A DNA stretch of 64,000 nucleotides from an uncultured Clostridia bacterium (GTDB lineage Bacteria > Bacillota > Dehalobacteriia > UBA4068 > CALXSR01). The translations under genes and the position numbers were made by a program. Positions 1 to 64,000 of this stretch are shown here, in pieces. The DNA is taken from contig CALXSR010000010.1 of NCBI GenBank assembly GCA_944391215.1, positions 28,547 through 92,546 on the forward strand. Direction: 5' to 3'. The notes beneath the pieces are model-generated. The model was not told the DNA's origin and searched no databases. It saw only the letters and a list, made by a program, of their open reading frames with translations. Numbering within the stretch: the stretch's first letter is position 1; each line of letters opens with the position of its first letter.

Positions 1-336
1 CCCAGGCAAATAAGAAACAGTTACTGCAATCTGCTTTTGCAAATCCTCTTGAAAATGAGCCAATTCTTGCTGTTGCCAAGAGGAGGCCAATGCTTCTCCC
101 TGTTGTAACACCGCAGTCACTTCGGCATCATATCCATTGGGGTCTTCCAATACAGTGGGTAAAGCAGTATCAAACACAGAAAGAAGCGGGTTTAAAATAA
201 TAACCAATAACAAAAGCCCCATCACCATTCGGGCAAATCTTTGCATATCTCCTTTGGGTAAAAGCATTTCTATAAAAACTGCTAATAAAGTTAACATGGC
301 AATTTGGCGAACCAAATGAATGAAAATATCTATCAT
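1..336 (-). CDS. spoIIIAF: Stage III sporulation protein AF, N-terminal part only (gene runs off the window edge)
   Basis: Minus-strand translation from ATG at 336 gives MIDIFIHLVRQIAMLTLLAVFIEMLLPKGDMQRFARMVMGLLLLVIILNPLL..., which resembles the B. subtilis SpoIIIAF N-terminus (hydrophobic segment then MQKYAKMV-like motif). Sits directly downstream of spoIIIAE. Not in the ORF track because no stop falls inside the window. Confidence 0.6.
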   Translation of the reverse strand, partial: MIDIFIHLVRQIAMLTLLAVFIEMLLPKGDMQRFARMVMGLLLLVIILNPLLSVFDTALPTVLEDPNGYDAEVTAVLQQGEALASSWQQQELAHFQEDLQKQIAVTVSYLPG

Positions 337-346
337 ATTGCCGCAC

Positions 347-1507
347 CTACCTGAGCATCATATTGATATTGCCCATAAATACCAGAATTGCAATCATAAA
401 AAAGAACAAAAGCCCCACCGCGCCAACTGCGGCAAAAACCAAGGTTAAGGCACTGGATAAACCGCTTAAAGCATCCGATAAACGGTCTTCTCCCAAGGGT
501 TGAATTACCGCTCCCACAAAACGATATAGCAAAGACATCGCCATAATTTTAATAGCGGGAAAAGCACAAAGGAATAGAATGACAATCATCCCCAAAATAC
601 CCAATGCCGATTTTAATAGCAAAGCAGTCCCCATTACCGTATCCATGGCATCCGCCAAAGAACGGCCAATGACAGGAATAAAAGTACCGGCAGCCATTTT
701 TGCCGCCTTCAATTTTAACCCGTCTACAGAAGCACCAGCAAAGCCCATAATACCCATAAAACCGGAAAATACCGCTAAGCTAATGGTTAAGGTTCCTAAA
801 GAAATATCGCGACATAAGGACGCCATTTTGCCAATATTAAAGCGACTAGAAACCTGACTCAACATTTTTAAAATAGCTGTAATATAAATGAAAGGAAACA
901 CCACCGTATGAATGATGGTAGTCATAAGAGCCAAAGCTGCCAACATCATCGGATGGACCAAGGAAACCCCGGCTACACCTCCCATAGCAGCCAACAACAT
1001 GGAAAGCAAAGGAACAATCGCATAAATAAAATCTGTCATACGAGTAATAACGGCTTGCGCTTCTTGCATAACACCCGTAAAAGTCGCTAAACTAATCGCT
1101 ACCAAAGCCAAGTAAATAATCCCTTGCGCCAAAGGCGCAATACTACCGTTGGCAAACGCCTCTTGCAAACTATGTAAAACCAAAGCCGCAATCGCCAAAA
1201 CAATTAATTGCGCCAAGAGAGGGAGGCTGGCCGCAATCTGTTGGAAGAAAAGTTTACCGGCAATAGAAAATAAACTTTGCCAACTAAATTCATAATTACC
1301 GCTTTTTAACTCCTGCCATAAATCGCTAAATCGAAATTCCCCTATTTCCATATCATGATCCATTTCCTGCAAAAACTGTTCTAATTCTGTAAAATCAACA
1401 TCCGTAGTTGGATCAACGATATCTTGTGCCCAGGCCAGTTGTGGATAAAAAAACAGGAAAGATAAAACCACCAATAAGCTACAAAGATACTTTCCCTTTT
1501 TTTTCAT
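347..1507 (-). CDS. spoIIIAE: Stage III sporulation protein AE (polytopic membrane protein with signal peptide)
   Basis: 386 aa, N-terminal signal peptide then multiple TM helices. Position in an AA-AB-AC-AD-AE-AF gene order. Confidence 0.85.
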   Translation of the reverse strand: MKKKGKYLCSLLVVLSFLFFYPQLAWAQDIVDPTTDVDFTELEQFLQEMDHDMEIGEFRFSDLWQELKSGNYEFSWQSLFSIAGKLFFQQIAASLPLLAQLIVLAIAALVLHSLQEAFANGSIAPLAQGIIYLALVAISLATFTGVMQEAQAVITRMTDFIYAIVPLLSMLLAAMGGVAGVSLVHPMMLAALALMTTIIHTVVFPFIYITAILKMLSQVSSRFNIGKMASLCRDISLGTLTISLAVFSGFMGIMGFAGASVDGLKLKAAKMAAGTFIPVIGRSLADAMDTVMGTALLLKSALGILGMIVILFLCAFPAIKIMAMSLLYRFVGAVIQPLGEDRLSDALSGLSSALTLVFAAVGAVGLLFFFMIAILVFMGNINMMLR

Positions 1508-1524
1508 TTTATTCTCTCCTAACT

Positions 1525-1917
1525 TTATGGTAGCAATCGCAATACAGATTCTAAAACCGCTACCATAATGGGTAAGGCCATCGCCATTACTAAAACTTTA
1601 GCGGCAAATTCCACTTTCGTCGCCAAAGCATTTTGATTTGCGTCTCGACAAACTTGACCGCAAAATTCCGCAATATAGGTAACAGCCATTATCTTCAAAA
1701 TTGTAGAAAGATAAAATTGATTTAATCCGGCTTTTTCTGTTAGTTGCTGAAAGATAACAAATATTTCTCCTAACTGTGGCAATACTCGCAAAAATAATAT
1801 GATACCGGCTGCTAAAGGGATCATCAAAGCCAAAACAGGCATTTTCCCTTCTTTGACAAAAACAGCCATAATAGCAGCCACAATGGCCAAAGCTGCCAAT
1901 GGGATTATTGTTTGCAA
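1525..1917 (-). CDS. spoIIIAD: Stage III sporulation protein AD
   Basis: 130 aa small polytopic membrane protein. Size and position match SpoIIIAD. Confidence 0.85.
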   Translation of the reverse strand: MQTIIPLAALAIVAAIMAVFVKEGKMPVLALMIPLAAGIILFLRVLPQLGEIFVIFQQLTEKAGLNQFYLSTILKIMAVTYIAEFCGQVCRDANQNALATKVEFAAKVLVMAMALPIMVAVLESVLRLLP

Positions 1918-1934
1918 AAGCCCACCCCCAAGCT

Positions 1935-2135
1935 TCAGTAAAGTTTAAAAACACTTTGTACCTGCGCAAAAAGTTCCGCCAATAAGGGCAATACTTTAAT
2001 TAAAGCAATCGCCAAACCAACCACTAAAGTTAAATAAGCATATTCATCCCGGCCAGCTTGTTTTAAAAAAGTATGCACAATGGTTACGGCAATGGCTAAA
2101 CCAGTCAAAAAAAAGATTAAACTTGCATCAATCAT
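1935..2135 (-). CDS. spoIIIAC: Stage III sporulation protein AC
   Basis: 66 aa two-TM protein. Size and operon position match SpoIIIAC. Confidence 0.85.
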   Translation of the reverse strand: MIDASLIFFLTGLAIAVTIVHTFLKQAGRDEYAYLTLVVGLAIALIKVLPLLAELFAQVQSVFKLY

Positions 2136-2147
2136 ATTATCTATCTC

Positions 2148-2666
2148 CTAAAATAAGATTAGTATTAAAACAAAACCCAAAGCAATACTGAGGCTTTGCC
2201 GCACCTTAGCCAATTTTTCTTTTTCTTTTTGCGCTATCTCTTCTTGTGCTTGCAGCCGCACCCTTAATAAAGTCAATCTTTTTAATTGATCTTCTCCATC
2301 CGATAGCCCCAAGTTTTCTCCCATCAAAGAAGCGATTTGGATATCATCTTTTTTAAGGGAAAGAGTATTTTTTTTCTCCTGTAAACTCTTTTGCCAGGCT
2401 TCCCCCGCGGTAAACCCAATACCAGCTTGCAATTTTTGAGCTGTCCCCGTAAAAACACTTTGCAAATCGCCAGCCTGACCGGCAGCCTGTTGAAATGCTT
2501 GAGGCAACGGCGTTGCCCCGTAGCCAATCTCCGTTTCTAAAGCTAAAATACCCCTTTGTAAAGAAGCTAGCTGTTGTGGCCGCCGAATTAAATCAACTGT
2601 AGATAAGCGACCTGCTACCACGGAAGAACATAAGATAAAAATTGCCCCCAACAGCTTCCAAATCAT
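2148..2666 (-). CDS. spoIIIAB: Stage III sporulation protein AB
   Basis: 172 aa with N-terminal TM and C-terminal TM. Position between AA and AC. 4-nt overlap with spoIIIAA. Confidence 0.75.
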   Translation of the reverse strand: MIWKLLGAIFILCSSVVAGRLSTVDLIRRPQQLASLQRGILALETEIGYGATPLPQAFQQAAGQAGDLQSVFTGTAQKLQAGIGFTAGEAWQKSLQEKKNTLSLKKDDIQIASLMGENLGLSDGEDQLKRLTLLRVRLQAQEEIAQKEKEKLAKVRQSLSIALGFVLILILF

Positions 2667-3625
2667 CCTATCGCCCCCCGTAATTGGCGGAATTGATTAT
2701 CGTAAATACCCTCTATCGTACCTGGTCCTTTTCTACGGGATAACACAATATATCGATGAAAAATACCAGCTGCCGCTAATTCCTTCAAAACAGGTCTGTT
2801 TTGCATATCGGCAATATCGCTTCCATGGGCGCTGGCAATGATGGTTACCCCACATAAAGAAGCATTCCATACCGCCCCGATATCCGCTGGATTCCCCAAT
2901 TCATCCGTAATTAAAATATCGGGCGCAAAAGCACGTACCATCAAAGGTAATCCTTGTTCCTTTGGACAACCGCTTAAAATATCGCAATGACAACCAATAT
3001 CCATTTGCGCCAATCCATCACGGGAACCAGCAATTTCCGATCTTTCATCTACAATGCCCACTTGTTTTGGTATTTTTCCTCCGCTGCCATCGGCTAAAGT
3101 TCTAGAAATATCCCGCAATATCGTCGTTTTTCCGGCCCTCGGCGGTGAAATGATCAGGGTGTCCAAAACAGAATTGTCTTGCCACAAATAGGGTAAAATC
3201 TCTTGAGCTGCCCCCGGCACCTCCTTAGCAATGCGGATATTTAAGCAATTGATATTTTTCAGTGTTTTTAGCTCTCCATGACCTACCACCCCTTGCCCGG
3301 ATAAACCTACCCGATGGCCGCCAGGCAAAGTAAGATATCCCCAGCGCAATTCTTCTTCCAAGGCATATAAAGAGCTATCCGCCAATAAAAGAACCGTTTT
3401 ATTCATTTCTTCCCGCGTTAAGCAATATGCATGATTGTAACTGCTTTCTATATTACCTTGCGCATTTAACCAATAGTCTTTTTGAGCAGTACGCAAACAA
3501 ACAGGCTGACTGGTACGCAACCGAATTTCTTCTAAAGATAGTAAAAATTCCGGAGGCAAAGCAGAAAAAAGTTTTTTTAAACTAGGCGCCAAAAACTGTA
3601 AAATCATCGCAAAATCAGTACACAA
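2663..3625 (-). CDS. spoIIIAA: Stage III sporulation protein AA (secretion-type ATPase)
   Basis: 320 aa with Walker A SPPRAGKTT. First codon is TTG at 3625, preceded by RBS GGAAGGGGG 9 nt upstream. First gene of the operon. Confidence 0.85.
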   Translation of the reverse strand: MCTDFAMILQFLAPSLKKLFSALPPEFLLSLEEIRLRTSQPVCLRTAQKDYWLNAQGNIESSYNHAYCLTREEMNKTVLLLADSSLYALEEELRWGYLTLPGGHRVGLSGQGVVGHGELKTLKNINCLNIRIAKEVPGAAQEILPYLWQDNSVLDTLIISPPRAGKTTILRDISRTLADGSGGKIPKQVGIVDERSEIAGSRDGLAQMDIGCHCDILSGCPKEQGLPLMVRAFAPDILITDELGNPADIGAVWNASLCGVTIIASAHGSDIADMQNRPVLKELAAAGIFHRYIVLSRRKGPGTIEGIYDNQFRQLRGAIG

Positions 3626-3650
3626 CTCTTTGTCCCCCTTCCTTTATGGA

Positions 3651-3678
3651 ATATGTATGAAAAGGCTTGCCCCAATAG
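3651..3678 (-). promoter_or_regulatory. Putative sigma-E-type sporulation promoter for the spoIIIA operon
   Basis: Minus strand reads CTATT, 14 nt, CATACATAT, ending about 25 nt upstream of the spoIIIAA TTG start. It resembles the sigma-E consensus (ATATT-like -35, CATACA-T -10). B. subtilis spoIIIA is sigma-E dependent. Consensus is recalled from memory. Confidence 0.3.
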
Positions 3679-3681
3679 AAC

Positions 3682-3717
3682 AAAAAAAACCCGTCCCTCA
3701 AAAGAGGAACGGGTTTA
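3682..3717 (-). terminator. Rho-independent terminator after the acidic Cys-rich protein gene
   Basis: cccgtccctc aaaa gaggaacggg hairpin followed on the minus strand by TTTTTTTT. Near-palindromic with an A-run on the plus side, so possibly bidirectional. Confidence 0.7.
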
Positions 3718-3740
3718 TCTGGTCTTTAAATTATAAAATT

Positions 3741-4184
3741 TTATTTTTGTTCTTCTTCCGAACCACAGCAGCAACCGGGTTCGCAGCAACCATCTTCTTC
3801 ATCTAAAAAGCAAGCGTCATCATTATCAAAAACAACGGCACCACAATTTGGGCAAGTAACTTCAATCGGTTCATCAGCTGTAAGAATGTCGCTTTCAAAA
3901 CAAACTTCTTCACCGCAATCCGGACATTCCACGGTTACAAAGTCATCTTCCTCCTCGTCTTCTTCATAGAAGTCGTCTTCTAAATCAGCCAAATCACTAT
4001 CCAAGCTTTCCACATATTCTTCTAATTCTTCTTGTTCTTCATACAAATCGTCGATGGAATCGGCCATATCTTCCAATACGTCCAAAACCTCCAATAGTAA
4101 TTTACCTTCTTTGCTTTCAGTGTTAATGTCTAAACCATCGGCCAATCCTTTTAAATAGGAAACCTTTTTTTCTAAACTAGTCAT
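3741..4184 (-). CDS. Highly acidic protein with two CxxC zinc-ribbon-like pairs and a C-terminal Cys cluster; conserved efp-spoIIIA neighbour in Clostridia-like genomes
   Basis: 147 aa, very D/E rich, CPDCG...CPNCG pairs and C-terminal CCEPGCCCGSEEE. Strong RBS GGAGGGAGG. Own terminator downstream. Confidence 0.6.
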   Translation of the reverse strand: MTSLEKKVSYLKGLADGLDINTESKEGKLLLEVLDVLEDMADSIDDLYEEQEELEEYVESLDSDLADLEDDFYEEDEEEDDFVTVECPDCGEEVCFESDILTADEPIEVTCPNCGAVVFDNDDACFLDEEDGCCEPGCCCGSEEEQK

Positions 4185-4223
4185 AATAAGTTACCTCCCT
4201 CCAAAATCCTTTCTTAATATTTC

Positions 4224-4781
4224 CTAAGCACGTTCAATATAATCCCCCGTTTTTGTATTTACACGAATGCGGTCCCCCACATTGATGAAAAACGGTACGC
4301 GCACAATCACCCCAGTTTCCAAAGTAGCCGGCTTATTTCCACCGGAAGCGGTATCGCCTTTAATACCGGGTTCCGTTTCCACTACTTCCAATTCCACCTG
4401 TGTGGGCAAATCAACACCCAAAACATTTCCTTGATAGTATAAAGCAATCACATTCATTTCTTCTTTTAAATATTTAACGCCATCGCCTAACTGCTCTTCA
4501 GATAAAGGCACTTGTTCATAAGATTGGTTATCCATAAAAATATAAGATTCCCCGTCATGATACAAATATTGCATTTCTCTTCTTTCTAATATAGCATTTT
4601 GGAATTTTTCCCCGGCATTAAATGTTTTTTCCAAAACAGCGCCCGTGCGAACATTTTTTAATTTGGTTCTTACAAAGGCAGAACCTTTTCCAGGTTTTAC
4701 ATGCTGAAAATCAACAATTACATAAGCATCGCCATCAATTTCTATGGAAACGCCCGTTTTAAAATCATTGGTGGAAATCAC
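4224..4781 (-). CDS. efp: Translation elongation factor P
   Basis: [42 protein letters not shown] matches the EF-P N-terminus. Start re-called to GTG at 4781 (185 aa) with a GGGGG RBS 7 nt upstream. The ORF-track N-terminal extension [12 protein letters not shown] is probably untranslated. Confidence 0.9.
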
Positions 4782-4884
4782 AAAAAAACCCCCTACATCA
4801 CAAGTATCTTTTTTCACGGAACTTTGTCCAGTATCTTTATTATTTTACCACAAAACAAATACAATAAACAATGGGCAAACAAAA

Positions 4885-4910
4885 AGAGCTGATAAAAATC
4901 AGCTCTTTTC
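4885..4910 (-). terminator. Terminator downstream of rplS
   Basis: agagctgat aaaa atcagctct hairpin followed on the minus strand by TTTTTGTTTG. Also T-rich on the plus side. Confidence 0.65.
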
Positions 4911-4914
4911 TTAT

Positions 4915-5259
4915 TTATTTACGAATTTCTTTAATTCTGGCGGCTTTACCAGTTAAATTGCGCAAATAATATAATTTTGCCCGACGAATTTTCCCTCGGC
5001 GTACCACTTCAATTTTTTCAATACGTGGCGAATGAAGCGGGAAAGTTCTTTCTACACCAATCCCATAACTTACCCGACGCACGGTAAAGGTTTCGCTCAA
5101 ACCACCGCCATGACGACGGATGCAAATGCCTTCAAATACCTGAATCCGTTCCCTGGAGCCTTCTACAATTTTTGCATTCACTTTTAAAGTATCCCCCGGA
5201 CGGAACTGAGGAATGTCCTGACGCAGTTGTTCTTGTTCCACTGCTTTAATTAAATCCAT
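4915..5259 (-). CDS. rplS: 50S ribosomal protein L19
   Basis: [27 protein letters not shown]... is a typical L19. Start at ATG 5259 with an AGGAGG RBS. The ORF-track 12-aa extension is rejected. Confidence 0.9.
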
Positions 5260-5362
5260 AAGTTTTCCTCCTTCCTTAAGAACGTTCATTCCCATCTAGC
5301 ATGGCAGAGGACCGTTCTGCTTTTGCACCTACAAACACGCAAATTATTATAACACAACTTTT

Positions 5363-6679
5363 TTACCAAGGCAAGGGCTGTCTGGAAAAATTCTCCCCCT
5401 GCAAGCGGTCAAGAATAATGGCAGCCGCGGAACGCACCGAAAGATGATTATACGGACCTTGCCCATAAATTGGCCGCAAATGAAAATCGCAAGAAGCAAT
5501 CATTTCATCTGTTAAGCCCCAGCCTGTTCCAAACAAAAGCAAATAATTGCCGCCTTTTTCTCGCATTTGTTTCCGCATGGTCGGATAATCCATCATTTTA
5601 TCATTTGGTTTGGCGCTCGTAGAAATAAGATATAATGGCGCATCGTTTTTTTGTTTTATTTCTATCAACGCTTCCGATAAATCAGCAATCAAACGAACGC
5701 AGGATACCGCTTCATGGCGGTCCGGATTATAAGCGCCGCCAAACCCATCCTGCCAATGGCCAATTAACTGTCCAATCAATGCTCTTTGACTTTCCCCCGG
5801 TTGCACAATAAAATAGTTTTCCACGCCAAAGGTTACCGCCGAGCGGGCAATATCATGCAAATCCAAATTGGTTAAAGAAGTATTGATAATTTGTTTCTTT
5901 TTATTATAAACCGGATAATGCAATAAGGCCACATATAATCGGTAAGGCTTTTCTTTCTCCTGCCTTACCTTTTGTAAATATACCATATCGTCTTGCGTTA
6001 AAGGGGCCTGTTCTAACAAATCCGGTCTTCTTTCCAAAGTCACCTTCAAACTTTCCTGTCGTCGATATTGGGCAATTTCTTTATGATTTCCGTTTAATAA
6101 AGGTTGCGGCACACTTTTCCCCCGAAATTCCGGCGGCCGAGTATATTGCGGATATTCCAATAAACCGGCGCTAAAACTTTCTTCCTCCGCCGATGCTTCA
6201 TCGCCTAAAACCCCAGGTATCAACCGAACAATACTTTCTACCATCGCCATCGTTGGAATTTCCCCGCCGGTTAATACAAAATCACCAATCGACAAAATAT
6301 CGGTAGCCAATTCTTCCTCTACTCTTTGATCAATGCCCTCATAATGTCCACATATAAAAATCAACTGCTCGGCTTCACGCAATTCCCGCGCTTTTTGTTG
6401 GGTAAAAAGTTCCCCCCGCGGGCTGGTAATAATAACACGCGTCTTCCCCTTTTTTTGCATACAATCTTCCACAGCGGCAAAAATAGGCTCCGGTTTCATT
6501 ACCATGCCAGCTCCACCGCCATATAAACGGTCATCCGTAATTTGATGTTTATCGGTTGTATAATCGCGAATATTCGTTATTTGAATTTCTGCCAATCCTT
6601 TATTTTGCGCCCTTTTCATCATACTTTCTTGCAAAGGGCCAAACATGGCTGGAAACAAAGTCAAAATATCAATACGCAT
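5363..6679 (-). CDS. trmD: tRNA (guanine37-N1)-methyltransferase TrmD fused in frame to a C-terminal second SPOUT-like methyltransferase domain
   Basis: Residues 1 to about 240 are TrmD (MRIDILTLFP...GGGAGMVM...GHYEGIDQR). Residues about 250 to 438 carry a separate knotted-methyltransferase-like tail ending LSVRSAAAIILDRL. Single uninterrupted ORF. Confidence 0.85.
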   Translation of the reverse strand: MRIDILTLFPAMFGPLQESMMKRAQNKGLAEIQITNIRDYTTDKHQITDDRLYGGGAGMVMKPEPIFAAVEDCMQKKGKTRVIITSPRGELFTQQKARELREAEQLIFICGHYEGIDQRVEEELATDILSIGDFVLTGGEIPTMAMVESIVRLIPGVLGDEASAEEESFSAGLLEYPQYTRPPEFRGKSVPQPLLNGNHKEIAQYRRQESLKVTLERRPDLLEQAPLTQDDMVYLQKVRQEKEKPYRLYVALLHYPVYNKKKQIINTSLTNLDLHDIARSAVTFGVENYFIVQPGESQRALIGQLIGHWQDGFGGAYNPDRHEAVSCVRLIADLSEALIEIKQKNDAPLYLISTSAKPNDKMMDYPTMRKQMREKGGNYLLLFGTGWGLTDEMIASCDFHLRPIYGQGPYNHLSVRSAAAIILDRLQGENFSRQPLPW

Positions 6680-6688
6680 GCTTTTCTC

Positions 6689-7192
6689 CTATTCCATTAA
6701 GCCTTGTGGTAATTGTACCATCATTTTTTGATTTTCTACATCAATTTCATGGATAAATTCTTTTATTGCCGGTATCATAAAGGTTTTACCGTTTTCTTGC
6801 TCTACCACATAATAGTCCGTCCCGCCGCGACTATCAATTGCTATTATCTTTCCTAATAGTATTTCCTTTTGACAAACCGCCATCCCAATCAACTGAAAAT
6901 GATAATAACTACCTTCTGGTAAAACAGGCAAATCGGTTTTATCAACCAATAAATAGGAAGGGCAAGCCTTTTCCGCATCATTGCGATCTGGCAGTTCCTC
7001 AAAGGATAATAAAAGCCCGCCTTTATAGGGTTCACTTTGTAGTATCGTTACATATTGTTGTGTTTTTTCTAAAAAAAGACGAGTGCCTTTTTGAAAACGG
7101 GCTGGATTATCGCTAATACATTCCACTTTAACCTGCCCTTTTATTCCATGAACACCGTAAATACGTCCTACGATGATAGTTTCCTTTTTCAT
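6689..7192 (-). CDS. rimM: 16S rRNA processing protein RimM
   Basis: MKKETIIVGRIYGVHGIKGQVKV is the RimM N-terminus, with a PRC barrel at the C-terminus. Start re-called to ATG 7192. The ORF-track 34-aa Lys/Arg-rich extension overlaps the upstream MFS gene end and is rejected. Confidence 0.85.
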   Translation of the reverse strand: MKKETIIVGRIYGVHGIKGQVKVECISDNPARFQKGTRLFLEKTQQYVTILQSEPYKGGLLLSFEELPDRNDAEKACPSYLLVDKTDLPVLPEGSYYHFQLIGMAVCQKEILLGKIIAIDSRGGTDYYVVEQENGKTFMIPAIKEFIHEIDVENQKMMVQLPQGLME

Positions 7193-7205
7193 CCGTTTCC
7201 CCTTT

Positions 7206-8453
7206 TTATTCCGTTTTTTCTTGCGTCCGATACCGCAACGAAGCCTTTTGCGCGATTCGGAATACCATAAAAATAACAACTGCGATAGCAGCATAACATA
7301 ATAACATAAAACGATAACTTCCAGTTAAATCATAACTAAAATTTAATAATGGCGCCCCGCAGGCCACCCCGGCGGCCAGCGTTGCCAAAAAAATACCCAC
7401 TATGGTGGAATATCCTTTTAAACCAAATAAATCCGTTGCCAAAAAAGTAATAATTAAAGTTTCTAAAGGCAAAGAAAAGCCCAAAAGCAAGGCATAGGCA
7501 ATGGCCATCCATTCTGTTTTTGCAAAAGCCAAAAATAAAATTGCTGCCAAATAGGCAATAATGCAAATTAGCATACTGGTATGTAAATTCCATTTATCAT
7601 AAATCCAGCCAATACTTAATTTAGCAAAAGCCAAAGACAAATAAACCATACCGGAAATACCTGCCGCAAAGTGCACATCAAAACCCCTATCGGTTAAATG
7701 TGCCGGGGCGGAAAGTACAACCGGGTTGGTAATTAAACCAATTAAAAAAATAAGCAAAACAGTCAAATAAAAATATGGCTGATGAAAAGCCTCTTTGGCA
7801 CTTGAGCCCTGCCAATAGGCAGTTTTTGTGGTTTTCTCCTTGCTATTTTCCAATCCATAAGCAACCAGTCCCTTGTCTGCAGGATGATTACGAACCAATA
7901 ATAAAATCGGAACCATAGCACAAAGCATAATCATGCTAGATATCAAATAAGATTGTCGCCAACCCATATCGGCAATCCAGTTTCCTACCAACATATTAAA
8001 AAGAAAGCCCCCAACACCGCTGCCGGCAAAAATAAGACCTAAAATGGTTCCCCTATGTTTTGCAAACCAATTATTGATCAAGCTGGAAATTACGGCAGTA
8101 GAGGCAAAAGAAAATGCTGCCCCTAATAAAATACCGCCAACATAAAAAAGCGGTAATTGAGCGGCAATAGAAAATAAAAACATGGCGCCTGCAGCAAACA
8201 GCATTCCAATAGACATCATTTTATGCATACCAAAAATGCCCACCAGGAAACCAAAAGAGAGGTTTAAAATTACCGAAGTGACAGAGCGTAAACTATGCGT
8301 AATGGAATAAGCGCCTCGGGTAAATCCAAGCGACTCCGTAATTGGAGTCACATAAAGACCATTTGGAGAATTTCCTAAGCCCAATAAAACAAAAGAGCTA
8401 ATAAAACAGGCTAAAACCACAAACCACCCATAAAAAACCTTTTTTTGTTTCAT
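7206..8453 (-). CDS. MFS transporter, 12 TM, oxalate/formate-antiporter-like; substrate unknown
   Basis: 415 aa polytopic protein of MFS architecture. Lies between the KH-domain gene and rimM inside the rpsP operon. Confidence 0.8.
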   Translation of the reverse strand: MKQKKVFYGWFVVLACFISSFVLLGLGNSPNGLYVTPITESLGFTRGAYSITHSLRSVTSVILNLSFGFLVGIFGMHKMMSIGMLFAAGAMFLFSIAAQLPLFYVGGILLGAAFSFASTAVISSLINNWFAKHRGTILGLIFAGSGVGGFLFNMLVGNWIADMGWRQSYLISSMIMLCAMVPILLLVRNHPADKGLVAYGLENSKEKTTKTAYWQGSSAKEAFHQPYFYLTVLLIFLIGLITNPVVLSAPAHLTDRGFDVHFAAGISGMVYLSLAFAKLSIGWIYDKWNLHTSMLICIIAYLAAILFLAFAKTEWMAIAYALLLGFSLPLETLIITFLATDLFGLKGYSTIVGIFLATLAAGVACGAPLLNFSYDLTGSYRFMLLCYAAIAVVIFMVFRIAQKASLRYRTQEKTE

Positions 8454-8527
8454 GTTCTCTTTTCCCCTATTTCATAATAAGGAGAGTCAAAAACAAGGTT
8501 GCTTCAGACTCTCCTCAATATGCTTGT

Positions 8528-8755
8528 CTATTCGATTTCCAAATCGGCTTTTTTGCCTTCCTTGGCGGCAACCGCTTTTAAAACAGAACGCATTGCTTTT
8601 GCAATTCGTCCTTGCTTTCCGATTACTTTTCCCATATCATCGGATGCAACATGCAAAGTCAAGGAGATGACGCCGTCATTTTCGGTTTCCGTCACCACAA
8701 TTTCCTCCGGATGTTCCACCAAAGCTTTTACCATATATTCCACGAGCTCTTTCAA
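8528..8755 (-). CDS. KH-domain RNA-binding protein (YlqC/UPF0109 family)
   Basis: 75 aa with GKVIGKQGRIAKAMR KH motif. Immediately downstream of rpsP. Confidence 0.8.
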   Translation of the reverse strand: MKELVEYMVKALVEHPEEIVVTETENDGVISLTLHVASDDMGKVIGKQGRIAKAMRSVLKAVAAKEGKKADLEIE

Positions 8756-8797
8756 AATTCTCCCTCCTTAGGAGTGCGCGTAAAAAAGCGGCGAAAA

Positions 8798-9046
8798 TTA
8801 TTTTACGCCGGCTTTTTTGAATAATACTTTCACGGTTTCGGAAACTTCCGCACCTTCCGCCATCCATTTATTGGCTTTTTCTGCATCCACTTTAATTTCA
8901 GCAGGTTCGGTCAAAGGATTATAATAGCCGATTTGTTCAATAAAACGGCCATCTCTAGGAGAACGGGAATCCGCTACTACGATACGATAGAAAGGCGCTT
9001 TTTTAGCTCCCATTCTTTTTAATCTAATTTTTGTTGCCAAGGTCAT
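8798..9046 (-). CDS. rpsP: 30S ribosomal protein S16
   Basis: [44 protein letters not shown] is canonical S16. Confidence 0.9.
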
Positions 9047-9074
9047 TCACCTCCTTATAGAAATATCATAAAAC

Positions 9075-10427
9075 CTAAAACGGTAATTTAAACATGCCCT
9101 TTTTCTTGCCTTTTTTCCCCATGGCCGCCGCTTGATTGCTCGCCATTTTCATCATCTTTTGGGTTTCAGCAAACTTCTTCAATAACCGATTTACATCCTG
9201 CACTTGGGTCCCGCTCCCTTGCGCGATTCTTCTTTTCCGGGAGGCATTGATCATATCCGGCTTAATTCTTTCCTCCTTGGTCATAGACTGAATAATCGCT
9301 TCCATACGGGAAAATTCCTTTTCATCCACTTGAATATTTTTTAGCTGTTTACCAATATTGCCCGGCATCATACTAATGATATCTTGAATATCGCCCATTT
9401 TCTTCATTTGTTCCAGTTGATCTAAAAAATCCTCAAAGGTAAAGCTGGCATTACGTATTTTGGCTTCCATTTCTAAAGCTTTTTTTTCATCAACCGCAAT
9501 TTGGGCCTTTTCAATTAAGGTTAAAACATCTCCCATGCCCAAAATACGGGAAGAAAGCCGATCGGGGTAAAAAGGCTCAATGGCGTCTAGTTTTTCCCCC
9601 TGCCCGACAAACTTAATGGGTTGCCCGGTCACCGCTTTTACAGAAAGAGCTGCCCCACCTCTGGTATCCCCATCTAATTTGGTTAATACTAAACCGGTAA
9701 TGCCCAAATCGGCATGAAACGCTTCCGCTACATTTACCGCATCCTGCCCCGCCATGGCATCCACTACCAGCAAAATTTCACTTGGATTTACTTCAGCCTT
9801 AATATTTTTTAGTTCCGCCATCAATTCTTCATTGACATGTAAACGCCCGGCAGTATCAATAAAAACAAAATCATTGCCATGCGTCCTGGCATGCGCCAAA
9901 GATTCTTTGGCAATACGCACTGGATCATTGCAACCATCCAAGCTAAAAACCGGGATTTCTGCATTTTCTCCTAAAACTTGCAATTGTTTAATGGCCGCAG
10001 GACGATAAATATCCGCCGCTACCAAAAGGGGTCTTCGGCCCTGCTTTTTCATTAAATTGGCTATTTTAGCGCTGCTTGTTGTTTTCCCAGAACCTTGCAA
10101 ACCAACCATCATTACCACGGTAGGCGGATGCGAAGATATATTTATTTTTGCCTGTTCCGGCCCCATTAAGGCAGTTAATTCTTCATGAACAATTTTAATA
10201 ACTTGTTGTCCGGGACTTAAACTTTCTAAAACATCGGCTCCCAAAGCTTTTTCTTTAATACGAGCCACAAAATCTTTTACTACTTTATAACTAACATCGG
10301 CTTCTAATAAGGCCAAACGAATTTCCCGCATGGCTTCGTTAATATCTGCTTCGCTCAAGCGCCCTTTGCCGGTTAGCTTTTTGAATGTTGCTTGTAATTT
10401 ATCCGCTAAATTTGCAAAAACTGCCAT
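9075..10427 (-). CDS. ffh: Signal recognition particle protein Ffh
   Basis: 450 aa with an SRP54 N domain, a GTPase domain (GLQGSGKTT, DTAGR, TKLDGD) and a Met-rich M domain. Confidence 0.95.
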   Translation of the reverse strand: MAVFANLADKLQATFKKLTGKGRLSEADINEAMREIRLALLEADVSYKVVKDFVARIKEKALGADVLESLSPGQQVIKIVHEELTALMGPEQAKINISSHPPTVVMMVGLQGSGKTTSSAKIANLMKKQGRRPLLVAADIYRPAAIKQLQVLGENAEIPVFSLDGCNDPVRIAKESLAHARTHGNDFVFIDTAGRLHVNEELMAELKNIKAEVNPSEILLVVDAMAGQDAVNVAEAFHADLGITGLVLTKLDGDTRGGAALSVKAVTGQPIKFVGQGEKLDAIEPFYPDRLSSRILGMGDVLTLIEKAQIAVDEKKALEMEAKIRNASFTFEDFLDQLEQMKKMGDIQDIISMMPGNIGKQLKNIQVDEKEFSRMEAIIQSMTKEERIKPDMINASRKRRIAQGSGTQVQDVNRLLKKFAETQKMMKMASNQAAAMGKKGKKKGMFKLPF

Positions 10428-10437
10428 TCTATCAGCC

Positions 10438-10794
10438 TCATTCTTCCACTATTTGCTCCAAAAGCCGCAACGCTTCTGGCAATTTCTCCATACTTTCTGC
10501 TTGCATTGCCTGTTCAATACAATGTTCTGCTTCCTTCACCAGTCTTTTTACCTGTAAAAACCGTTTTGCTAATCCTAATTTTTCTTCATAACCGTATAAT
10601 AATTTTTCGCTTTTTTTAATCGCATCATGCGCTGCCTGTCTGGTTATATGCAAAGAAGAAGCAATTTCCCCTAAAGAATAATCTTCCTCCAAAAAAAGAC
10701 TCATTGTTTCTCTTTGCCGGGCAGTAAGCAATTCCCCGTAAAAATCAAATAATAAAGTCAATTCTCCAATTTTTTCTACCAAACGGTTTTCCAT
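10438..10794 (-). CDS. ylxM: YlxM/UPF0122 putative helix-turn-helix protein preceding ffh
   Basis: Start re-called to ATG 10794 with an AGGAGA RBS. The sigma-70 region-4-like motif LTARQRE...SLGEIASSLHITRQAAHDAIK is typical of the YlxM family. Confidence 0.75.
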   Translation of the reverse strand: MENRLVEKIGELTLLFDFYGELLTARQRETMSLFLEEDYSLGEIASSLHITRQAAHDAIKKSEKLLYGYEEKLGLAKRFLQVKRLVKEAEHCIEQAMQAESMEKLPEALRLLEQIVEE

Positions 10795-10821
10795 TTTTCT
10801 TCTCCTATCAAGTAAAAAAAC

Positions 10822-10866
10822 TTGACAGAGCCTATTATAATAAAAACAACAGGCTCTGTCAAGCAA
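10822..10866 (-). promoter_or_regulatory. Consensus sigma-A promoter embedded in a perfect 12-bp inverted repeat (candidate operator, possibly also the mtaD terminator)
   Basis: Minus strand: TTGACA, 17 nt, TATAAT. The inverted repeat TTGACAGAGCCT, 17 nt, AGGCTCTGTCAA has one arm on the -35 box and one across the +1 region. On the minus strand the stem is followed by GTTTTTTTA. Confidence 0.6.
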
Positions 10867-10892
10867 AATAACTTGATATTACTTCTTATATT

Positions 10893-12188
10893 TTATGCCA
10901 ATATCCTAGGAAAACGGTTGTAACATTCAAAACGAATACGCTCTGTGTCCAATGTTTTCATTTCTCTTTTTTCCATAATGATTTTACCATTGATAATCAC
11001 GCTTTGCACATCGGATCCTTGCGCTGAATACACCAAATGAGATATCAAATCATAAGGCGGTAAAAAGTGCGGCTGCTTACAATCCAGCAAAATAAAATCA
11101 GCCAAATTACCTTTTTGTAAAACACCTGCCTGTGGAAAACCAAGATAAGAAAAAGCATCTCTGGTCGCCATCGTCAAAGCTTGTTCTGCAGGTATGGCCA
11201 AAGGATTATACAGCCGTCCTTTCGCCAACAAACTACCCTGACGCATTTCCAAAAATAAGTTTAAATCATTATTGCTACAAGCGCCATCCGTACCAAAACC
11301 CAGGCCCACATTTTTTTGTAACAGCTCATAGCTTTTAGCCATGCCGTTGCCCAATTTTAAATTACTGCGCGGACAATGCGCTATTTTCACTCCGTATTGG
11401 GCTAAAATATTCTCATCTTCTTCTGTTAGCCATACAGCATGCGCTGCTATCGTCGGATTATCAAAACAACCTAATTCTGCTAAATAGGCGGTTGGGGTAG
11501 TTCCGTGTTTTTTCCTGCAATCATCAAATTCCTGCTTAGTCTCAGCTAAATGAATATGCAGCATGGTTTGATATTTTTGAGCAATTTCACTGATCTTTCG
11601 TAATAGCATTTCACTGCATGTATAAATCGCATGCGGGGCAAAGGCTACCTGAATACGGCCATGATCCGCTCCATGCCAATTTTGATACAAAGCAATATTT
11701 TCAGCCAATCTCTCATTCCCATCTTGCCAATCACCTACAATCCCACGGCTTAAAACAGCCCGCAGTCCGGACTGATCCACCGCCTGCGCAATTTCATCTA
11801 CAAAAAAATACATATCATTACAGCAGGTGGTTCCGCTTTCTATCATTTCCCATAAAGCCAACTGGGTAGCCCAAAGAATATCTTCCGCCTGCCATCTATC
11901 TTCAGCCGGATACACTCTTGTTTCCAACCACTTTTGCAATGGCAAATCATCCCCGTAACTGCGCAAATAACTCATGGGCAAATGGGTATGCATATTCACC
12001 AAACCAGGCATAACCAAATAATCTTGGCCTTCTATAACCTTCCGCGCTTCGCAATTTATATTTGGTTCAATAGCGGCAATTCTTTGTCCTTCTACTGCAA
12101 TATCAGCAATAAAAGGTTTACGCAAACTTCCATCAGGCGTGGTTTCCATAGAAAGTATGGTAGCTTGCCGAACTAAAATATCATACAT
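10893..12188 (-). CDS. mtaD: 5-methylthioadenosine/S-adenosylhomocysteine deaminase (amidohydrolase superfamily)
   Basis: 431 aa with the HTHLPMS metal-binding motif. Family assignment from typical MtaD/TRZ-ATZ amidohydrolase features. Confidence 0.8.
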   Translation of the reverse strand: MYDILVRQATILSMETTPDGSLRKPFIADIAVEGQRIAAIEPNINCEARKVIEGQDYLVMPGLVNMHTHLPMSYLRSYGDDLPLQKWLETRVYPAEDRWQAEDILWATQLALWEMIESGTTCCNDMYFFVDEIAQAVDQSGLRAVLSRGIVGDWQDGNERLAENIALYQNWHGADHGRIQVAFAPHAIYTCSEMLLRKISEIAQKYQTMLHIHLAETKQEFDDCRKKHGTTPTAYLAELGCFDNPTIAAHAVWLTEEDENILAQYGVKIAHCPRSNLKLGNGMAKSYELLQKNVGLGFGTDGACSNNDLNLFLEMRQGSLLAKGRLYNPLAIPAEQALTMATRDAFSYLGFPQAGVLQKGNLADFILLDCKQPHFLPPYDLISHLVYSAQGSDVQSVIINGKIIMEKREMKTLDTERIRFECYNRFPRILA

Positions 12189-12195
12189 ACTTTTC

Positions 12196-12963
12196 CTACC
12201 TTCCGCAACAAGGGCTATGTTGTATCATTTGCATATCCGGGATAGCCCGGGCGATTATTTTCAATACTTTTTCTTTATTGGCTGCAAAAATAGATTCTAC
12301 TTCCTGATGCGCCAAATGATCTAACAATCCAGCTCCATAATTGGTAATTAAGGATATATTCGCAAAGCAAATACCCAATTCTCTTAACAAAACCGCCTCC
12401 GTAGCGGCAGTCATGCCCACCACATCGCCCCCCAAGCGATCAAACATTTGAATTTCCGCTGCCGTTTCAAAACGCGGGCCCTCGGTACAGACATAAGTCC
12501 CATAAGGCACCACCAAAATCCCTTCTTTGGCAGCCGCTTGCAATAAACAAGTACGCAATTCTTCACAAAAAGGGAAACTAATATCCGTATGCACCACCCG
12601 GCCATCGTCCCCGTCAAAAAAGGTAAAAGGGCGTGCTTTGGTAAAATCCAAAAACTGATCGCATAGTACAATCGTACCGGGATGTTGATTGCGCCGCAAG
12701 CCGCCTACTGCATTCACTCCTATCGCTTTGTCTACCCCTAACTGTTGCAGGGCCATCATATTTGCTCGATAGGGAATCGCATGCGGCGGAATATGGTGAT
12801 CTTTCCCATGACGCATCAAAAGAATAATCTCCGTACCATCCGGCATAGAAACAGGCACATAATTTACTTCCCCATATGCAGTTTCAATCGTCATTTCTTC
12901 ATCGGTTTGGAATATTTCGCTACCGTCAAAACCTGTCCCGGCAATCAAGGCAATTTTACCCAT
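12196..12963 (-). CDS. mtnP: S-methyl-5'-thioadenosine phosphorylase (PNP/MTAP family)
   Basis: MGKIALIAGTGFD N-terminus, PNP/MTAP-type fold motifs. Adjacent to mtaD. Confidence 0.7.
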   Translation of the reverse strand: MGKIALIAGTGFDGSEIFQTDEEMTIETAYGEVNYVPVSMPDGTEIILLMRHGKDHHIPPHAIPYRANMMALQQLGVDKAIGVNAVGGLRRNQHPGTIVLCDQFLDFTKARPFTFFDGDDGRVVHTDISFPFCEELRTCLLQAAAKEGILVVPYGTYVCTEGPRFETAAEIQMFDRLGGDVVGMTAATEAVLLRELGICFANISLITNYGAGLLDHLAHQEVESIFAANKEKVLKIIARAIPDMQMIQHSPCCGR

Positions 12964-12977
12964 AAACCCATCCCCTT

Positions 12978-13892
12978 TTAATTAAAAAGCGCCTGCACAA
13001 AATCAGCAGAAGAAAAAGGTTGCAAATCCTCGCTTGCCTCGCCAACCCCAATCCATTTCACAGGGATTTGCAATTCATTTTTAATCCCAATTATCACACC
13101 GCCTTTGGCAGTACCATCCAACTTGGTTAAAATCAAACCATTTAAAGGAACCACTTCTTTAAAAAGTTGCGCCTGGGAAATTGCATTTTGCCCAGTACCA
13201 GCATCTAAAACCAAAAGAAAATCTTTTTTTGCTTCTGGCAACTCCCTTCCTACAATACGGCCTATTTTACCCAACTCGTTCATTAAATTGGTTTTATTTT
13301 GCAGTCGTCCAGCGGTATCAATCAATAAAAGATCAATACCCCGGGCCTGCGCTGCTTTACAAGCGTCAAAAACAACCGCCCCCGGATCAGCTCCTTCTTG
13401 GTGTCTAATAATCGGAACTTTTGCTCTTTCCGCCCATACCGCCAATTGATCGATTGCTGCCGCCCGAAATGTATCCGCTGCCGCCAACATCACCTTTAAG
13501 CCTTCTTTTTGAAAACGATCAGCCATTTTACCAATGGTAGTCGTTTTACCGGCCCCATTCACACCAGTTACCATATAAACTTGTAATATGCCTTTTTGCG
13601 GCATAAAACCGTTTTCTTCCCCAGCGCTTAGTATCGCAATAATTTCTTGTTTCAGTAATTCTTTTAATTCTGCCGCTTCTTTTACCTTTTTTTCTTTTGC
13701 CAAAGAACGTAATTTTTCCACCAATTCTAAAGAAGTTTTTACCCCTACATCAGCCTGAATCAAACCTTCTTCTAATTCTTCAAATAGTTCTTCATCAATA
13801 CGGCGACCTAAAGTAAAAACCCCCATCACCTTATCGCCTAAATTTTGTCTAGTTTTACTCACTCCATTTTTCAAATTCTGAAAGAAACCCAT
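12978..13892 (-). CDS. ftsY: Signal recognition particle receptor FtsY
   Basis: 304 aa with an SRP GTPase domain (GVNGAGKTTT, DTAGR, TKLDG). Confidence 0.9.
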   Translation of the reverse strand: MGFFQNLKNGVSKTRQNLGDKVMGVFTLGRRIDEELFEELEEGLIQADVGVKTSLELVEKLRSLAKEKKVKEAAELKELLKQEIIAILSAGEENGFMPQKGILQVYMVTGVNGAGKTTTIGKMADRFQKEGLKVMLAAADTFRAAAIDQLAVWAERAKVPIIRHQEGADPGAVVFDACKAAQARGIDLLLIDTAGRLQNKTNLMNELGKIGRIVGRELPEAKKDFLLVLDAGTGQNAISQAQLFKEVVPLNGLILTKLDGTAKGGVIIGIKNELQIPVKWIGVGEASEDLQPFSSADFVQALFN

Positions 13893-13903
13893 TTTTCTCC
13901 CCC

Positions 13904-16900
13904 TTATCCTGCCTGTTGCTCTTCGCTTAATTTTACAGATACTACTTTAGATATGCCTTCTTCTTCCATGGTAATACCCCATAAAGCATTGGCAATCGCC
14001 ATGGTGCCTTGCCGATGCGATATCAATAAAAACTGGGTTTTATCAGCAAAACGAGACAAATAATTTGCAAAACGTTCCACATTTGCTTCATCTAAAGCGG
14101 CATCTACTTCATCCAATAAACAAAACGGACTCGGTTTAATTTTCAAAATTGCAAACAATAAAGCAATCCCTACCATTGTTTTTTCGCCGCCGGACAATAA
14201 ATTATAATTTGCCACTTTTTTACCCGGCGGTTGCACGGAAATTTCCACCCCGGTTTCCAAAATATGATCTGGATCGGTTAATAACAAAGAGGCCTGCCCG
14301 CCGCCAAATAATTGCTGAAAAGTAAAATGAAACTCATCGCTCAAAGCACGAAATGTTTCTTGAAAGCGTTTTCCCATAATGGCATCCATATCTTGAATCA
14401 CTTGATATAAAGTGGTTTTTGCTTCCTGCAAATCGGCATTCTGCTTTTGTAAAAAATCATACCGTTCTTGCACCTGTTCATACTCGGTGATAGCAGCCAA
14501 ATTAACAGCGCCTAACGTTTCTATTTTATTTTTTAACCCACTAATCCGTGCTGCCATTTCCTTTTTGCTTAAATCCGGCAAATTTTCATCTTTGTATGAT
14601 ACCGCTTCTTCATAATTTAAAGCATATTTTTCATACAAATTGGTTGTTTCATTTTGCAAATCAGCTTCTAAGCGCGTCTTTTTAATATTTTTTTGATAAT
14701 TCATTTCTTTCAGCTGTGTTATTTGCTGAAATTCCTCTTTTAGCCATTTTTCCTTTTGCGCTAATTCTTCATTTTCTACTAGCAAACCATGCTTCTGTTG
14801 CTGAAAAAATTCCTCCCGTTCTGCAATTTCTTTTTGTAACAGCAAAAGTTGTTCCTGGCATTCTTTCTGTTCTTTTTCCTCTTTTTCAATTTCTGCTTCG
14901 GCTATCGCCAAATCCCACTGTTTTTCTTCTAAGCTATTTGCTATTATTTCTTCTTCCGCGGTTTGTTTTTCAATAAACAGATGAATACCAGCCAGCTCCT
15001 GCTGCATGCGGGTTAATTCCATTTTTCTTTGTAAAAATGCTTCTTGCTCGTCTTCCTTCCGCTTTTTCAAATAATGCAATTTTTCCTGTAAGGTACTTAT
15101 TTCTGTAGCCAAAGCTTCATTTTGCTTTGCTAAATCATCATAAGTATTGTGTAATGCGGTTTCTTGCCCGCTGTTTTCCATTAAAACTGTTTTGATTTCT
15201 GCCCATTCTATTTGCACCTGTTGCAATTGCTTTTTACAAGTAGCCTCTGCTTCTTTATTTTGCTCTAAATCCTTTTGCAAAGCTAATTTATCCATCTCTA
15301 ACACTTGCAATTCTTGACGAATTTGTTGTTCTTTCGCTTCCGTTACTTGAAAATCAGCACGTGCTTTTTGTAATATTTGTAATAATTGCTGCGCTCTTCG
15401 TTGCGCCTCTTGCAATTCCTGCTGTTTTTGCAATAAGTTTTGCTTTCGACTCAATAAATTGCCGCTGGCAGTTTCTCGGCTACCGCCGGTAAAGGAACCA
15501 CCTGCATTGACCATATCTCCAGCCAAAGTTACAATGCGGAATCGGTAGCCAACCTTTTGTGCTACCGCCTGCGCTTTATGTAAATCCTCAGCAATTAGAA
15601 TATTTCCTAATAAAAAAACAACCGCCTTTTCAATCTCCGCCGGATACCGAACCAAATCGGAAGCGCGCCCCAAAATACCGTCTTCCTGTAGTCCTTTTTG
15701 TAAAGCAGCATTGTTTTGCGGCTGCACAGTATCTAAAGGTAAAAAGGTAGCACGCCCCAAACGGTTTTGCTTTAAATAGGCAATAATCTCTTTTACAGTA
15801 CTTGCATTCGCCGCCACAATATTTTGCATACCGCTACCTAAAGCGGTTTCAATCGCCATCGTGTAAGCCGTATCCATATCCAATAATTCAGCCATAACGC
15901 CATAAACATTTCGGCAAATAGCATTTCCATTTTGTTTGGCCTTTAAAACTGCTTTTACCCCTGGATAAAAACCCTCGTAATTTTTGTTCAGTTCTTGCAA
16001 CATTTGCAGTTTTGATTCCAAACTATGGACAAAAAAGCGAGCTTTGGTTTCTTCTTCGCCAATTTTTTGCACTTCTGCATTCTGCTGCTGTAATAAATCA
16101 GCCATATGCTGCAGTTTTTGCAAATTTTCCTCTTTCTGCGTTTTTTTCGCATCCCATTCGGCCTCCAGGAACGCGGTCTTTGCCGCTATTTCTTTGCCTA
16201 AATGGATTAAATTTTGCTGTTGTTCCTGCAATTTTTTTTCTATCTGCTCGTAACGCTGCCCGCTTTGCAATGCATTTTGCCACATGTTTTTTGCTTCCGT
16301 TGCCTGCTGCGCTAAATCAAAAGCTTTTTCCTTCGCCTCATTTAGTTTTATTTCCGCCTCTTCAACAGACAGGGAATCGCCTTCTTTCTGGCCCTCTTCC
16401 GTCAATAGAGCCGCTTTCTGCCAGCCAATTTCTGCCTCTAAATTTTGCGCGTCAGTTAAATGTAAATTTCTTTCCTTTTCGCTCTGCTCTTTTTTTTCTT
16501 GTAAAGAAAAAATTTCTTGTTCTATTTTTTCCTTATTTTCCAGTAAGTGATTTTTCTTAGCCATCATCAGCTGCAGATTGCTTTCTGTTTTTTCTTTTTC
16601 ACTCTGAAAACGATATAATTCCGCTTGCATTTTGCTAATTTCTTCCCCAAAAGAAGCAAGCGTTAATTTTCTTTCTTCTAAAGCAGCCTCTTCTTTTTGA
16701 TAGACAATCTCTCTGGTTAATAAATTCTTTTCTTCTTCTTCCAATCCCAAAGTTAATTCTCGCAATTTATTTTGCAAATCGCCTAAAACGCGTACTGCCC
16801 AATTAATTTCTAAACTTTTTACCTCTCCCTGATAAGAGGTATATTGCTGAGCGGCAGCGGATTGTTCTGCTAAAACAGGTAAACGATCAGCAATTTCCCC

Positions 16901-17485
16901 CATAATATCGGCTAAACGTTGTAAATTTACTTCCGTATCATTCAATTTTCTAACAGCTTCTTTTTTGCGATTCCGATATTTTACAATCCCCGCAGCTTCT
17001 TCTATTAACTGTCTTCTTTCTTCCGGTTTGGCATTTACTACTTGGTTTACTTGTCCCTGCCCGATCAGGGAAAAGCCATGCGCGCTAATTCCAGAGTCCA
17101 CAAAAAGCTGATAAATATCCTTTAACCGACAAGGTTGATTATTGATTAAATATTCGCTTTCCCCGGAGCGGTAAGCCCGACGGGTAACAGCAATTTCCGT
17201 ATATTCTAAAGGCAAATAGGCATCTGCATTATCCAATACAATCGTAACTTCAGCCATGCCCAAAGGCTTCCTTTTTTTACTACCAGCAAAAATAATATCT
17301 TCCATTTTGCCACCCCGTAGGGATTTCACACTCTGTTCCCCTAAAACCCAACGGACAGCATCTACCACATTGGATTTCCCCGACCCATTGGGTCCCACGA
17401 TACAGGAAATACCCGGTTCCAAAGAAATTTTGGTCCGGTCAATAAAAGATTTAAAGCCTTGCAATTCCAATCTTTTTAGATACAT
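13904..17485 (-). CDS. smc: Chromosome partition protein SMC
   Basis: Walker A GPNGSGKSN near the N-terminus, long coiled coils, a hinge, a C-terminal LSGGEKT signature and Walker B LLDEVDAALD. Start re-called to ATG 17485 (MYLKRLELQGFKSF) with a GGAGGAG RBS. Confidence 0.9.
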   Translation of the reverse strand: MYLKRLELQGFKSFIDRTKISLEPGISCIVGPNGSGKSNVVDAVRWVLGEQSVKSLRGGKMEDIIFAGSKKRKPLGMAEVTIVLDNADAYLPLEYTEIAVTRRAYRSGESEYLINNQPCRLKDIYQLFVDSGISAHGFSLIGQGQVNQVVNAKPEERRQLIEEAAGIVKYRNRKKEAVRKLNDTEVNLQRLADIMGEIADRLPVLAEQSAAAQQYTSYQGEVKSLEINWAVRVLGDLQNKLRELTLGLEEEEKNLLTREIVYQKEEAALEERKLTLASFGEEISKMQAELYRFQSEKEKTESNLQLMMAKKNHLLENKEKIEQEIFSLQEKKEQSEKERNLHLTDAQNLEAEIGWQKAALLTEEGQKEGDSLSVEEAEIKLNEAKEKAFDLAQQATEAKNMWQNALQSGQRYEQIEKKLQEQQQNLIHLGKEIAAKTAFLEAEWDAKKTQKEENLQKLQHMADLLQQQNAEVQKIGEEETKARFFVHSLESKLQMLQELNKNYEGFYPGVKAVLKAKQNGNAICRNVYGVMAELLDMDTAYTMAIETALGSGMQNIVAANASTVKEIIAYLKQNRLGRATFLPLDTVQPQNNAALQKGLQEDGILGRASDLVRYPAEIEKAVVFLLGNILIAEDLHKAQAVAQKVGYRFRIVTLAGDMVNAGGSFTGGSRETASGNLLSRKQNLLQKQQELQEAQRRAQQLLQILQKARADFQVTEAKEQQIRQELQVLEMDKLALQKDLEQNKEAEATCKKQLQQVQIEWAEIKTVLMENSGQETALHNTYDDLAKQNEALATEISTLQEKLHYLKKRKEDEQEAFLQRKMELTRMQQELAGIHLFIEKQTAEEEIIANSLEEKQWDLAIAEAEIEKEEKEQKECQEQLLLLQKEIAEREEFFQQQKHGLLVENEELAQKEKWLKEEFQQITQLKEMNYQKNIKKTRLEADLQNETTNLYEKYALNYEEAVSYKDENLPDLSKKEMAARISGLKNKIETLGAVNLAAITEYEQVQERYDFLQKQNADLQEAKTTLYQVIQDMDAIMGKRFQETFRALSDEFHFTFQQLFGGGQASLLLTDPDHILETGVEISVQPPGKKVANYNLLSGGEKTMVGIALLFAILKIKPSPFCLLDEVDAALDEANVERFANYLSRFADKTQFLLISHRQGTMAIANALWGITMEEEGISKVVSVKLSEEQQAG

Positions 17486-17558
17486 AGCTCCTCCAGCCAT
17501 CTGTTTTCCTAACTTATTATAAAGCAAAAAACCGGCAAATACAAACCAAAAGCTAGCC

Positions 17559-18638
17559 TTATAGAAACCCGGCTAGCTCATTTTGCGCATAGATTTGATA
17601 AAAGCAATCTCTTTTTAAAAGATAGGTATCCCCTTCCACTTGCAAAGCCAAATCCTCTCTTGCTAAACTTGAGTCTGCCTGTACGGATAAAGGAGGATAT
17701 TGTTTTCGAAGCAGTTGTAAATTGCCTTTTTTTTGTCCAATTACAGTAGAAATTTCTTGCGGATTAACCCGTAATTGTCCAACCGTTTTTTCCGGCTGCC
17801 GCCAATATTTCGCACATAATAATCGCGCCTGTTGTAAATAAAGAGCGCTTTGCACCAGCTGCCCGAAAGACTCATGATAAGGCCCAGCTAACACACTTTG
17901 CCTTAATTCTGCAGTGGGTTGTAAACCAAAGCGGATCACCGGCACATGCGCCAGGCCAAATAAAACAGCCATATCCTGACAAATTGTTACCGCTTCCGTT
18001 AAAGAAAGCGCTTGATACGCCCCTGTTCGCCATAAATCAGCCAAGGGCGTAGCATCCACCACCAAGGCAGGGTAAATACGAACAAAATCCGGCTGCAAAG
18101 AAATGGCCTTTTGTACGCCTTGCAAACAAAATTGCCTGTTATCGCCGGGCAATCCGGGTAATAGCTGCAATCCAACCGCAATGCCATAATCATGCAGTTG
18201 CGCCACAGCTTTTTCTACGCAATCGGCATTATGTCCTCTGCCGGATAATTGTAAAACAGAGTCGGTAAAAGATTGTACGCCAAGCTCCACCGTATCCACA
18301 CCATAAGCAAGTAAATTTTGTATCACCTTGTCATCAATCGCATCCGGACGGGTAGAAAGCCGAATCCCGCTGATCTGTCCTTGTTGTAAGGCGCTCCATG
18401 CTGGTTGCAAATAATAAATTTGTTTTTCTATTGGGATTGCCGTAAAACTACCGCCATAAAAAGCAATTTCCGGCTGATAGCCGGAAATATTTTGTATCGT
18501 TTTAGTAATTTCTTCTGCAGTCGGCGCCTGTTCCTGCCCGCTAATTTTCTTTTGATTACAAAAAACGCATTGATGTGGGCAACCCTCATGCGGAATAAAA
18601 AAAGGTAAAATATGACGGTTAAGAAAGCGATTCTGCAT
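17559..18638 (-). CDS. Radical SAM protein (ELP3/HemN-like family) conserved between rnc and smc in Clostridia-like genomes
   Basis: CPHQCVFCNQ radical-SAM cysteine motif near the N-terminus, 359 aa. Overlaps the rnc end by 20 nt. Confidence 0.7.
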   Translation of the reverse strand: MQNRFLNRHILPFFIPHEGCPHQCVFCNQKKISGQEQAPTAEEITKTIQNISGYQPEIAFYGGSFTAIPIEKQIYYLQPAWSALQQGQISGIRLSTRPDAIDDKVIQNLLAYGVDTVELGVQSFTDSVLQLSGRGHNADCVEKAVAQLHDYGIAVGLQLLPGLPGDNRQFCLQGVQKAISLQPDFVRIYPALVVDATPLADLWRTGAYQALSLTEAVTICQDMAVLFGLAHVPVIRFGLQPTAELRQSVLAGPYHESFGQLVQSALYLQQARLLCAKYWRQPEKTVGQLRVNPQEISTVIGQKKGNLQLLRKQYPPLSVQADSSLAREDLALQVEGDTYLLKRDCFYQIYAQNELAGFL

Positions 18639-19377
18639 CCATTTCCACCTTCAATAAATTTTTCCATTGTTTACGATTTTTATAAGCAATTCCGGCAGCT
18701 TGTTGTTCGGCTTCTTTTTTAGAACTGCCTTCTCCTTCAGCCAGCTTTTTCCCTTTATAACAAACCGCTACCAAAAACAGCTTTTCATGATCCGGACCCC
18801 ATTCTTTTTCCACACGATATTCTAAAGGATCCTCGCCAAACTGTTGTACAAAGGATTGCAAATGGCTTTTATTATCTTCTTGATTAATCTTATTCCAGTC
18901 AGGCTCCTCGCCTAATAAGGCTTGCAAAATAAAGGAACGAGCTCCCTCTAACCCACGATCTAAATAAATAGCCCCAATTACCGCCTCAAAAGCGTCAGCT
19001 AAAATAGAAGGCCTTTGCCTATCACCATTATTCTCGCAACCCTTGCCCAAAAATAAATAGTCGCCTAAGGCAATGGCTTGCGCCGCTTTTGCCAACGACC
19101 CTTCGCAAACCAAAGAAGCACGCATCCGGGTTAATTCCCCTTCTTGCCTTTTGGGAAAATGCAAAAACAAGTATTCCGCCATCACCAAGCCTAAAATAGC
19201 ATCCCCAAAAAACTCCAGTCTTTGGTTATGATTGGTATTTTCTTTCGCCCCTTCCCAATAGGTAGGATGGGTTAAGGCCTCTTTTAAATACTTTTCCCCC
19301 TCGGGCGTAAATTGTAATTGTTGCGCTAAAATATGATAATCCTTTTGTCCGTTGTTTCTCATTGCAACCCCCTGCAA
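18619..19377 (-). CDS. rnc: Ribonuclease III
   Basis: RNase III signature ERLEFFGDAILG and a C-terminal dsRBD. The true start may be the internal M at residue 6. Confidence 0.85.
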   Translation of the reverse strand: MQGVAMRNNGQKDYHILAQQLQFTPEGEKYLKEALTHPTYWEGAKENTNHNQRLEFFGDAILGLVMAEYLFLHFPKRQEGELTRMRASLVCEGSLAKAAQAIALGDYLFLGKGCENNGDRQRPSILADAFEAVIGAIYLDRGLEGARSFILQALLGEEPDWNKINQEDNKSHLQSFVQQFGEDPLEYRVEKEWGPDHEKLFLVAVCYKGKKLAEGEGSSKKEAEQQAAGIAYKNRKQWKNLLKVEMDAESLS

Positions 19378-19386
19378 GCCAAATTG

Positions 19387-19626
19387 TTATTCTGTAGCTC
19401 CTGTTTTTTGTTTTACATAATCTGCAAAAGCGCCTAAAGTAGTCAAATTAGCCAAATCCGCTTCTTCGCATAAAATATCAAATTCATCTTCAATAGCCAT
19501 TACCAATTCCACCATATCCAAAGAATCAATTTCCATATCTTTTAAGGTACTGTCTTCATAAATTGTTTCCGGGTCTTTGCCTAATTGTTCCACTACTATT
19601 TTCTTTATTTTTTCAAAAGTCTCCAT
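19387..19626 (-). CDS. acpP: Acyl carrier protein
   Basis: 79 aa with a DSLD phosphopantetheine attachment motif. Confidence 0.9.
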   Translation of the reverse strand: METFEKIKKIVVEQLGKDPETIYEDSTLKDMEIDSLDMVELVMAIEDEFDILCEEADLANLTTLGAFADYVKQKTGATE

Positions 19627-19707
19627 TTTTATCCCCCTAATTTTTAAAAGCTAATCCATTTTTTTATCCTATCATATAATAAGTCTTGTTTTTACGCAAG
19701 TCATAAA

Positions 19708-20703
19708 CTAATTTTCTGTTTTTTCAGCCGGCATAACCGTATTCATATCAGCCAAGTCTTGAATAAAACCAACTTCCACACAACTGATAGCCAATTTCAA
19801 GGCATTTTTTATGGCATAAGCATCGGAACTGCCATGGCAAACAACACTAATTCCCTTTACGCCTAAAAGAGGCGCACCTCCGTGTTCCTTATAATCAAAC
19901 TGTTTTTTTATCTCTTTTAAGCCAGGTAAAACAAGAGAAGCCCCTACCTTGCGCAGGAAGGTTTTGCTCATTTCCTCTTTTATTTGGCTAAAAAGCGCTT
20001 TGCTTAACCCTTCCGCTAATTTTAAAACCACGTTCCCAGTAAAGCCGTCGCAAACTAAAACATCATACTCGCCAAAAGGAATATCACGCCCTTCCAAATT
20101 TCCAATAAAATGAATTGGCTCTTTTTCTAATAACTGATGAGCGGCAACTACCGTCTCCGTCCCTTTGCAAGGTTCCGTACCATTGGATAATAAAGCAACT
20201 TTAGGACTGGCTATTTGATAAATTTTTTGCATATATAAAGAACCCATCCTGGCAAACTGAACATATTGCTCCGGTTTCACTTCCACATTAGCCCCGGCGT
20301 CCAACACCAATTTACCACCTTTTAAAGTAGGCAAAACCAAAGCAATTGCCGGACGGTCAATCCCTTTTATTCTACCCAATAGCAAAGTTGCTGCCGCCAT
20401 TTGGGCGCCAGTAGAACCAGCAGAAATAATGGCATCCGCTTTCCCGTCTTTTACCAGCTTAGTTGCTACCCAAATGGAAGAATCTCTTTTTTTTCCTAAA
20501 TTTTCAACCGATTCGTCCATGGCCATAACCTGTTCCGCTGCTACATAGCTAACATTGTTTGGCAATTGGTAATTTCCCAAAGCCTCTTTTTTTCCTACCA
20601 ATATAAAATTATGATTTAAATATGTGCGTGCAGCCGCCAAAGTCCCCATAATAATTTCTTGGGGCGCATGATCACCGCCCATCATATCCACTGCAATACG
20701 CAT
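19708..20703 (-). CDS. plsX: Phosphate acyltransferase PlsX
   Basis: MRIAVDMMGGDHAP is the PlsX N-terminus. Start re-called to ATG 20703. Confidence 0.9.
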   Translation of the reverse strand: MRIAVDMMGGDHAPQEIIMGTLAAARTYLNHNFILVGKKEALGNYQLPNNVSYVAAEQVMAMDESVENLGKKRDSSIWVATKLVKDGKADAIISAGSTGAQMAAATLLLGRIKGIDRPAIALVLPTLKGGKLVLDAGANVEVKPEQYVQFARMGSLYMQKIYQIASPKVALLSNGTEPCKGTETVVAAHQLLEKEPIHFIGNLEGRDIPFGEYDVLVCDGFTGNVVLKLAEGLSKALFSQIKEEMSKTFLRKVGASLVLPGLKEIKKQFDYKEHGGAPLLGVKGISVVCHGSSDAYAIKNALKLAISCVEVGFIQDLADMNTVMPAEKTEN

Positions 20704-20781
20704 CGTCATCACTCCCTTTTGGCATAACAAAATGTATTATAACATAGTTGCCGCCTAAAAATCTATTTCCCCACTGTTTTA

Positions 20782-23097
20782 TTACCGATAGCTTTCCGTC
20801 ACATAACCCACCCCATTGCTAAACACACGGATCATGCCATTTTCATCCGTACGATAAATCGGAATCTCCTTCTCTTCAAAATAAGCGGTAACATCAGAAC
20901 CCGGATGTCCATAAGAATTATTTTTACCCACAGAAATAAAAACGCTAATGGGAGAGGTCGCTTCATAAAAGGCCGGAACATAACTTCCTTTACTACCATG
21001 ATGCGGTAAAAGAACAAAATCCACATCAATATTTTCATTCAAAAGCTTATTCAAACCGCTCTTTTCCCGATCGCCCGCCCATAAGAAGGACAAATCTTCG
21101 TAATCCATCCGCAATACCAAAGAACCATCGTTCGCATTATTATCTTTATAATTTTCTGTTAAGGCAGGCGCCAAAACAGAAATTTTTACATTCCCTTTTA
21201 AAGAGATATCCATATCTTTACCAATATAAAAAACGCGAGTATTATGCTTCAAGGCAGCGCTAACCAGTTTGCTTTGCATCGGAACGTTCTCAAAGGTGGG
21301 ACTACATAATAACAGCTTTACCGGCATTGCTTCTAAAACAGTCAATAACCCATCTGTGTGATCAGCATGCGGATGCGTATTGATGATAACATCCAATTCT
21401 TTTACATGCATCTTTTCCAAAAAGGGCAAAAGAACATATTCGCCCACTTTTTTACTGGTACCTCCGCCACCATCAATTAAAACAGTTTCACCGCCAGGCA
21501 TTTTAATAAAGGTAGCGTCCCCTTCTCCAACATCTAAATAATAGACCTGCATGGGATAGAAAAGTTCCCGATTACTGGGAATAAATAACAATACCACCAT
21601 GAAAACAATCGTAACAGCAGGCGCTATCTTTTTACCATTCCATGCCAGTAGATAGGGTAATAATAAAAAGCAAACATAATACAACAAAACCAAACCAATA
21701 CCAGAAACAGTCACTGCCGCCCAAGCCAAAGGACCTTGTTCCATCCACCGAACGACCAATAATAACAATTCACCCAAATACCCGGCACAATAAAAAGGAT
21801 ACACTGCAATACCAGCCCCAAAGGGAGAACAAATGATTGCCACCAATCCCAAAATTACAATAACGCCAGCCGCAGTACAAACAAGCGGGGAAACGAGAAG
21901 CGCCGATAAAGTAACAATACCAAAATAATAAGAAAGCAAAGGCATAACAGCTAATTGTGCAGAAACTGTAACACAAAAGGCTTCTTTTATTTTACCATGT
22001 CCAGGTAAAAGCTTCTGCATAATTGGGTTTAAGTAGGCAATCCCAAAAGCAGCGGCATAAGAAAGTTGGAAACCGACATTGATAATATAATCCGGCCGAT
22101 ACAATAAGGAACAAAAAGCGGCAATCGCCAAAGCGGTAAAATAGTCTTTTCTTTCTCCAATTTGATAAGCCAACAAACCAATGGAAGTCATCACAAAAGC
22201 TCTCATAACAGATGGGCTAAAATCAGCTAACGCAGCATAAAACAATAAAATAATCATGGTGAATACCACTCTTAGCCAGCCTTTTAGCCGCAACCGCTTA
22301 GCTAAGAAAACAGCAAAGGCTAAAACAAAACCCATATGCAAACCGGATACAGCAAAAGCATGCAATAAACCAGTATGAGAAAGCGCATTCTTGGTTGCCT
22401 CATCCAGTCCGCTTTTATCGCCCAATAAAATACCGCTTATCACGCCAGATTGTTCTTCAGGTAACTTTGCCAAAGCTTCCGATAAAACCGCCCGGCATTG
22501 ATTGGCAACCTTCACCAAAAAGAAACCGCGATTTGTTCCGGTGGTTAAAATTTCTTCTTTTACAATCACCCGGCCAGCAATTCCCTGACTACGCAAATAA
22601 CGATCATAATCAAAATTTCCTAAATTCCAATATTCTTTTCCTCTATATGGTTCGCCATAGAATACAATCTCATCCCCATAGGCAATATCACTTTCTTCAT
22701 TGGCATAAACCAACAATTTGGTTCCGCTTTCCGTCTGACCATTTATCATGCTTAAACGGCAATAAAAAGAGAAGCCGCCGCTACTTGTCGCTTCCGGTTC
22801 TGAAGTAACCATTGCGGTAATGCGCATGTCAGTATTTTCATAAGGACTGAAGAAGTCTTCCCGCAGAAAGCGGAATTCGCCCCAAACACAACCCACTAAC
22901 AAAGAGAAAAGCAATAAACCAATATAAAATTGTTTCCGCAAACAATAGAGAGACCACAAAAAGACCGGTAAAATAGCAAGCAACCATAAGCTGCCAGAAT
23001 CCGGTAACAAATAACAAAGAATTAGCCCAAGAATAAAACAAATAATATGCCAAAAGAAAGGTCGCATTTGATAAAATGTTTCTAATTTTTGACGCAT
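20782..23097 (-). CDS. comEC: DNA internalization-related competence protein ComEC/Rec2 with C-terminal metallo-beta-lactamase domain
   Basis: 771 aa: N-terminal TM region, competence membrane domain, C-terminal HPHADH MBL motif. Confidence 0.85.
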   Translation of the reverse strand: MRQKLETFYQMRPFFWHIICFILGLILCYLLPDSGSLWLLAILPVFLWSLYCLRKQFYIGLLLFSLLVGCVWGEFRFLREDFFSPYENTDMRITAMVTSEPEATSSGGFSFYCRLSMINGQTESGTKLLVYANEESDIAYGDEIVFYGEPYRGKEYWNLGNFDYDRYLRSQGIAGRVIVKEEILTTGTNRGFFLVKVANQCRAVLSEALAKLPEEQSGVISGILLGDKSGLDEATKNALSHTGLLHAFAVSGLHMGFVLAFAVFLAKRLRLKGWLRVVFTMIILLFYAALADFSPSVMRAFVMTSIGLLAYQIGERKDYFTALAIAAFCSLLYRPDYIINVGFQLSYAAAFGIAYLNPIMQKLLPGHGKIKEAFCVTVSAQLAVMPLLSYYFGIVTLSALLVSPLVCTAAGVIVILGLVAIICSPFGAGIAVYPFYCAGYLGELLLLVVRWMEQGPLAWAAVTVSGIGLVLLYYVCFLLLPYLLAWNGKKIAPAVTIVFMVVLLFIPSNRELFYPMQVYYLDVGEGDATFIKMPGGETVLIDGGGGTSKKVGEYVLLPFLEKMHVKELDVIINTHPHADHTDGLLTVLEAMPVKLLLCSPTFENVPMQSKLVSAALKHNTRVFYIGKDMDISLKGNVKISVLAPALTENYKDNNANDGSLVLRMDYEDLSFLWAGDREKSGLNKLLNENIDVDFVLLPHHGSKGSYVPAFYEATSPISVFISVGKNNSYGHPGSDVTAYFEEKEIPIYRTDENGMIRVFSNGVGYVTESYR

Positions 23098-23170
23098 ATA
23101 AACTCCTAAAAATTTATCCTTTATCTATTATCCTTTATATAGTTACGATTTTTTCTATCCTTTTCCTCCA

Positions 23171-23198
23171 TCAAAAAACAACCGGTTTCCCGGTTGTT
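23171..23198 (-). terminator. Terminator after the polysaccharide deacetylase gene
   Basis: aacaaccgg tttc ccggttgtt hairpin followed on the minus strand by TTTTTTG. Confidence 0.65.
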
Positions 23199-23204
23199 TC
23201 CTTT

Positions 23205-24182
23205 TTATTGAGTTGGCAATTTAGCAATAAAATCTTCCAATGTATCATTCGGTCCCACATTGATACGAGGAATGGCAAATCGCTGTGTTTTCCCTATTTC
23301 TACTAATTCTGCTTTTACCGTTACCGCTCCCATAAAACCAACTTCTTCTAATACCCTTTTTACTTTATCAGAAGCCTTCCCATAAGGATAAGCAAATACT
23401 ACAATCTCCTTGCCTGTCACTTGCTCTAAAATAGCCTTACTTTTTTGCAGATCATCGGTAATTCGTTTTAAATAATCCGCTTCCGATTCCAAATTTCCGT
23501 CTTCATAGATTCTGGTAATTAAAAATCCATCCTGTTCCCCTTTCGCATTTTTTTTGACGGTACCATGTCCAGCATAAGTATGAGAACCAATTTCAATTAC
23601 GCCGCTATCAGACATTTCTTTTATTTGTTTCATGGTTAAATGGCTTAACCGGTTTGGTTGGTAAGGATTCTCTGCCGTACGGTCTTCTAATCCTTCCGAA
23701 GAACTCACTACCACATGTATGGTACCCTTTAAACCATACTTTTGCAAAATGGGATACGCATAAACATAATTGCTCTCATAACCATCGTCAAAAGTTACCA
23801 CAACCGTTTTTGGCGGAAATCCTTTTCCCTCATTTAAATAAGACAATAGTTCACTAAAAAAGATGGTATGATAACCGTTCTCTTGCAAATATTTCATTTG
23901 TTCTTCAAAATTTTCCACACTAAGGATAGCGCCATTTTCAGCATCTTTTGTACCATCATAAGTTCCGGCTGGCGCCAAATGATGATACATTAAAACAGTA
24001 CAATTTTTATAGGTTAAATCTTCCGTTATCGGTAAAACAGGTAATTTTTCAGCAATATTTTGTTTCATTAAATGATCTTGCCTTGTTTGCCATAAAAAAA
24101 CTGTCACAATTACTGCAACAATAGTCAAAAAAACCCATATTAGCCTACTATTTATTTTTTTGTGTGCCATTGCATTGGTCAT
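23205..24182 (-). CDS. Polysaccharide deacetylase family protein (NodB homology domain), membrane anchored
   Basis: N-terminal TM, then VVTFDDGYESNYVYAYPILQKYGLKGTIHVV NodB motifs. Confidence 0.8.
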   Translation of the reverse strand: MTNAMAHKKINSRLIWVFLTIVAVIVTVFLWQTRQDHLMKQNIAEKLPVLPITEDLTYKNCTVLMYHHLAPAGTYDGTKDAENGAILSVENFEEQMKYLQENGYHTIFFSELLSYLNEGKGFPPKTVVVTFDDGYESNYVYAYPILQKYGLKGTIHVVVSSSEGLEDRTAENPYQPNRLSHLTMKQIKEMSDSGVIEIGSHTYAGHGTVKKNAKGEQDGFLITRIYEDGNLESEADYLKRITDDLQKSKAILEQVTGKEIVVFAYPYGKASDKVKRVLEEVGFMGAVTVKAELVEIGKTQRFAIPRINVGPNDTLEDFIAKLPTQ

Positions 24183-24290
24183 TTTTTATCCTTTCTTTCT
24201 GTTATAATATACGATTTTGTTACAATGTATAATAAAGTATAACATATTCAAATAATAAACGAAAGAAAGCAACAAATTGTTCCTAATTTC

Positions 24291-24329
24291 GCAAAACAAA
24301 AAGGCTTAAAACAACAAATGTTTTAAGCC
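24291..24329 (-). terminator. Terminator after rpmF
   Basis: ggcttaaaaca (loop) tgttttaagcc hairpin followed on the minus strand by TTTTTGTTTTG. Confidence 0.65.
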
Positions 24330-24354
24330 TAAATTTGTACTATTATCAATTTGT

Positions 24355-24537
24355 TTATTCAGCAGCTTTTTCCACGATAACCCGACCTTTATAAGAACCG
24401 CATTGTCCGCAAGCATGATGCGGCATTTTCAAGCCGTGGCATTGGGGGCAAACGGAAAAGCCTGGTAAAGTTAATTTTTGCGCCGCACGACGATGTCTAT
24501 TATTGGATTTCGATCTTTTCCCCTTAGGTACACCCAT
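24355..24537 (-). CDS. rpmF: 50S ribosomal protein L32
   Basis: MGVPKGKRSKSNNRHRRA...CPQCHGLKMPHHACGQCG is canonical L32 with a zinc ribbon. Confidence 0.9.
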   Translation of the reverse strand: MGVPKGKRSKSNNRHRRAAQKLTLPGFSVCPQCHGLKMPHHACGQCGSYKGRVIVEKAAE

Positions 24538-24554
24538 TGTGGTTACACCCCCTT

Positions 24555-25106
24555 CTATTCTTTGTCAAATTTAAAATCTTTTAAAACAGCCCAACGCGGG
24601 TCTATTTGTTCTTCCGCGCAATGGCATTCTTTCTCGTTCAAGTCAATTCCGCAATGCGGGCAAAGCCCTTTGCAATCTGGCTGACATAAAAAACGCATCG
24701 GCAAATTCAAATAAATTTGCTTCACCAGCATTTCTAAAACATCAATCGAATCACCACTAAAGAAATAAATTTCTTTATCCTCTTCATTTTCAGCTTCCCA
24801 AACATCTTGCCGGTTGGTAAAGCTTTCCTCAATATCCAATGTCAGCCCATAAGGAAATTCTTTCAGGCAACGATCGCATTGTACCAGTAAATCCACTTGT
24901 AAATGCCCTTTTACCTGTAAAAATTTACCTAAATTTTCAATTTCCCCGTTAAAAGAAAGCGGCCCTTTCAATTTTAAATCTTCATAACCAAAATCGCTTT
25001 CTTTTAATTCATATTGCAAGGAAAAATCCTGTTTTTTACCGGCGGCAATTTTTACTTTGCCTACATTGATCAACATGTCAGTTTCTCCGTAAATGCGGTT
25101 TTGCAC
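24555..25106 (-). CDS. yceD: DUF177/YceD family protein (23S rRNA accumulation protein)
   Basis: CDRCL...CPHCGIDLNEKECHC cysteine pairs typical of YceD. Immediately upstream of rpmF. The true start may be the internal MLINVGK. Confidence 0.8.
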   Translation of the reverse strand: MQNRIYGETDMLINVGKVKIAAGKKQDFSLQYELKESDFGYEDLKLKGPLSFNGEIENLGKFLQVKGHLQVDLLVQCDRCLKEFPYGLTLDIEESFTNRQDVWEAENEEDKEIYFFSGDSIDVLEMLVKQIYLNLPMRFLCQPDCKGLCPHCGIDLNEKECHCAEEQIDPRWAVLKDFKFDKE

Positions 25107-25160
25107 CAGTTTTTACAATACTATTTATTATACAAATGTTTTAAGCCCCTGTCAAATGCT

Positions 25161-26357
25161 TTATTTAGAGGCTAATGCTTTGGTATCTCTTGCAATCATC
25201 AACTCTTCGTCTGTCGGCACAACAAAAGCGCGTATTTTAGAACCTGGTTTACTAATTTCCACTTCTTTTCCACGGCATTGGTTGGCTGCCGCATCAAATT
25301 GCAAACCGGCATAAGCAAATTGTTCACAAACTAATTTTCTGGTAGCAGGACCATTCTCGCCAATACCAGCGGTAAAAGCAATCCCATCCACACCATTCAT
25401 TAAAGCAATATAACCGCCGACTGTTTTAATAACATTATGATGGAAAATGTCCAAAGCCAACTGCGCTCTTTCATTACCTTGTGCGGCCGCCTGTTCAATA
25501 TCACGCATATCGCTACTGATACCAGAAATGCCCAAAAGACCGCTTTTTTTGTTCATCATCGCATTGATAGCAGGAATGTCCATCGTTTCTTCTTCCATTA
25601 AAAACGGAATGATCGCTGGGTCAATATTCCCACAACGAGTCCCCATCATGAGTCCTTCCAAAGGCGTAAAACCCATAGAAGTATCTACTACTTTACCATT
25701 TTCGATAGCAGCAATACTAGAACCATTCCCCAAATGACAGGTAATTATTTTACAATCGTCAAAAGGTTTGCCTAACAACTCCGCCATTCTTTGCGCTACA
25801 AAACGATGCGAAGTACCATGGAAACCATAGCGGCGGACACCATATTTTTCATAATATTCATAAGGAATTCCGTAAATATAAGATTTTGCCGGCATGGTTT
25901 GATGGAAAGAAGTATCAAACACTGCCACCATAGGCACACCAGGCATAATTTTTTCACATGCTTCAATCCCCAAAATTCCGGGCGGATTATGCAGCGGAGC
26001 CAATTTAATTAAACGTTTTAATTCTGCAACCACTTTATCGTCAATTAAAACAGATTTTGCATAAGTTGTCCCACCATGAACGGTACGATGGCCTACGGCG
26101 TCAATTTCCTTCATAGAGGAAATCACTCCATGGTTTTTATCCGTTAAAGCGGCCAGTACTAACTCAATAGCCTTGGCATGATCGGGAATCGCTGTTTGAT
26201 TTACTATTTTTTGCCCATCGCCTGTTTTATGCGTAATAATCGCATCCGCTAAACCGATTTTTTCTACCAGGCCCTTGGCCAAAACTTGTTCTTGCTCCAT
26301 AGCAAATAATTGATATTTTAGAGAAGAACTACCACAATTCAAAACGAGTATTTTCAT
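25161..26357 (-). CDS. ackA: Acetate kinase
   Basis: [18 protein letters not shown] is the canonical AckA N-terminus, 398 aa. Confidence 0.95.
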
Positions 26358-26438
26358 TTACTAACCTCCAGTTTAAAAATAGCTTTTCTATTATACCATA
26401 AAGCGGCATATCTTAAAAGAAAAAACGGAGTTTTCCCC

Positions 26439-27530
26439 ATGAAAAAGTTTCTATTACCATTTCTTCTCCTTTTTTGCGCCGGCATGGTTATTTTTCCACA
26501 AGAAAGTTTTGCCGCCGCCAGCCATGGACTGCAAATATGGTGGCAAAGAATTGTGCCGGCCTTGTTGCCATTTTTTATCAGTTCTGAGTTATTGATTCGG
26601 ATGGGCGCCGCAGAATTATTAGGAAAATTATTAAGACCTATTATGCGCCCCATTTTTAATTTACCCGGCGAGGCGGCGCTAGCATTGGGACTAGGCTATA
26701 CAGCAGGATTTCCAACTGGGGCTAGCGTTACCGCCAGTTTAAGACAAAATGGACTTTGCACCCAAAAAGAAGGGGAACGGTTAATATCCTTTACCAATAA
26801 TGCCAGTCCATTATTTATTATGGTAGCGGTAGCCGCTGGCATTCTAGGGCAGCCGGAATTAGGTATTTTATTAGCAGCCGTTCATTATGGCAGCAATTTA
26901 TTGATTGGTTTTGGCTTAGGATTGCTCTCCCGTATCCATAGAGAAAGCAACAACCTACCGCTAGAAGAAAAAGGCATCCTTCAACAAATGCACCAAAATC
27001 AAAGCATCGGGAGCTTGTTAAAAGAGGCCGGCTTAAAAGCCTTTCAAAATTTACTTTTAATTGGCGCTTTAATGGCCTTTTTTTCCGTATTAACCCAATT
27101 ACTTACTTGCTGCGGCTTATTTCATATTTTAAAAACGGAAAACCAGCAGGCGCTAGCCGCTGGTTTTTGGGAAATCAGTTTAGGAGTAGACGCTGCTGCT
27201 GGTACCGCTTATGCGTTATCAACCAAAGCAGCCCTTATTTCTTTTATTATGGCCTGGGGCGGACTTTCCATTCAAGCTCAGGTAGCCGCAATGGTCAGTC
27301 AAACCGATATCCGTCTGTATCCTTATGTCGGCAGTCGCCTTGCTCAAGGAATCCTAGCCTATATCGCCACCTATTTTCTTTGTCAACAAAAGGTAATAAC
27401 CACAGCCAGTCAACTTTTTGCTCCGGCATTCCAAATCATCCCGGCTCCTTACGGTTGGCTACTCTGCGGTTTTTCAATCTCTCTTTTATGTTTACAAAAA
27501 ATATTAAAAAAATCGATCCTTATTAAATGA
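26439..27530 (+). CDS. ylbJ: Sporulation integral membrane protein YlbJ-like (nucleoside-recognition/Gate-domain membrane protein)
   Basis: 363 aa polytopic membrane protein. Synteny with rsmD as in B. subtilis ylbH-coaD-ylbJ. Family call from memory. Confidence 0.6.
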   Translation: MKKFLLPFLLLFCAGMVIFPQESFAAASHGLQIWWQRIVPALLPFFISSELLIRMGAAELLGKLLRPIMRPIFNLPGEAALALGLGYTAGFPTGASVTASLRQNGLCTQKEGERLISFTNNASPLFIMVAVAAGILGQPELGILLAAVHYGSNLLIGFGLGLLSRIHRESNNLPLEEKGILQQMHQNQSIGSLLKEAGLKAFQNLLLIGALMAFFSVLTQLLTCCGLFHILKTENQQALAAGFWEISLGVDAAAGTAYALSTKAALISFIMAWGGLSIQAQVAAMVSQTDIRLYPYVGSRLAQGILAYIATYFLCQQKVITTASQLFAPAFQIIPAPYGWLLCGFSISLLCLQKILKKSILIK

Positions 27531-27532
27531 TT

Positions 27533-28012
27533 TTAGTAATTTGCCGTATTTCCCTTGCTTTGGTTTTCTAAATCTTCCCGGCTTTTCTTAATACTAAACA
27601 AAGCTTTTTCTAAATTTAATTCCAGCTGATGTAAAATATCTTGCGAATAGTTCGTGACTTCATTCCGCAAATCCATCGCTTGCTGTTTGGCAATTTTTTC
27701 AATTTCAGCCGCATAAGCCTGCGCCTGTTGCACAATCGTATCTTCCATAACCAAACGGCTGGCTTGTGCGCGAGCATCTTCTAAAATTTTTTTACCCTGG
27801 CTTTCAATGCTTTCCAACAATTTATCGCTTTGCGCTAAAACTTGTTTAGCTTGTTTTATTTCTTCCGGCAAAAGAGCATGAATTTTATCAATACATTCCA
27901 ATAAGCTGTCCCCATCTACCAACACTTTGCCGGAAAGAGGAATCCGAGAAGCATTATTTACCATATCCTCCATATCCAATAGAATGGAATCCAGTTCAAT
28001 ATTGTCAACCAT
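27533..28012 (-). CDS. Hypothetical coiled-coil protein (function unknown)
   Basis: 159 aa, predicted helical/coiled-coil, acidic. Overlaps the rsmD 3' end by 8 nt, suggesting translational coupling. Occupies the position where coaD sits in B. subtilis. Confidence 0.5.
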   Translation of the reverse strand: MVDNIELDSILLDMEDMVNNASRIPLSGKVLVDGDSLLECIDKIHALLPEEIKQAKQVLAQSDKLLESIESQGKKILEDARAQASRLVMEDTIVQQAQAYAAEIEKIAKQQAMDLRNEVTNYSQDILHQLELNLEKALFSIKKSREDLENQSKGNTANY

Positions 28013-28589
28013 CTAAATTATCCTCCTTCATTCGCCTATAATAATTTACAGCGGTATCACCATAAACGGCGCTTTTTTGCATAACAAAACCGTTTAATGG
28101 CAGCTCTTCTTGTTTTTTTGCTTTTGTTTCCACAACCAAAACAGCATCTTTTGCTAAAAAACCCTCTTTGGCCAGGTAGGGGGCAACTTCTGCTAGCCAT
28201 CCTTTATCATAAGGAGGGTCCAAAAAAACAATATGAAAAGGCCCCTTTAAGTTAGGTAAAATTTTTCTACAATCGCCAAAATGCACCGAACATTTTTCCT
28301 GCATTCCTGTTTTTGCTATATTTTGCTGTATCGATTGCAGCGCTTCTTTACTTTTTTCTATTAAAACTGCATTGCGCGCACCTCTGCTTAAAGCTTCCAA
28401 AGAAAGCGCTCCGGTACCTGAAAAGATATCTAATATGCTTGCTCCATACAATTCTTGACATAAAACATTAAAAATTGCTTCGCGCACCCGATCAGCAGTC
28501 GGCCTTGTTTTTAGACCTTTTGGCGAATGCAGCGGAAAACCGCGCACACAACCGCCAATAATCCGCAAAATATCCTCTCCTTCGCACAA
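28005..28589 (-). CDS. rsmD: 16S rRNA (guanine966-N2)-methyltransferase RsmD
   Basis: DIFSGTGALSLEALSRGA SAM motif and the DPPY catalytic motif. N-terminal start uncertain. Confidence 0.85.
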   Translation of the reverse strand: MCEGEDILRIIGGCVRGFPLHSPKGLKTRPTADRVREAIFNVLCQELYGASILDIFSGTGALSLEALSRGARNAVLIEKSKEALQSIQQNIAKTGMQEKCSVHFGDCRKILPNLKGPFHIVFLDPPYDKGWLAEVAPYLAKEGFLAKDAVLVVETKAKKQEELPLNGFVMQKSAVYGDTAVNYYRRMKEDNLDG

Positions 28590-28740
28590 TAAAAGCTTAT
28601 TCTATATCATATCACAAAAAACAGGAAAAGAAAAAGTACTATTTTTTTACATAATCTACATTCTTACCGGAAAAACTAAAAAAAGATTTTATTTGTAAGC
28701 AACCAATGAAATCCGCAGCACATTTTGCTGCGGATTCTAT

Positions 28741-28902
28741 TTAAATTTGTTTTTTCCATCGGGAAACAGTTTCCCCTTTTACCCTTTTTTGGCAGGAATC
28801 GCAAACGAAAGTACCATTTGGATTTTTAGCTAATTTCGCGTAGTCCTGATGTATTTTGGAAATCGATACCTTTTCCCCACAAATACAACATTTTACTTCC
28901 AT
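28741..28902 (-). CDS. Small Cys-rich zinc-ribbon protein (DUF2197/YlaI-like), 53 aa
   Basis: MEVKCCICGEKV...FVCDSCQKRV with two CxxC pairs. GGAGGG RBS before ATG 28902. The ORF-track 5' extension overlaps gpr and is rejected. Confidence 0.5.
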   Translation of the reverse strand: MEVKCCICGEKVSISKIHQDYAKLAKNPNGTFVCDSCQKRVKGETVSRWKKQI

Positions 28903-28990
28903 AGTTACCCTCCATCCTCTTTTTAGGTATTCTCTTCGACAAGCATTCTTCCTGCCCCAGCAACAAATTTTATAAAAGGAGATTTTAACT

Positions 28991-37487: not shown

Positions 37488-39385
37488 TATGAAAAAACAC
37501 CTTGTTTTTAACCAATATTTTTGTTTACGCCATTATTATCTTTGGCTTTATCATTACCTTTCTTATTAGTTATCATTCGAATAAGGGAATCTTTGAACAA
37601 GATATTGAATATATATCCACCTTCTTAACTGCGGAAGGGATTTATCACCGCATTGATTCCATTTTTACCAAACCAATTAATATTTCTTTGACCATCGCCA
37701 ATGATAATTTATTAAAAAGTTTTTTGGCCGAAGAGGAACAAGATGCAAATAATCCTTTTTTCAAAGACGATGCAAAACTATCTACACGCCTATAAAAAGA
37801 AATATCACTACGATTCCGTATTTTTAGTCTTCACCAAAACCAATCGCTATTATCATTTTAATGGGATCGATCGTATGATTACCCCTAATAATCCGGAAAA
37901 CGATTGGTATTATACCTTCTTAGAAAACAACCAAGAATATACTTTAAACATTGATAATGACGAAGCAGCTAATAATGAAATTACCGTTTTTATTAACTGC
38001 AAGCTAGAAGATAATGCCGGCAATATGATCGGCGTGGTTGGCATCGGTTTTCAAGTAGATTATTTACAAGAAATATTTCAACAATATGAAAAAGATTTCG
38101 GAATCAAAGCCTTTCTTGTAGATCAACAAGGAACCATTCAAATATCTACCCACCAAACAGGTTATCAAAAAACCGATTTGTTTTCTATTTGCCCTTACCA
38201 CCAATTAAAAAAACAAATTTTAGGTAGCCAGACAGGAGAGCAATCCCTCTGGGCCTCCGCCAACGGCTGGAACGGCTATTTGGTTACACATTATGTTCCG
38301 AATTTAAATCCGTATTTATCATTGAAAATGATACCTCTGCCATCTCTGCTGCCTTAAATAAGCAGTTCTATATCGGCGTGATGATAATTATATTTGTCAT
38401 TATTTTAGTATTATTTACCATAATCAGTATTATCCGCAAATATAATGCACAAATTGCGCGCTTAACTGTTACCGAAGAAAAAACATAATGCTATTTTCCA
38501 GACCGAAACAGAAAAAATTTACGAAAATATTTATGAAATTGACATTACCCATAACAGAGCCGCCTCCGAAGCAACAAAACAATATTTCTCTAGCTTAGGC
38601 ATACCTAAAAATACACCGTATGATCAGGCTTTACAATTTATTGCACAAAAACAGGTAAAAGAAGAATTCCAAGCCGGTTATCTTTTCACTTTCAGCCCAG
38701 AACATATTTTACAAGTTTATCAGGATGGAAAAGATACCCTAAGTTATGATTTTATGTTTACCAACGACAATGGGGAACATTATTACTGGATACGCATTAC
38801 CGTACGCATTTTCTATTGGGATGAAGATAAATCAGTAAGCATGTTCGTTTATCGACAAAATATTGACAGCAGCAAAAGACAGGAACAAGAAATGGTAGAA
38901 AAATGGAGAAAGACTCCTTAACCGATTTATATAATAAAGCGGCCACCCAAAAACATGTTCAGGAACTTTTAAGTAAAAACCCCAATGATTCTTTTGCTTT
39001 TTTCTTTTTAGATATTGATGAATTTAAAAAGGTAAACGACACATATGATCATATCACAGGCGATAAAGCAATCAGCGATTTTGCCAAAATATTGAAAAGT
39101 CAATTTATAGCAAATGGCATTGCAGGAAGAATTGGTGGAGATGAATTTGTTGTTTTTCTTGCTGTTCCCTCGCGCGAATGGACTGATAAAAAAGCCCAAA
39201 GTTTGATGTCTGCATTAAGGCATGATTTTATCACAGGCAATCAAATATGCAGAATCACTCCCAGTATTGGGATAGCTATTGCCCCACAAGCCGGAAAAGA
39301 CTTTGAAACATTATACCATAATGCGGACATTGCCTTATACCAAACCAAGCATAAAGGGAAAAATGGCTTTACAATTTATGAATAG
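37488..39385 (+). pseudogene. Sensor diguanylate cyclase (TM, Cache-like periplasmic domain, TM, PAS-like, GGDEF) disrupted by about five frameshifts or stops
   Basis: Consecutive ORF fragments 37488-, 37502-37795, 37743-38357, about 38300-38488, about 38490-38915 and 38903-39385 together encode one continuous architecture. The last fragment carries RIGGDEFVV (GGDEF). Four of five breaks are at homopolymer runs (T5 near 37500, T6 near 37760, A6 near 38480, A5 near 38910); the break near 38300 was not pinned to a run. RBS GAAGGTG before ATG 37488. Intact bidirectional terminator at 39400..39439. Confidence 0.65.
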
Positions 39386-39399
39386 CCCATCATTGAAAA

Positions 39400-39439
39400 A
39401 TAAAAAGGAGAAGCAAAGTTTGCTTCTCCTTTTTATTTT
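39400..39439. terminator. Bidirectional terminator between the GGDEF locus and the DUF4491-like gene
   Basis: aaaa aggagaagcaaa g tttgcttctcct ttttatttt. Confidence 0.75.
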
Positions 39440-39717
39440 CGGTTGGGATTTTTAGGAAACCAACCTTTTTTTACCCGTTCTTCCTGTTCTATTAACTCAT
39501 GAATACTCCACAAACACGAAAAACCAATTAAACCAAAAATACAAGCCACTTGCCAGGAATTAGCCCAAAGGGAAGCGAGCAAAAACAAAATACCCGATAA
39601 CAAAAAAAACGGCCAAACCTTTTTTCCCCAATAATATTCCGTTTTTATAACAATAGGATGGAAAATACCAATAATCAGAAAAGAAACGGCGCCTATGATA
39701 ATACCATTATAATTCAT
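39433..39717 (-). CDS. Small membrane protein (DUF4491-like), 94 aa
   Basis: Three predicted TM helices and a basic C-terminus. Family call tentative. Confidence 0.5.
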   Translation of the reverse strand: MNYNGIIIGAVSFLIIGIFHPIVIKTEYYWGKKVWPFFLLSGILFLLASLWANSWQVACIFGLIGFSCLWSIHELIEQEERVKKGWFPKNPNRK

Positions 39718-39728
39718 ATGACATCCCC

Positions 39729-40202
39729 TTACGCTTGCATATTACGCAACAAATTGGCCATTTCAATCGCCGAAACTGCCGCATCATATCCTTTATTGCC
39801 TGCTTTACTCCCAGCTCTCTCAATCGCCTGTTCAATATTATCGGTGGTAATAACGCCAAAAATGACCGGTTTGCCACTTTGCAAACTCACCTGCGCAATG
39901 CCTTTGGAAACTTCCGCAGCGACATAATCAAAATGCGGCGTATTGCCACGGATGACGGCCCCCAAACAAATCACAGCGTCATATTCTTTTGCTGCCGCCA
40001 TTTGGGCAGCCAAAGGAATTTCAAAAGCACCCGGTACTTTTATAATATCAACATCATTTTCTACATCTACGCTATGCCTTGTTAAAGCGTCCATAGCGCC
40101 AGATAACAATTTTCCCGTAATAAAATCATTAAAACGACTCACAACAATGGCAATTTTTAGCTGGTTGGCAACTAATTTTCCTTCAAATATTTGCATTTTC
40201 AT
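39729..40202 (-). CDS. ribH: 6,7-dimethyl-8-ribityllumazine synthase
   Basis: [21 protein letters not shown] and ICLGAVIRG... are canonical RibH motifs. Confidence 0.9.
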
Positions 40203-40216
40203 TCCTCTTTCCTTTT

Positions 40217-41428
40217 TTATTTTCCAATTTCCGAGATATCTAATAAATGACCCATTTTATCTTGTTTGGTTTGCATATAAAAGGCATTTTTATCATTTGG
40301 AGGAATAATAATAGGCACCCGTTCCACTACCTTTAAGCCATAGCCTTCTAAACCATGTATTTTTTTGGGATTATTGGTCATCAAACGAATTTCTTTCGCA
40401 CCCAAGTCTACTAAAATTTGGGCTCCAATACCATAATCGCGCAAATCAGCCGGGAAACCTAATTTTAAATTCGCTTCTACAGTATCAAGTCCTTTATCTT
40501 GCAAATTATAACATTTTAATTTATTTACTAAACCGATACCGCGACCTTCTTGTCGCATATACAAAATAATACCGCGGCCTTCTTTTTCCACCATACGCAT
40601 AGCCGTTTGCAACTGTGCCCCGCAATCGCAGCGCAAACTACCAAAAACGTCTCCCGTTAAACATTCCGAATGCACCCTTACTAAAACCGGGCCCCCTTCA
40701 GCAATATCGCCTTTAACCAAAGCGATATGGTTTTCCTTATCTACGTCATTCCCATAAGCAATACAGCGGAAATTGCCAAAGGCAGTGGGCAATTCCACTT
40801 CCACCTGACGATGCACCAATTTATCCGTACGCATGCGATAAGCAATCAAATCCGCAACGCTAATTAAATGAATCCCATGTTTTTCAGCAAAAACCATTAA
40901 ATCCTTTACCCGGGCCATGGTACCATCCTCGTTTACAACCTCGCAAATAACAGAAGCGGGATATAAACCAGCCAATTTTACTAAATCAATAGAAGCTTCC
41001 GTATGTCCGGCCCTTTCCAAAACGCCGCCGTCTTTGGCCCGCAAGGGAAACATATGACCCGGCTTAATCATATCTTCTGGTTGGGTATTGGGGTCTATCA
41101 AAGCCTTTACCGTAGCCGCTCTTTCAAAGGCGGAAATGCCGGTTGTTGAATCTGGCCCATCTACCGATACCGTAAAAGCCGTACAATGACGATCATTATT
41201 TTTACTAACCATTGCCGGTAACTTTAATTCGTCCAAACGTGCACTAGTTAAAGGTACGCAAACCAAACCTTTGGCATGGGTAATCATAAAATTAATCGCC
41301 GCGGCATCCGCTTTTTCAGCAGCAATTACCAAATCCCCTTCTGCTTCTCTATTTTCATCGTCTGCGACAATTACCATTTTTCCGTTTTTAATATCGACAA
41401 TCGCTGTTTCAATATCTACAAAGCCCAT
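40217..41428 (-). CDS. ribBA: Bifunctional 3,4-dihydroxy-2-butanone-4-phosphate synthase / GTP cyclohydrolase II
   Basis: 403 aa. DHBP synthase N-terminal half (REAEGDLV) and GTP cyclohydrolase II C-terminal half (CDCG zinc motif). Confidence 0.9.
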
Positions 41429-41440
41429 TTCTTTTCCTCC

Positions 41441-42082
41441 TTACAGAAAACCATTTTCCGCCAAAAAAGCATAATCTAAATTTTTCTTTTTTTCTTGTGT
41501 TTGACAAAATTTTTCCACATACTTTGCCAATAAATCTACCTCAATATTCACCGTAGCCCCTTGCCCTTTTAAACCTAACACCGTATTTTCTTTCGTATGC
41601 GGAATTAAAGCCACAGTAAAGTAGCTTTCATCTACTTCTGTTAGGGTTAAGCTGGTACCATCTATTGTAACAGATCCTTTTTTAACCATATAGCGTAATA
41701 AAGCGGCATCTGCTGCAAATTGATACTCCGTAGCAATATCGCGCAGTATTACTTTATTTATCATAGCGGTTCCATCAATATGGCCACTCACCAAATGCCC
41801 ACCTAAGCGGCCGCCCAAAGTCATGGCTCTTTCTAAATTTACTTTTTGTCCTATATGCAGAGTTCCTAAATTGGTTCTCGCCAAAGTTTCCGCCATCGCT
41901 TCCGCCGTAAAAGTATTTTTATCACAATTTACCACAGTTAGGCAAGCCCCGTTAACTGCAATGCTATCGCCAATTTTAGTATCCTGCAAAACCTTATAGC
42001 ATGCGATTTTTAATTTTGCCGAATATGCACCATGCTCTATTGCTGTTAACAATCCAATTTCTTCAACCAAGCCGGTAAACAA
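41441..42082 (-). CDS. ribE: Riboflavin synthase alpha subunit
   Basis: MFTGLVEEIG N-terminus, two lumazine-binding repeats. Confidence 0.9.
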   Translation of the reverse strand: MFTGLVEEIGLLTAIEHGAYSAKLKIACYKVLQDTKIGDSIAVNGACLTVVNCDKNTFTAEAMAETLARTNLGTLHIGQKVNLERAMTLGGRLGGHLVSGHIDGTAMINKVILRDIATEYQFAADAALLRYMVKKGSVTIDGTSLTLTEVDESYFTVALIPHTKENTVLGLKGQGATVNIEVDLLAKYVEKFCQTQEKKKNLDYAFLAENGFL

Positions 42083-42094
42083 AAAATCGCCTCC

Positions 42095-43213
42095 TCACCA
42101 TGTTTTACCATACGCGCTTATTAAAATATCTTCCCCAATTGGTTCTATTCTCATTTGTTTTAATTGTTTGGCTTGCGCCATACTGGGACAACCAGCCCCT
42201 TCCCAAAGACTGGGCGCTGCTGCCCCTCCCACTAATTTTGGAGCATAAAACAAATAGTATTTATCTACCAAATCTTGCTGTATAAAAGAGGTGCACAATC
42301 TAGGACCGGCTTCTACTAAAATAGATCGAATCCCCATTTCATATAACATTTGTAACAGATCCGGTAAAACAAAACCATCCGTTCCAGCCGGCATTGTACA
42401 AACGGTAACGCCTTTTTCTTTTAACGCCGCTTTTTTTATTTCTTCCTCGCTAGCTGTTATCAAGATAGTTTGGGCCTCCTGCACTTGCAAAATTTTTGCC
42501 GGCCAGGCAACTTTTAAATATCGATCTAACACAATCCGTTTGGGTTGCAACAAATTTTCTAAACGCACATTCATCTGCGGATTATCCTTCAATACCGTGC
42601 CGCTACCTGTCAAAACTGCCCCATATTGGTGGCGCAAATATTGACCATGCTTTCTTGCTTCTTCTCCGGTAATCCATTTACTACTGCCGTCTTGGGCTGT
42701 CATTTTTCCATCTAAGGTCAAAGCTGCTTTTAGCGCTACAAAAGGCCTTTTTTGCGTCATATTGACCATGAAAATCTCATTTATTTGTTGTGCTTCCTGT
42801 TCCAACAAACCACATTCCACAGCAATCCCAGCCGCGCGCAAAAGGGCAAGCCCATGACCGCCTACTTTTGGATTGGGGTCCTGCATACAGCAAACCACTC
42901 TTTGAATACCAGCTTTCATAATGGCATCCGTACAAGGCGGCGTTTTTCCATAATGACAACAAGGCTCCAAACTTACGTATAAAGTAGCGCCTCTAGCCAA
43001 ATCCCGCGCCTGTCGTAAAGCATGGATTTCAGCATGGGGGGTGCCCGCTTTTTGATGATAACCTTCTCCCACCATCCGACCATCTTTTACCACAACTGCC
43101 CCCACCATGGGGTTGGGTGCGGTAAAGCCTCTGGCTTTTTGCGCCAAACGCAGACATTCTCGCAACCAAAATAAATCGATTTCTTTTTTTTCCTGCTCTA
43201 GCATCTCAGCCAT
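42095..43213 (-). CDS. ribD: Bifunctional riboflavin biosynthesis deaminase/reductase RibD
   Basis: Deaminase HAEIHAL...PCCHYGKTPPC motifs and a reductase C-terminus. Start re-called to ATG 43213 (MAEMLEQ). The ORF-track 49-aa extension is translated riboswitch sequence. Confidence 0.9.
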   Translation of the reverse strand: MAEMLEQEKKEIDLFWLRECLRLAQKARGFTAPNPMVGAVVVKDGRMVGEGYHQKAGTPHAEIHALRQARDLARGATLYVSLEPCCHYGKTPPCTDAIMKAGIQRVVCCMQDPNPKVGGHGLALLRAAGIAVECGLLEQEAQQINEIFMVNMTQKRPFVALKAALTLDGKMTAQDGSSKWITGEEARKHGQYLRHQYGAVLTGSGTVLKDNPQMNVRLENLLQPKRIVLDRYLKVAWPAKILQVQEAQTILITASEEEIKKAALKEKGVTVCTMPAGTDGFVLPDLLQMLYEMGIRSILVEAGPRLCTSFIQQDLVDKYYLFYAPKLVGGAAAPSLWEGAGCPSMAQAKQLKQMRIEPIGEDILISAYGKTW

Positions 43214-43221
43214 ACGCACAC

Positions 43222-43425
43222 CTTCTTCTCTATAAAAAAATCCCCGTTCAACAACGGGGATAGATCGCATAAACAAGAAAAGCAACTTTAAAAAGCTACT
43301 TTCTCCTTCTTTCATCCAGACTTTTACTGTCGACTTCGGAATTACACCGAATCCTGCCAAATTTTGGCTCGCGGGTTATACCGCCGATAGGGAATTACAC
43401 CCATCCCCGAAGGCAAATATAGAAT
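43222..43425 (-). promoter_or_regulatory. FMN riboswitch (RFN element) with intrinsic terminator, controlling ribD-ribE-ribBA-ribH
   Basis: Minus strand: CTTCGGGGATGGGTGTAATTCCCTATCGGCGGTATAACCCGCGAGCC...GGCAGGATTCGGTGTAATTCCGAAGTCGACAGTAAAAGTCTGGATGAAAGAAGGAG matches the conserved RFN core. It is followed by a CCCCGTTGTTGAACGGGGATTTTTTT terminator. Confidence 0.9.
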
Positions 43426-43433
43426 TCTTTTTT

Positions 43434-43462
43434 ATTGTAATCACTTTTTTCTTATCTGTCAA
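43434..43462 (-). promoter_or_regulatory. Sigma-A promoter driving the FMN riboswitch and rib operon
   Basis: Minus strand: TTGACA, 17 nt, TACAAT, immediately upstream of the aptamer. The -35 box overlaps the rpe stop codon. Confidence 0.55.
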
Positions 43463-44139
43463 GGGCGCCAAGTTAACTCATTGGCTTGCTGCGCTTTTTC
43501 CCGCATTTCCTTTACGGCGTTACCGATATCTGCCGCACCAAAAATAGCAGAACCCGCTACCAGCACATTGGCCCCAGCTTCAACTGCTTGCGCAACATTT
43601 TCCAAACCAATTCCACCATCTATTTCGATATCCAATTCCCAACCTTCCAAAATCGCCAGTTGCCGTAATCGTTTTACCTTTTTTAGGACATTAGGAATCA
43701 TTTTTTGACCGCCAAAACCAGGGTTAACGCTCATCAATAAAACCATATCCACTTCCGGTAAAATATCCTCTAAAAGCCCCAAAGAAGTAGCAGGATTGAT
43801 GGCCACCGCCGCTTTTACCCCTAGTTCTTTTATATTTTGTATGGTACGATGCAAATGCGGGCACGTTTCTGCATGGACGCAAAGTAAATCTGCGCCGGCT
43901 TTCACAAACTCCGCGAAATACTGTTCCGGTTTTTCGATCATCAAATGCACATCAAAAAAAAGCCGGCTTTCTTTTCTTAAAGATTGTACAATAGCCGGTC
44001 CATAAGAAATATTCGGTACAAAATGACCATCCATAATATCCAAATGTAAATAATCTGCCCCAGCTTCTTCTATCAAAGCCACTTGTTGCCTTAAATTTCC
44101 CATATCCGCCGCCAAAAGCGAAGGCGCTATTTTAATCAT
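43459..44139 (-). CDS. rpe: Ribulose-phosphate 3-epimerase
   Basis: MIKIAPSLLAADMGNL...HLDIMDGHFVPN are canonical Rpe motifs. Confidence 0.9.
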   Translation of the reverse strand: MIKIAPSLLAADMGNLRQQVALIEEAGADYLHLDIMDGHFVPNISYGPAIVQSLRKESRLFFDVHLMIEKPEQYFAEFVKAGADLLCVHAETCPHLHRTIQNIKELGVKAAVAINPATSLGLLEDILPEVDMVLLMSVNPGFGGQKMIPNVLKKVKRLRQLAILEGWELDIEIDGGIGLENVAQAVEAGANVLVAGSAIFGAADIGNAVKEMREKAQQANELTWRP

Positions 44140-45016
44140 TTTCCCATCTCTCCTTCTGCTGCCGAATTTGCTCTAATAAGTACAAATACCGCTTATAACG
44201 TTCTCCATCTATTTGCCCTGCTGCCACCGCTTCTTTCACAGCACACCCCGGCTCTTTATCGTGCAAGCATGGTTGGAAACGGCAATGTTGCGCCAAAGGC
44301 GCAATTTCCCCAAAACCAGCTTGCAATTCCTCTTCTGTCATATGGGGTAATTCTAATAAAGAAAAACCCGGTGTATCAGCCAAAAAAGTATTCTCTTCAC
44401 CCAATGCTAAAAGCTGAGCAAAACGTGTGGTATGTTTTCCCCGGCCTAACTTATCACTAATTTGCCCTGTTTCTAAATGAACATCGGGAAACATCGCATT
44501 GATCAAACTCGATTTTCCTACACCGGAAGGACCAGCCAAAACGGTAGCTTTTCCAGATAATTCTTTGGATAAAAAGCCCCAACCAGCCATATCCGAGTTT
44601 ATATTACTATTACAAAATGCGCAATATCCCGCCTTTTGATAAATTTCTAATAGCATTTGCCCTTTTTGCGGCGCTAAATCACATTTGTTAAAACAAATAA
44701 TAGGACGAATATCATTTTTTTCATTCCATAATAATATCTTATCCAATAAAAGCATGTCTGGTTCCGGATCGCTCACAGCCAGAACAATTAAGCATTGATC
44801 AATATTGGCCATTTTAGGCCGTATCATTTCGTTCTTGCGGGGCAGGATTTCTTCAATTACCCCATCCTGTGCGCCAATCCTTTGTATTTTCACATAATCG
44901 CCCGGATAAATGGTGCCATTTCTTTTCAAGCTACCCCGAATACGGCAGGTATAGCTTTCCCCTTGTGCATAAACAAAATAGAAGCCGCCATACTGTTTTA
45001 ATAAAATACCCTCCAT
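44132..45016 (-). CDS. rsgA: Ribosome small subunit-dependent GTPase A (RsgA/CpgA/YloQ)
   Basis: OB fold, circularly permuted GTPase (GPSGVGKSSLINAM), C-terminal zinc-finger cysteines. 8-nt overlap with rpe. Confidence 0.9.
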   Translation of the reverse strand: MEGILLKQYGGFYFVYAQGESYTCRIRGSLKRNGTIYPGDYVKIQRIGAQDGVIEEILPRKNEMIRPKMANIDQCLIVLAVSDPEPDMLLLDKILLWNEKNDIRPIICFNKCDLAPQKGQMLLEIYQKAGYCAFCNSNINSDMAGWGFLSKELSGKATVLAGPSGVGKSSLINAMFPDVHLETGQISDKLGRGKHTTRFAQLLALGEENTFLADTPGFSLLELPHMTEEELQAGFGEIAPLAQHCRFQPCLHDKEPGCAVKEAVAAGQIDGERYKRYLYLLEQIRQQKERWEND

Positions 45017-45037
45017 GCCAATCCGTCCATTCCTATT

Positions 45038-46936
45038 TTAGGAAACCGGCTGTACGGAAACAACATTGCCGTCCACATAAACCGTTATTTCCCCGGTTCC
45101 GTAAAAATTCACATATTCACTAAATTTCGATCCAGTCGCCATTTGCTGGTTATATTCCTCATGGCTACCTGTATTATCATCTACCACAATACGCAATGTA
45201 TGCGTATTGCCGTCGTTGGGAATTGTATAGCTAACCAAAGCCGTTTTAGCAGAAGGCCCCGGCCCATTGCTTACTGTCAATACAATCTGGCTGCCTTTGG
45301 TACTCTCGCTATTTGCTTCTAAGCTTTGCGCTATCACCACGCCAGCATAGTAATCATTGCTGTCTTCTTTTTTCAATTCCCCTTCAAGCAAACCAATTTC
45401 CTTAATTTCCTCTCTAGCCTTTGTAAGTTCTTTTCCACGCAAATCCGGCACTGTAATTGACAAATCTTCTTCTGGTCCTTTGCTCACCAACACGCTTACA
45501 ATTACCTTATCCAAAACTTCCGTATTCCCAACGGGGTTTTGAGAAATCACCCGACCGGCCGGTACTTCATCATCGTATACCTCGCTAAAAGAGCCGGTGA
45601 ACATATTGTTATTCAAAGTAACTTCCGCCTCCCGCTTAAGCAATCCCGTTATATTGGGAACCACGAGCGGGTCCGGCCCACTGCTTAATACCAAACCTAC
45701 TACGCGATCTTTTTTCACAACCTGTCCACCGGCTATGTTCTGACTGATTACCGTATCCTTGGCGGCCTGATTATCAGACCGCCAATCTAAGGTATAGCCC
45801 AAATTATTTTTATCCAATTCCGCAATGGCAACTTCCTTAGTACTGCCTAATACATTAGGAACCGTTACCTCCTCGCCACGTGCCAAAGCCCTAAAAATGG
45901 TAAACATGGAATAAATCCCAGTAAAAATTAAAATGATTACCAGTGCAATAATAATCCATTTTACCCGATAGTCTATTATGTTTTTCGGATTACCCCGGCT
46001 ATTACGCCCACGGTTACGGGTATTATTCCGTCCATGGCTATTCCGCTCAGCAATCGACTTTTCTTCTCCGGTTTTGTTATGCGGCGCATCCAAACCCAAT
46101 TTCAGCAAACTAGCTCTCATTTCAGCCGCCGACGCATAACGAATATCCGGACTCTTACGCATAGCCCTTTGCACAATAAAGGAAAGTTCCATCGGCACCT
46201 CTCGATTCATACGGTGCGGTGGAAGAGCCTCGCCTTTCACATGCTGCATAGCGACATCGACAGGGGTTTTCCCCGTATAAGGTAATTTACCCGTTAACAT
46301 TTCATATAATACAACACCGGTAGAGTAAATATCCGATTTTTCACTAACCGGCAAACCTTGCACCTGTTCTGGAGACATATATTGGACAGAACCCACCACA
46401 TTGCCGCTCCGATCCAAATAATTTTGTCCCATATCGCTAATGGCCATGGCTATTCCAAAATCGGTAACTTTTACCACGCCTTCTTTACCAAATAAAATAT
46501 TATGTGATTTAATATCACGGTGAATAACACCATGGTTATGAGCATGTTCTAACGCATTTAAAATTTGCACAGTAACATCTACTGCCTGCTCAATTGGTAG
46601 CGGCCCTTTTTCTTTAATATATTCTTTTAAATTTGGCCCCTCTACATATTCCATAACAATATAATGGTAGGTATCTTCATACCCAACATCATATACGCTT
46701 ACAATATTATTATGAGAAAGACTAGCCACCGCTTGCGCCTCGTGGCGGAACCGGGCAACAAATTGCGGATCTTGCGCATATTCTTCCCTTAAAATTTTGA
46801 TTGTTACCAAGCGCCCCAATAATGTATCGCGGCCCATATAAACCAAGGCAGTACCGCCGGCGCCCAGCTTTTCTTTTATCTCGTAACGGTTGTTAAAAAC
46901 TTTGCCAATCATATTCTTCACCTCAAACCAAATCAA
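45038..46936 (-). CDS. prkC: Ser/Thr protein kinase PrkC/Stk with PASTA repeats
   Basis: Kinase domain (GAGGTALVY, HRDIKSHN, DFG), a TM helix, and three extracellular PASTA-like repeats. Confidence 0.9.
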   Translation of the reverse strand: MIWFEVKNMIGKVFNNRYEIKEKLGAGGTALVYMGRDTLLGRLVTIKILREEYAQDPQFVARFRHEAQAVASLSHNNIVSVYDVGYEDTYHYIVMEYVEGPNLKEYIKEKGPLPIEQAVDVTVQILNALEHAHNHGVIHRDIKSHNILFGKEGVVKVTDFGIAMAISDMGQNYLDRSGNVVGSVQYMSPEQVQGLPVSEKSDIYSTGVVLYEMLTGKLPYTGKTPVDVAMQHVKGEALPPHRMNREVPMELSFIVQRAMRKSPDIRYASAAEMRASLLKLGLDAPHNKTGEEKSIAERNSHGRNNTRNRGRNSRGNPKNIIDYRVKWIIIALVIILIFTGIYSMFTIFRALARGEEVTVPNVLGSTKEVAIAELDKNNLGYTLDWRSDNQAAKDTVISQNIAGGQVVKKDRVVGLVLSSGPDPLVVPNITGLLKREAEVTLNNNMFTGSFSEVYDDEVPAGRVISQNPVGNTEVLDKVIVSVLVSKGPEEDLSITVPDLRGKELTKAREEIKEIGLLEGELKKEDSNDYYAGVVIAQSLEANSESTKGSQIVLTVSNGPGPSAKTALVSYTIPNDGNTHTLRIVVDDNTGSHEEYNQQMATGSKFSEYVNFYGTGEITVYVDGNVVSVQPVS

Positions 46937-47646
46937 CCAATGGCCAAAAGAACGGTAATATTGTCATACCCGCCCCTTTTTAAAGCCATAGTTAATAGTT
47001 TTTCTGTCGCTGTTTTGGCATTTTCCGCCGCCAAAATAACTTGCAATAATTCTTCATCCGTCACTAGATTGGTTAAACCGTCTGTGCAAAGCAATAAGCT
47101 ATCTCCTTTTTGCCAATCGTATTTACGAATATCCACTTCCAGCCAAGGATCATTTCCTAAAGCTCTCGTTAAAATATGCCTTTGTGGATGGTTTTTAACT
47201 TGTTCTGCTTTTAATTCCCCTTTTTTCACCATATCAGCAACCAAGGTATGATCTTGTGAGAGCTGGGAAATATGCCCTTCCCGAACAAGATAAGCACGGC
47301 TATCCCCAACATGGGCAAGATACAGTTGCGATTCTGCTTTTTTTAACCAAGCCAGGGTTAAAGTAGTTCCCATGCCCTGGTATTCGCTTATAGCACGCGA
47401 TTTTTCAAAAACCATATTATTGGCTTTATAAAAAGCTTCCCGTAAAGCCTCTTCCGGCTCTTCACCTTCTGCTTCCAACAAAGATGTTAAGACGGTTTGC
47501 GCTGCCATTGCAGCAGCAATTTCTCCTGCTGTATACCCACCCATCCCATCGGCAACCAAAAAAATACCTTCCTCTTCCCGGTACAATGCGGCGTCTTCAT
47601 TATTTTTTCTTACCGCACCTACATGGGATAATATTGCGATATCCAT
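46933..47646 (-). CDS. prpC: PP2C-family Ser/Thr phosphatase PrpC/Stp
   Basis: MDIAILSHVGAVRKNNEDA...ADGMGG PP2C motifs. Start re-called to ATG 47646 with a GGAGGA RBS. 4-nt overlap with prkC. Confidence 0.85.
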   Translation of the reverse strand: MDIAILSHVGAVRKNNEDAALYREEEGIFLVADGMGGYTAGEIAAAMAAQTVLTSLLEAEGEEPEEALREAFYKANNMVFEKSRAISEYQGMGTTLTLAWLKKAESQLYLAHVGDSRAYLVREGHISQLSQDHTLVADMVKKGELKAEQVKNHPQRHILTRALGNDPWLEVDIRKYDWQKGDSLLLCTDGLTNLVTDEELLQVILAAENAKTATEKLLTMALKRGGYDNITVLLAIG

Positions 47647-47675
47647 GTTTTCCTCCGCTGATATTATTTCGAACT

Positions 47676-48743
47676 TTATCTTCCTTGTTCTTTTTGCGCT
47701 TTTAGCTGTCCGCATGCCGCTGCAATATCCTGTCCGCGGGAATAGCGGATACTAACAGCTAAACCACTTTTTTCGATTTTATCGGCAAATTTTTTAATCA
47801 TTTCGCTATCACTCGGGTAGAATCCTGTTTGCGGTAAATAATTCGCCGGTATTAAATTCACATGCGCCAATTTTCCTCTTAATAAAGAAATCAACTGTTG
47901 CGCATCTTCCATGCTATCGTTCACGCCCTGGAACATGGCATATTCATAAGTAATACGTCGCCCCGTTTTATTTGTATAGACGGAACAGGCCGCAAAAAGT
48001 TCTGCCAAAGGATATTTTCTGTTGACCGGCATTAATGCGCTTCTTTTCTCGTCCGTCGCCGCATGCAAAGAAATTGCCAATTCCGGCGGATTTTCTTCTT
48101 CAGCTAAAGCAAGGATTTGCGGTACCAAACCACAAGTTGATATGGTTAAATGGCGGCCGCTCAAATGCTGTCCTTCTGTATGTCGAAATAAAGCCAGGCT
48201 CTTTAATACATTTGTCATATTTAAAAGGGGCTCCCCCATCCCCATATAAACGATATTTGATAGAAACGGCCAACCGATTTCTTTACAATGCTGGTTTGCA
48301 GCATAAACTTGGCCCACCAATTCCCCCACTGTTAAATTACGACCAGCCCCTAACGTACCGGTACCGCAAAATTTACAGCCCAACGGACAGCCTGTTTGGC
48401 TGCTAATACAACAAGTTGTGCGATCGTGACCATCTTTTTGCCGAAACAGCATCAAAACACTTTCTATTGTTTGCCCATCAGCCAAGGAAAATAAAAACTT
48501 TACTGTTTCATCTTTTTGACTACGCTGACAATCTGTTATGGTCACAGTACGCAAAAAAGCATGTTCTGCCAAAACAATCCTTTGTTCTTTTGATAAATTG
48601 GTCATAGCGGAAAAATCGCTACAGCCTTTTTGGTGCACCCAGGAGAAAATCTGTTTTCCCCGGAAAGAAGGCCATCCTAATGATTTTACAAAAGTAAGGC
48701 ATTCTTCTAAATTCAAACTGCGCAAATCAACCTTTTCACTCAT
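47676..48743 (-). CDS. rlmN: 23S rRNA/tRNA (adenine-C2)-methyltransferase RlmN (radical SAM)
   Basis: CxxxCxxC radical-SAM motif (CPLGCKFC) and a conserved RlmN C-terminus. Start re-called to MSEKVDLRSL at 48743. Confidence 0.85.
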   Translation of the reverse strand: MSEKVDLRSLNLEECLTFVKSLGWPSFRGKQIFSWVHQKGCSDFSAMTNLSKEQRIVLAEHAFLRTVTITDCQRSQKDETVKFLFSLADGQTIESVLMLFRQKDGHDRTTCCISSQTGCPLGCKFCGTGTLGAGRNLTVGELVGQVYAANQHCKEIGWPFLSNIVYMGMGEPLLNMTNVLKSLALFRHTEGQHLSGRHLTISTCGLVPQILALAEEENPPELAISLHAATDEKRSALMPVNRKYPLAELFAACSVYTNKTGRRITYEYAMFQGVNDSMEDAQQLISLLRGKLAHVNLIPANYLPQTGFYPSDSEMIKKFADKIEKSGLAVSIRYSRGQDIAAACGQLKAQKEQGR

Positions 48744-50085
48744 TTTTGCGTAACCTCGCCATAAAAAATCCATCTAAATGTTCCTTTTTTTCCCGTTGCG
48801 GCCAAATTTGCCAAAATCCTTCTTCCGGCGCATTCGGTATCTGTTCATTTAAACTGCACAAATCAAATTCCGGAAACTGTTGTAAAAACCATTTTAAGTT
48901 TAGATGATTCTCCTCCAGAGTTATGGTACAAGTACTCATCAACAAAATACCACCCGGTTTTACATAACCAGCTGCCGCCTGTAAAATTTGCCTTCCTAAT
49001 TGCGCTAATTGACCAATAGCTTCCTCTTGCACATGCCAACGCAAATCAGCCCGCCTAGACAAAACGCCCAAACCGGAACATGGCAAATCAACCAAGCAAT
49101 AGTCTGCCCATCCTTGAAATTGTTTTGGTAAATGCCTAGCATCATTCTTTTGCGCCTTTATGACATCAATACCCAAACGGCGGGCATTTTCTTCTAATAA
49201 TTTTATCTTATGTTCGTAAACATCAAAAGCATAAATTTGTCCTTTATTATGCATTAGCTGGGCCATATGCGTACTTTTCCCTCCAGGGGCAGCGCACAAA
49301 TCCAATACCTGCGATCCTTCTTGAGGATTTAAGGCTAAAGCAGCTAATTGCGAACTGATATCCTGGATAGTAAAAAAACCTTCCTGATAGCCTGGTAACT
49401 CCTTAATTGCTGCAGATTTGGCTAGCAATAGACCATCCTTGCTCCAGCTGCTTTTTTGCGTTGGAATCCCTTTTTCTTGCCATAAAGTAACCAAATCTTC
49501 CCGACTAATACGTAAAGTATTGACCCGAACGGCCACCGGCGCTGGTTCATTATTGCTACAACAAAAGGCCAAGGCTTCTTCCGGATCCAGCTCTGCCAAC
49601 AAACGACGAACCAAAAAACGTGGATGACTTTCTTTTAAAACCAAATAATCTTCCGCCTGTTTGGGCCAAAGCGGTAACTCAATTTTTCCTTTTTTTCTTT
49701 CAACATTACGCAAAACCCCATTTACCAAACGTATGATACCCGGATGCCCATATTTTTTTGCCAGTTTCACACACTCGTTTATCGCAGCATGCGCCGGTAT
49801 CTTATCCAAACAAACAAGCTGGTAAATACCAAGCCGCAAAATCAATAAAATAGGTAAAGGCAACTCAGAAAGCGGCTTTTGCAAAAAGCCGCTTAAAATA
49901 TGATCCAAATAACTTTTGTTTTGCTCTACGCCATATACCAAACGTGTTACAAAAGCATTGTCTAATTTATTTAATTTCCTCGCCTTTAACTCTTTTTGCA
50001 ATGCTAAATTGGCATAGGCCTGCTCTTTTTCAACCTGCAATAAAACGGTTAAGGCAACAGCACGGGCACTTTTTTTTTCTGCCAT
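48736..50085 (-). CDS. rsmB: 16S rRNA (cytosine967-C5)-methyltransferase RsmB/Sun
   Basis: NusB-like N-terminal domain and Fmu/RsmB methyltransferase motifs (DLCAAPGGKST, catalytic PCSG). Confidence 0.9.
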   Translation of the reverse strand: MAEKKSARAVALTVLLQVEKEQAYANLALQKELKARKLNKLDNAFVTRLVYGVEQNKSYLDHILSGFLQKPLSELPLPILLILRLGIYQLVCLDKIPAHAAINECVKLAKKYGHPGIIRLVNGVLRNVERKKGKIELPLWPKQAEDYLVLKESHPRFLVRRLLAELDPEEALAFCCSNNEPAPVAVRVNTLRISREDLVTLWQEKGIPTQKSSWSKDGLLLAKSAAIKELPGYQEGFFTIQDISSQLAALALNPQEGSQVLDLCAAPGGKSTHMAQLMHNKGQIYAFDVYEHKIKLLEENARRLGIDVIKAQKNDARHLPKQFQGWADYCLVDLPCSGLGVLSRRADLRWHVQEEAIGQLAQLGRQILQAAAGYVKPGGILLMSTCTITLEENHLNLKWFLQQFPEFDLCSLNEQIPNAPEEGFWQIWPQREKKEHLDGFFMARLRKNE

Positions 50086-50097
50086 AACAGACTCCTT

Positions 50098-50790
50098 TTA
50101 ATCTCTATTCGCACCCCCGGCAATAACGGCCAAACGCAACATTTGCAAAATTGCCGTAATCAAGGCAGCAACATAAGTTAATGCAGCAGCGCTCAAAACC
50201 TTTTTGGCCCCCGTCATTTCCGCTCCGCTTAAATATCCACCGCCTTCTAAGGAATTTAATGCTCTGGAAGAAGCATTAAATTCTACCGGCAAAGTAACCA
50301 ATTGGAAAAAAACTACCGCCGCAAAAAGCCATACGCCAATTTGCGCCAACTGATAATTACTAAATAGCAAACCAATGAGAATCAAAACCCAGGATGCCAT
50401 AGATCCGAAATTAGCTACTGGGACAACCACTGAACGCACTTTCATCGGGAAATACTCCTCCTGATCCTGAAAAGCATGCCCAACTTCATGCGCAGCAATC
50501 CCCAAAGCAGCAATCGAACTACTATTATAAACCCCTTGCGATAAGCGCAAAACTTTTTTGCTAGGATCATAATGGTCAGTTAAATTTCCTGCTACAGATT
50601 CAATTCGCACATCGCTTAACCCATTTTGATCTAACATATTCCGCGCCACTTGCGCCGCCGTATAACCGCTTGCACTGGCAATACGAGAATACTTTCCATA
50701 AGCGCTACTGACCCTTGATTGCGCCCAGGCAGCTAAAATAATGCCGGGCAATAGCAAAAGTATTGTCCAATCATAAAAAAACATACCCAT
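50098..50790 (-). CDS. Putative membrane-associated zinc metallopeptidase (HExxH)
   Basis: HEVGHAF zinc-binding motif, N- and C-terminal TM segments. Conserved between fmt and rsmB in Clostridia-like genomes (recalled). Confidence 0.65.
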   Translation of the reverse strand: MGMFFYDWTILLLLPGIILAAWAQSRVSSAYGKYSRIASASGYTAAQVARNMLDQNGLSDVRIESVAGNLTDHYDPSKKVLRLSQGVYNSSSIAALGIAAHEVGHAFQDQEEYFPMKVRSVVVPVANFGSMASWVLILIGLLFSNYQLAQIGVWLFAAVVFFQLVTLPVEFNASSRALNSLEGGGYLSGAEMTGAKKVLSAAALTYVAALITAILQMLRLAVIAGGANRD

Positions 50791-50806
50791 TCCTCCTATT
50801 TTTTCT

Positions 50807-51754
50807 CTATGCTATCGATATATCATCAAATTGCATTCCAATTTGAATTCTTTTTCCCCTCGCAAATTCCGCAGCATGCATCTTTTTTTTCCCTGCCGGC
50901 TGCACTTCCTTTAACCATAAAGCCCCTTTCGGGGTACCAACCAAAATACCGTTTTGATTATCGATCTTTAATATCTGCCCCGGCATATATGATTTTTCTG
51001 TATCCGCCAATAAGGAACGATATAATTTTATGCGCTCACCCTGCCAAACAGTATAAGTGCCCGGCCAAGGAGACATCCCTCTAATTTGATTATGCAAAAA
51101 GACAGCGTCTTTTTGCCAACAAATTGCTTCATGCTCTTTTTTCAGCAAAGGTGCAAAAGTAACCAAAGATTGCTCTTGTTTTTGTTCTTTGACTTTCCCT
51201 TTTTCCAACAAAGTAAGGGCTTCCATTAAAGCTTGCGCGCCTAAAGTCGCCATGCAATCATGCACTTCCCCTACTGTTTCATTTTCCCCAATCATCATGC
51301 TTTTTTGCAATAAAATCGGCCCGCTATCCATGCCGGCATCCATTTGCATAATACTAACTCCAGTTTCCGTTTCCCCATTACGGATCGCCCAATGAATAGG
51401 AGCCGCCCCACGATAAGCGGGCAATAAGGAGCCATGCACATTAAGGCAACCAAACTTTGTCAACTGCAACAAATTTTGCTTTAAAATTTGCCCAAAAGCA
51501 ACAACAATGAAAACATCCGCATGCAAAGCTGCAATTTCTGCTACAGACTGCGGGTCGTTAACTTTCAGTGGTTGCAATAAGGGAATATGCTGTTTTATTG
51601 CCCATTCTTTAACAGGCGTATATCCCAAATTTTTTCCTCGACCTTTGGGTTTATCCGGCTGGGTTACAATGGCCAACAGTTCATGTTCACTATGATATAG
51701 AGCGTCTAAACAGGGTAAGGAGAAATCTGCACTACCCATGAAAACAACACGCAC
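50807..51754 (-). CDS. fmt: Methionyl-tRNA formyltransferase
   Basis: MRVVFMGSADFSLPCLDAL N-terminus and a formyltransferase SLLP motif. Shares nt 51754 with def. Confidence 0.9.
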   Translation of the reverse strand: MRVVFMGSADFSLPCLDALYHSEHELLAIVTQPDKPKGRGKNLGYTPVKEWAIKQHIPLLQPLKVNDPQSVAEIAALHADVFIVVAFGQILKQNLLQLTKFGCLNVHGSLLPAYRGAAPIHWAIRNGETETGVSIMQMDAGMDSGPILLQKSMMIGENETVGEVHDCMATLGAQALMEALTLLEKGKVKEQKQEQSLVTFAPLLKKEHEAICWQKDAVFLHNQIRGMSPWPGTYTVWQGERIKLYRSLLADTEKSYMPGQILKIDNQNGILVGTPKGALWLKEVQPAGKKKMHAAEFARGKRIQIGMQFDDISIA

Positions 51755-52209
51755 TATTCTTCCACCTCAACTTCTTCACTCATCACATCAATAAATAACA
51801 CACCGTCTAAATGATCACACTCATGTTGCACGCAACGGGCTACCAAATTTTTGGCCTCTAACGTATAAGGATTGCCAAAACGATCTTGCGCTTCTACTTT
51901 TACCCTGGCGGCACGGGTCACCTTTCCATGCCGGTTTGGCACGCTCAAGCAACCTTCAATATCAACGTCCCGTCCTTTTTTGCTTACAATAACAGGATTC
52001 ACCAATTCATATACTTCATCATCAATTTCCATTACAACAACTCTTTTTGACACACCAACCTGCGGGGCGGCAATTCCTACCCCATTTCCACAAGAACGCA
52101 GCGTTTCTAACATGCCGTCTAATAAATCATGTAAATTTTTATTAAAACGGCGTACTTCCGCCGCTTTTTCTCTTAAAATTGGGTCGCCCACTTTTATAAT
52201 TTGATACAT
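51754..52209 (-). CDS. def: Peptide deformylase
   Basis: GIAAPQVG, EGCLS and HECDHLDG are the three canonical PDF motifs. Confidence 0.95.
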   Translation of the reverse strand: MYQIIKVGDPILREKAAEVRRFNKNLHDLLDGMLETLRSCGNGVGIAAPQVGVSKRVVVMEIDDEVYELVNPVIVSKKGRDVDIEGCLSVPNRHGKVTRAARVKVEAQDRFGNPYTLEAKNLVARCVQHECDHLDGVLFIDVMSEEVEVEE

Positions 52210-52240
52210 ACTCGCTCCTCCATCCTATTGCAATAAAATG

Positions 52241-54460
52241 CTACATCATACTGATTGGTTCAATATCAATTAAAATACGAATATTTTTTTTTATTTTACC
52301 ATCTTTTTGGTATTCTGCCAAAGCATTCCGTAGATGCAATCGCAAAAGAAACAAGTCAGTTCCTTTTAACATCAACTGCATTCGATAACGATCCTTTATT
52401 TTCGCTAAAGGCGCCTCCTGCGGACCCAAAAGCTGTTCTTCAGCAGCCAGATGACGATGCAAATAACCATGCAGCACTTGCGCAGCAAAAGCTGTTTTTT
52501 CTAATTCTAAACCGCTTACTATCATACGAATTAAAAAAGAAAACGGAGGGTTTTGCATCATTTGTCGTTCGGCAATTTCCCTATGATAAAAGGTTGCATA
52601 ATCCTGCGCAGCAGCAGCTTGGATAATTTCATGTTCCGGCTGATAACTCTGGATGATTACCTGCCCCGGCAAATCACGACGCCCCGCCCGTCCGGCAACC
52701 TGGGTCAACAACTGAAAACTTTTTTCTTCCGCAAATAAATCAGGTAAAAACAAACTGGCATCAGCCGCTAAAACACCAACTAAAGTTACATTTGGGAAAT
52801 CCAGTCCTTTTACCACCATTTGCGTTCCAATTAAAATATCCGCTTCTCCCTGATACATTTGCTTATATATTTGCTCATAACTTCCTTTTTGCAAGGTGGC
52901 ATCACGATCTAAGCGTAAAATATGGGCCTGTGGCCAAAGCTTTGCCGCTTCCTCCGCCACTTTTTGCGTACCACTACCAAATTGGCGAATCGCTTTGGAG
53001 CCACAATTAGGACAAATTTCAGGGATAGGTTGCGTAAAACCACAATAATGACATTTTAAAACTTGTTCTTCTTGATGATACGCCATGGCCACCGCACAAT
53101 GACGGCATAAAATGGCTTCTCCGCAAGACCGACAAGAAACAAAAGTATGATACCCCCTACGGTTTAAAAATAAAATAACTTGTTTGCCTTCAGTTAAAGT
53201 ATCCGTTATTTGCTTTTTTAAAACGCCACTAAACATGCTGCGATTACCCTTTTGCAATTCCAAACGCATATCAACTGTTTGTACCCGCGGCAAAGGCAAA
53301 TCTAGCACTCTATTTTTTAGCTGCAAAAGCAAGTATTCACCTTGTTGCGCCTGATAATATAAAGTAACCGGTGGGGTTGCCGAACCCAGTAAAAGCTGCG
53401 CACCGCAAAGCCGGCAGCGTTCTTTGGCAGCCGTTAAGGCATGAAAACAAGGTTGACTTTCTTGCTTATAGCTACCATCATGAATTTCATCCATAATGAT
53501 AGCGCCTAAATTAGGAGTCGGGGCAAAAACCGCTGATCGTGCGCCAATTACCAAAGGATAAATTCCTTTGGCAATCCCTAACCAAGTCTCTTTCCGTTCC
53601 TTGGCGCTTAAACCGCTATGTAATACCGCTACCGGCATTTGCAAACGGCTGCGAAAATAGGAAACCATTTGCGGCGTTAAAGAAATCTCCGGTACCAAAA
53701 GGATGGCTTGTTTCCCCTGCCGTAACAACGGTTCTAAAAAACGCAAATATAATTCTGTTTTACCGCTACCGGTAACCCCATGCAATAAAACGGGCTTGCG
53801 CTCCGCTGCGGCATTTTTTTGCAAACGATCAAGGACCTCTTTTTGTTCTATCGTTAAACATTCGGGTTTTATAAATTCGATATCTGCTTTCAGACTCTGC
53901 TGATACCATCTCATTTCTGTTCTTTTTTCGATATATTCTTTTTGTACCATATTACGTAAAATGGACAAATTGCTATTCGTATTCGCTAAAATGACATCTT
54001 TTTCTGCATCTGGGTTTTGCTGCAAATAGGCATATATTTCTTTTTGTTTGGTAGAACGTAATTTTACCGGTTCCTGTATTTTTATACTAAAATGTTCAAC
54101 CAAAGAGCTTTTTGGCAAATGACCGGTTAAAGAAAGGCCTGCCGGTAACATTGCCTGCAAAAAGGCAGCCCTAGTCGATAGAAAATAATCCGCTAAATAC
54201 TGGGACAACTGTAATAAATCTTCACCAAATAAAGGGTTGGGACTAATAATTGCTTCAATTTCCTTTAAAGTATCATCTTCACGATCGGATTGATCTAATA
54301 ATTCTACAACCACGCCTTCTAAATGTTCATGGCCAAAAGGAACCTTAACAACCAAGCCAGGCACAATTTTATTTTGTAAGGCGACAGGAATTTTATAGGT
54401 AAAAGCACGGTTAACTGCTTGTACCGCTCGATTAATAATTACTGCCGCATAAAACCTCAA
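52241..54460 (-). CDS. priA: Primosomal protein N' (PriA helicase)
   Basis: Helicase motifs GVTGSGKTELY and DEIHD, and a Cys-rich zinc-binding insertion (CRSCGEAILCRHC...CHYCGF...CPNCGS). Confidence 0.9.
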   Translation of the reverse strand: MRFYAAVIINRAVQAVNRAFTYKIPVALQNKIVPGLVVKVPFGHEHLEGVVVELLDQSDREDDTLKEIEAIISPNPLFGEDLLQLSQYLADYFLSTRAAFLQAMLPAGLSLTGHLPKSSLVEHFSIKIQEPVKLRSTKQKEIYAYLQQNPDAEKDVILANTNSNLSILRNMVQKEYIEKRTEMRWYQQSLKADIEFIKPECLTIEQKEVLDRLQKNAAAERKPVLLHGVTGSGKTELYLRFLEPLLRQGKQAILLVPEISLTPQMVSYFRSRLQMPVAVLHSGLSAKERKETWLGIAKGIYPLVIGARSAVFAPTPNLGAIIMDEIHDGSYKQESQPCFHALTAAKERCRLCGAQLLLGSATPPVTLYYQAQQGEYLLLQLKNRVLDLPLPRVQTVDMRLELQKGNRSMFSGVLKKQITDTLTEGKQVILFLNRRGYHTFVSCRSCGEAILCRHCAVAMAYHQEEQVLKCHYCGFTQPIPEICPNCGSKAIRQFGSGTQKVAEEAAKLWPQAHILRLDRDATLQKGSYEQIYKQMYQGEADILIGTQMVVKGLDFPNVTLVGVLAADASLFLPDLFAEEKSFQLLTQVAGRAGRRDLPGQVIIQSYQPEHEIIQAAAAQDYATFYHREIAERQMMQNPPFSFLIRMIVSGLELEKTAFAAQVLHGYLHRHLAAEEQLLGPQEAPLAKIKDRYRMQLMLKGTDLFLLRLHLRNALAEYQKDGKIKKNIRILIDIEPISMM

Positions 54461-54566
54461 AATTATCCTGCCTCTCTTTCCATAAAACCTATTCTTATTA
54501 TAGCAGATTTTGTCAACTTACAATAGATAAGAGGGAACCCAGCAGGAAGATTCACCAAACTCTCAT

Positions 54567-54926
54567 TTAGTTTTTTGGTTTAAAAACCAAAGCCCCTAAA
54601 AAGGAAAAAATAATCGCCGCTGAAATGCCAGCGCTAGTAATATCAAAAATACCGGTTAAAATACCTACCAAACCATGAAATTCATATTCTGCTAAAGCAC
54701 CCTTTAATAAGGAATTGCCAAAACTGCAAATCGGTACGCTAGCACCAGCACCAGCAAAAGCAATCAACTTATCGTACCAACCCAAACCGCCTAGAATAGC
54801 ACCAACAACCACTAAAGTACACATGGCATGGCCTGGCGTTAAATTTAACACATCCATCAACAGTTGCCCAACTACACAAATAGCGCCACCAACCAAAAAA
54901 GCCCACAAAAACTGTTGCCATTCCAT
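54567..54926 (-). CDS. spoVAEb: Stage V sporulation protein AE, C-terminal-type (SpoVAEb)
   Basis: Start re-called to MEWQQF (119 aa). Small polytopic membrane protein, last gene of a C-D-Eb gene order. Its start overlaps the spoVAD stop. Confidence 0.65.
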
Positions 54927-55939
54927 TATGCATTTCCTCCTTTTTGCAAACAAACCGCATGAGAAATCCCTGCAATACTTTCCTTTTGTTGATAAGTTAA
55001 AGGAGAAAACAAAGCACCGCTGGCGGCAACTAATACTTTTTGCCAAATTCCGCTACGAATATTATTATAGATATAGCCAAAGGTAACGGAAGCCACACAA
55101 CCTGCCCCGGAACCGCCGCAGAATGCATCTTGATCAGCATGATAGATTTTTAAGCCACAATCCATAAATTTACTCGGTTCTATCGTATAATTTCCTTTTT
55201 CTTTTAGCATATCCAAGGCAATTCTTTGGCCAATTTGTCCCAAATCTCCCGTTACGATCATATCGTAATCCTCAGGTTTACTTTTTGTTTCTCGCAAATG
55301 GGCACAAATCGTATCTACTACGGCCGGAGCCATGGCCGAACCCAAATCGGTTGGATCTGTAATTCCCATATCCACCACTCTACCAATGGTTACACTGGGA
55401 ATAAAAACATCGGTATCACCACCATAACCAACCATAGCCGCGCCCGCTGCCGTAACCGTTCTTTGACAAGTAGGCGCCTTTTGAATACCGTACTCATTGG
55501 GATAACGAAATTCTTTCTCTGCACTGTTCATATGGCTAGAAGCCGCTACCAAAACCCGGCTAGCAGCCCTGCTATTTACCATCAGCGCTGCTAAACTTAA
55601 AGCCTCCATCGTAGTAGCGCAAGCGGCAAAAAGACCAAAAAACGGAATATCCAAAGTGCGTGCGGTATAGTTAGAAGCTACAATTTGATTTTGCAAATCG
55701 CCAGCAATAAAAAAGTCTGGTTTTTTACCAGCTTTTTTTATAGCTAAATAAGCCGCATCTTCTTGTAATTTCTGTTCTGCTTTCTCGAAACTTTCTTTCC
55801 CTACCCATTGATTATCATAAAGCAAATCAAAACTATTTTTTAAAGCGCCTTTTGCCTCTTCCGGTCCGCCAATAGCAGCCCCGGATAAGAGCATAGGCGG
55901 TTGATCAAAAACCCATGTTTGCTTTCCTTTTAATTGCAT
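54926..55939 (-). CDS. spoVAD: Stage V sporulation protein AD (thiolase-like fold)
   Basis: About 337 aa from [11 protein letters not shown] with an AGGAG RBS. Cys-containing condensing-enzyme-like fold typical of SpoVAD. Position between spoVAC and spoVAEb. Confidence 0.8.
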
Positions 55940-55952
55940 ATGATTCGCTCCT

Positions 55953-56435
55953 TTAAAAATCGATCCCCACGTAAATTTTAAGCAAAACCTTGATAATAGC
56001 AATAATAAAAGCCGAAACCACGCCAAAGCAAATTACCGATCCGGCTAATTTAAACATATTGCTGCCAACACCCAAAACCAGCCCTTCTGTTCTATACTCT
56101 AAAGCAGAAGAAGCCATAGAATTGGCAAAACCAGTAATGGGTACCGCCGTGCCGCCCCCGGCCCATTGCGCCAATTTATCATACACGCCAATTCCTGTTA
56201 AAATGACTGATACAAAAATTAACACAGCCACTGTAGGATTGCCCGCTGTATCTTTGGTAAAATCAAAATAGGTAATAAAAAAAACTTGTAAAAACTGGCC
56301 AATTAAACAAATCAAACCACCGGCTACAAAAGCATGCCAACAATGTTTCCAAATCGGTTTTTTTTCTCCATGCTTTTTGGCATAAGCCGCATATTCCTTT
56401 TTTTCTTTTTCACTGGCGATACTCAAAAAGCTCAT
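55953..56435 (-). CDS. spoVAC: Stage V sporulation protein AC
   Basis: 160 aa, four TM helices. First gene of the spoVA C-D-Eb cluster. AAAAGGAG RBS. Confidence 0.75.
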   Translation of the reverse strand: MSFLSIASEKEKKEYAAYAKKHGEKKPIWKHCWHAFVAGGLICLIGQFLQVFFITYFDFTKDTAGNPTVAVLIFVSVILTGIGVYDKLAQWAGGGTAVPITGFANSMASSALEYRTEGLVLGVGSNMFKLAGSVICFGVVSAFIIAIIKVLLKIYVGIDF

Positions 56436-56521
56436 CTCCTTTTCTTTTTCCTATTATGGCCATTTTAGGAAAAAGTATAAGCAACAATTTTTTAGGCAAA
56501 ATAGAAAACGGAGGTGGAAAA

Positions 56522-57226
56522 ATGCCAATTACATTAACAAGAACCATTTTTCTCTTTTTTATTATCATGCTTTTTTTACGGTTAATGGGTAAAAGACAAT
56601 TAGGACAATTACAACCTTACGAATTTGTGTCCCTACTCATCATCTCAGAATTGGTTTCCGTATCAATGCAAGATATTGGTTTACCAATTATGAATAGTTT
56701 ATTACCTCTTTGTATTATTGCCATTTTGCAAATTTTACTTTCTTTATTGAATATGAAAAGCCAAAGGAGCCGGCGTTTTTTTTGCGGAGTCCCTACCGTT
56801 ATCATTAAGGACGGCCGGATTCAAGAAAGAAAATTACGGAGCCTCCGCATGAATTTAAATGACCTATTAGAAGAGTTGCGCACCAATGGTTATTTTGATA
56901 TTACCGATATCGATTGCGCAATGATGGAAACCAACGGTAGTATCAGTATTTTACCCAAAGCAGAAAAAAGGCCGCTAACACCGCAAGATATGGGAATAAA
57001 ACCTGGCTTAGAAGGGCCTTGCTATATTTTAGTTTTAGACGGCCAAATCAACCATCGCAATATGGATTTAGCAGGTGTTACACAAGAGGAATTGCGCAAC
57101 CAGGTACAAAGAGAAGGGGTTTCCTCTTTAAAAGATATTTTTCTAGCCAGCTGTAATCAAAAAGGTGAGATTTTTTACCAATTAAAAGAAAGCGCATTAA
57201 CCAATCAAGGAGGGCAAAAATCTTGA
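56522..57226 (+). CDS. DUF421 (YetF-like) membrane protein
   Basis: Start re-called to ATG 56522 (MPITLTRT) with a GGAGGTGG RBS. N-terminal TM helices plus a C-terminal YetF-type domain. Family call from memory. Confidence 0.6.
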   Translation: MPITLTRTIFLFFIIMLFLRLMGKRQLGQLQPYEFVSLLIISELVSVSMQDIGLPIMNSLLPLCIIAILQILLSLLNMKSQRSRRFFCGVPTVIIKDGRIQERKLRSLRMNLNDLLEELRTNGYFDITDIDCAMMETNGSISILPKAEKRPLTPQDMGIKPGLEGPCYILVLDGQINHRNMDLAGVTQEELRNQVQREGVSSLKDIFLASCNQKGEIFYQLKESALTNQGGQKS

Positions 57227-57615
57227 AAAAAATCATCTTTGTTTGTTGCCTGTTTTTATTATTAATCGCTTCCTGTTTTCTTGTTCAATATTATATGGAT
57301 CAAGATGCTAAAATCCTCTTAGGTGATTTAGAGGAAATCAATACTTTGCTACAAAAAGAAAATTGGACCCAAATACAGGAACAGTTTACCGTCTTTGGCC
57401 AAAAATGGGAAAAAGAAGCTTTTTGGTGGTCTATGATTATTAGTCACGATGAAATTGATAAAGTGAACTTACTCATTTCTGAAATGAATGCCTTATTGCA
57501 AAGCGATTCCTTACCGGAAGCAAAACTTGATATGGCGCAGAACTTAAATGAATTGATTTTTTGGGTGGACCATATTGCCGGTAAAGGCAATTTAACTTCC
57601 CCCAATTTCTTATAA
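57223..57615 (+). CDS. DUF4363-like small protein with N-terminal TM; typical partner of DUF421 genes
   Basis: 130 aa. 4-nt overlap with the DUF421 gene end. Terminator immediately downstream. Confidence 0.5.
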   Translation: MKKIIFVCCLFLLLIASCFLVQYYMDQDAKILLGDLEEINTLLQKENWTQIQEQFTVFGQKWEKEAFWWSMIISHDEIDKVNLLISEMNALLQSDSLPEAKLDMAQNLNELIFWVDHIAGKGNLTSPNFL

Positions 57616-57621
57616 AATATA

Positions 57622-57660
57622 ATGAGAGGCCTGCATACTCACAGGCCTCTCATTTTTTTC
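57622..57660 (+). terminator. Terminator after the DUF421-DUF4363 pair
   Basis: atgagaggcctg catactca caggcctctcat followed by TTTTTTTC. Confidence 0.85.
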
Positions 57661-57754
57661 ATTTTATTTTTTTAAATTAAAATGGTCTCATGTACTGTTT
57701 TGAGCCAACTTTTTTGTATTTTTATGTTATCAAACAAAACAGATTGTTATAAAT

Positions 57755-64000: not shown

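What the first reader, a model, noticed from the sequence alone, without database searches (positions are those of the whole stretch)
5363..6679. trmD fused in frame to a second SPOUT-type methyltransferase domain
A single 438-aa protein joins canonical TrmD to a second knotted-methyltransferase-like domain.
- Residues 1 to about 240 are canonical TrmD (tRNA m1G37).
- The C-terminal roughly 190 aa (about 250..438) form a separate SPOUT/knotted-methyltransferase-like domain ending ...LSVRSAAAIILDRL.
- This tail resembles the uncharacterised SPOUT proteins that often sit next to trmD in Thermotogae/Clostridia-type genomes.
- Here it is a single uninterrupted ORF, so two SPOUT domains are in one polypeptide.
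- The substrate of the second domain is unknown. It is presumably another tRNA or rRNA modification coupled to ribosome-biogenesis genes.
Basis: partly seen in the sequence, partly recalled or inferred. Interest (0 to 1): 0.5.

Follow-up and report, generated by a model that had tools for sequence, protein, structure and literature searches.

The report
Known TrmD–Tm1570 double-knot methyltransferase fusion
The gene does encode the essential tRNA methyltransferase TrmD fused to a second knotted RNA-methyltransferase domain, but this fusion (TrmD-Tm1570) has been published with a crystal structure and occurs in many bacteria, so this is an ordinary member of a known family.

Summary
Window 5363..6679 on the minus strand is one uninterrupted 438-aa ORF. 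It has TrmD at residues 1-~240 (NCBIfam equivalog, 314.6 bits against a cutoff of 220). It has a PF09936 / Tm1570 SPOUT domain at residues 248-427 (E 9.4e-74).

The fusion is not an assembly artefact:
- Two other assemblies carry the gene with no differences.
- A fourth, from another sample, differs at 26 nt, 23 of them synonymous. Those flanking the junction are all third-codon positions in one frame.
- The 120 best database homologues are all fused proteins of 420-466 aa.

The architecture is already known. The protein aligns over residues 2-427 with PDB 8B1N, the TrmD-Tm1570 crystal structure from Calditerrivibrio nitroreducens (E 1.7e-127). That protein was published as the first doubly knotted protein (PMC11187310; bioRxiv 10.1101/2023.03.13.532328).

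In relatives the two genes are fused, abutting or overlapping, always between rimM and rplS.

The parts
5363..6679 (-). Complete trmD-Tm1570 fusion gene (438 codons plus TAA stop at 5363..5365)
   Evidence: Single ORF. Aligns over residues 2-427 with PDB 8b1n_A, E 1.7e-127. Identical gene in L082/L083 and 98% identical gene in L081.
5960..6679 (-). TrmD domain (residues 1-240): tRNA (guanine37-N1)-methyltransferase, first trefoil-knot SPOUT domain
   Evidence: NF000648 at 314.6 bits (cutoff 220) and TIGR00088 at 301.9 bits (cutoff 195). PF01746, 3.5e-65. SAM-knot loops SPRG 86-89, GHYEGI 111-116 and SIGDFVLTGGE 130-140, plus NGNH 196-199. Foldseek TM 0.79-0.84 to solved TrmDs.
5942..5959 (-). 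Short linker (residues ~241-246, EKEKPY) joining the C-terminal helix of TrmD to the first strand of the Tm1570 domain
   Evidence: Domain limits. No stop or frame change here in four assemblies.
5399..5941 (-). Tm1570 / PF09936 domain (residues 247-427): SpoU-class SPOUT RNA methyltransferase domain, substrate unknown
5366..5398 (-). Non-conserved C-terminal tail (residues 428-438, GENFSRQPLPW)
   Evidence: pLDDT below 50 for residues 430-438. Relatives end variably just after ...LDRLxGE.
6686..6690 (-). Shine-Dalgarno AGGAG, 6 nt upstream of the ATG, overlapping the rimM stop codon (translational coupling inside the operon)
   Evidence: Read directly from the sequence.
6689..7192 (-). rimM (167 aa), upstream operon partner
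   Evidence: PF01782 and PF24986. Gene call in L082.
4915..5259 (-). rplS (ribosomal protein L19, 114 aa), downstream operon partner
   Evidence: PF01245 gene call in L081/L082. tblastn conservation in relatives.

Best explanation
This is an orthologue of the published TrmD-Tm1570 fusion, a bifunctional-looking, doubly knotted SPOUT enzyme. It is encoded in the conserved ffh-rpsP-khpA-rimM-trmD-rplS operon.

N-terminal domain. It is TrmD. It uses SAM to methylate N1 of G37 in tRNAs that read codons starting with C (G36-G37 context), which prevents +1 frameshifting. This activity is established for the family and was shown for the fused C. nitroreducens homologue. Here it is inferred by orthology.

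C-terminal domain. It is a Tm1570/PF09936 SAM-binding SPOUT domain of the SpoU/TrmH structural class. It most likely catalyses a ribose 2'-O-methylation of an RNA. My preferred target is a second position of tRNA, TrmJ-like in or near the anticodon loop. This part is inference and the substrate is unknown.

Quaternary structure. By homology with 8B1N the protein should work as a homodimer. In that structure the TrmD domains pair antiparallel, the Tm1570 domains pair perpendicular, and the two domains of one chain barely touch.

Origin. The fusion arose from the widespread arrangement in which the Tm1570 gene abuts or overlaps the 3' end of trmD, by loss of the trmD stop or a change of frame.
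For: - Identity of both domains: (scores far above the curated cutoffs).
- Full-length match to the crystal structure 8b1n: query residues 2-427, E 1.7e-127. Foldseek top hit 8b1n_A, E 1.3e-50, 428 columns.
- Profile search of the PDB: the next hit after the Tm1570 entries is S. acidocaldarius TrmJ, E 0.0026. There are weak hits to SpoU_methylase (3.6e-5) and the TrmJ/YjtD family (3.2e-4).
- All 38 family-invariant residues are retained. They include N271/D273/H275/D276/R279, G384-T-G-W-G388 and N411-H-L-x-V-R416.
- Purifying selection acts on the whole ORF in one frame.
- The fusion is conserved. The 120 best homologues are all 420-466 aa with both Pfam domains at 57-76% identity. L001-L005 and L007 are single ORFs.
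- Unfused relatives keep the gene immediately 3' of trmD.
- Published biochemistry and structure of the homologue: homodimer, G37-dependent tRNA-Leu(CAG) methylation, SAM bound in both domains (PMC11187310; bioRxiv 10.1101/2023.03.13.532328).
Against: - No activity has been shown for any Tm1570 domain. In PMC11187310 the isolated Cn Tm1570 domain gave 18 +/- 9% of the fusion's signal on tRNA-Leu(CAG), which the authors describe as comparable to the no-SAM control. The fusion was inactive on the G37 mutant. So at least an unmodified tRNA-Leu transcript is not an obvious substrate of the second domain.
- The 2'-O-methylation chemistry and the tRNA target rest only on fold and profile similarity and on gene linkage.
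- Dimerisation and the double knot were not computed here. I had a monomer model only and no coordinates were available.
Confidence: 0.9

Rival explanations
1. The single ORF is an artefact. Two adjacent or overlapping genes (trmD and a stand-alone Tm1570 gene) were merged by a sequencing or assembly indel, or by a lost stop, at the junction.
For: Close-by lineages do have split arrangements. L006 has an in-frame stop between the two ORFs. Lucifera butyrica (L029) and Sporomusa acidovorans (L043) have overlapping ORFs in different frames. Stand-alone genes lie 8-11 nt from or into trmD. A single indel would therefore be enough to fuse them.
Against: The gene is identical in three assemblies. 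A fourth assembly from a different run keeps the 438-codon frame with 23 of 26 differences synonymous, including six third-position changes flanking the junction. Six of the nine closest relatives in the species genome collection and all 120 best protein hits are fused. The linker aligns without gaps to the crystallised fusion.
Confidence: 0.02
2. The Tm1570 domain is not a second catalyst. It is an accessory module for RNA binding, dimer stabilisation or SAM sensing that only assists TrmD.
For: In the C. nitroreducens protein the TrmD domain alone keeps 86% of the activity and the Tm1570 domain alone is near background. [quoted passage not shown]
Against: SAM is bound in the Tm1570 knot in 8B1N and 3DCM. 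There are 38 invariant residues across fused and stand-alone members, including a SpoU-like motif set, all kept here. Most family members are stand-alone ~190-aa proteins: 119 of 151 (the 150 listed representatives plus the window protein). This argues for an autonomous enzymatic function.
Confidence: 0.1
3. The second domain methylates rRNA rather than tRNA, as a ribosome-biogenesis step in keeping with the rpsP-khpA-rimM-...-rplS operon.
For: The operon encodes ribosomal proteins and the 30S maturation factor RimM. Many SpoU-class structural neighbours are rRNA 2'-O-methyltransferases: AviRb, RlmB, YsgA, NHR, MRM3.
Confidence: 0.25

Closest known systems
TrmD-Tm1570 fusion of Calditerrivibrio nitroreducens (PDB 8B1N; PMC11187310; bioRxiv 10.1101/2023.03.13.532328)
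   Same: Same two-domain order and Pfam architecture (PF01746-PF09936) and nearly the same length (438 against 433 aa). It aligns end to end (query residues 2-427, E 1.7e-127, 44% identity in the Foldseek alignment) with a gap-free linker. The SAM-knot motifs of both domains are conserved.
   Different: Different phylum: here a spore-forming Bacillota MAG (spoIIIA operon nearby), there Deferribacterota. The wall loop is GHYEG here and GRYEG there, as in S. aureus TrmD. Nothing in this orthologue has been tested experimentally.
Tm1570 of Thermotoga maritima (PDB 3DCM; COG4752 / PF09936, formerly DUF2168)
   Different: TM1570 is a stand-alone protein whose gene overlaps trmD by 7 nt (PMC11187310). 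Here the two are one polypeptide.
Single-domain bacterial TrmD (e.g. S. aureus 3KY7/9SDV, H. influenzae 4YVI)
   Same: The N-terminal 240 residues score as an equivalog. They are 50% identical to S. aureus TrmD, with TM 0.83. The operon position between rimM and rplS is the same.
   Different: This protein carries an extra 190-aa SPOUT domain after the C-terminal helix.
TrmJ (tRNA Cm32/Um32 2'-O-methyltransferase; 4CNF, 4XBO, 5GRA)
   Different: Only 16-21% identity. The C-domain scores far below the TrmJ/YjtD family cutoff (20.7 bits against 167). It is not a TrmJ family member and shared specificity is untested.

Membership tests
TrmD (tRNA m1G37 methyltransferase; NCBIfam NF000648/TIGR00088, PF01746) | Full-length match above the curated equivalog cutoffs | tested here: met
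   314.6 bits against 220 and 301.9 bits against 195. PF01746 219.8 bits against 27.3.
TrmD (tRNA m1G37 methyltransferase; NCBIfam NF000648/TIGR00088, PF01746) | SAM-binding trefoil-knot loops (cover, wall, bottom), acidic Mg2+/catalytic residues and the (S/N)GNH tRNA-G37 motif | tested here: met
   SPRG 86-89, GHYEGI 111-116, SIGDFVLTGGE 130-140, AEEESF 164-169, LLE 173-175 and NGNH 196-199 align to the residues named for Cn/Hi TrmD. This is sequence-level evidence only.
TrmD (tRNA m1G37 methyltransferase; NCBIfam NF000648/TIGR00088, PF01746) | Position in the rpsP-rimM-trmD-rplS operon | tested here: met
   rimM lies immediately upstream (its stop overlaps the SD). rplS lies 103 nt downstream.
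TrmD (tRNA m1G37 methyltransferase; NCBIfam NF000648/TIGR00088, PF01746) | m1G37 methyltransferase activity | not testable with these tools
   Shown for the fused Cn homologue (PMC11187310). Inferred here.
Tm1570 family (PF09936 Methyltrn_RNA_4 / COG4752) | Pfam match above the gathering score over the whole model | tested here: met
   247.6 bits against 22.6, model positions 2-181 of 182.
Tm1570 family (PF09936 Methyltrn_RNA_4 / COG4752) | Tm1570 SPOUT fold | tested here: met
Tm1570 family (PF09936 Methyltrn_RNA_4 / COG4752) | Family-invariant residues retained, including the knot/SAM loops | tested here: met
   38 invariant columns in the 29-sequence alignment A2 and 36 in A1. All include the window protein.
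Tm1570 family (PF09936 Methyltrn_RNA_4 / COG4752) | Defined substrate and chemistry | not testable with these tools
   Unknown for the whole family.
TrmD-Tm1570 fusion architecture (PF01746-PF09936; PDB 8B1N) | Both domains in one uninterrupted polypeptide, TrmD first | tested here: met
   Collinear alignment with 8b1n_A.
TrmD-Tm1570 fusion architecture (PF01746-PF09936; PDB 8B1N) | Open monomer with little contact between domains | tested here: inconclusive
   The full-length monomer model has pTM 0.55 with well-predicted domains (pLDDT 84.9). Its global TM to 8b1n is 0.48 while the single domains reach 0.8-0.93. This fits flexible or unfixed domain orientation, but it was not analysed further.
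TrmD-Tm1570 fusion architecture (PF01746-PF09936; PDB 8B1N) | Homodimer and 3_1#3_1 double trefoil knot | not tested
   No multimer prediction was available and no model coordinates were available for a knot calculation. Inferred from 8B1N.
TrmJ (COG0565 / TIGR00050) | Match above the family cutoff | tested here: not met
   20.7 bits against a cutoff of 167.15. It resembles TrmJ in fold only.

The most novel reading that the evidence does not exclude
The repeated fusion, overlap or abutment of Tm1570 with trmD across phyla might mean the two enzymes act as one machine on the same tRNAs. In that reading the Tm1570 domain adds a so-far unassigned 2'-O-methyl group in or near the anticodon loop, coupled to m1G37 formation. 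This orthologue would then be one more handle for assigning a function to an orphan RNA-modification family. Nothing in this window distinguishes it from the hundreds of other fused orthologues.
Probability: 0.3. Interest if true: 0.4.

Novelty: already known. Interest (0 to 1): 0.12.

Why it matters
It matters little for discovery, because the architecture, its crystal structure and its distribution are published.

It has three minor uses:
- Annotation. NCBI names such proteins simply 'TrmD', which hides the second domain.
- Evidence on fusion and fission. This scan adds that the fused form dominates a large clade of Peptococcaceae-like Bacillota. The trmD/Tm1570 pair also switches between fused, overlapping and abutting states many times.
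- An open question. The function of the PF09936 domain remains one of the unassigned bacterial RNA-methyltransferase families.

Tried and rejected
- Assembly or frameshift artefact. Rejected by comparing four assemblies and the codon-position pattern of their differences, and by the fused state of relatives.
- Internal restart producing a separate Tm1570 protein. The junction holds a GGAG (codons 240-241) and an in-frame GTG (V250), but they are about 24 nt apart, too far for a normal SD spacing. I did not pursue it and cannot exclude it.
- Literature search for an assigned function of Tm1570/PF09936/DUF2168. Nothing beyond 'unknown, TrmJ-like'.
- Knot calculation on the AF2 model. Not possible, because the model coordinates are not exposed to the script environment.
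- Single origin of the fusion. A neighbour-joining tree of 148 C-domain sequences (the window protein plus 50%-identity representatives) scatters the fused state, with a minimum of 23 state changes. This argues against one origin. The tree is short-domain and unbootstrapped, and metagenomic gene calls can split or merge genes, so I treat it as suggestive only.
- Rfam scan of the window. It found nothing at this locus.

Full report
**Observation.** The ORF listing shows one ORF at 5363..6679 on the minus strand, 438 aa with an ATG start. An AGGAG lies 6 nt upstream of the ATG and overlaps the TAG stop of rimM. Pfam finds two separate, complete domains: PF01746 (tRNA_m1G_MT, residues 21-219, E 3.5e-65) and PF09936 (Methyltrn_RNA_4, residues 248-427, E 9.4e-74). 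NCBIfam's two TrmD equivalog models score 314.6 and 301.9 bits over residues 1-225, against cutoffs of 220 and 195. Only the strand was left unstated.

**Is the fusion real?** The exact 438-aa sequence is in the public protein collection, from NCBI and ENA.
- Its gene is present without a single nucleotide difference on ENA ERZ27349973 k87_3907406 (L082) and on NCBI GCA_947853085.1 CANTWB010000119.1 (L083).
- A Logan assembly of an unrelated run, SRR13292351 (L081), carries a 98% identical copy. It has 26 nucleotide differences in 1317 nt, 23 of them synonymous, and two residue changes (D72N, T367A).
- The differences on either side of the junction (gene positions 675, 684, 735, 753, 759, 768) are all third-codon positions in one and the same frame.

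That is the signature of a single translated frame under purifying selection, not of two genes merged by an error.

**Relatives.** In one-genome-per-species contigs, the six closest relatives are MAGs labelled Clostridiales, Bacillota, Clostridia or Peptococcaceae, at 48-63% identity.
- Five of them (L001-L005) have a single fused ORF, and so does a Synergistales MAG (L007, 39% identity).
- The sixth (L006) has two ORFs in the same frame separated by a stop.
- Lucifera butyrica (L029) and Sporomusa acidovorans (L043) have two ORFs in different frames that overlap or abut.

A search with the full-length protein returned 120 best hits that are all 420-466 aa, all with both Pfam domains, at 57-76% identity. 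Where named, NCBI calls them just 'TrmD' (Bacillota, Peptococcaceae, Dehalobacterium, Candidatus Formimonas warabiya).

A search with the C-domain alone returned 5473 hits, mostly stand-alone ~185-200-aa 'RNA methyltransferase' proteins. In the 50%-identity representative library the family has 648 members at E <= 1e-10. Counting the 150 best representatives plus the window protein (151 sequences), 22 are complete fusions, 10 have a partial N-terminal extension (contig-cut fusions) and 119 are stand-alone.

Four stand-alone genes from different lineages were inspected: Desulfitobacterium, a 'Chitinophagales' MAG, a Deltaproteobacteria MAG and Thermincola potens. All lie directly 3' of trmD, with a gap of 11, an overlap of 11, a gap of 9 and an overlap of 8 nt respectively, between trmD and rplS. 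On a quick NJ tree of the C-domains the fused state is scattered, with at least 23 state changes. This suggests repeated fusion and fission, although the tree is weak.

**What it is.** The protein aligns over residues 2-427 with PDB 8b1n_A (E 1.7e-127), the crystal structure of TrmD-Tm1570 from Calditerrivibrio nitroreducens. The C-domain also matches 8ri0 (the Tm1570 domain alone) and 3dcm (T. maritima TM1570).
- An AF2 model of the full protein (pLDDT 84.9) has 8b1n as its top Foldseek hit (E 1.3e-50, 428 columns). It matches single TrmDs at TM 0.79-0.84 and 3dcm at TM 0.93.
- A profile of the C-domain family finds S. acidocaldarius TrmJ next after the Tm1570 entries (E 0.0026).
- All 38 invariant columns of the family alignment are kept in the window protein.
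- The TrmD motifs named in the literature are present.

**What is known.** Perlinska et al. (PMC11187310) described the PF01746-PF09936 architecture (66 proteins in Pfam at the time). They listed the same four genomic arrangements: distant, adjacent, overlapping and fused. They showed that the C. nitroreducens fusion refolds, dimerises and methylates tRNA-Leu(CAG) in a G37-dependent way. The isolated Tm1570 domain was near background, and they stated that its physiological function is unknown but probably a TrmJ-like 2'-O-methylation. The crystal-structure preprint reports a homodimer with antiparallel TrmD and perpendicular Tm1570 pairs, SAM bound in both knots, and a 3_1#3_1 double knot. The 2007 SPOUT survey already listed COG4752/TM1570 as 'unknown'. 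I found no later paper that assigns a substrate.

**Mechanism.**
- Shown for homologues and inferred here: TrmD makes m1G37, and the protein is a homodimer with two SAM sites per chain.
- Inferred from fold class, conserved motifs and tight gene linkage: the second domain is an active SpoU-class methyltransferase, most likely making a ribose 2'-O-methyl group on tRNA.
- Rivals: an rRNA target (the operon is ribosome-related and several structural neighbours act on rRNA), or a non-catalytic helper role (weak activity of the isolated Cn domain). Neither is excluded.
- The artefact explanation is effectively excluded.

**Verdict.** The finding is real and the reading is right, but this is a published, structurally solved architecture. 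This copy is an unremarkable orthologue in a clade where the fused form is the rule. Novelty: already known. Interest: low.

Noticed in passing
window 7206..8453 (-): A 415-aa MFS_1 transporter gene sits between khpA (8528..8755) and rimM inside the otherwise conserved ffh-rpsP-khpA-rimM-trmD-rplS operon. None of the 13 related loci examined has it there. In the NCBI assembly of the same species (L083) it is split into 109 + 262 aa by a single gap.
   Followed up: partly
window 10893..12963 (-) vs L082 1..1375 / L083 1..1088: Two assemblies that are 99.8% identical to window 1..10895 diverge abruptly upstream of ylxM. They carry a BglII-type restriction endonuclease gene, where the window has an amidohydrolase (10893..12188) and a PNP_UDP_1 phosphorylase-family gene (12196..12963) between ftsY and ylxM. 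This is either strain-level variation or a chimeric join.
   Followed up: partly
window 3741..4184 (-): A 147-aa, extremely acidic protein with two CPxCG zinc-ribbon-like motifs and a Cys-rich tail. It has no Pfam hit and lies between efp and spoIIIAA.
   Followed up: no
window 4224..4817 (-): efp follows rplS directly, as it does in L001, L002 and L081. The lepB-ylqF-rnhB genes seen after rplS in Desulfitobacterium (L084) are not there.
   Followed up: no
window 43300..43418 (-): FMN riboswitch (RF00050, 106.5 bits). It is the only Rfam hit at gathering threshold in the window.
   Followed up: no
L087 3793..5097 (Thermincola potens CP002028.1): A DDE_Tnp_1 transposase is inserted between the stand-alone Tm1570 gene and rplS.
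   Followed up: no
window 6689..7294 (-): The mechanical rimM ORF (201 aa) extends 34 codons upstream into the end of the MFS gene. The start used in public gene calls gives 167 aa, starting at 7192.
   Followed up: yes

What the first reader, a model, noticed from the sequence alone, without database searches (positions are those of the whole stretch)
10822..10866. Perfect 12-bp inverted repeat bracketing a consensus promoter upstream of ylxM-ffh-rpsP
A highly conserved ribosome and SRP operon appears to carry a repressor operator.
- On the coding (minus) strand the element reads TTGACAGAGCCT, 17 nt, AGGCTCTGTCAA.
- Inside it sits a textbook promoter: TTGACA, 17 nt, TATAAT.
- One arm of the repeat lies on the -35 hexamer and the other spans the predicted +1 region, which is the classic geometry for a dimeric repressor operator.
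- The same stem followed by GTTTTTTTA could also act as the terminator for the upstream mtaD gene.
- Operator-like control of the ylxM-ffh-rpsP-KH-rimM-trmD-rplS operon is not something I know to be described.
- Its first gene product, YlxM, is itself a putative HTH protein, so autoregulation is conceivable.
Basis: seen in the sequence. Interest (0 to 1): 0.6.

Follow-up and report, generated by a model that had tools for sequence, protein, structure and literature searches.

The report
Terminator hairpin built on conserved promoter operators
The perfect inverted repeat around the ylxM-ffh promoter is real, but it is mainly a lineage-specific transcription terminator hairpin assembled from halves of two separate 22-bp palindromes that are conserved at ylxM and rpsP promoters across Firmicutes and look like undescribed repressor binding sites, most plausibly for YlxM itself.

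Summary
On the minus strand, 10862..10822 reads TTGACAGAGCCT-N17-AGGCTCTGTCAA and encloses a perfect TTGACA-17-TATAAT promoter, followed by T7.

1. **Terminator.** The repeat is the core of a 19-bp hairpin plus U-tract, 28 nt after the mtaD stop. Close relatives keep the hairpin while its inner bases change. It therefore behaves as an intrinsic terminator whose 5' arm lies upstream of the ylxM start site.

2. **Two palindromes.** The outer 7 bp of each arm belong to two separate palindromes of the form TGT[A/C/T]AAG-N7/8-CTT[T/G/A]ACA.
   - Site I spans 10878..10857; its right half is the -35 hexamer.
   - Site II spans 10827..10806, starting 6 nt after the -10.

3. **Conservation.** At least one such site lies at the ylxM promoter in 74 of 77 Ffh-anchored loci, and in all five added genomes (Bacillus, Cohnella and three others). 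It also lies at rpsP promoters of Bacillus and Carnobacteriaceae, and almost nowhere else.

4. **DNA rather than RNA.** Mismatch patterns argue against an RNA stem. Site I copies lie upstream of the start site.

The half-sites resemble -35 hexamers, and YlxM has a sigma-region-4-like fold. M. pneumoniae YlxM represses the rpsP operon. YlxM autoregulation is therefore the leading model, but binding is untested.

The parts
10851..10862 (-). It contains the -35 hexamer TTGACA (10862..10857).
10822..10833 (-). It contains the left half of site II.
10834..10839 (-). -10 hexamer TATAAT, 17 nt after the -35. It is invariant in L086 and L087.
10857..10878 (-). Site I palindrome, TATCAAG-TTATTTTG-CTTGACA. 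Its right half is the -35 hexamer plus the preceding C.
   Evidence: Present in L086 and absent in L087. The same type occurs in 47 of 77 loci and at rpsP promoters of Bacillus and Carnobacteriaceae.
10806..10827 (-). Site II palindrome, TGTCAAG-TTTTTTTA-CTTGATA. It starts 6 nt after the -10, so it covers the inferred start site (about 10827-10826) and the first ~20 nt of the leader. Its last base overlaps the Shine-Dalgarno AGGAG (10806..10802).
   Evidence: Nearly identical in L086 and L087. The same type occurs in 55 of 77 loci, and in Bacillus, Cohnella, Pelotomaculum and Anaerosalibacter.
10814..10864 (-). Intrinsic-terminator-like hairpin: 19 pairs and a 7-nt loop (10864..10820), followed by a U7 tract (10820..10814). 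The U tract is the spacer of site II.
10893..12188 (-). Upstream gene mtaD (amidohydrolase / MTA-SAH deaminase family). Its stop codon lies 28 nt before the hairpin.
10438..10794 (-). ylxM (UPF0122, sigma-region-4-like HTH), first gene of the ylxM-ffh-rpsP-khpA-(MFS)-rimM-trmD-rplS array.
9075..10427 (-). ffh (SRP54 homologue).

Best explanation
The region is a composite of three superimposed signals.

**(a) Promoter.** A consensus sigma-A promoter drives ylxM-ffh-rpsP and the genes after them.

**(b) Two operator palindromes.** Two copies of a deeply conserved 7-N8-7 DNA palindrome, TGT[A/C/T]AAG-N7/8-CTT[T/G/A]ACA, flank the promoter core.
- Site I uses the -35 hexamer as its right half. A protein bound there would compete with sigma region 4.
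- Site II covers +1 to about +22. A protein bound there would block open-complex formation or promoter escape.
- The half-sites are themselves -35-like hexamers (TTGACA / TTTACA).
- The most likely binder is YlxM, a sigma-region-4-like HTH protein encoded immediately downstream. That would give negative autoregulation of the SRP and ribosome-maturation operon.

**(c) Terminator.** In this lineage, the right half of site I and the left half of site II are complementary to each other. They have been extended inward by lineage-specific complementary bases into a 19-bp hairpin. The T-rich spacer of site II serves as its U-tract.
- Transcripts reading through from the inserted mtnP-mtaD genes contain both arms and should terminate.
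- Transcripts starting at the ylxM promoter lack the 5' arm and should pass.

**What is shown:** the sequence anatomy, the conservation, the specificity of the motif to ylxM, rpsP and rplS promoters, and the fold of YlxM.

**What is inferred:** protein binding, the identity of the binder, repression, the start-site position, and termination in vivo.
For: **Promoter**
- 12/12 match.
- The same perfect or near-perfect promoter lies upstream of ylxM in nearly all loci.

**Palindromes: specificity**
- With at most 1 mismatch, the only two hits in the 64-kb window are at this promoter (expected 0.5).
- In 659 kb of 80 loci there are 97 hits, and 88 of them lie within 200 nt upstream of ylxM.
- The rest include perfect sites forming the -35 of rpsP promoters in five Carnobacteriaceae loci and one at rplS.
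- B. cereus and B. methanolicus each have perfect site I and site II at ylxM, plus a perfect site at rpsP.
- Cohnella, Pelotomaculum and Anaerosalibacter also carry sites at ylxM.

**Palindromes: geometry**
- The spacer is 8 nt in 72 sites and 7 nt in 25 sites.
- Site II starts 5-9 nt after the -10 in 48 of 55 loci.

**DNA level rather than RNA**
- The left half of site I varies C/A/T opposite the fixed G of the -35.
- Bacilli have TGTAAAG..CTTAACA, which would be an A.A mismatch in RNA.
- Anaerovoracaceae show T opposite G, C and T at position 3.
- Site I lies upstream of the start site.

**YlxM as candidate binder**
- Pfam UPF0122 at 1.5e-25, with a sub-threshold Sigma70_r4 hit at 1e-4.
- The AF2 model has pLDDT 95.7. 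After the YlxM crystal structures, its nearest solved folds are -35-binding sigma domain 4 and KorA.
- M. pneumoniae YlxM represses the single operon mpn656-660 (PMC6721554). That this operon is rpsP-trmD-rplS is my recollection of the annotation, not stated in the paper text I read.

**Terminator**
- It is the best terminator-like site in 14 kb.
- A hairpin plus U-tract is kept in WIN, L086, L087, L002 and L004 with different inner sequences, including a G-C to T-A double change in L087.
- 25 of 81 loci have terminator-like hairpins built on these palindromes.
Against: - No binding, start-site or termination data exist for this organism or any close relative.
- In M. pneumoniae, YlxM gave no ChIP-seq peak. 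Only six of ten putative TFs did, and YlxM is not among them. Direct DNA binding by YlxM is therefore undemonstrated anywhere.
- The published S. mutans work treats YlxM as an SRP accessory protein that binds Ffh and scRNA (cited in PMC8546722).
- Half-site centres are 14-15 bp apart, about 1.5 helical turns. That is atypical for a simple HTH dimer.
- The correlation between the YlxM recognition-helix residue and half-site position 4 has exceptions.
- Site I is missing in L087, and site II was not detected (at most 2 mismatches) in L001-L004 and L007. Neither site is therefore indispensable.
- The 17-nt loop of the strictly perfect 12-bp stem would be long for a terminator. The 7-nt loop applies only if G.U pairs are counted.
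Confidence: 0.55

Rival explanations
1. RNA-level element. Site II acts as a 5'-terminal stem-loop of the ylxM-ffh mRNA. It would either be a stabiliser against 5'-end-dependent RNases or the binding site of an RNA-binding autoregulator such as YlxM (which binds scRNA), Ffh, S16 or KhpA.
For: - Site II begins at about +1. An RNA started at the promoter could form a 7-bp hairpin, GUCAAGU/ACUUGAU.
- In Clostridia, position 4 switches A-T to C-G on both sides: 25 versus 16 loci, with only 4 mixed.
- G.U combinations (11) outnumber A.C combinations (4).
- YlxM is reported to bind SRP RNA (PMC8546722).
Against: - Stem-breaking combinations are common: A.A in Bacillus and Cohnella, and U.U or U.C at position 3 in Anaerovoracaceae.
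- The same motif occurs as site I upstream of the start site, with its right half fixed as the -35 hexamer. This includes the rpsP promoters.
- In L011 the left arm starts 1 nt after the -10 and would not be transcribed.
- The stem sequence, rather than just the pairing, is conserved across classes.
- There is no Rfam match.
Confidence: 0.15
2. The palindromes are DNA operators, but for a different conserved Firmicute regulator, not YlxM.
For: - The motif evidence does not identify the protein.
- YlxM gave no ChIP peak in M. pneumoniae.
- The helix-versus-motif correlation is imperfect.
Against: - No known Firmicute motif recalled from memory (cre, Rex, TnrA/GlnR, CodY, Spo0A box, CtsR, BirA) fits TGTHAAG-N8-CTTDACA.
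- The motif travels with ylxM in every lineage examined.
- The -35-like half-sites match a sigma-domain-4 fold.
- YlxM overexpression represses the single operon mpn656-660 in Mycoplasma, which I recall as the rpsP operon.
Confidence: 0.15
3. Plain overlap of a terminator and a strong promoter in a short intergenic gap, with no operator. On this view the repeated CTTGAYA words are by-products of hairpin formation with the -35 hexamer.
For: - Hairpin plus U7 is the top terminator-like site.
- A left arm complementary to TTGACA is needed for any hairpin that includes the -35.
- 25 of 81 loci have terminator-like hairpins here.
Against: - 56 of 81 loci have the palindromes without any terminator-like hairpin.
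- B. cereus has a separate ftsY terminator upstream and still has perfect sites I and II.
- Site II is conserved in sequence and spacing from Bacilli to Clostridia and Negativicutes. Terminators are not conserved in sequence in this way.
- The motif is essentially confined to ylxM, rpsP and rplS promoters.
Confidence: 0.1
4. One reading: the two 12-bp arms, 17 bp apart, are the two half-sites of one dimeric repressor operator that brackets the promoter.
For: The arms are perfectly symmetric, with one on the -35 and one on +1.
Against: - The inner 5 bp of the arms are not conserved in L086 or L087.
- Each conserved outer part has its own inverted partner 8 nt away.
- The two parts occur separately in other genomes.
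- A 29-bp centre-to-centre distance with a non-conserved core is not typical of a dimer.
- There are no other copies in the window.
Confidence: 0.03

Closest known systems
YlxM (MPN424) as repressor of the single operon mpn656-660 (rpsP-trmD-rplS by my recollection of the annotation) in Mycoplasma pneumoniae (Yus et al. 2019, PMC6721554)
   Same: The same protein family and the same target genes: rpsP to rplS lie downstream of ylxM-ffh here and carry their own site in Bacillus and Carnobacteriaceae. The proposed action is repression in both cases.
   Different: - In Mycoplasma the evidence is transcriptomic (overexpression), with no ChIP peak.
- The motif appears only in a figure I could not read, so identity with TGTHAAG-N8-CTTDACA is untested.
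- There ylxM is not in the regulated operon, so the regulation is not autoregulation.
KorA of plasmid RP4 (PMC2665229)
   Different: The KorA operator is a compact 12-bp palindrome, whereas here the half-sites are separated by 7-8 bp. There is no sequence homology, and KorA is a plasmid global regulator.
Sigma-70 region 4 recognition of the -35 element
   Same: YlxM has an HTH fold of the sigma domain 4 type. The half-sites CTTGACA and CTTTACA are -35-like, and one half-site is the actual -35 hexamer.
   Different: YlxM is a free-standing 110-120 aa protein with long C-terminal helices. The sites are inverted pairs. No RNA polymerase association is implied.
Intrinsic (Rho-independent) terminators overlapping a downstream promoter
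   Same: A GC-containing stem, a U-tract, a position just after a stop codon, and structural but not sequence conservation.
   Different: Here the promoter's -35 hexamer lies in the 5' arm and most of the -10 hexamer in the 3' arm of the stem. The start site lies within the 3' arm, so only read-through RNA can form the hairpin. The stem is seeded by operator half-sites.
5'-terminal stabiliser stem-loops of Bacillus mRNAs (for example the aprE and ermC leaders; recalled from memory)
   Same: A hairpin at or within a few nt of the 5' end, ahead of the Shine-Dalgarno sequence.
   Different: Stabilisers are not sequence-conserved across classes and have no twin copy upstream of the promoter.

Membership tests
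Sigma-A (sigma-70 type) promoter | -35 TTGACA and -10 TATAAT with a 16-18 bp spacer | tested here: met
   12/12 with a 17-bp spacer.
Sigma-A (sigma-70 type) promoter | Conserved at the orthologous position upstream of the same gene | tested here: met
   The best promoter match upstream of ylxM scores 9-12 of 12 in 75 of the 77 listed rows (8 of 12 in L046 and L078). The hexamers are invariant in L086 and L087.
Sigma-A (sigma-70 type) promoter | Mapped transcription start | not testable with these tools
   No RNA data. B. subtilis has a P1 upstream of ylxM according to PMC10100781.
Intrinsic terminator | Stable stem-loop immediately followed by a U-tract on the coding strand | tested here: met
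   19 pairs (7 G-C), a 7-nt loop and U7; -39.8 kcal/mol, z -7.6.
Intrinsic terminator | Lies shortly after the stop codon of a co-directional gene | tested here: met
   The mtaD stop is at 10895-10893 and the stem starts at 10864.
Intrinsic terminator | Structure kept in relatives while the sequence changes | tested here: met
   L086, L087, L002 and L004 keep the hairpin plus U-tract with different inner stems. L087 has one G-C to T-A double change. The sample is small.
Intrinsic terminator | 3' ends at the U-tract in vivo | not testable with these tools
   Needs Term-seq or Northern blots.
   Only TTGACAG(A) / (T)CTGTCAA is conserved. The inner bases differ in L086 and L087.
   Site I only in 19 loci and site II only in 27 loci.
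Transcription-factor operator (7-N8-7 palindrome, candidate YlxM box) | Sequence-conserved palindrome with fixed spacing at orthologous promoters across distant taxa | tested here: met
   74 of 77 loci. Spacer of 8 nt (72 sites) or 7 nt (25 sites). Found in Bacilli, Clostridia and Negativicutes.
Transcription-factor operator (7-N8-7 palindrome, candidate YlxM box) | Confined to a small set of functionally linked promoters | tested here: met
   88 of 97 hits are upstream of ylxM, and most of the others are at rpsP or rplS promoters. There are 2 hits in the window, both here.
Transcription-factor operator (7-N8-7 palindrome, candidate YlxM box) | Overlaps core promoter elements in a way that explains repression | tested here: met
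   The right half of site I is the -35 hexamer. Site II starts 5-9 nt after the -10.
Transcription-factor operator (7-N8-7 palindrome, candidate YlxM box) | Specific protein binding, and regulation lost on mutation | not testable with these tools
   Needs EMSA, footprinting or reporters.
Transcription-factor operator (7-N8-7 palindrome, candidate YlxM box) | The regulator is YlxM: a DNA-binding fold and co-variation of recognition helix with motif | tested here: inconclusive
   The sigma-4 / KorA-like fold is supported. Helix residue H goes mostly with TGTCAAG and R/Y with TGTAAAG, but L090, L071 and L008 are exceptions and the signal is phylogenetically confounded.
Known cis-regulatory RNA (Rfam) | Match to a curated covariance model | tested here: not met
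   Nothing reaches gathering score in the window or in 11 loci. The best E-value hits on the element are spurious miRNA and snoRNA models.

The most novel reading that the evidence does not exclude
YlxM is not only an SRP accessory protein. It is also a sigma-domain-4-like autorepressor that recognises inverted pairs of -35-like hexamers (TGTHAAG-N8-CTTDACA). It would occupy the -35 and +1 regions of the ylxM-ffh and rpsP(-rimM-trmD-rplS) promoters throughout Firmicutes and Mollicutes. This would couple SRP capacity to the expression of ribosome-maturation genes. The operator palindromes have repeatedly been co-opted as seeds for terminators that stop upstream read-through but are invisible to transcripts starting at the promoter.
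Probability: 0.4. Interest if true: 0.8.

Novelty: new member of a known kind. Interest (0 to 1): 0.62.

Why it matters
**An open question becomes testable.** YlxM is conserved in Firmicutes and Mollicutes and is essential in the minimal cell JCVI-syn3A. Its role is disputed between a putative DNA-binding protein and an SRP accessory factor. A precise, phylum-wide candidate operator at its own promoter and at rpsP turns that dispute into a one-afternoon EMSA or reporter experiment in B. subtilis or B. cereus.

**A possible mechanism for known regulation.** It would also explain how a core SRP, S16, RimM, TrmD and L19 operon is feedback-controlled. B. subtilis data show growth-rate regulation of this operon with no known factor (PMC10100781).

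**A compact insulation trick.** The terminator-over-promoter arrangement lets one short intergenic gap both stop transcription from newly inserted upstream genes and fire a strong promoter.

Tried and rejected
1. **Other copies of the 12-mer or the whole repeat in the window.** None were found beyond the two arms: 6 hits at up to 2 mismatches against 3.5 expected.

2. **Rfam.** Scans at gathering score and at E up to 10 over the element, the window and 11 loci found no relevant family.

3. **Close relatives.** The metagenome scan with YlxM gave only 4 distant loci. The protein search gave one 99% hit on a 505-nt contig without the promoter (L085), one 74% hit (L086) and one 60% hit (L087). Fine-scale conservation of the inner stem therefore rests on very few sequences.

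4. **Specificity co-variation.** The link between YlxM recognition-helix residue x in (S/T)RQ(G/A)(V/A)xD and half-site position 4 is suggestive (H with C, R/Y with A). It has exceptions and few independent lineages, so I treat it as inconclusive.

5. **A divergent or second promoter using the extra -35-like hexamers.** No -10 lies at the right distance on either side (read).

6. **The M. pneumoniae YlxM motif.** It appears only in Fig. 3A of PMC6721554, and no supplements are held. Williams et al. 2014 is not held.

7. **B. subtilis YlxM.** B. cereus and B. methanolicus were used instead.

8. **Known Firmicute motifs.** cre, Rex, TnrA/GlnR, Spo0A box, CtsR, BirA and NtcA-like motifs were compared from memory only. 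None fits the 7-N8-7 pattern.

9. **L19-leader check upstream of rplS.** No Rfam hit.

Full report
**1. Observation**

Read on the minus strand, the intergenic region between mtaD (stop at 10895-10893) and ylxM (ATG at 10794) is:

...TATCAAG TTATTTTG C-TTGACA-GAGCCTGTTGTTTTTAT-TATAAT-AGGCTC TGTCAAG TTTTTTTA CTTGATA GGAGAAGAAAAATG.

- TTGACA-17-TATAAT is a 12/12 promoter match. It is the only one in 4-18 kb and one of two in the window.
- With G.U pairs allowed, the stem grows to 19 pairs with a 7-nt loop and is followed directly by seven T's. This makes it the top terminator-like site of the region.
- As RNA it folds at -39.8 kcal/mol, z -7.6 to -10.
- Perfect inverted repeats of 12 bp or more are rare in shuffled sequence (0.17 per window) and occur at 8 places in the real window.

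**2. Gene context**

On the minus strand the order is:

smc-like, ftsY (12978-13892), mtnP (12196-12963), mtaD (10893-12188), [element], ylxM (10438-10794), ffh (9075-10427), rpsP, a KH/KhpA gene, an MFS transporter, rimM, a long trmD, rplS.

- The window is 40% G+C.
- Its nearest genomes in the species-representative collection are gut and rumen Peptococcaceae-like MAGs, with only 71% Ffh identity.
- The nearest YlxM proteins in 5.8 billion sequences are 99% (a 505-nt contig lacking the promoter), 74% (L086) and 60% (L087).
- L087 has the same synteny, including mtnP-mtaD between ftsY and ylxM.

**3. What is conserved**

I anchored 80 loci on Ffh and printed the region around the best promoter upstream of ylxM. 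Almost all have a TTGACA-17-TATAAT-like promoter. Unexpectedly, they also share a 7-N-7 palindrome of the form TGT[A/C/T]AAG ... CTT[T/G/A]ACA. It occurs in two positions.

- **Site II** starts a few nt after the -10.
- **Site I** lies upstream, with its right half being the -35 hexamer itself.

The window has both:

- Site I: TATCAAG-N8-CTTGACA (10878..10857).
- Site II: TGTCAAG-N8-CTTGATA (10827..10806).

These are the only hits at up to 1 mismatch in the 64 kb, where 0.5 are expected.

Specificity across the loci:

- In the 659 kb of loci, 88 of 97 hits lie within 200 nt upstream of ylxM.
- Five of the nine others are perfect TGTAAAGAAAAAACACTTTACA sites between ffh and rpsP in Carnobacteriaceae. 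There, TTTACA is the -35 of a TTTACA-17-TAATAT promoter.
- One more of the same type precedes rplS.

Classification and geometry:

| Feature | Count |
|---|---|
| Both sites | 28 loci |
| Site II only | 27 loci |
| Site I only | 19 loci |
| Neither | 3 loci |
| Spacer of 8 nt | 72 sites |
| Spacer of 7 nt | 25 sites |
| Site II starting 5-9 nt after the -10 | 48 of 55 loci |

Added genomes show the same thing:

- Cohnella candidum, B. cereus and B. methanolicus have perfect site I and site II at ylxM.
- The two Bacillus species also have a perfect site-I-type palindrome at the rpsP promoter.
- Pelotomaculum and Anaerosalibacter have site II.
- A high-GC locus without ylxM has no motif.

The element is therefore phylum-wide (Bacilli, Clostridia, Negativicutes) and essentially restricted to the promoters of the ylxM-ffh / rpsP / rplS cluster.

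**4.

The right half of site I (CTTGACA) and the left half of site II (TGTCAAG) are reverse complements of each other.

The remaining inner bases are lineage-specific:

| Sequence | Inner stem |
|---|---|
| Window | GAGCCT / AGGCTC |
| L086 | 7 bp + mismatch + 3 bp |
| L087 | TTGACAGAT / ATCTGTCAA, with one G-C to T-A double change |

- In the three-way alignment the invariant blocks are GCTTGACAGA, TATAATA and CTGTCAAGTTTTTTT-CTTGATAGGAG.
- All of WIN, L086, L087, L002 and L004 keep a hairpin from the -35 to just past the -10, followed by a U-rich tract.
- This pattern of conserved structure with drifting sequence, plus a U-tract 28 nt after a stop codon, is what an intrinsic terminator looks like.
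- Because the 5' arm lies upstream of the inferred start site (about 10827-10826), only read-through RNA from mtaD can form it.

Across 81 loci, 25 have terminator-like hairpins built on these palindromes:

- 14 extend site I outward, with the U-tract in the promoter spacer.
- 6 extend site II.
- 4 are of the window type.
- 1 lies upstream of the promoter.

The palindromes seem to be reused as terminator seeds wherever a co-directional gene ends close by.

**5. DNA or RNA?**

Site II would be at the very 5' end of the mRNA and could form a 7-bp hairpin. An RNA role must therefore be considered.

In favour of RNA:
- Position 4 switches A-T to C-G on both sides.
- There is a modest excess of G.U over A.C combinations.

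Against RNA:
- Bacillus and Cohnella have TGTAAAG..CTTAACA, an A.A mismatch in the middle of a 7-bp stem.
- Anaerovoracaceae show T opposite G, C or T at position 3.
- The left half of site I varies C/A/T against the fixed G of the -35.
- Site I lies upstream of the start site.
- In L011 the left arm begins 1 nt after the -10.
- It is the stem sequence, not merely the pairing, that is conserved across classes.
- No Rfam family matches.

A symmetric DNA site with a degenerate fourth position explains all of this. I favour the DNA model at roughly 4:1.

**6. Who binds?**

Evidence pointing to YlxM:

- The half-sites are -35-like hexamers.
- YlxM, encoded immediately downstream in every lineage, is UPF0122 with a sub-threshold Sigma70_r4 match.
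- Its recognition helix, (S/T)RQ(G/A)(V/A)xD, lines up with the TRERIRQ helix of sigma region 4.2. This alignment is by eye.
- The AF2 model (pLDDT 95.7) finds the YlxM crystal structures first. Next come the '-35 promoter binding domains' of several sigma factors, then KorA and GerE/NarL-type HTH domains.
- KorA, a dimeric repressor of symmetric operators, was itself noted to resemble 1xsv (PMC2665229).
- In M. pneumoniae, YlxM overexpression represses the single operon mpn656-660 (PMC6721554). That this is the rpsP-trmD-rplS operon comes from my recollection of the annotation. It matches the rpsP sites found here.

Caveats:

- That study lists no ChIP peak for YlxM.
- The S. mutans literature treats YlxM as an Ffh- and scRNA-binding SRP accessory factor.
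- The helix-versus-motif co-variation is imperfect.
- A 14-15 bp half-site separation is unusual for a simple dimer.

I put YlxM as the binder at about 0.5, given a DNA operator.

**7. Comparison with what is known, and novelty**

- In the searchable library I found no paper describing this palindrome or an operator at ylxM, ffh or rpsP.
- B. subtilis work maps P1 (ylxM), P2 and P3 (rplS) and reports growth-rate and (p)ppGpp effects, without a specific factor.
- The components (promoter, terminator, operator, autoregulation) are all known kinds. I therefore rate this as a new member of a known kind.
- The new content is a phylum-wide candidate YlxM box and the recurring terminator-on-operator architecture.

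**8. Verdict**

Interest is 0.62. For SRP and ribosome-biogenesis specialists, this gives a concrete, easily testable answer to what the 'putative DNA-binding protein' YlxM binds.

Noticed in passing
window 7206-8453 (-): An MFS transporter gene (bile-salt / lactate MFS-like) sits between the KH (khpA-like) gene and rimM, inside the otherwise conserved ylxM..rplS array. The syntenic relative L087 lacks it.
   Followed up: partly
window 5363-6679 (-); L087 6853-8169: trmD encodes 438 aa: a TrmD domain plus a C-terminal PF09936 (Methyltrn_RNA_4)-type domain. This fusion is shared with L087.
   Followed up: no
window 10893-12963 (-): mtnP and mtaD (methylthioadenosine salvage) are inserted between ftsY and ylxM in the window and L087. 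L001 has mtaD only. Bacillus has ftsY directly upstream with its own terminator. The insertion probably created the need for the terminator fused to the promoter.
   Followed up: partly
L046, L060, L061, L063, L078 (about 5445-5490); L091 7713-7734; L092 7724-7745; L061 7463-7484: Perfect TGT[A/T]AAG-N8-CTTTACA palindromes form the -35 of the rpsP promoters in Carnobacteriaceae and Bacillus, and of an rplS promoter in one Carnobacterium. This suggests a small regulon.
   Followed up: yes
window 25127-25155 (-): A second perfect TTGACA-17-TATAAT promoter, just after an ackA-like gene end and upstream of a 183-aa ORF (24555-25106). No palindrome of the ylxM type is present there.
   Followed up: partly
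window 43300-43418 (-): FMN riboswitch (RF00050, 106.5 bits). This is the only Rfam hit in the window at gathering score.
   Followed up: no
window 5296-5374 (-): Upstream of rplS there is a TTGCCT-17-TATAAT promoter with an extended TG, and a GAACGGTCCTCTGCC box. The box resembles those upstream of rplS in Cohnella and Anaerosalibacter (L19-leader-like). No Rfam family matched at E up to 1.
   Followed up: partly
L030, L031, L037, L050, L041, L090 (site II regions): In several Clostridia, site II is extended outward into a 12-14 bp stem followed by T-rich sequence, lying between the promoter and ylxM. The predicted start site falls inside the 5' arm. The same 'terminator visible only to read-through RNA' logic seems to apply.
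   Followed up: partly

What the first reader, a model, noticed from the sequence alone, without database searches (positions are those of the whole stretch)
37488..39385. Sensor diguanylate cyclase gene (Cache-like, PAS, GGDEF) broken into five or more frames, all breaks at or apparently at homopolymer runs
The fragments make up one complete signalling protein that appears recently inactivated, or else mis-sequenced.
- Five or six consecutive ORF fragments on the plus strand reconstruct a single architecture: N-terminal TM, periplasmic Cache-like sensor, second TM, PAS-like domain, and a C-terminal GGDEF domain with an intact RIGGDEFVV motif.
- Four of the five breaks map to short homopolymer tracts: T5 near 37500, T6 near 37760, A6 near 38480 (where deleting one A restores TEEKHNAIFQTE...), and A5 near 38910. 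The break near 38300 was not pinned to a run.
- Coding potential, the RBS and a bidirectional terminator are all intact.
- Neighbouring long genes (smc 1193 aa, recG 766 aa, priA 739 aa) are uninterrupted, which argues against general poor sequence quality.
- The alternatives are a genuine pseudogene lost in this lineage, or homopolymer-biased sequencing errors concentrated in this AT-rich gene.
Basis: seen in the sequence. Interest (0 to 1): 0.6.

Follow-up and report, generated by a model that had tools for sequence, protein, structure and literature searches.

The report
Decayed diguanylate cyclase pseudogene, real frameshifts
This is a genuine, recently dead copy of an ordinary membrane sensor enzyme that makes the bacterial signal c-di-GMP; the five frameshifts recur in independent assemblies, so they are real mutations and not sequencing errors, and the case is an ordinary pseudogene.

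Summary
Window 37489-39385 (+) is one gene for a TM / dCache_1 / TM / PAS-fold / GGDEF diguanylate cyclase. Five single-base frame breaks interrupt it. Five one-base corrections give a 632-aa ORF with no stop codon, which matches full-length homologues (632-645 aa) end to end at about 60% identity.

The breaks are not sequencing errors. Seven other assemblies of the same species, with several distinct SNP haplotypes and short-read-style contig names, carry the same indels. One low-coverage contig has T5 instead of T6 at break 2.

A 94%-identical relative (L006) lacks breaks 2, 3 and 5 and has A7 where the window has A6. This shows stepwise decay.

The window branch also carries 16 replacements at family-conserved residues, against 2 in the relative. 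These include two conserved GGDEF-domain glycines and both RxxD I-site residues.

A syntenic sister lineage has 54 nt where the window has this 2.2-kb, low-GC cassette. The gene was therefore probably acquired horizontally and then lost.

Break 3 is an AA-to-A deletion at 38318.

The case is ordinary and of low interest.

The parts
37247..39431 (+). 2.2-kb lineage-specific cassette (promoter, broken DGC gene, terminator). It lies between a conserved 76-aa ORF and the DUF4491 gene.
   Evidence: The flanks 36005-37246 and 39432-40290 align to sister locus L012, where only 54 nt separate them. GC is 33.5% against 40.1% for the window. It includes the lowest-GC kilobase of the window.
37377..37404 (+). 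Promoter-like site TAGACA-16-TATAAT
   Evidence: Matches 11 of 12 consensus positions. This is a consensus match only.
37477..37491 (+). Ribosome-binding site AAGGTG and start codon ATG (37489-91)
   Evidence: Read directly from the sequence. The family N-terminus MK(K)N aligns here.
37492..37497 (+). Break 1: A6 run (in frame would be A5 or A8)
   Evidence: With A5 the product starts MKNTLFLTNIFVY, matching the family's MKNNILLRTN / MKKNILLKTN. The closest homologue has ATGAAAAAC. The state is identical in L003, L006, L007 and L010.
37498..37755 (+). Fragment encoding TM1 (37514-37573) and the start of dCache_1
   Evidence: Frame-2 translation. Pfam dCache_1 covers residues 47-220.
37756..37761 (+). 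Break 2: T6 run
   Evidence: The window is 2 bp shorter here than L006, which reads NNPVFLQTMQNYL in frame. L011 has T5, which is in frame. Six other assemblies have T6.
37762..38316 (+). Fragment encoding most of the dCache_1 sensor
   Evidence: This is the 204-aa ORF 37743-38357. The repaired L006 protein matches the McpH dCache domain 8bmv at E 2.7e-25.
38317..38319 (+). Break 3: one-base deletion (TTAATC to TTATC)
   Evidence: Alignment to L006, which reads NLNWYLIIENDTS in frame. The deletion is present in all 8 window-species assemblies that cover the site.
38320..38477 (+). Fragment encoding the end of dCache and TM2 (38366-38434)
   Evidence: Frame-2 translation.
38478..38483 (+). Break 4: A6 run (in frame would be A5 or A8; L006 has A7)
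   Evidence: The family spacing TV-xxxxx-H favours an ancestral A8, reading TEEKKH.
38484..38898 (+). Fragment encoding the cytoplasmic PAS-fold domain
   Evidence: The AlphaFold model has pLDDT 87.5, and all top PDB matches are PAS domains. There is no Pfam hit.
38899..38903 (+). Break 5: A5 run (L006 has A6 and is in frame, reading EKMEKDSLTGLYN)
38904..39385 (+). Fragment encoding the GGDEF domain. GGDEF is at 39134-39148. Degenerate positions are LTDLYN (38915-35), YDH (39041-52) and IANG in place of the RxxD I-site (39107-18).
   Evidence: Pfam GGDEF E 8.6e-34. Polarised substitutions G480D, G521D, R541I and D544G. Coordinates.
39397..39439 (.). Bidirectional terminator hairpin shared with the convergent DUF4491 gene
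   Evidence: Arms of 21 nt, 100% complementary, flanked by A and T runs.

Best explanation
The region is a genuine pseudogene of a membrane-bound sensor diguanylate cyclase. The domain order is TM, periplasmic dCache_1, TM, cytoplasmic PAS-fold domain, GGDEF.

**Origin.** The gene sits on a 2.2-kb, low-GC cassette with its own promoter and terminator. The cassette lies between two convergent conserved genes in an uncultured spore-forming Bacillota lineage. It was most likely acquired horizontally from Clostridia-like bacteria (inferred).

**Inactivation.** The gene was disabled by replication-slippage indels in short A/T runs, plus one non-run single-base deletion (shown).

**Decay since then.** The window lineage now carries five frame breaks. 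It also carries many replacements at residues that are invariant in the family, including two conserved GGDEF-domain glycines and both residues of the RxxD inhibitory site (shown). It cannot make a full-length cyclase by normal translation (inferred).

**Timing.** The decay is recent (inferred from three observations): the promoter, ribosome-binding site and terminator are intact; there are no nonsense codons; and a 94%-identical relative is still in frame at three of the five sites.
For: 1. **One gene.** Five single-base edits give a 632-aa ORF. It has 436 homologues, the best at 61% identity and 100% coverage with lengths of 632-645 aa. Pfam finds dCache_1 and GGDEF, and the middle domain has a PAS fold.

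2. **The indels are real.**
 - L003 (NCBI MAG GCA_947853085.1), L004 and L007-L011 (ENA assemblies from different samples) are 99.4-99.9% identical to the window.
 - They show distinct SNP patterns and no gaps at the break sites. The one exception is T5 in L011.

3. **Stepwise decay.** L006 (Logan SRR13292351, 94.4% identity) is in frame at breaks 2, 3 and 5. It has A7 where the window has A6 at break 4.

4. **Relaxed constraint on the window branch.**
 - At positions at least 80% conserved in 60 homologues there are 16 derived replacements in the window against 2 in L006. They include W274P, G480D, G521D, R541I and D544G.
 - Within-species SNPs in the gene are 8 nonsynonymous to 4 synonymous. 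The flanking genes show about 13 to 21.
 - SNP density against L003 is 9 in 1.9 kb inside the gene, against 37 in 18.7 kb outside it.

5. **Slippage signature.** Four of the five breaks lie in A/T runs of 5 or more bases, which cover only 7.4% of the gene (P = 1.4e-4).

6. **Lineage-specific insertion.**
 - Sister locus L012 keeps the order ribH, DUF4491, small ORF, rpmB, Asp23, fakA, recG, with 54 nt in place of the cassette.
 - Cassette GC is 33.5% against 40.1% for the window.
 - The named best hits for the cyclase are Clostridia (Anaerovorax odorimutans, an uncultured Eubacterium sp.) and a Bilophila sp. MAG, at 56-58% identity.
 - RecG's best named relatives are different taxa at 51% identity or less.
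Against: - dN/dS between the window and L006 is 0.19. Most of their divergence therefore happened under purifying selection. This fits recent inactivation, but it would also fit a gene that is still occasionally used.
- The repaired frame has no nonsense codon, although 5% of random substitutions would create one.
- The expression signals are intact.
- Tract lengths vary (T5/T6 within the species, A6/A7 between lineages), which is also what a phase-variable gene would show.
- No intact allele of more than 61% identity exists in the 5.8-billion-protein collection. It therefore cannot be shown that an intact copy ever functioned in this species.
- The horizontal-transfer claim rests on one sister locus, base composition and hit taxonomy. 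No phylogeny was built, and deletion in the sister lineage is not excluded.
- Some supporting contigs have low coverage (1.7x and 3.1x by their names).
Confidence: 0.9

Rival explanations
1. Sequencing or assembly artefact: homopolymer lengths were miscalled in an AT-rich gene, and the real gene is intact and functional.
For: Four of the five breaks are in A/T runs of 5-6 bases. One low-coverage contig (L011) has a different length at one run.
Against: - The same indel states appear in seven other assemblies from different samples with different SNP haplotypes. Their contig names are in MEGAHIT/SPAdes style, which suggests short-read data (inference from the names).
- Break 3 is not in a run.
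- The window lineage also has 16 replacements at conserved residues, which indel errors cannot explain.
- About 60 other genes in the window are intact.
Confidence: 0.02
2. Phase-variable (contingency) gene, or recoding: the homopolymer tracts switch the cyclase on and off by slippage, or ribosomal or transcriptional slippage restores the frame. Under this reading the gene is still used.
For: - Tract-length polymorphism: T6 against T5 (L011), and A6 against A7 (L006) at a tract whose in-frame state is A5 or A8.
- The long-term dN/dS is 0.19 and there are no nonsense codons.
- In L006, a -1 slip on the A7 tract (A AAA AAA C) would restore the frame at that break (reasoned from the sequence).
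Against: - The window needs five simultaneous corrections of both signs. One of them (38318) is a non-repeat deletion that slippage cannot revert.
- No fully in-frame allele was seen in any assembly.
- Tracts of 5-6 bases are short for phase variation (general knowledge of contingency loci).
- All 120 listed homologues are full-length proteins of about 595-771 aa, called as single ORFs, so the frameshifts are not a conserved feature.
- Catalytically important residues have been replaced.
Confidence: 0.05
3. Functional split products: one or more fragments, for example the 160-aa GGDEF ORF at 38903-39385 that starts with ATG, are still expressed and active as stand-alone proteins.
For: The last fragment starts with ATG, contains a complete GGDEF domain with an intact GGDEF motif, and ends at the original terminator.
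Against: - There is no convincing ribosome-binding site before 38903 (read).
- The fragment lacks the sensor and dimerising parts that GGDEF cyclases need (established knowledge of PleD/WspR-type enzymes).
- It carries G-to-D changes in the conserved LTGLYN and YGH motifs.
- Six of the 8 nonsynonymous within-species SNPs fall in or just before it.
Confidence: 0.03

Closest known systems
Sensor domain-containing diguanylate cyclases of Clostridia (P0001 at 61% identity; the Anaerovorax odorimutans protein P0023 at 58%; the uncultured Eubacterium protein P0026 at 57%)
   Same: Same length (632-645 aa) and same TM / dCache_1 / TM / PAS-fold / GGDEF order.
   Different: Those are single intact ORFs. 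The window copy has five frame breaks and 16 replacements at conserved positions. It also sits in an unrelated Bacillota genome, at a locus where the sister lineage has no such gene.
PleD/WspR-type GGDEF cyclases with an RxxD inhibitory site (PDB 1w25, 3bre)
   Same: The GGDEF domain matches at E 1e-17 to 1e-19. The relative L006 keeps RAND five residues before GGDEF, and the family consensus keeps RxxD.
   Different: The window has IANG instead of RxxD, and has D for the conserved G in the LTGL and YGH motifs. The input domains differ: dCache and PAS here, receiver domains there.
dCache_1 ligand-binding domains of chemoreceptors (Pseudomonas McpH, PDB 8bmv)
   Same: The periplasmic region, residues 47-289 of the repaired L006 protein, aligns to residues 38-273 of the solved domain at E 2.7e-25.
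   Different: The output is a cyclase, not a chemoreceptor signalling domain. The ligand is unknown. In the window the domain is cut by breaks 2 and 3, and it has W274P.
Decay of c-di-GMP signalling genes in other bacteria (for example the pseudogenised cyclase and phosphodiesterase genes described in Yersinia pestis and Shigella; recalled from memory, not checked here)
   Same: An accessory signalling gene is lost by frameshift while the neighbouring housekeeping genes stay intact.
   Different: There is no evidence here that the loss is adaptive or linked to a change of lifestyle. The organism is known only from metagenomes.
Homopolymer-tract contingency (phase-variable) loci
   Same: The frameshifts are at A/T runs whose length differs between strains or lineages.
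   Different: There are several simultaneous breaks, one of them irreversible. The tracts are short, and no ON allele was observed.

Membership tests
GGDEF diguanylate cyclase (PF00990) | Full-length match to the GGDEF domain profile | tested here: met
   E 8.6e-34, 117 bits against a cut-off of 23.8, profile positions 4-160 of 161. There are many PDB cyclase matches.
GGDEF diguanylate cyclase (PF00990) | GG(D/E)EF active-site motif | tested here: met
   RIGGDEFVV is present, with GGDEF encoded at 39134-39148.
GGDEF diguanylate cyclase (PF00990) | Conserved structural and substrate-region residues (LTGLxN, D-x-Y/F-G-H) and the RxxD I-site typical of this subfamily | tested here: not met
   The window has LTDLYN, YDH and IANG. 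The relative L006 has G, G and RAND. In the 60 homologues those G, G, R and D positions are 82-100% conserved.
GGDEF diguanylate cyclase (PF00990) | Uninterrupted reading frame able to give a functional enzyme | tested here: not met
   Five frame breaks, reproduced in independent assemblies.
GGDEF diguanylate cyclase (PF00990) | c-di-GMP synthesis activity | not testable with these tools
   This needs an enzyme assay of a repaired or native product.
dCache_1 sensor (PF02743) | Profile match above the gathering score, located between two TM helices | tested here: met
   59.9 bits against a cut-off of 45. The repaired L006 protein matches McpH 8bmv. The hydrophobic segments are at 37514-37573 and 38366-38434.
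PAS domain | Sequence-profile match to a PAS family | tested here: not met
   No Pfam PAS hit even at E up to 10, for the window and for two homologues.
PAS domain | PAS fold (five-stranded antiparallel sheet flanked by helices) | tested here: met
   The model has pLDDT 87.5 and pTM 0.79. All 50 listed Foldseek PDB hits are PAS or LOV domains, with best E 1.8e-4 and TM 0.5-0.6.
Bacterial pseudogene | Disabling mutations relative to intact homologues | tested here: met
   Five frameshifts relative to 120 listed full-length homologues and to L006.
Bacterial pseudogene | Mutations are real (reproduced independently), not assembly errors | tested here: met
   Seven other assemblies with distinct SNP haplotypes share them.
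Bacterial pseudogene | Signature of relaxed selection | tested here: met
   Derived changes at conserved sites are 16 in the window against 2 in L006. Within-species SNPs are 8 nonsynonymous to 4 synonymous, against about 13 to 21 in the flanks. The SNP counts are small.
Bacterial pseudogene | No functional product | not testable with these tools
   This needs transcript and protein data.
Phase-variable contingency locus | Repeat tract whose length varies, giving both ON and OFF alleles in the population | tested here: not met
   Length variation is seen (T5/T6, A6/A7). No allele is in frame throughout, and break 3 is not in a repeat.
Programmed frameshift / recoding | Frameshift site conserved among homologues, with a slippery motif and a single direction | tested here: not met
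   The listed homologues are full-length proteins called as single ORFs. The window needs both +1 and -1 corrections.

The most novel reading that the evidence does not exclude
In the ancestor and in the L006-like lineage, the cyclase is a slippage-controlled (phase-variable or recoded) gene. Its A-tracts, one directly after the start codon and one at the TM2/PAS junction, would toggle c-di-GMP synthesis. The window copy would then be a switch that became locked OFF and decayed. The perfect hairpin that buries the ribosome-binding site and start codon would be part of that control.
Probability: 0.05. Interest if true: 0.4.

Novelty: already known. Interest (0 to 1): 0.15.

Why it matters
It matters mainly for annotation. 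The four to six short ORFs called here in public MAG annotations (97, 204, 150 and 160 aa) should be merged and flagged as one pseudogene. They should not be counted as a working c-di-GMP cyclase or as 'hypothetical proteins'.

The locus is also a clean small example of gene gain followed by stepwise loss. There is a low-GC insertion between convergent genes and a relative with fewer breaks. A/T-run slippage is the dominant inactivating mutation, and replacements at catalytic and regulatory residues then accumulate.

It opens no new biological question.

Tried and rejected
Deleting a T there also restores a frame. I rejected it in favour of the A6 run for three reasons:
 - The conserved N of the family's MK(K)N N-terminus is already in the downstream frame.
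 - The closest homologue has ATGAAAAAC.
 - My first attempt to repair the run as A7 was an arithmetic error and gave garbage. A5 or A8 is the correct in-frame length.

2. **GTDB representative genomes, scanned for close relatives.** Only a 40%-identity hit (L005) was found, so the species is not represented there with this gene.

3. **JGI metagenome contigs.** Nothing was found.

4. **Search for intermediate relatives (67-90% identity), using the dCache fragment.** None were found.

5. **Mobile-element signatures (terminal direct or inverted repeats) at the cassette borders.** None were convincing.

6. **Known RNA elements near the gene.** The only Rfam hit is the FMN riboswitch of the rib operon.

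7. **The apparently open upstream start MNKKVFLWKNT... in ENA protein P0130.** The DNA is identical to the window at that codon, so its W is a TGA. This is probably a genetic-code choice by the gene caller and not a real variant.

8. **Other possible broken genes in the window (overlapping ORFs at 6689-8453 and 54567-56435).** They are intact, separate genes.

Full report
**What is there.** On the + strand between 37489 and 39385 the three reading frames each carry pieces of one protein. Joining them needs five single-base corrections. The result is a 632-aa ORF with no internal stop.

Pfam finds dCache_1 (59.9 bits, cut-off 45) and GGDEF (E 8.6e-34, nearly the whole profile). A search of 5.8 billion proteins gives 436 homologues.

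Two hydrophobic segments bracket the Cache domain, at 37514-37573 and 38366-38434.

The 135 residues between TM2 and GGDEF have no Pfam or PDB sequence match. An AlphaFold model built on 40 sequences (pLDDT 87.5) matches only PAS and LOV domains in the PDB: FixL, TodS PAS1 and DosP, with E about 2e-4 and TM 0.5-0.6.

**Where the breaks are.** A related contig, L006 (see below), lets each break be placed exactly.

- **B1** is the A6 run at 37492-97, directly after the ATG.
  - The family N-terminus is MK(K)N-hydrophobic, and the closest homologue's gene starts ATGAAAAAC.
- A5 gives MKNTLFLTNIFVY.
- **B2** is the T6 run at 37756-61. The window is 2 bp shorter than L006 here, and T5 would be in frame.
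- **B3** is the loss of one A at 38318 (TTAATC to TTATC), which is not a long run.
- **B4** is the A6 run at 38478-83. In frame would be A5 or A8, and the family spacing favours A8.
- **B5** is the A5 run at 38899-903, which is A6 in L006.

A/T runs of 5 or more bases cover 7.4% of the gene. Four of five breaks falling in them has P = 1.4e-4. This is the signature of slippage.

**Real mutation or sequencing error.** Exact-sequence look-ups of the fragments found the same locus in other public assemblies:

| Locus | Source |
|---|---|
| L003 | NCBI MAG GCA_947853085.1 |
| L004, L007, L008, L009, L010, L011 | six ENA metagenome assemblies |
| L006 | a Logan assembly |

Seven of them (L003, L004 and L007-L011) are 99.4-99.9% identical to the window across the gene. 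They differ from it and from each other by SNPs, so they are independent genomes. They have no gap at any break they cover. The single exception is L011, whose name gives coverage of about 3x, with T5 at B2.

Each break is covered by 3 to 7 of these seven. Their contig names (k87_, k141_, NODE_..._cov_) suggest short-read assemblers; this is my inference from the names. Elsewhere in the window the long genes are intact. Two suspicious ORF overlaps resolve into complete SpoVAC/AD/AEB and RimM/MFS genes. Sequencing error is therefore excluded for practical purposes.

**Decay in steps.** L006 is 94.4% identical to the window.

- It reads through B2 (NNPVFLQTMQNYL), B3 (NLNWYLIIENDTS) and B5 (EKMEKDSLTGLYN).
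- At B4 it has A7, which is also out of frame but differs from the window's A6.
- At B1 it is identical to the window.

Over 615 comparable codons, dN/dS between the two is 0.19 (dS 0.167; 54 synonymous and 46 nonsynonymous differences). Most of their divergence therefore happened while the gene was under purifying selection.

I polarised the amino-acid differences with 60 homologues. At positions at least 80% conserved in the family, the window carries the derived state 16 times and L006 only twice. The window changes include:

- S114F, W274P, T312I and R451S;
- G480D, in the LTGLYN motif;
- G521D, in the YGH motif;
- R541I and D544G, which are the two residues of the RxxD inhibitory site.

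Within the species, SNPs in the gene are 8 nonsynonymous to 4 synonymous. The flanking genes show about 13 to 21. SNP density against L003 is about twice that of the flanks. These counts are small, but they point the same way.

The absence of nonsense codons is not surprising for a young pseudogene, because only 5% of random substitutions create a stop.

**Where the gene came from.** The genome is an uncultured spore-former: SASP, GPR protease, and spoVA and spoIIIA genes are present. It has no close cultured relative. RecG is 67% identical to one ENA contig, 54% to a 'Bacillota bacterium' MAG, and 51% or less to named genera.

The 67% relative, L012, has the same gene order: ribE, ribBA, ribH, DUF4491, then a small ORF, rpmB, Asp23, fakA and recG. 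It has only 54 nt, a terminator hairpin, where the window has 2186 nt. Window 36005-37246 and 39432-40290 align on either side of that gap.

The inserted stretch (37247-39431) carries its own promoter-like site, ribosome-binding site and terminator. It lies on the opposite strand to nearly all its neighbours. Its GC is 33.5% against 40.1% for the window, and it includes the lowest-GC kilobase of the window.

Its best named relatives are Clostridia (Anaerovorax odorimutans, an uncultured Eubacterium sp.) and a Bilophila sp. MAG, at 56-58% identity. That is more similar than RecG is to any named organism. I infer horizontal acquisition followed by loss. Deletion in the sister lineage is not formally excluded, and no tree was built.

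**Rivals.**

- **Phase variation or recoding.** The tract-length differences and the low long-term dN/dS suggest it. However, the window needs five corrections of both signs, including a non-repeat deletion. No in-frame allele is seen anywhere. The listed homologues are full-length proteins called as single ORFs.
- **An active stand-alone 160-aa GGDEF fragment.** This is unlikely. It has no clear ribosome-binding site, it lacks the sensor and dimerising parts, and it carries G-to-D changes in two conserved motifs. Most of the within-species nonsynonymous SNPs fall in or just before it.

**Verdict.** This is a recently inactivated, lineage-specific and probably horizontally acquired sensor diguanylate cyclase. 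It was broken by slippage in short A/T runs and is now accumulating damaging substitutions. It belongs to a well-known protein family and shows a textbook mode of decay. It is of low interest beyond correcting the annotation.

Noticed in passing
window 37478-37503 (extended arms 37472-37488 / 37493-37509): A perfect 11-bp hairpin, AAGGTGTTTTT-ATGA-AAAAACACCTT, pairs the ribosome-binding site with the first codons and puts the start codon in the loop. It is followed by GTTTTT, so it looks like a terminator or translational attenuator. The break-1 A run forms part of its 3' arm. It is identical in L006 and absent from the closest homologue's start region (L013).
   Followed up: partly
window 37436-37743 versus L006 131-438: Only one difference in 308 nt between the window and L006, against about 6% divergence in the rest of the gene and 5 differences in the 24 nt (37412-37435) just upstream. 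This could be recent recombination between the lineages or a chimeric metagenome contig. It bears on whether break 1 is truly shared.
   Followed up: partly
window 37016-37246 (+): A 76-aa ORF with no Pfam match lies inside a stretch that aligns at 79% nucleotide identity with the sister lineage, where a 72-aa ORF is called (L012 7193-7411). It is probably a real small gene of unknown function, directly upstream of the cassette.
   Followed up: partly
window 36695-37120 (-): A 141-aa ORF is called as a gene in the public MAG annotation (L003). It overlaps rpmB and the 76-aa ORF on the opposite strand and has no Pfam match, so it is probably a spurious call.
   Followed up: partly
window 30084 / L003 2322-2342: A 21-bp insertion/deletion between strains (TATCTATTATCTATTATCTAT, three copies of a 7-nt unit) in the intergenic region between the GPR protease gene and the MFS transporter gene.
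   Followed up: no
window 39253-39277: A cluster of five polymorphic sites within 25 nt among strains (R-to-S, I-to-T and P-to-T, plus two synonymous changes), inside the GGDEF fragment.
   Followed up: partly
window 43300-43418 (-): An FMN riboswitch (Rfam RF00050, 106.5 bits) lies upstream of the ribD-ribE-ribBA-ribH operon. This is expected and ordinary.
   Followed up: yes
window 5363-6679 (-): The ORF whose N-terminal sequence resembles TrmD is 438 aa. From memory, typical TrmD is about 250 aa, so a C-terminal extra domain may be fused.
   Followed up: no
L010 44-370 (ENA ERZ27236825): The public gene call P0130 reads the TGA at window 37490-92 as W (MNKKVFLWKNT...), although the DNA is identical to the window at that codon. 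It was apparently called with a TGA-as-Trp genetic code, which is an annotation artefact.
   Followed up: yes
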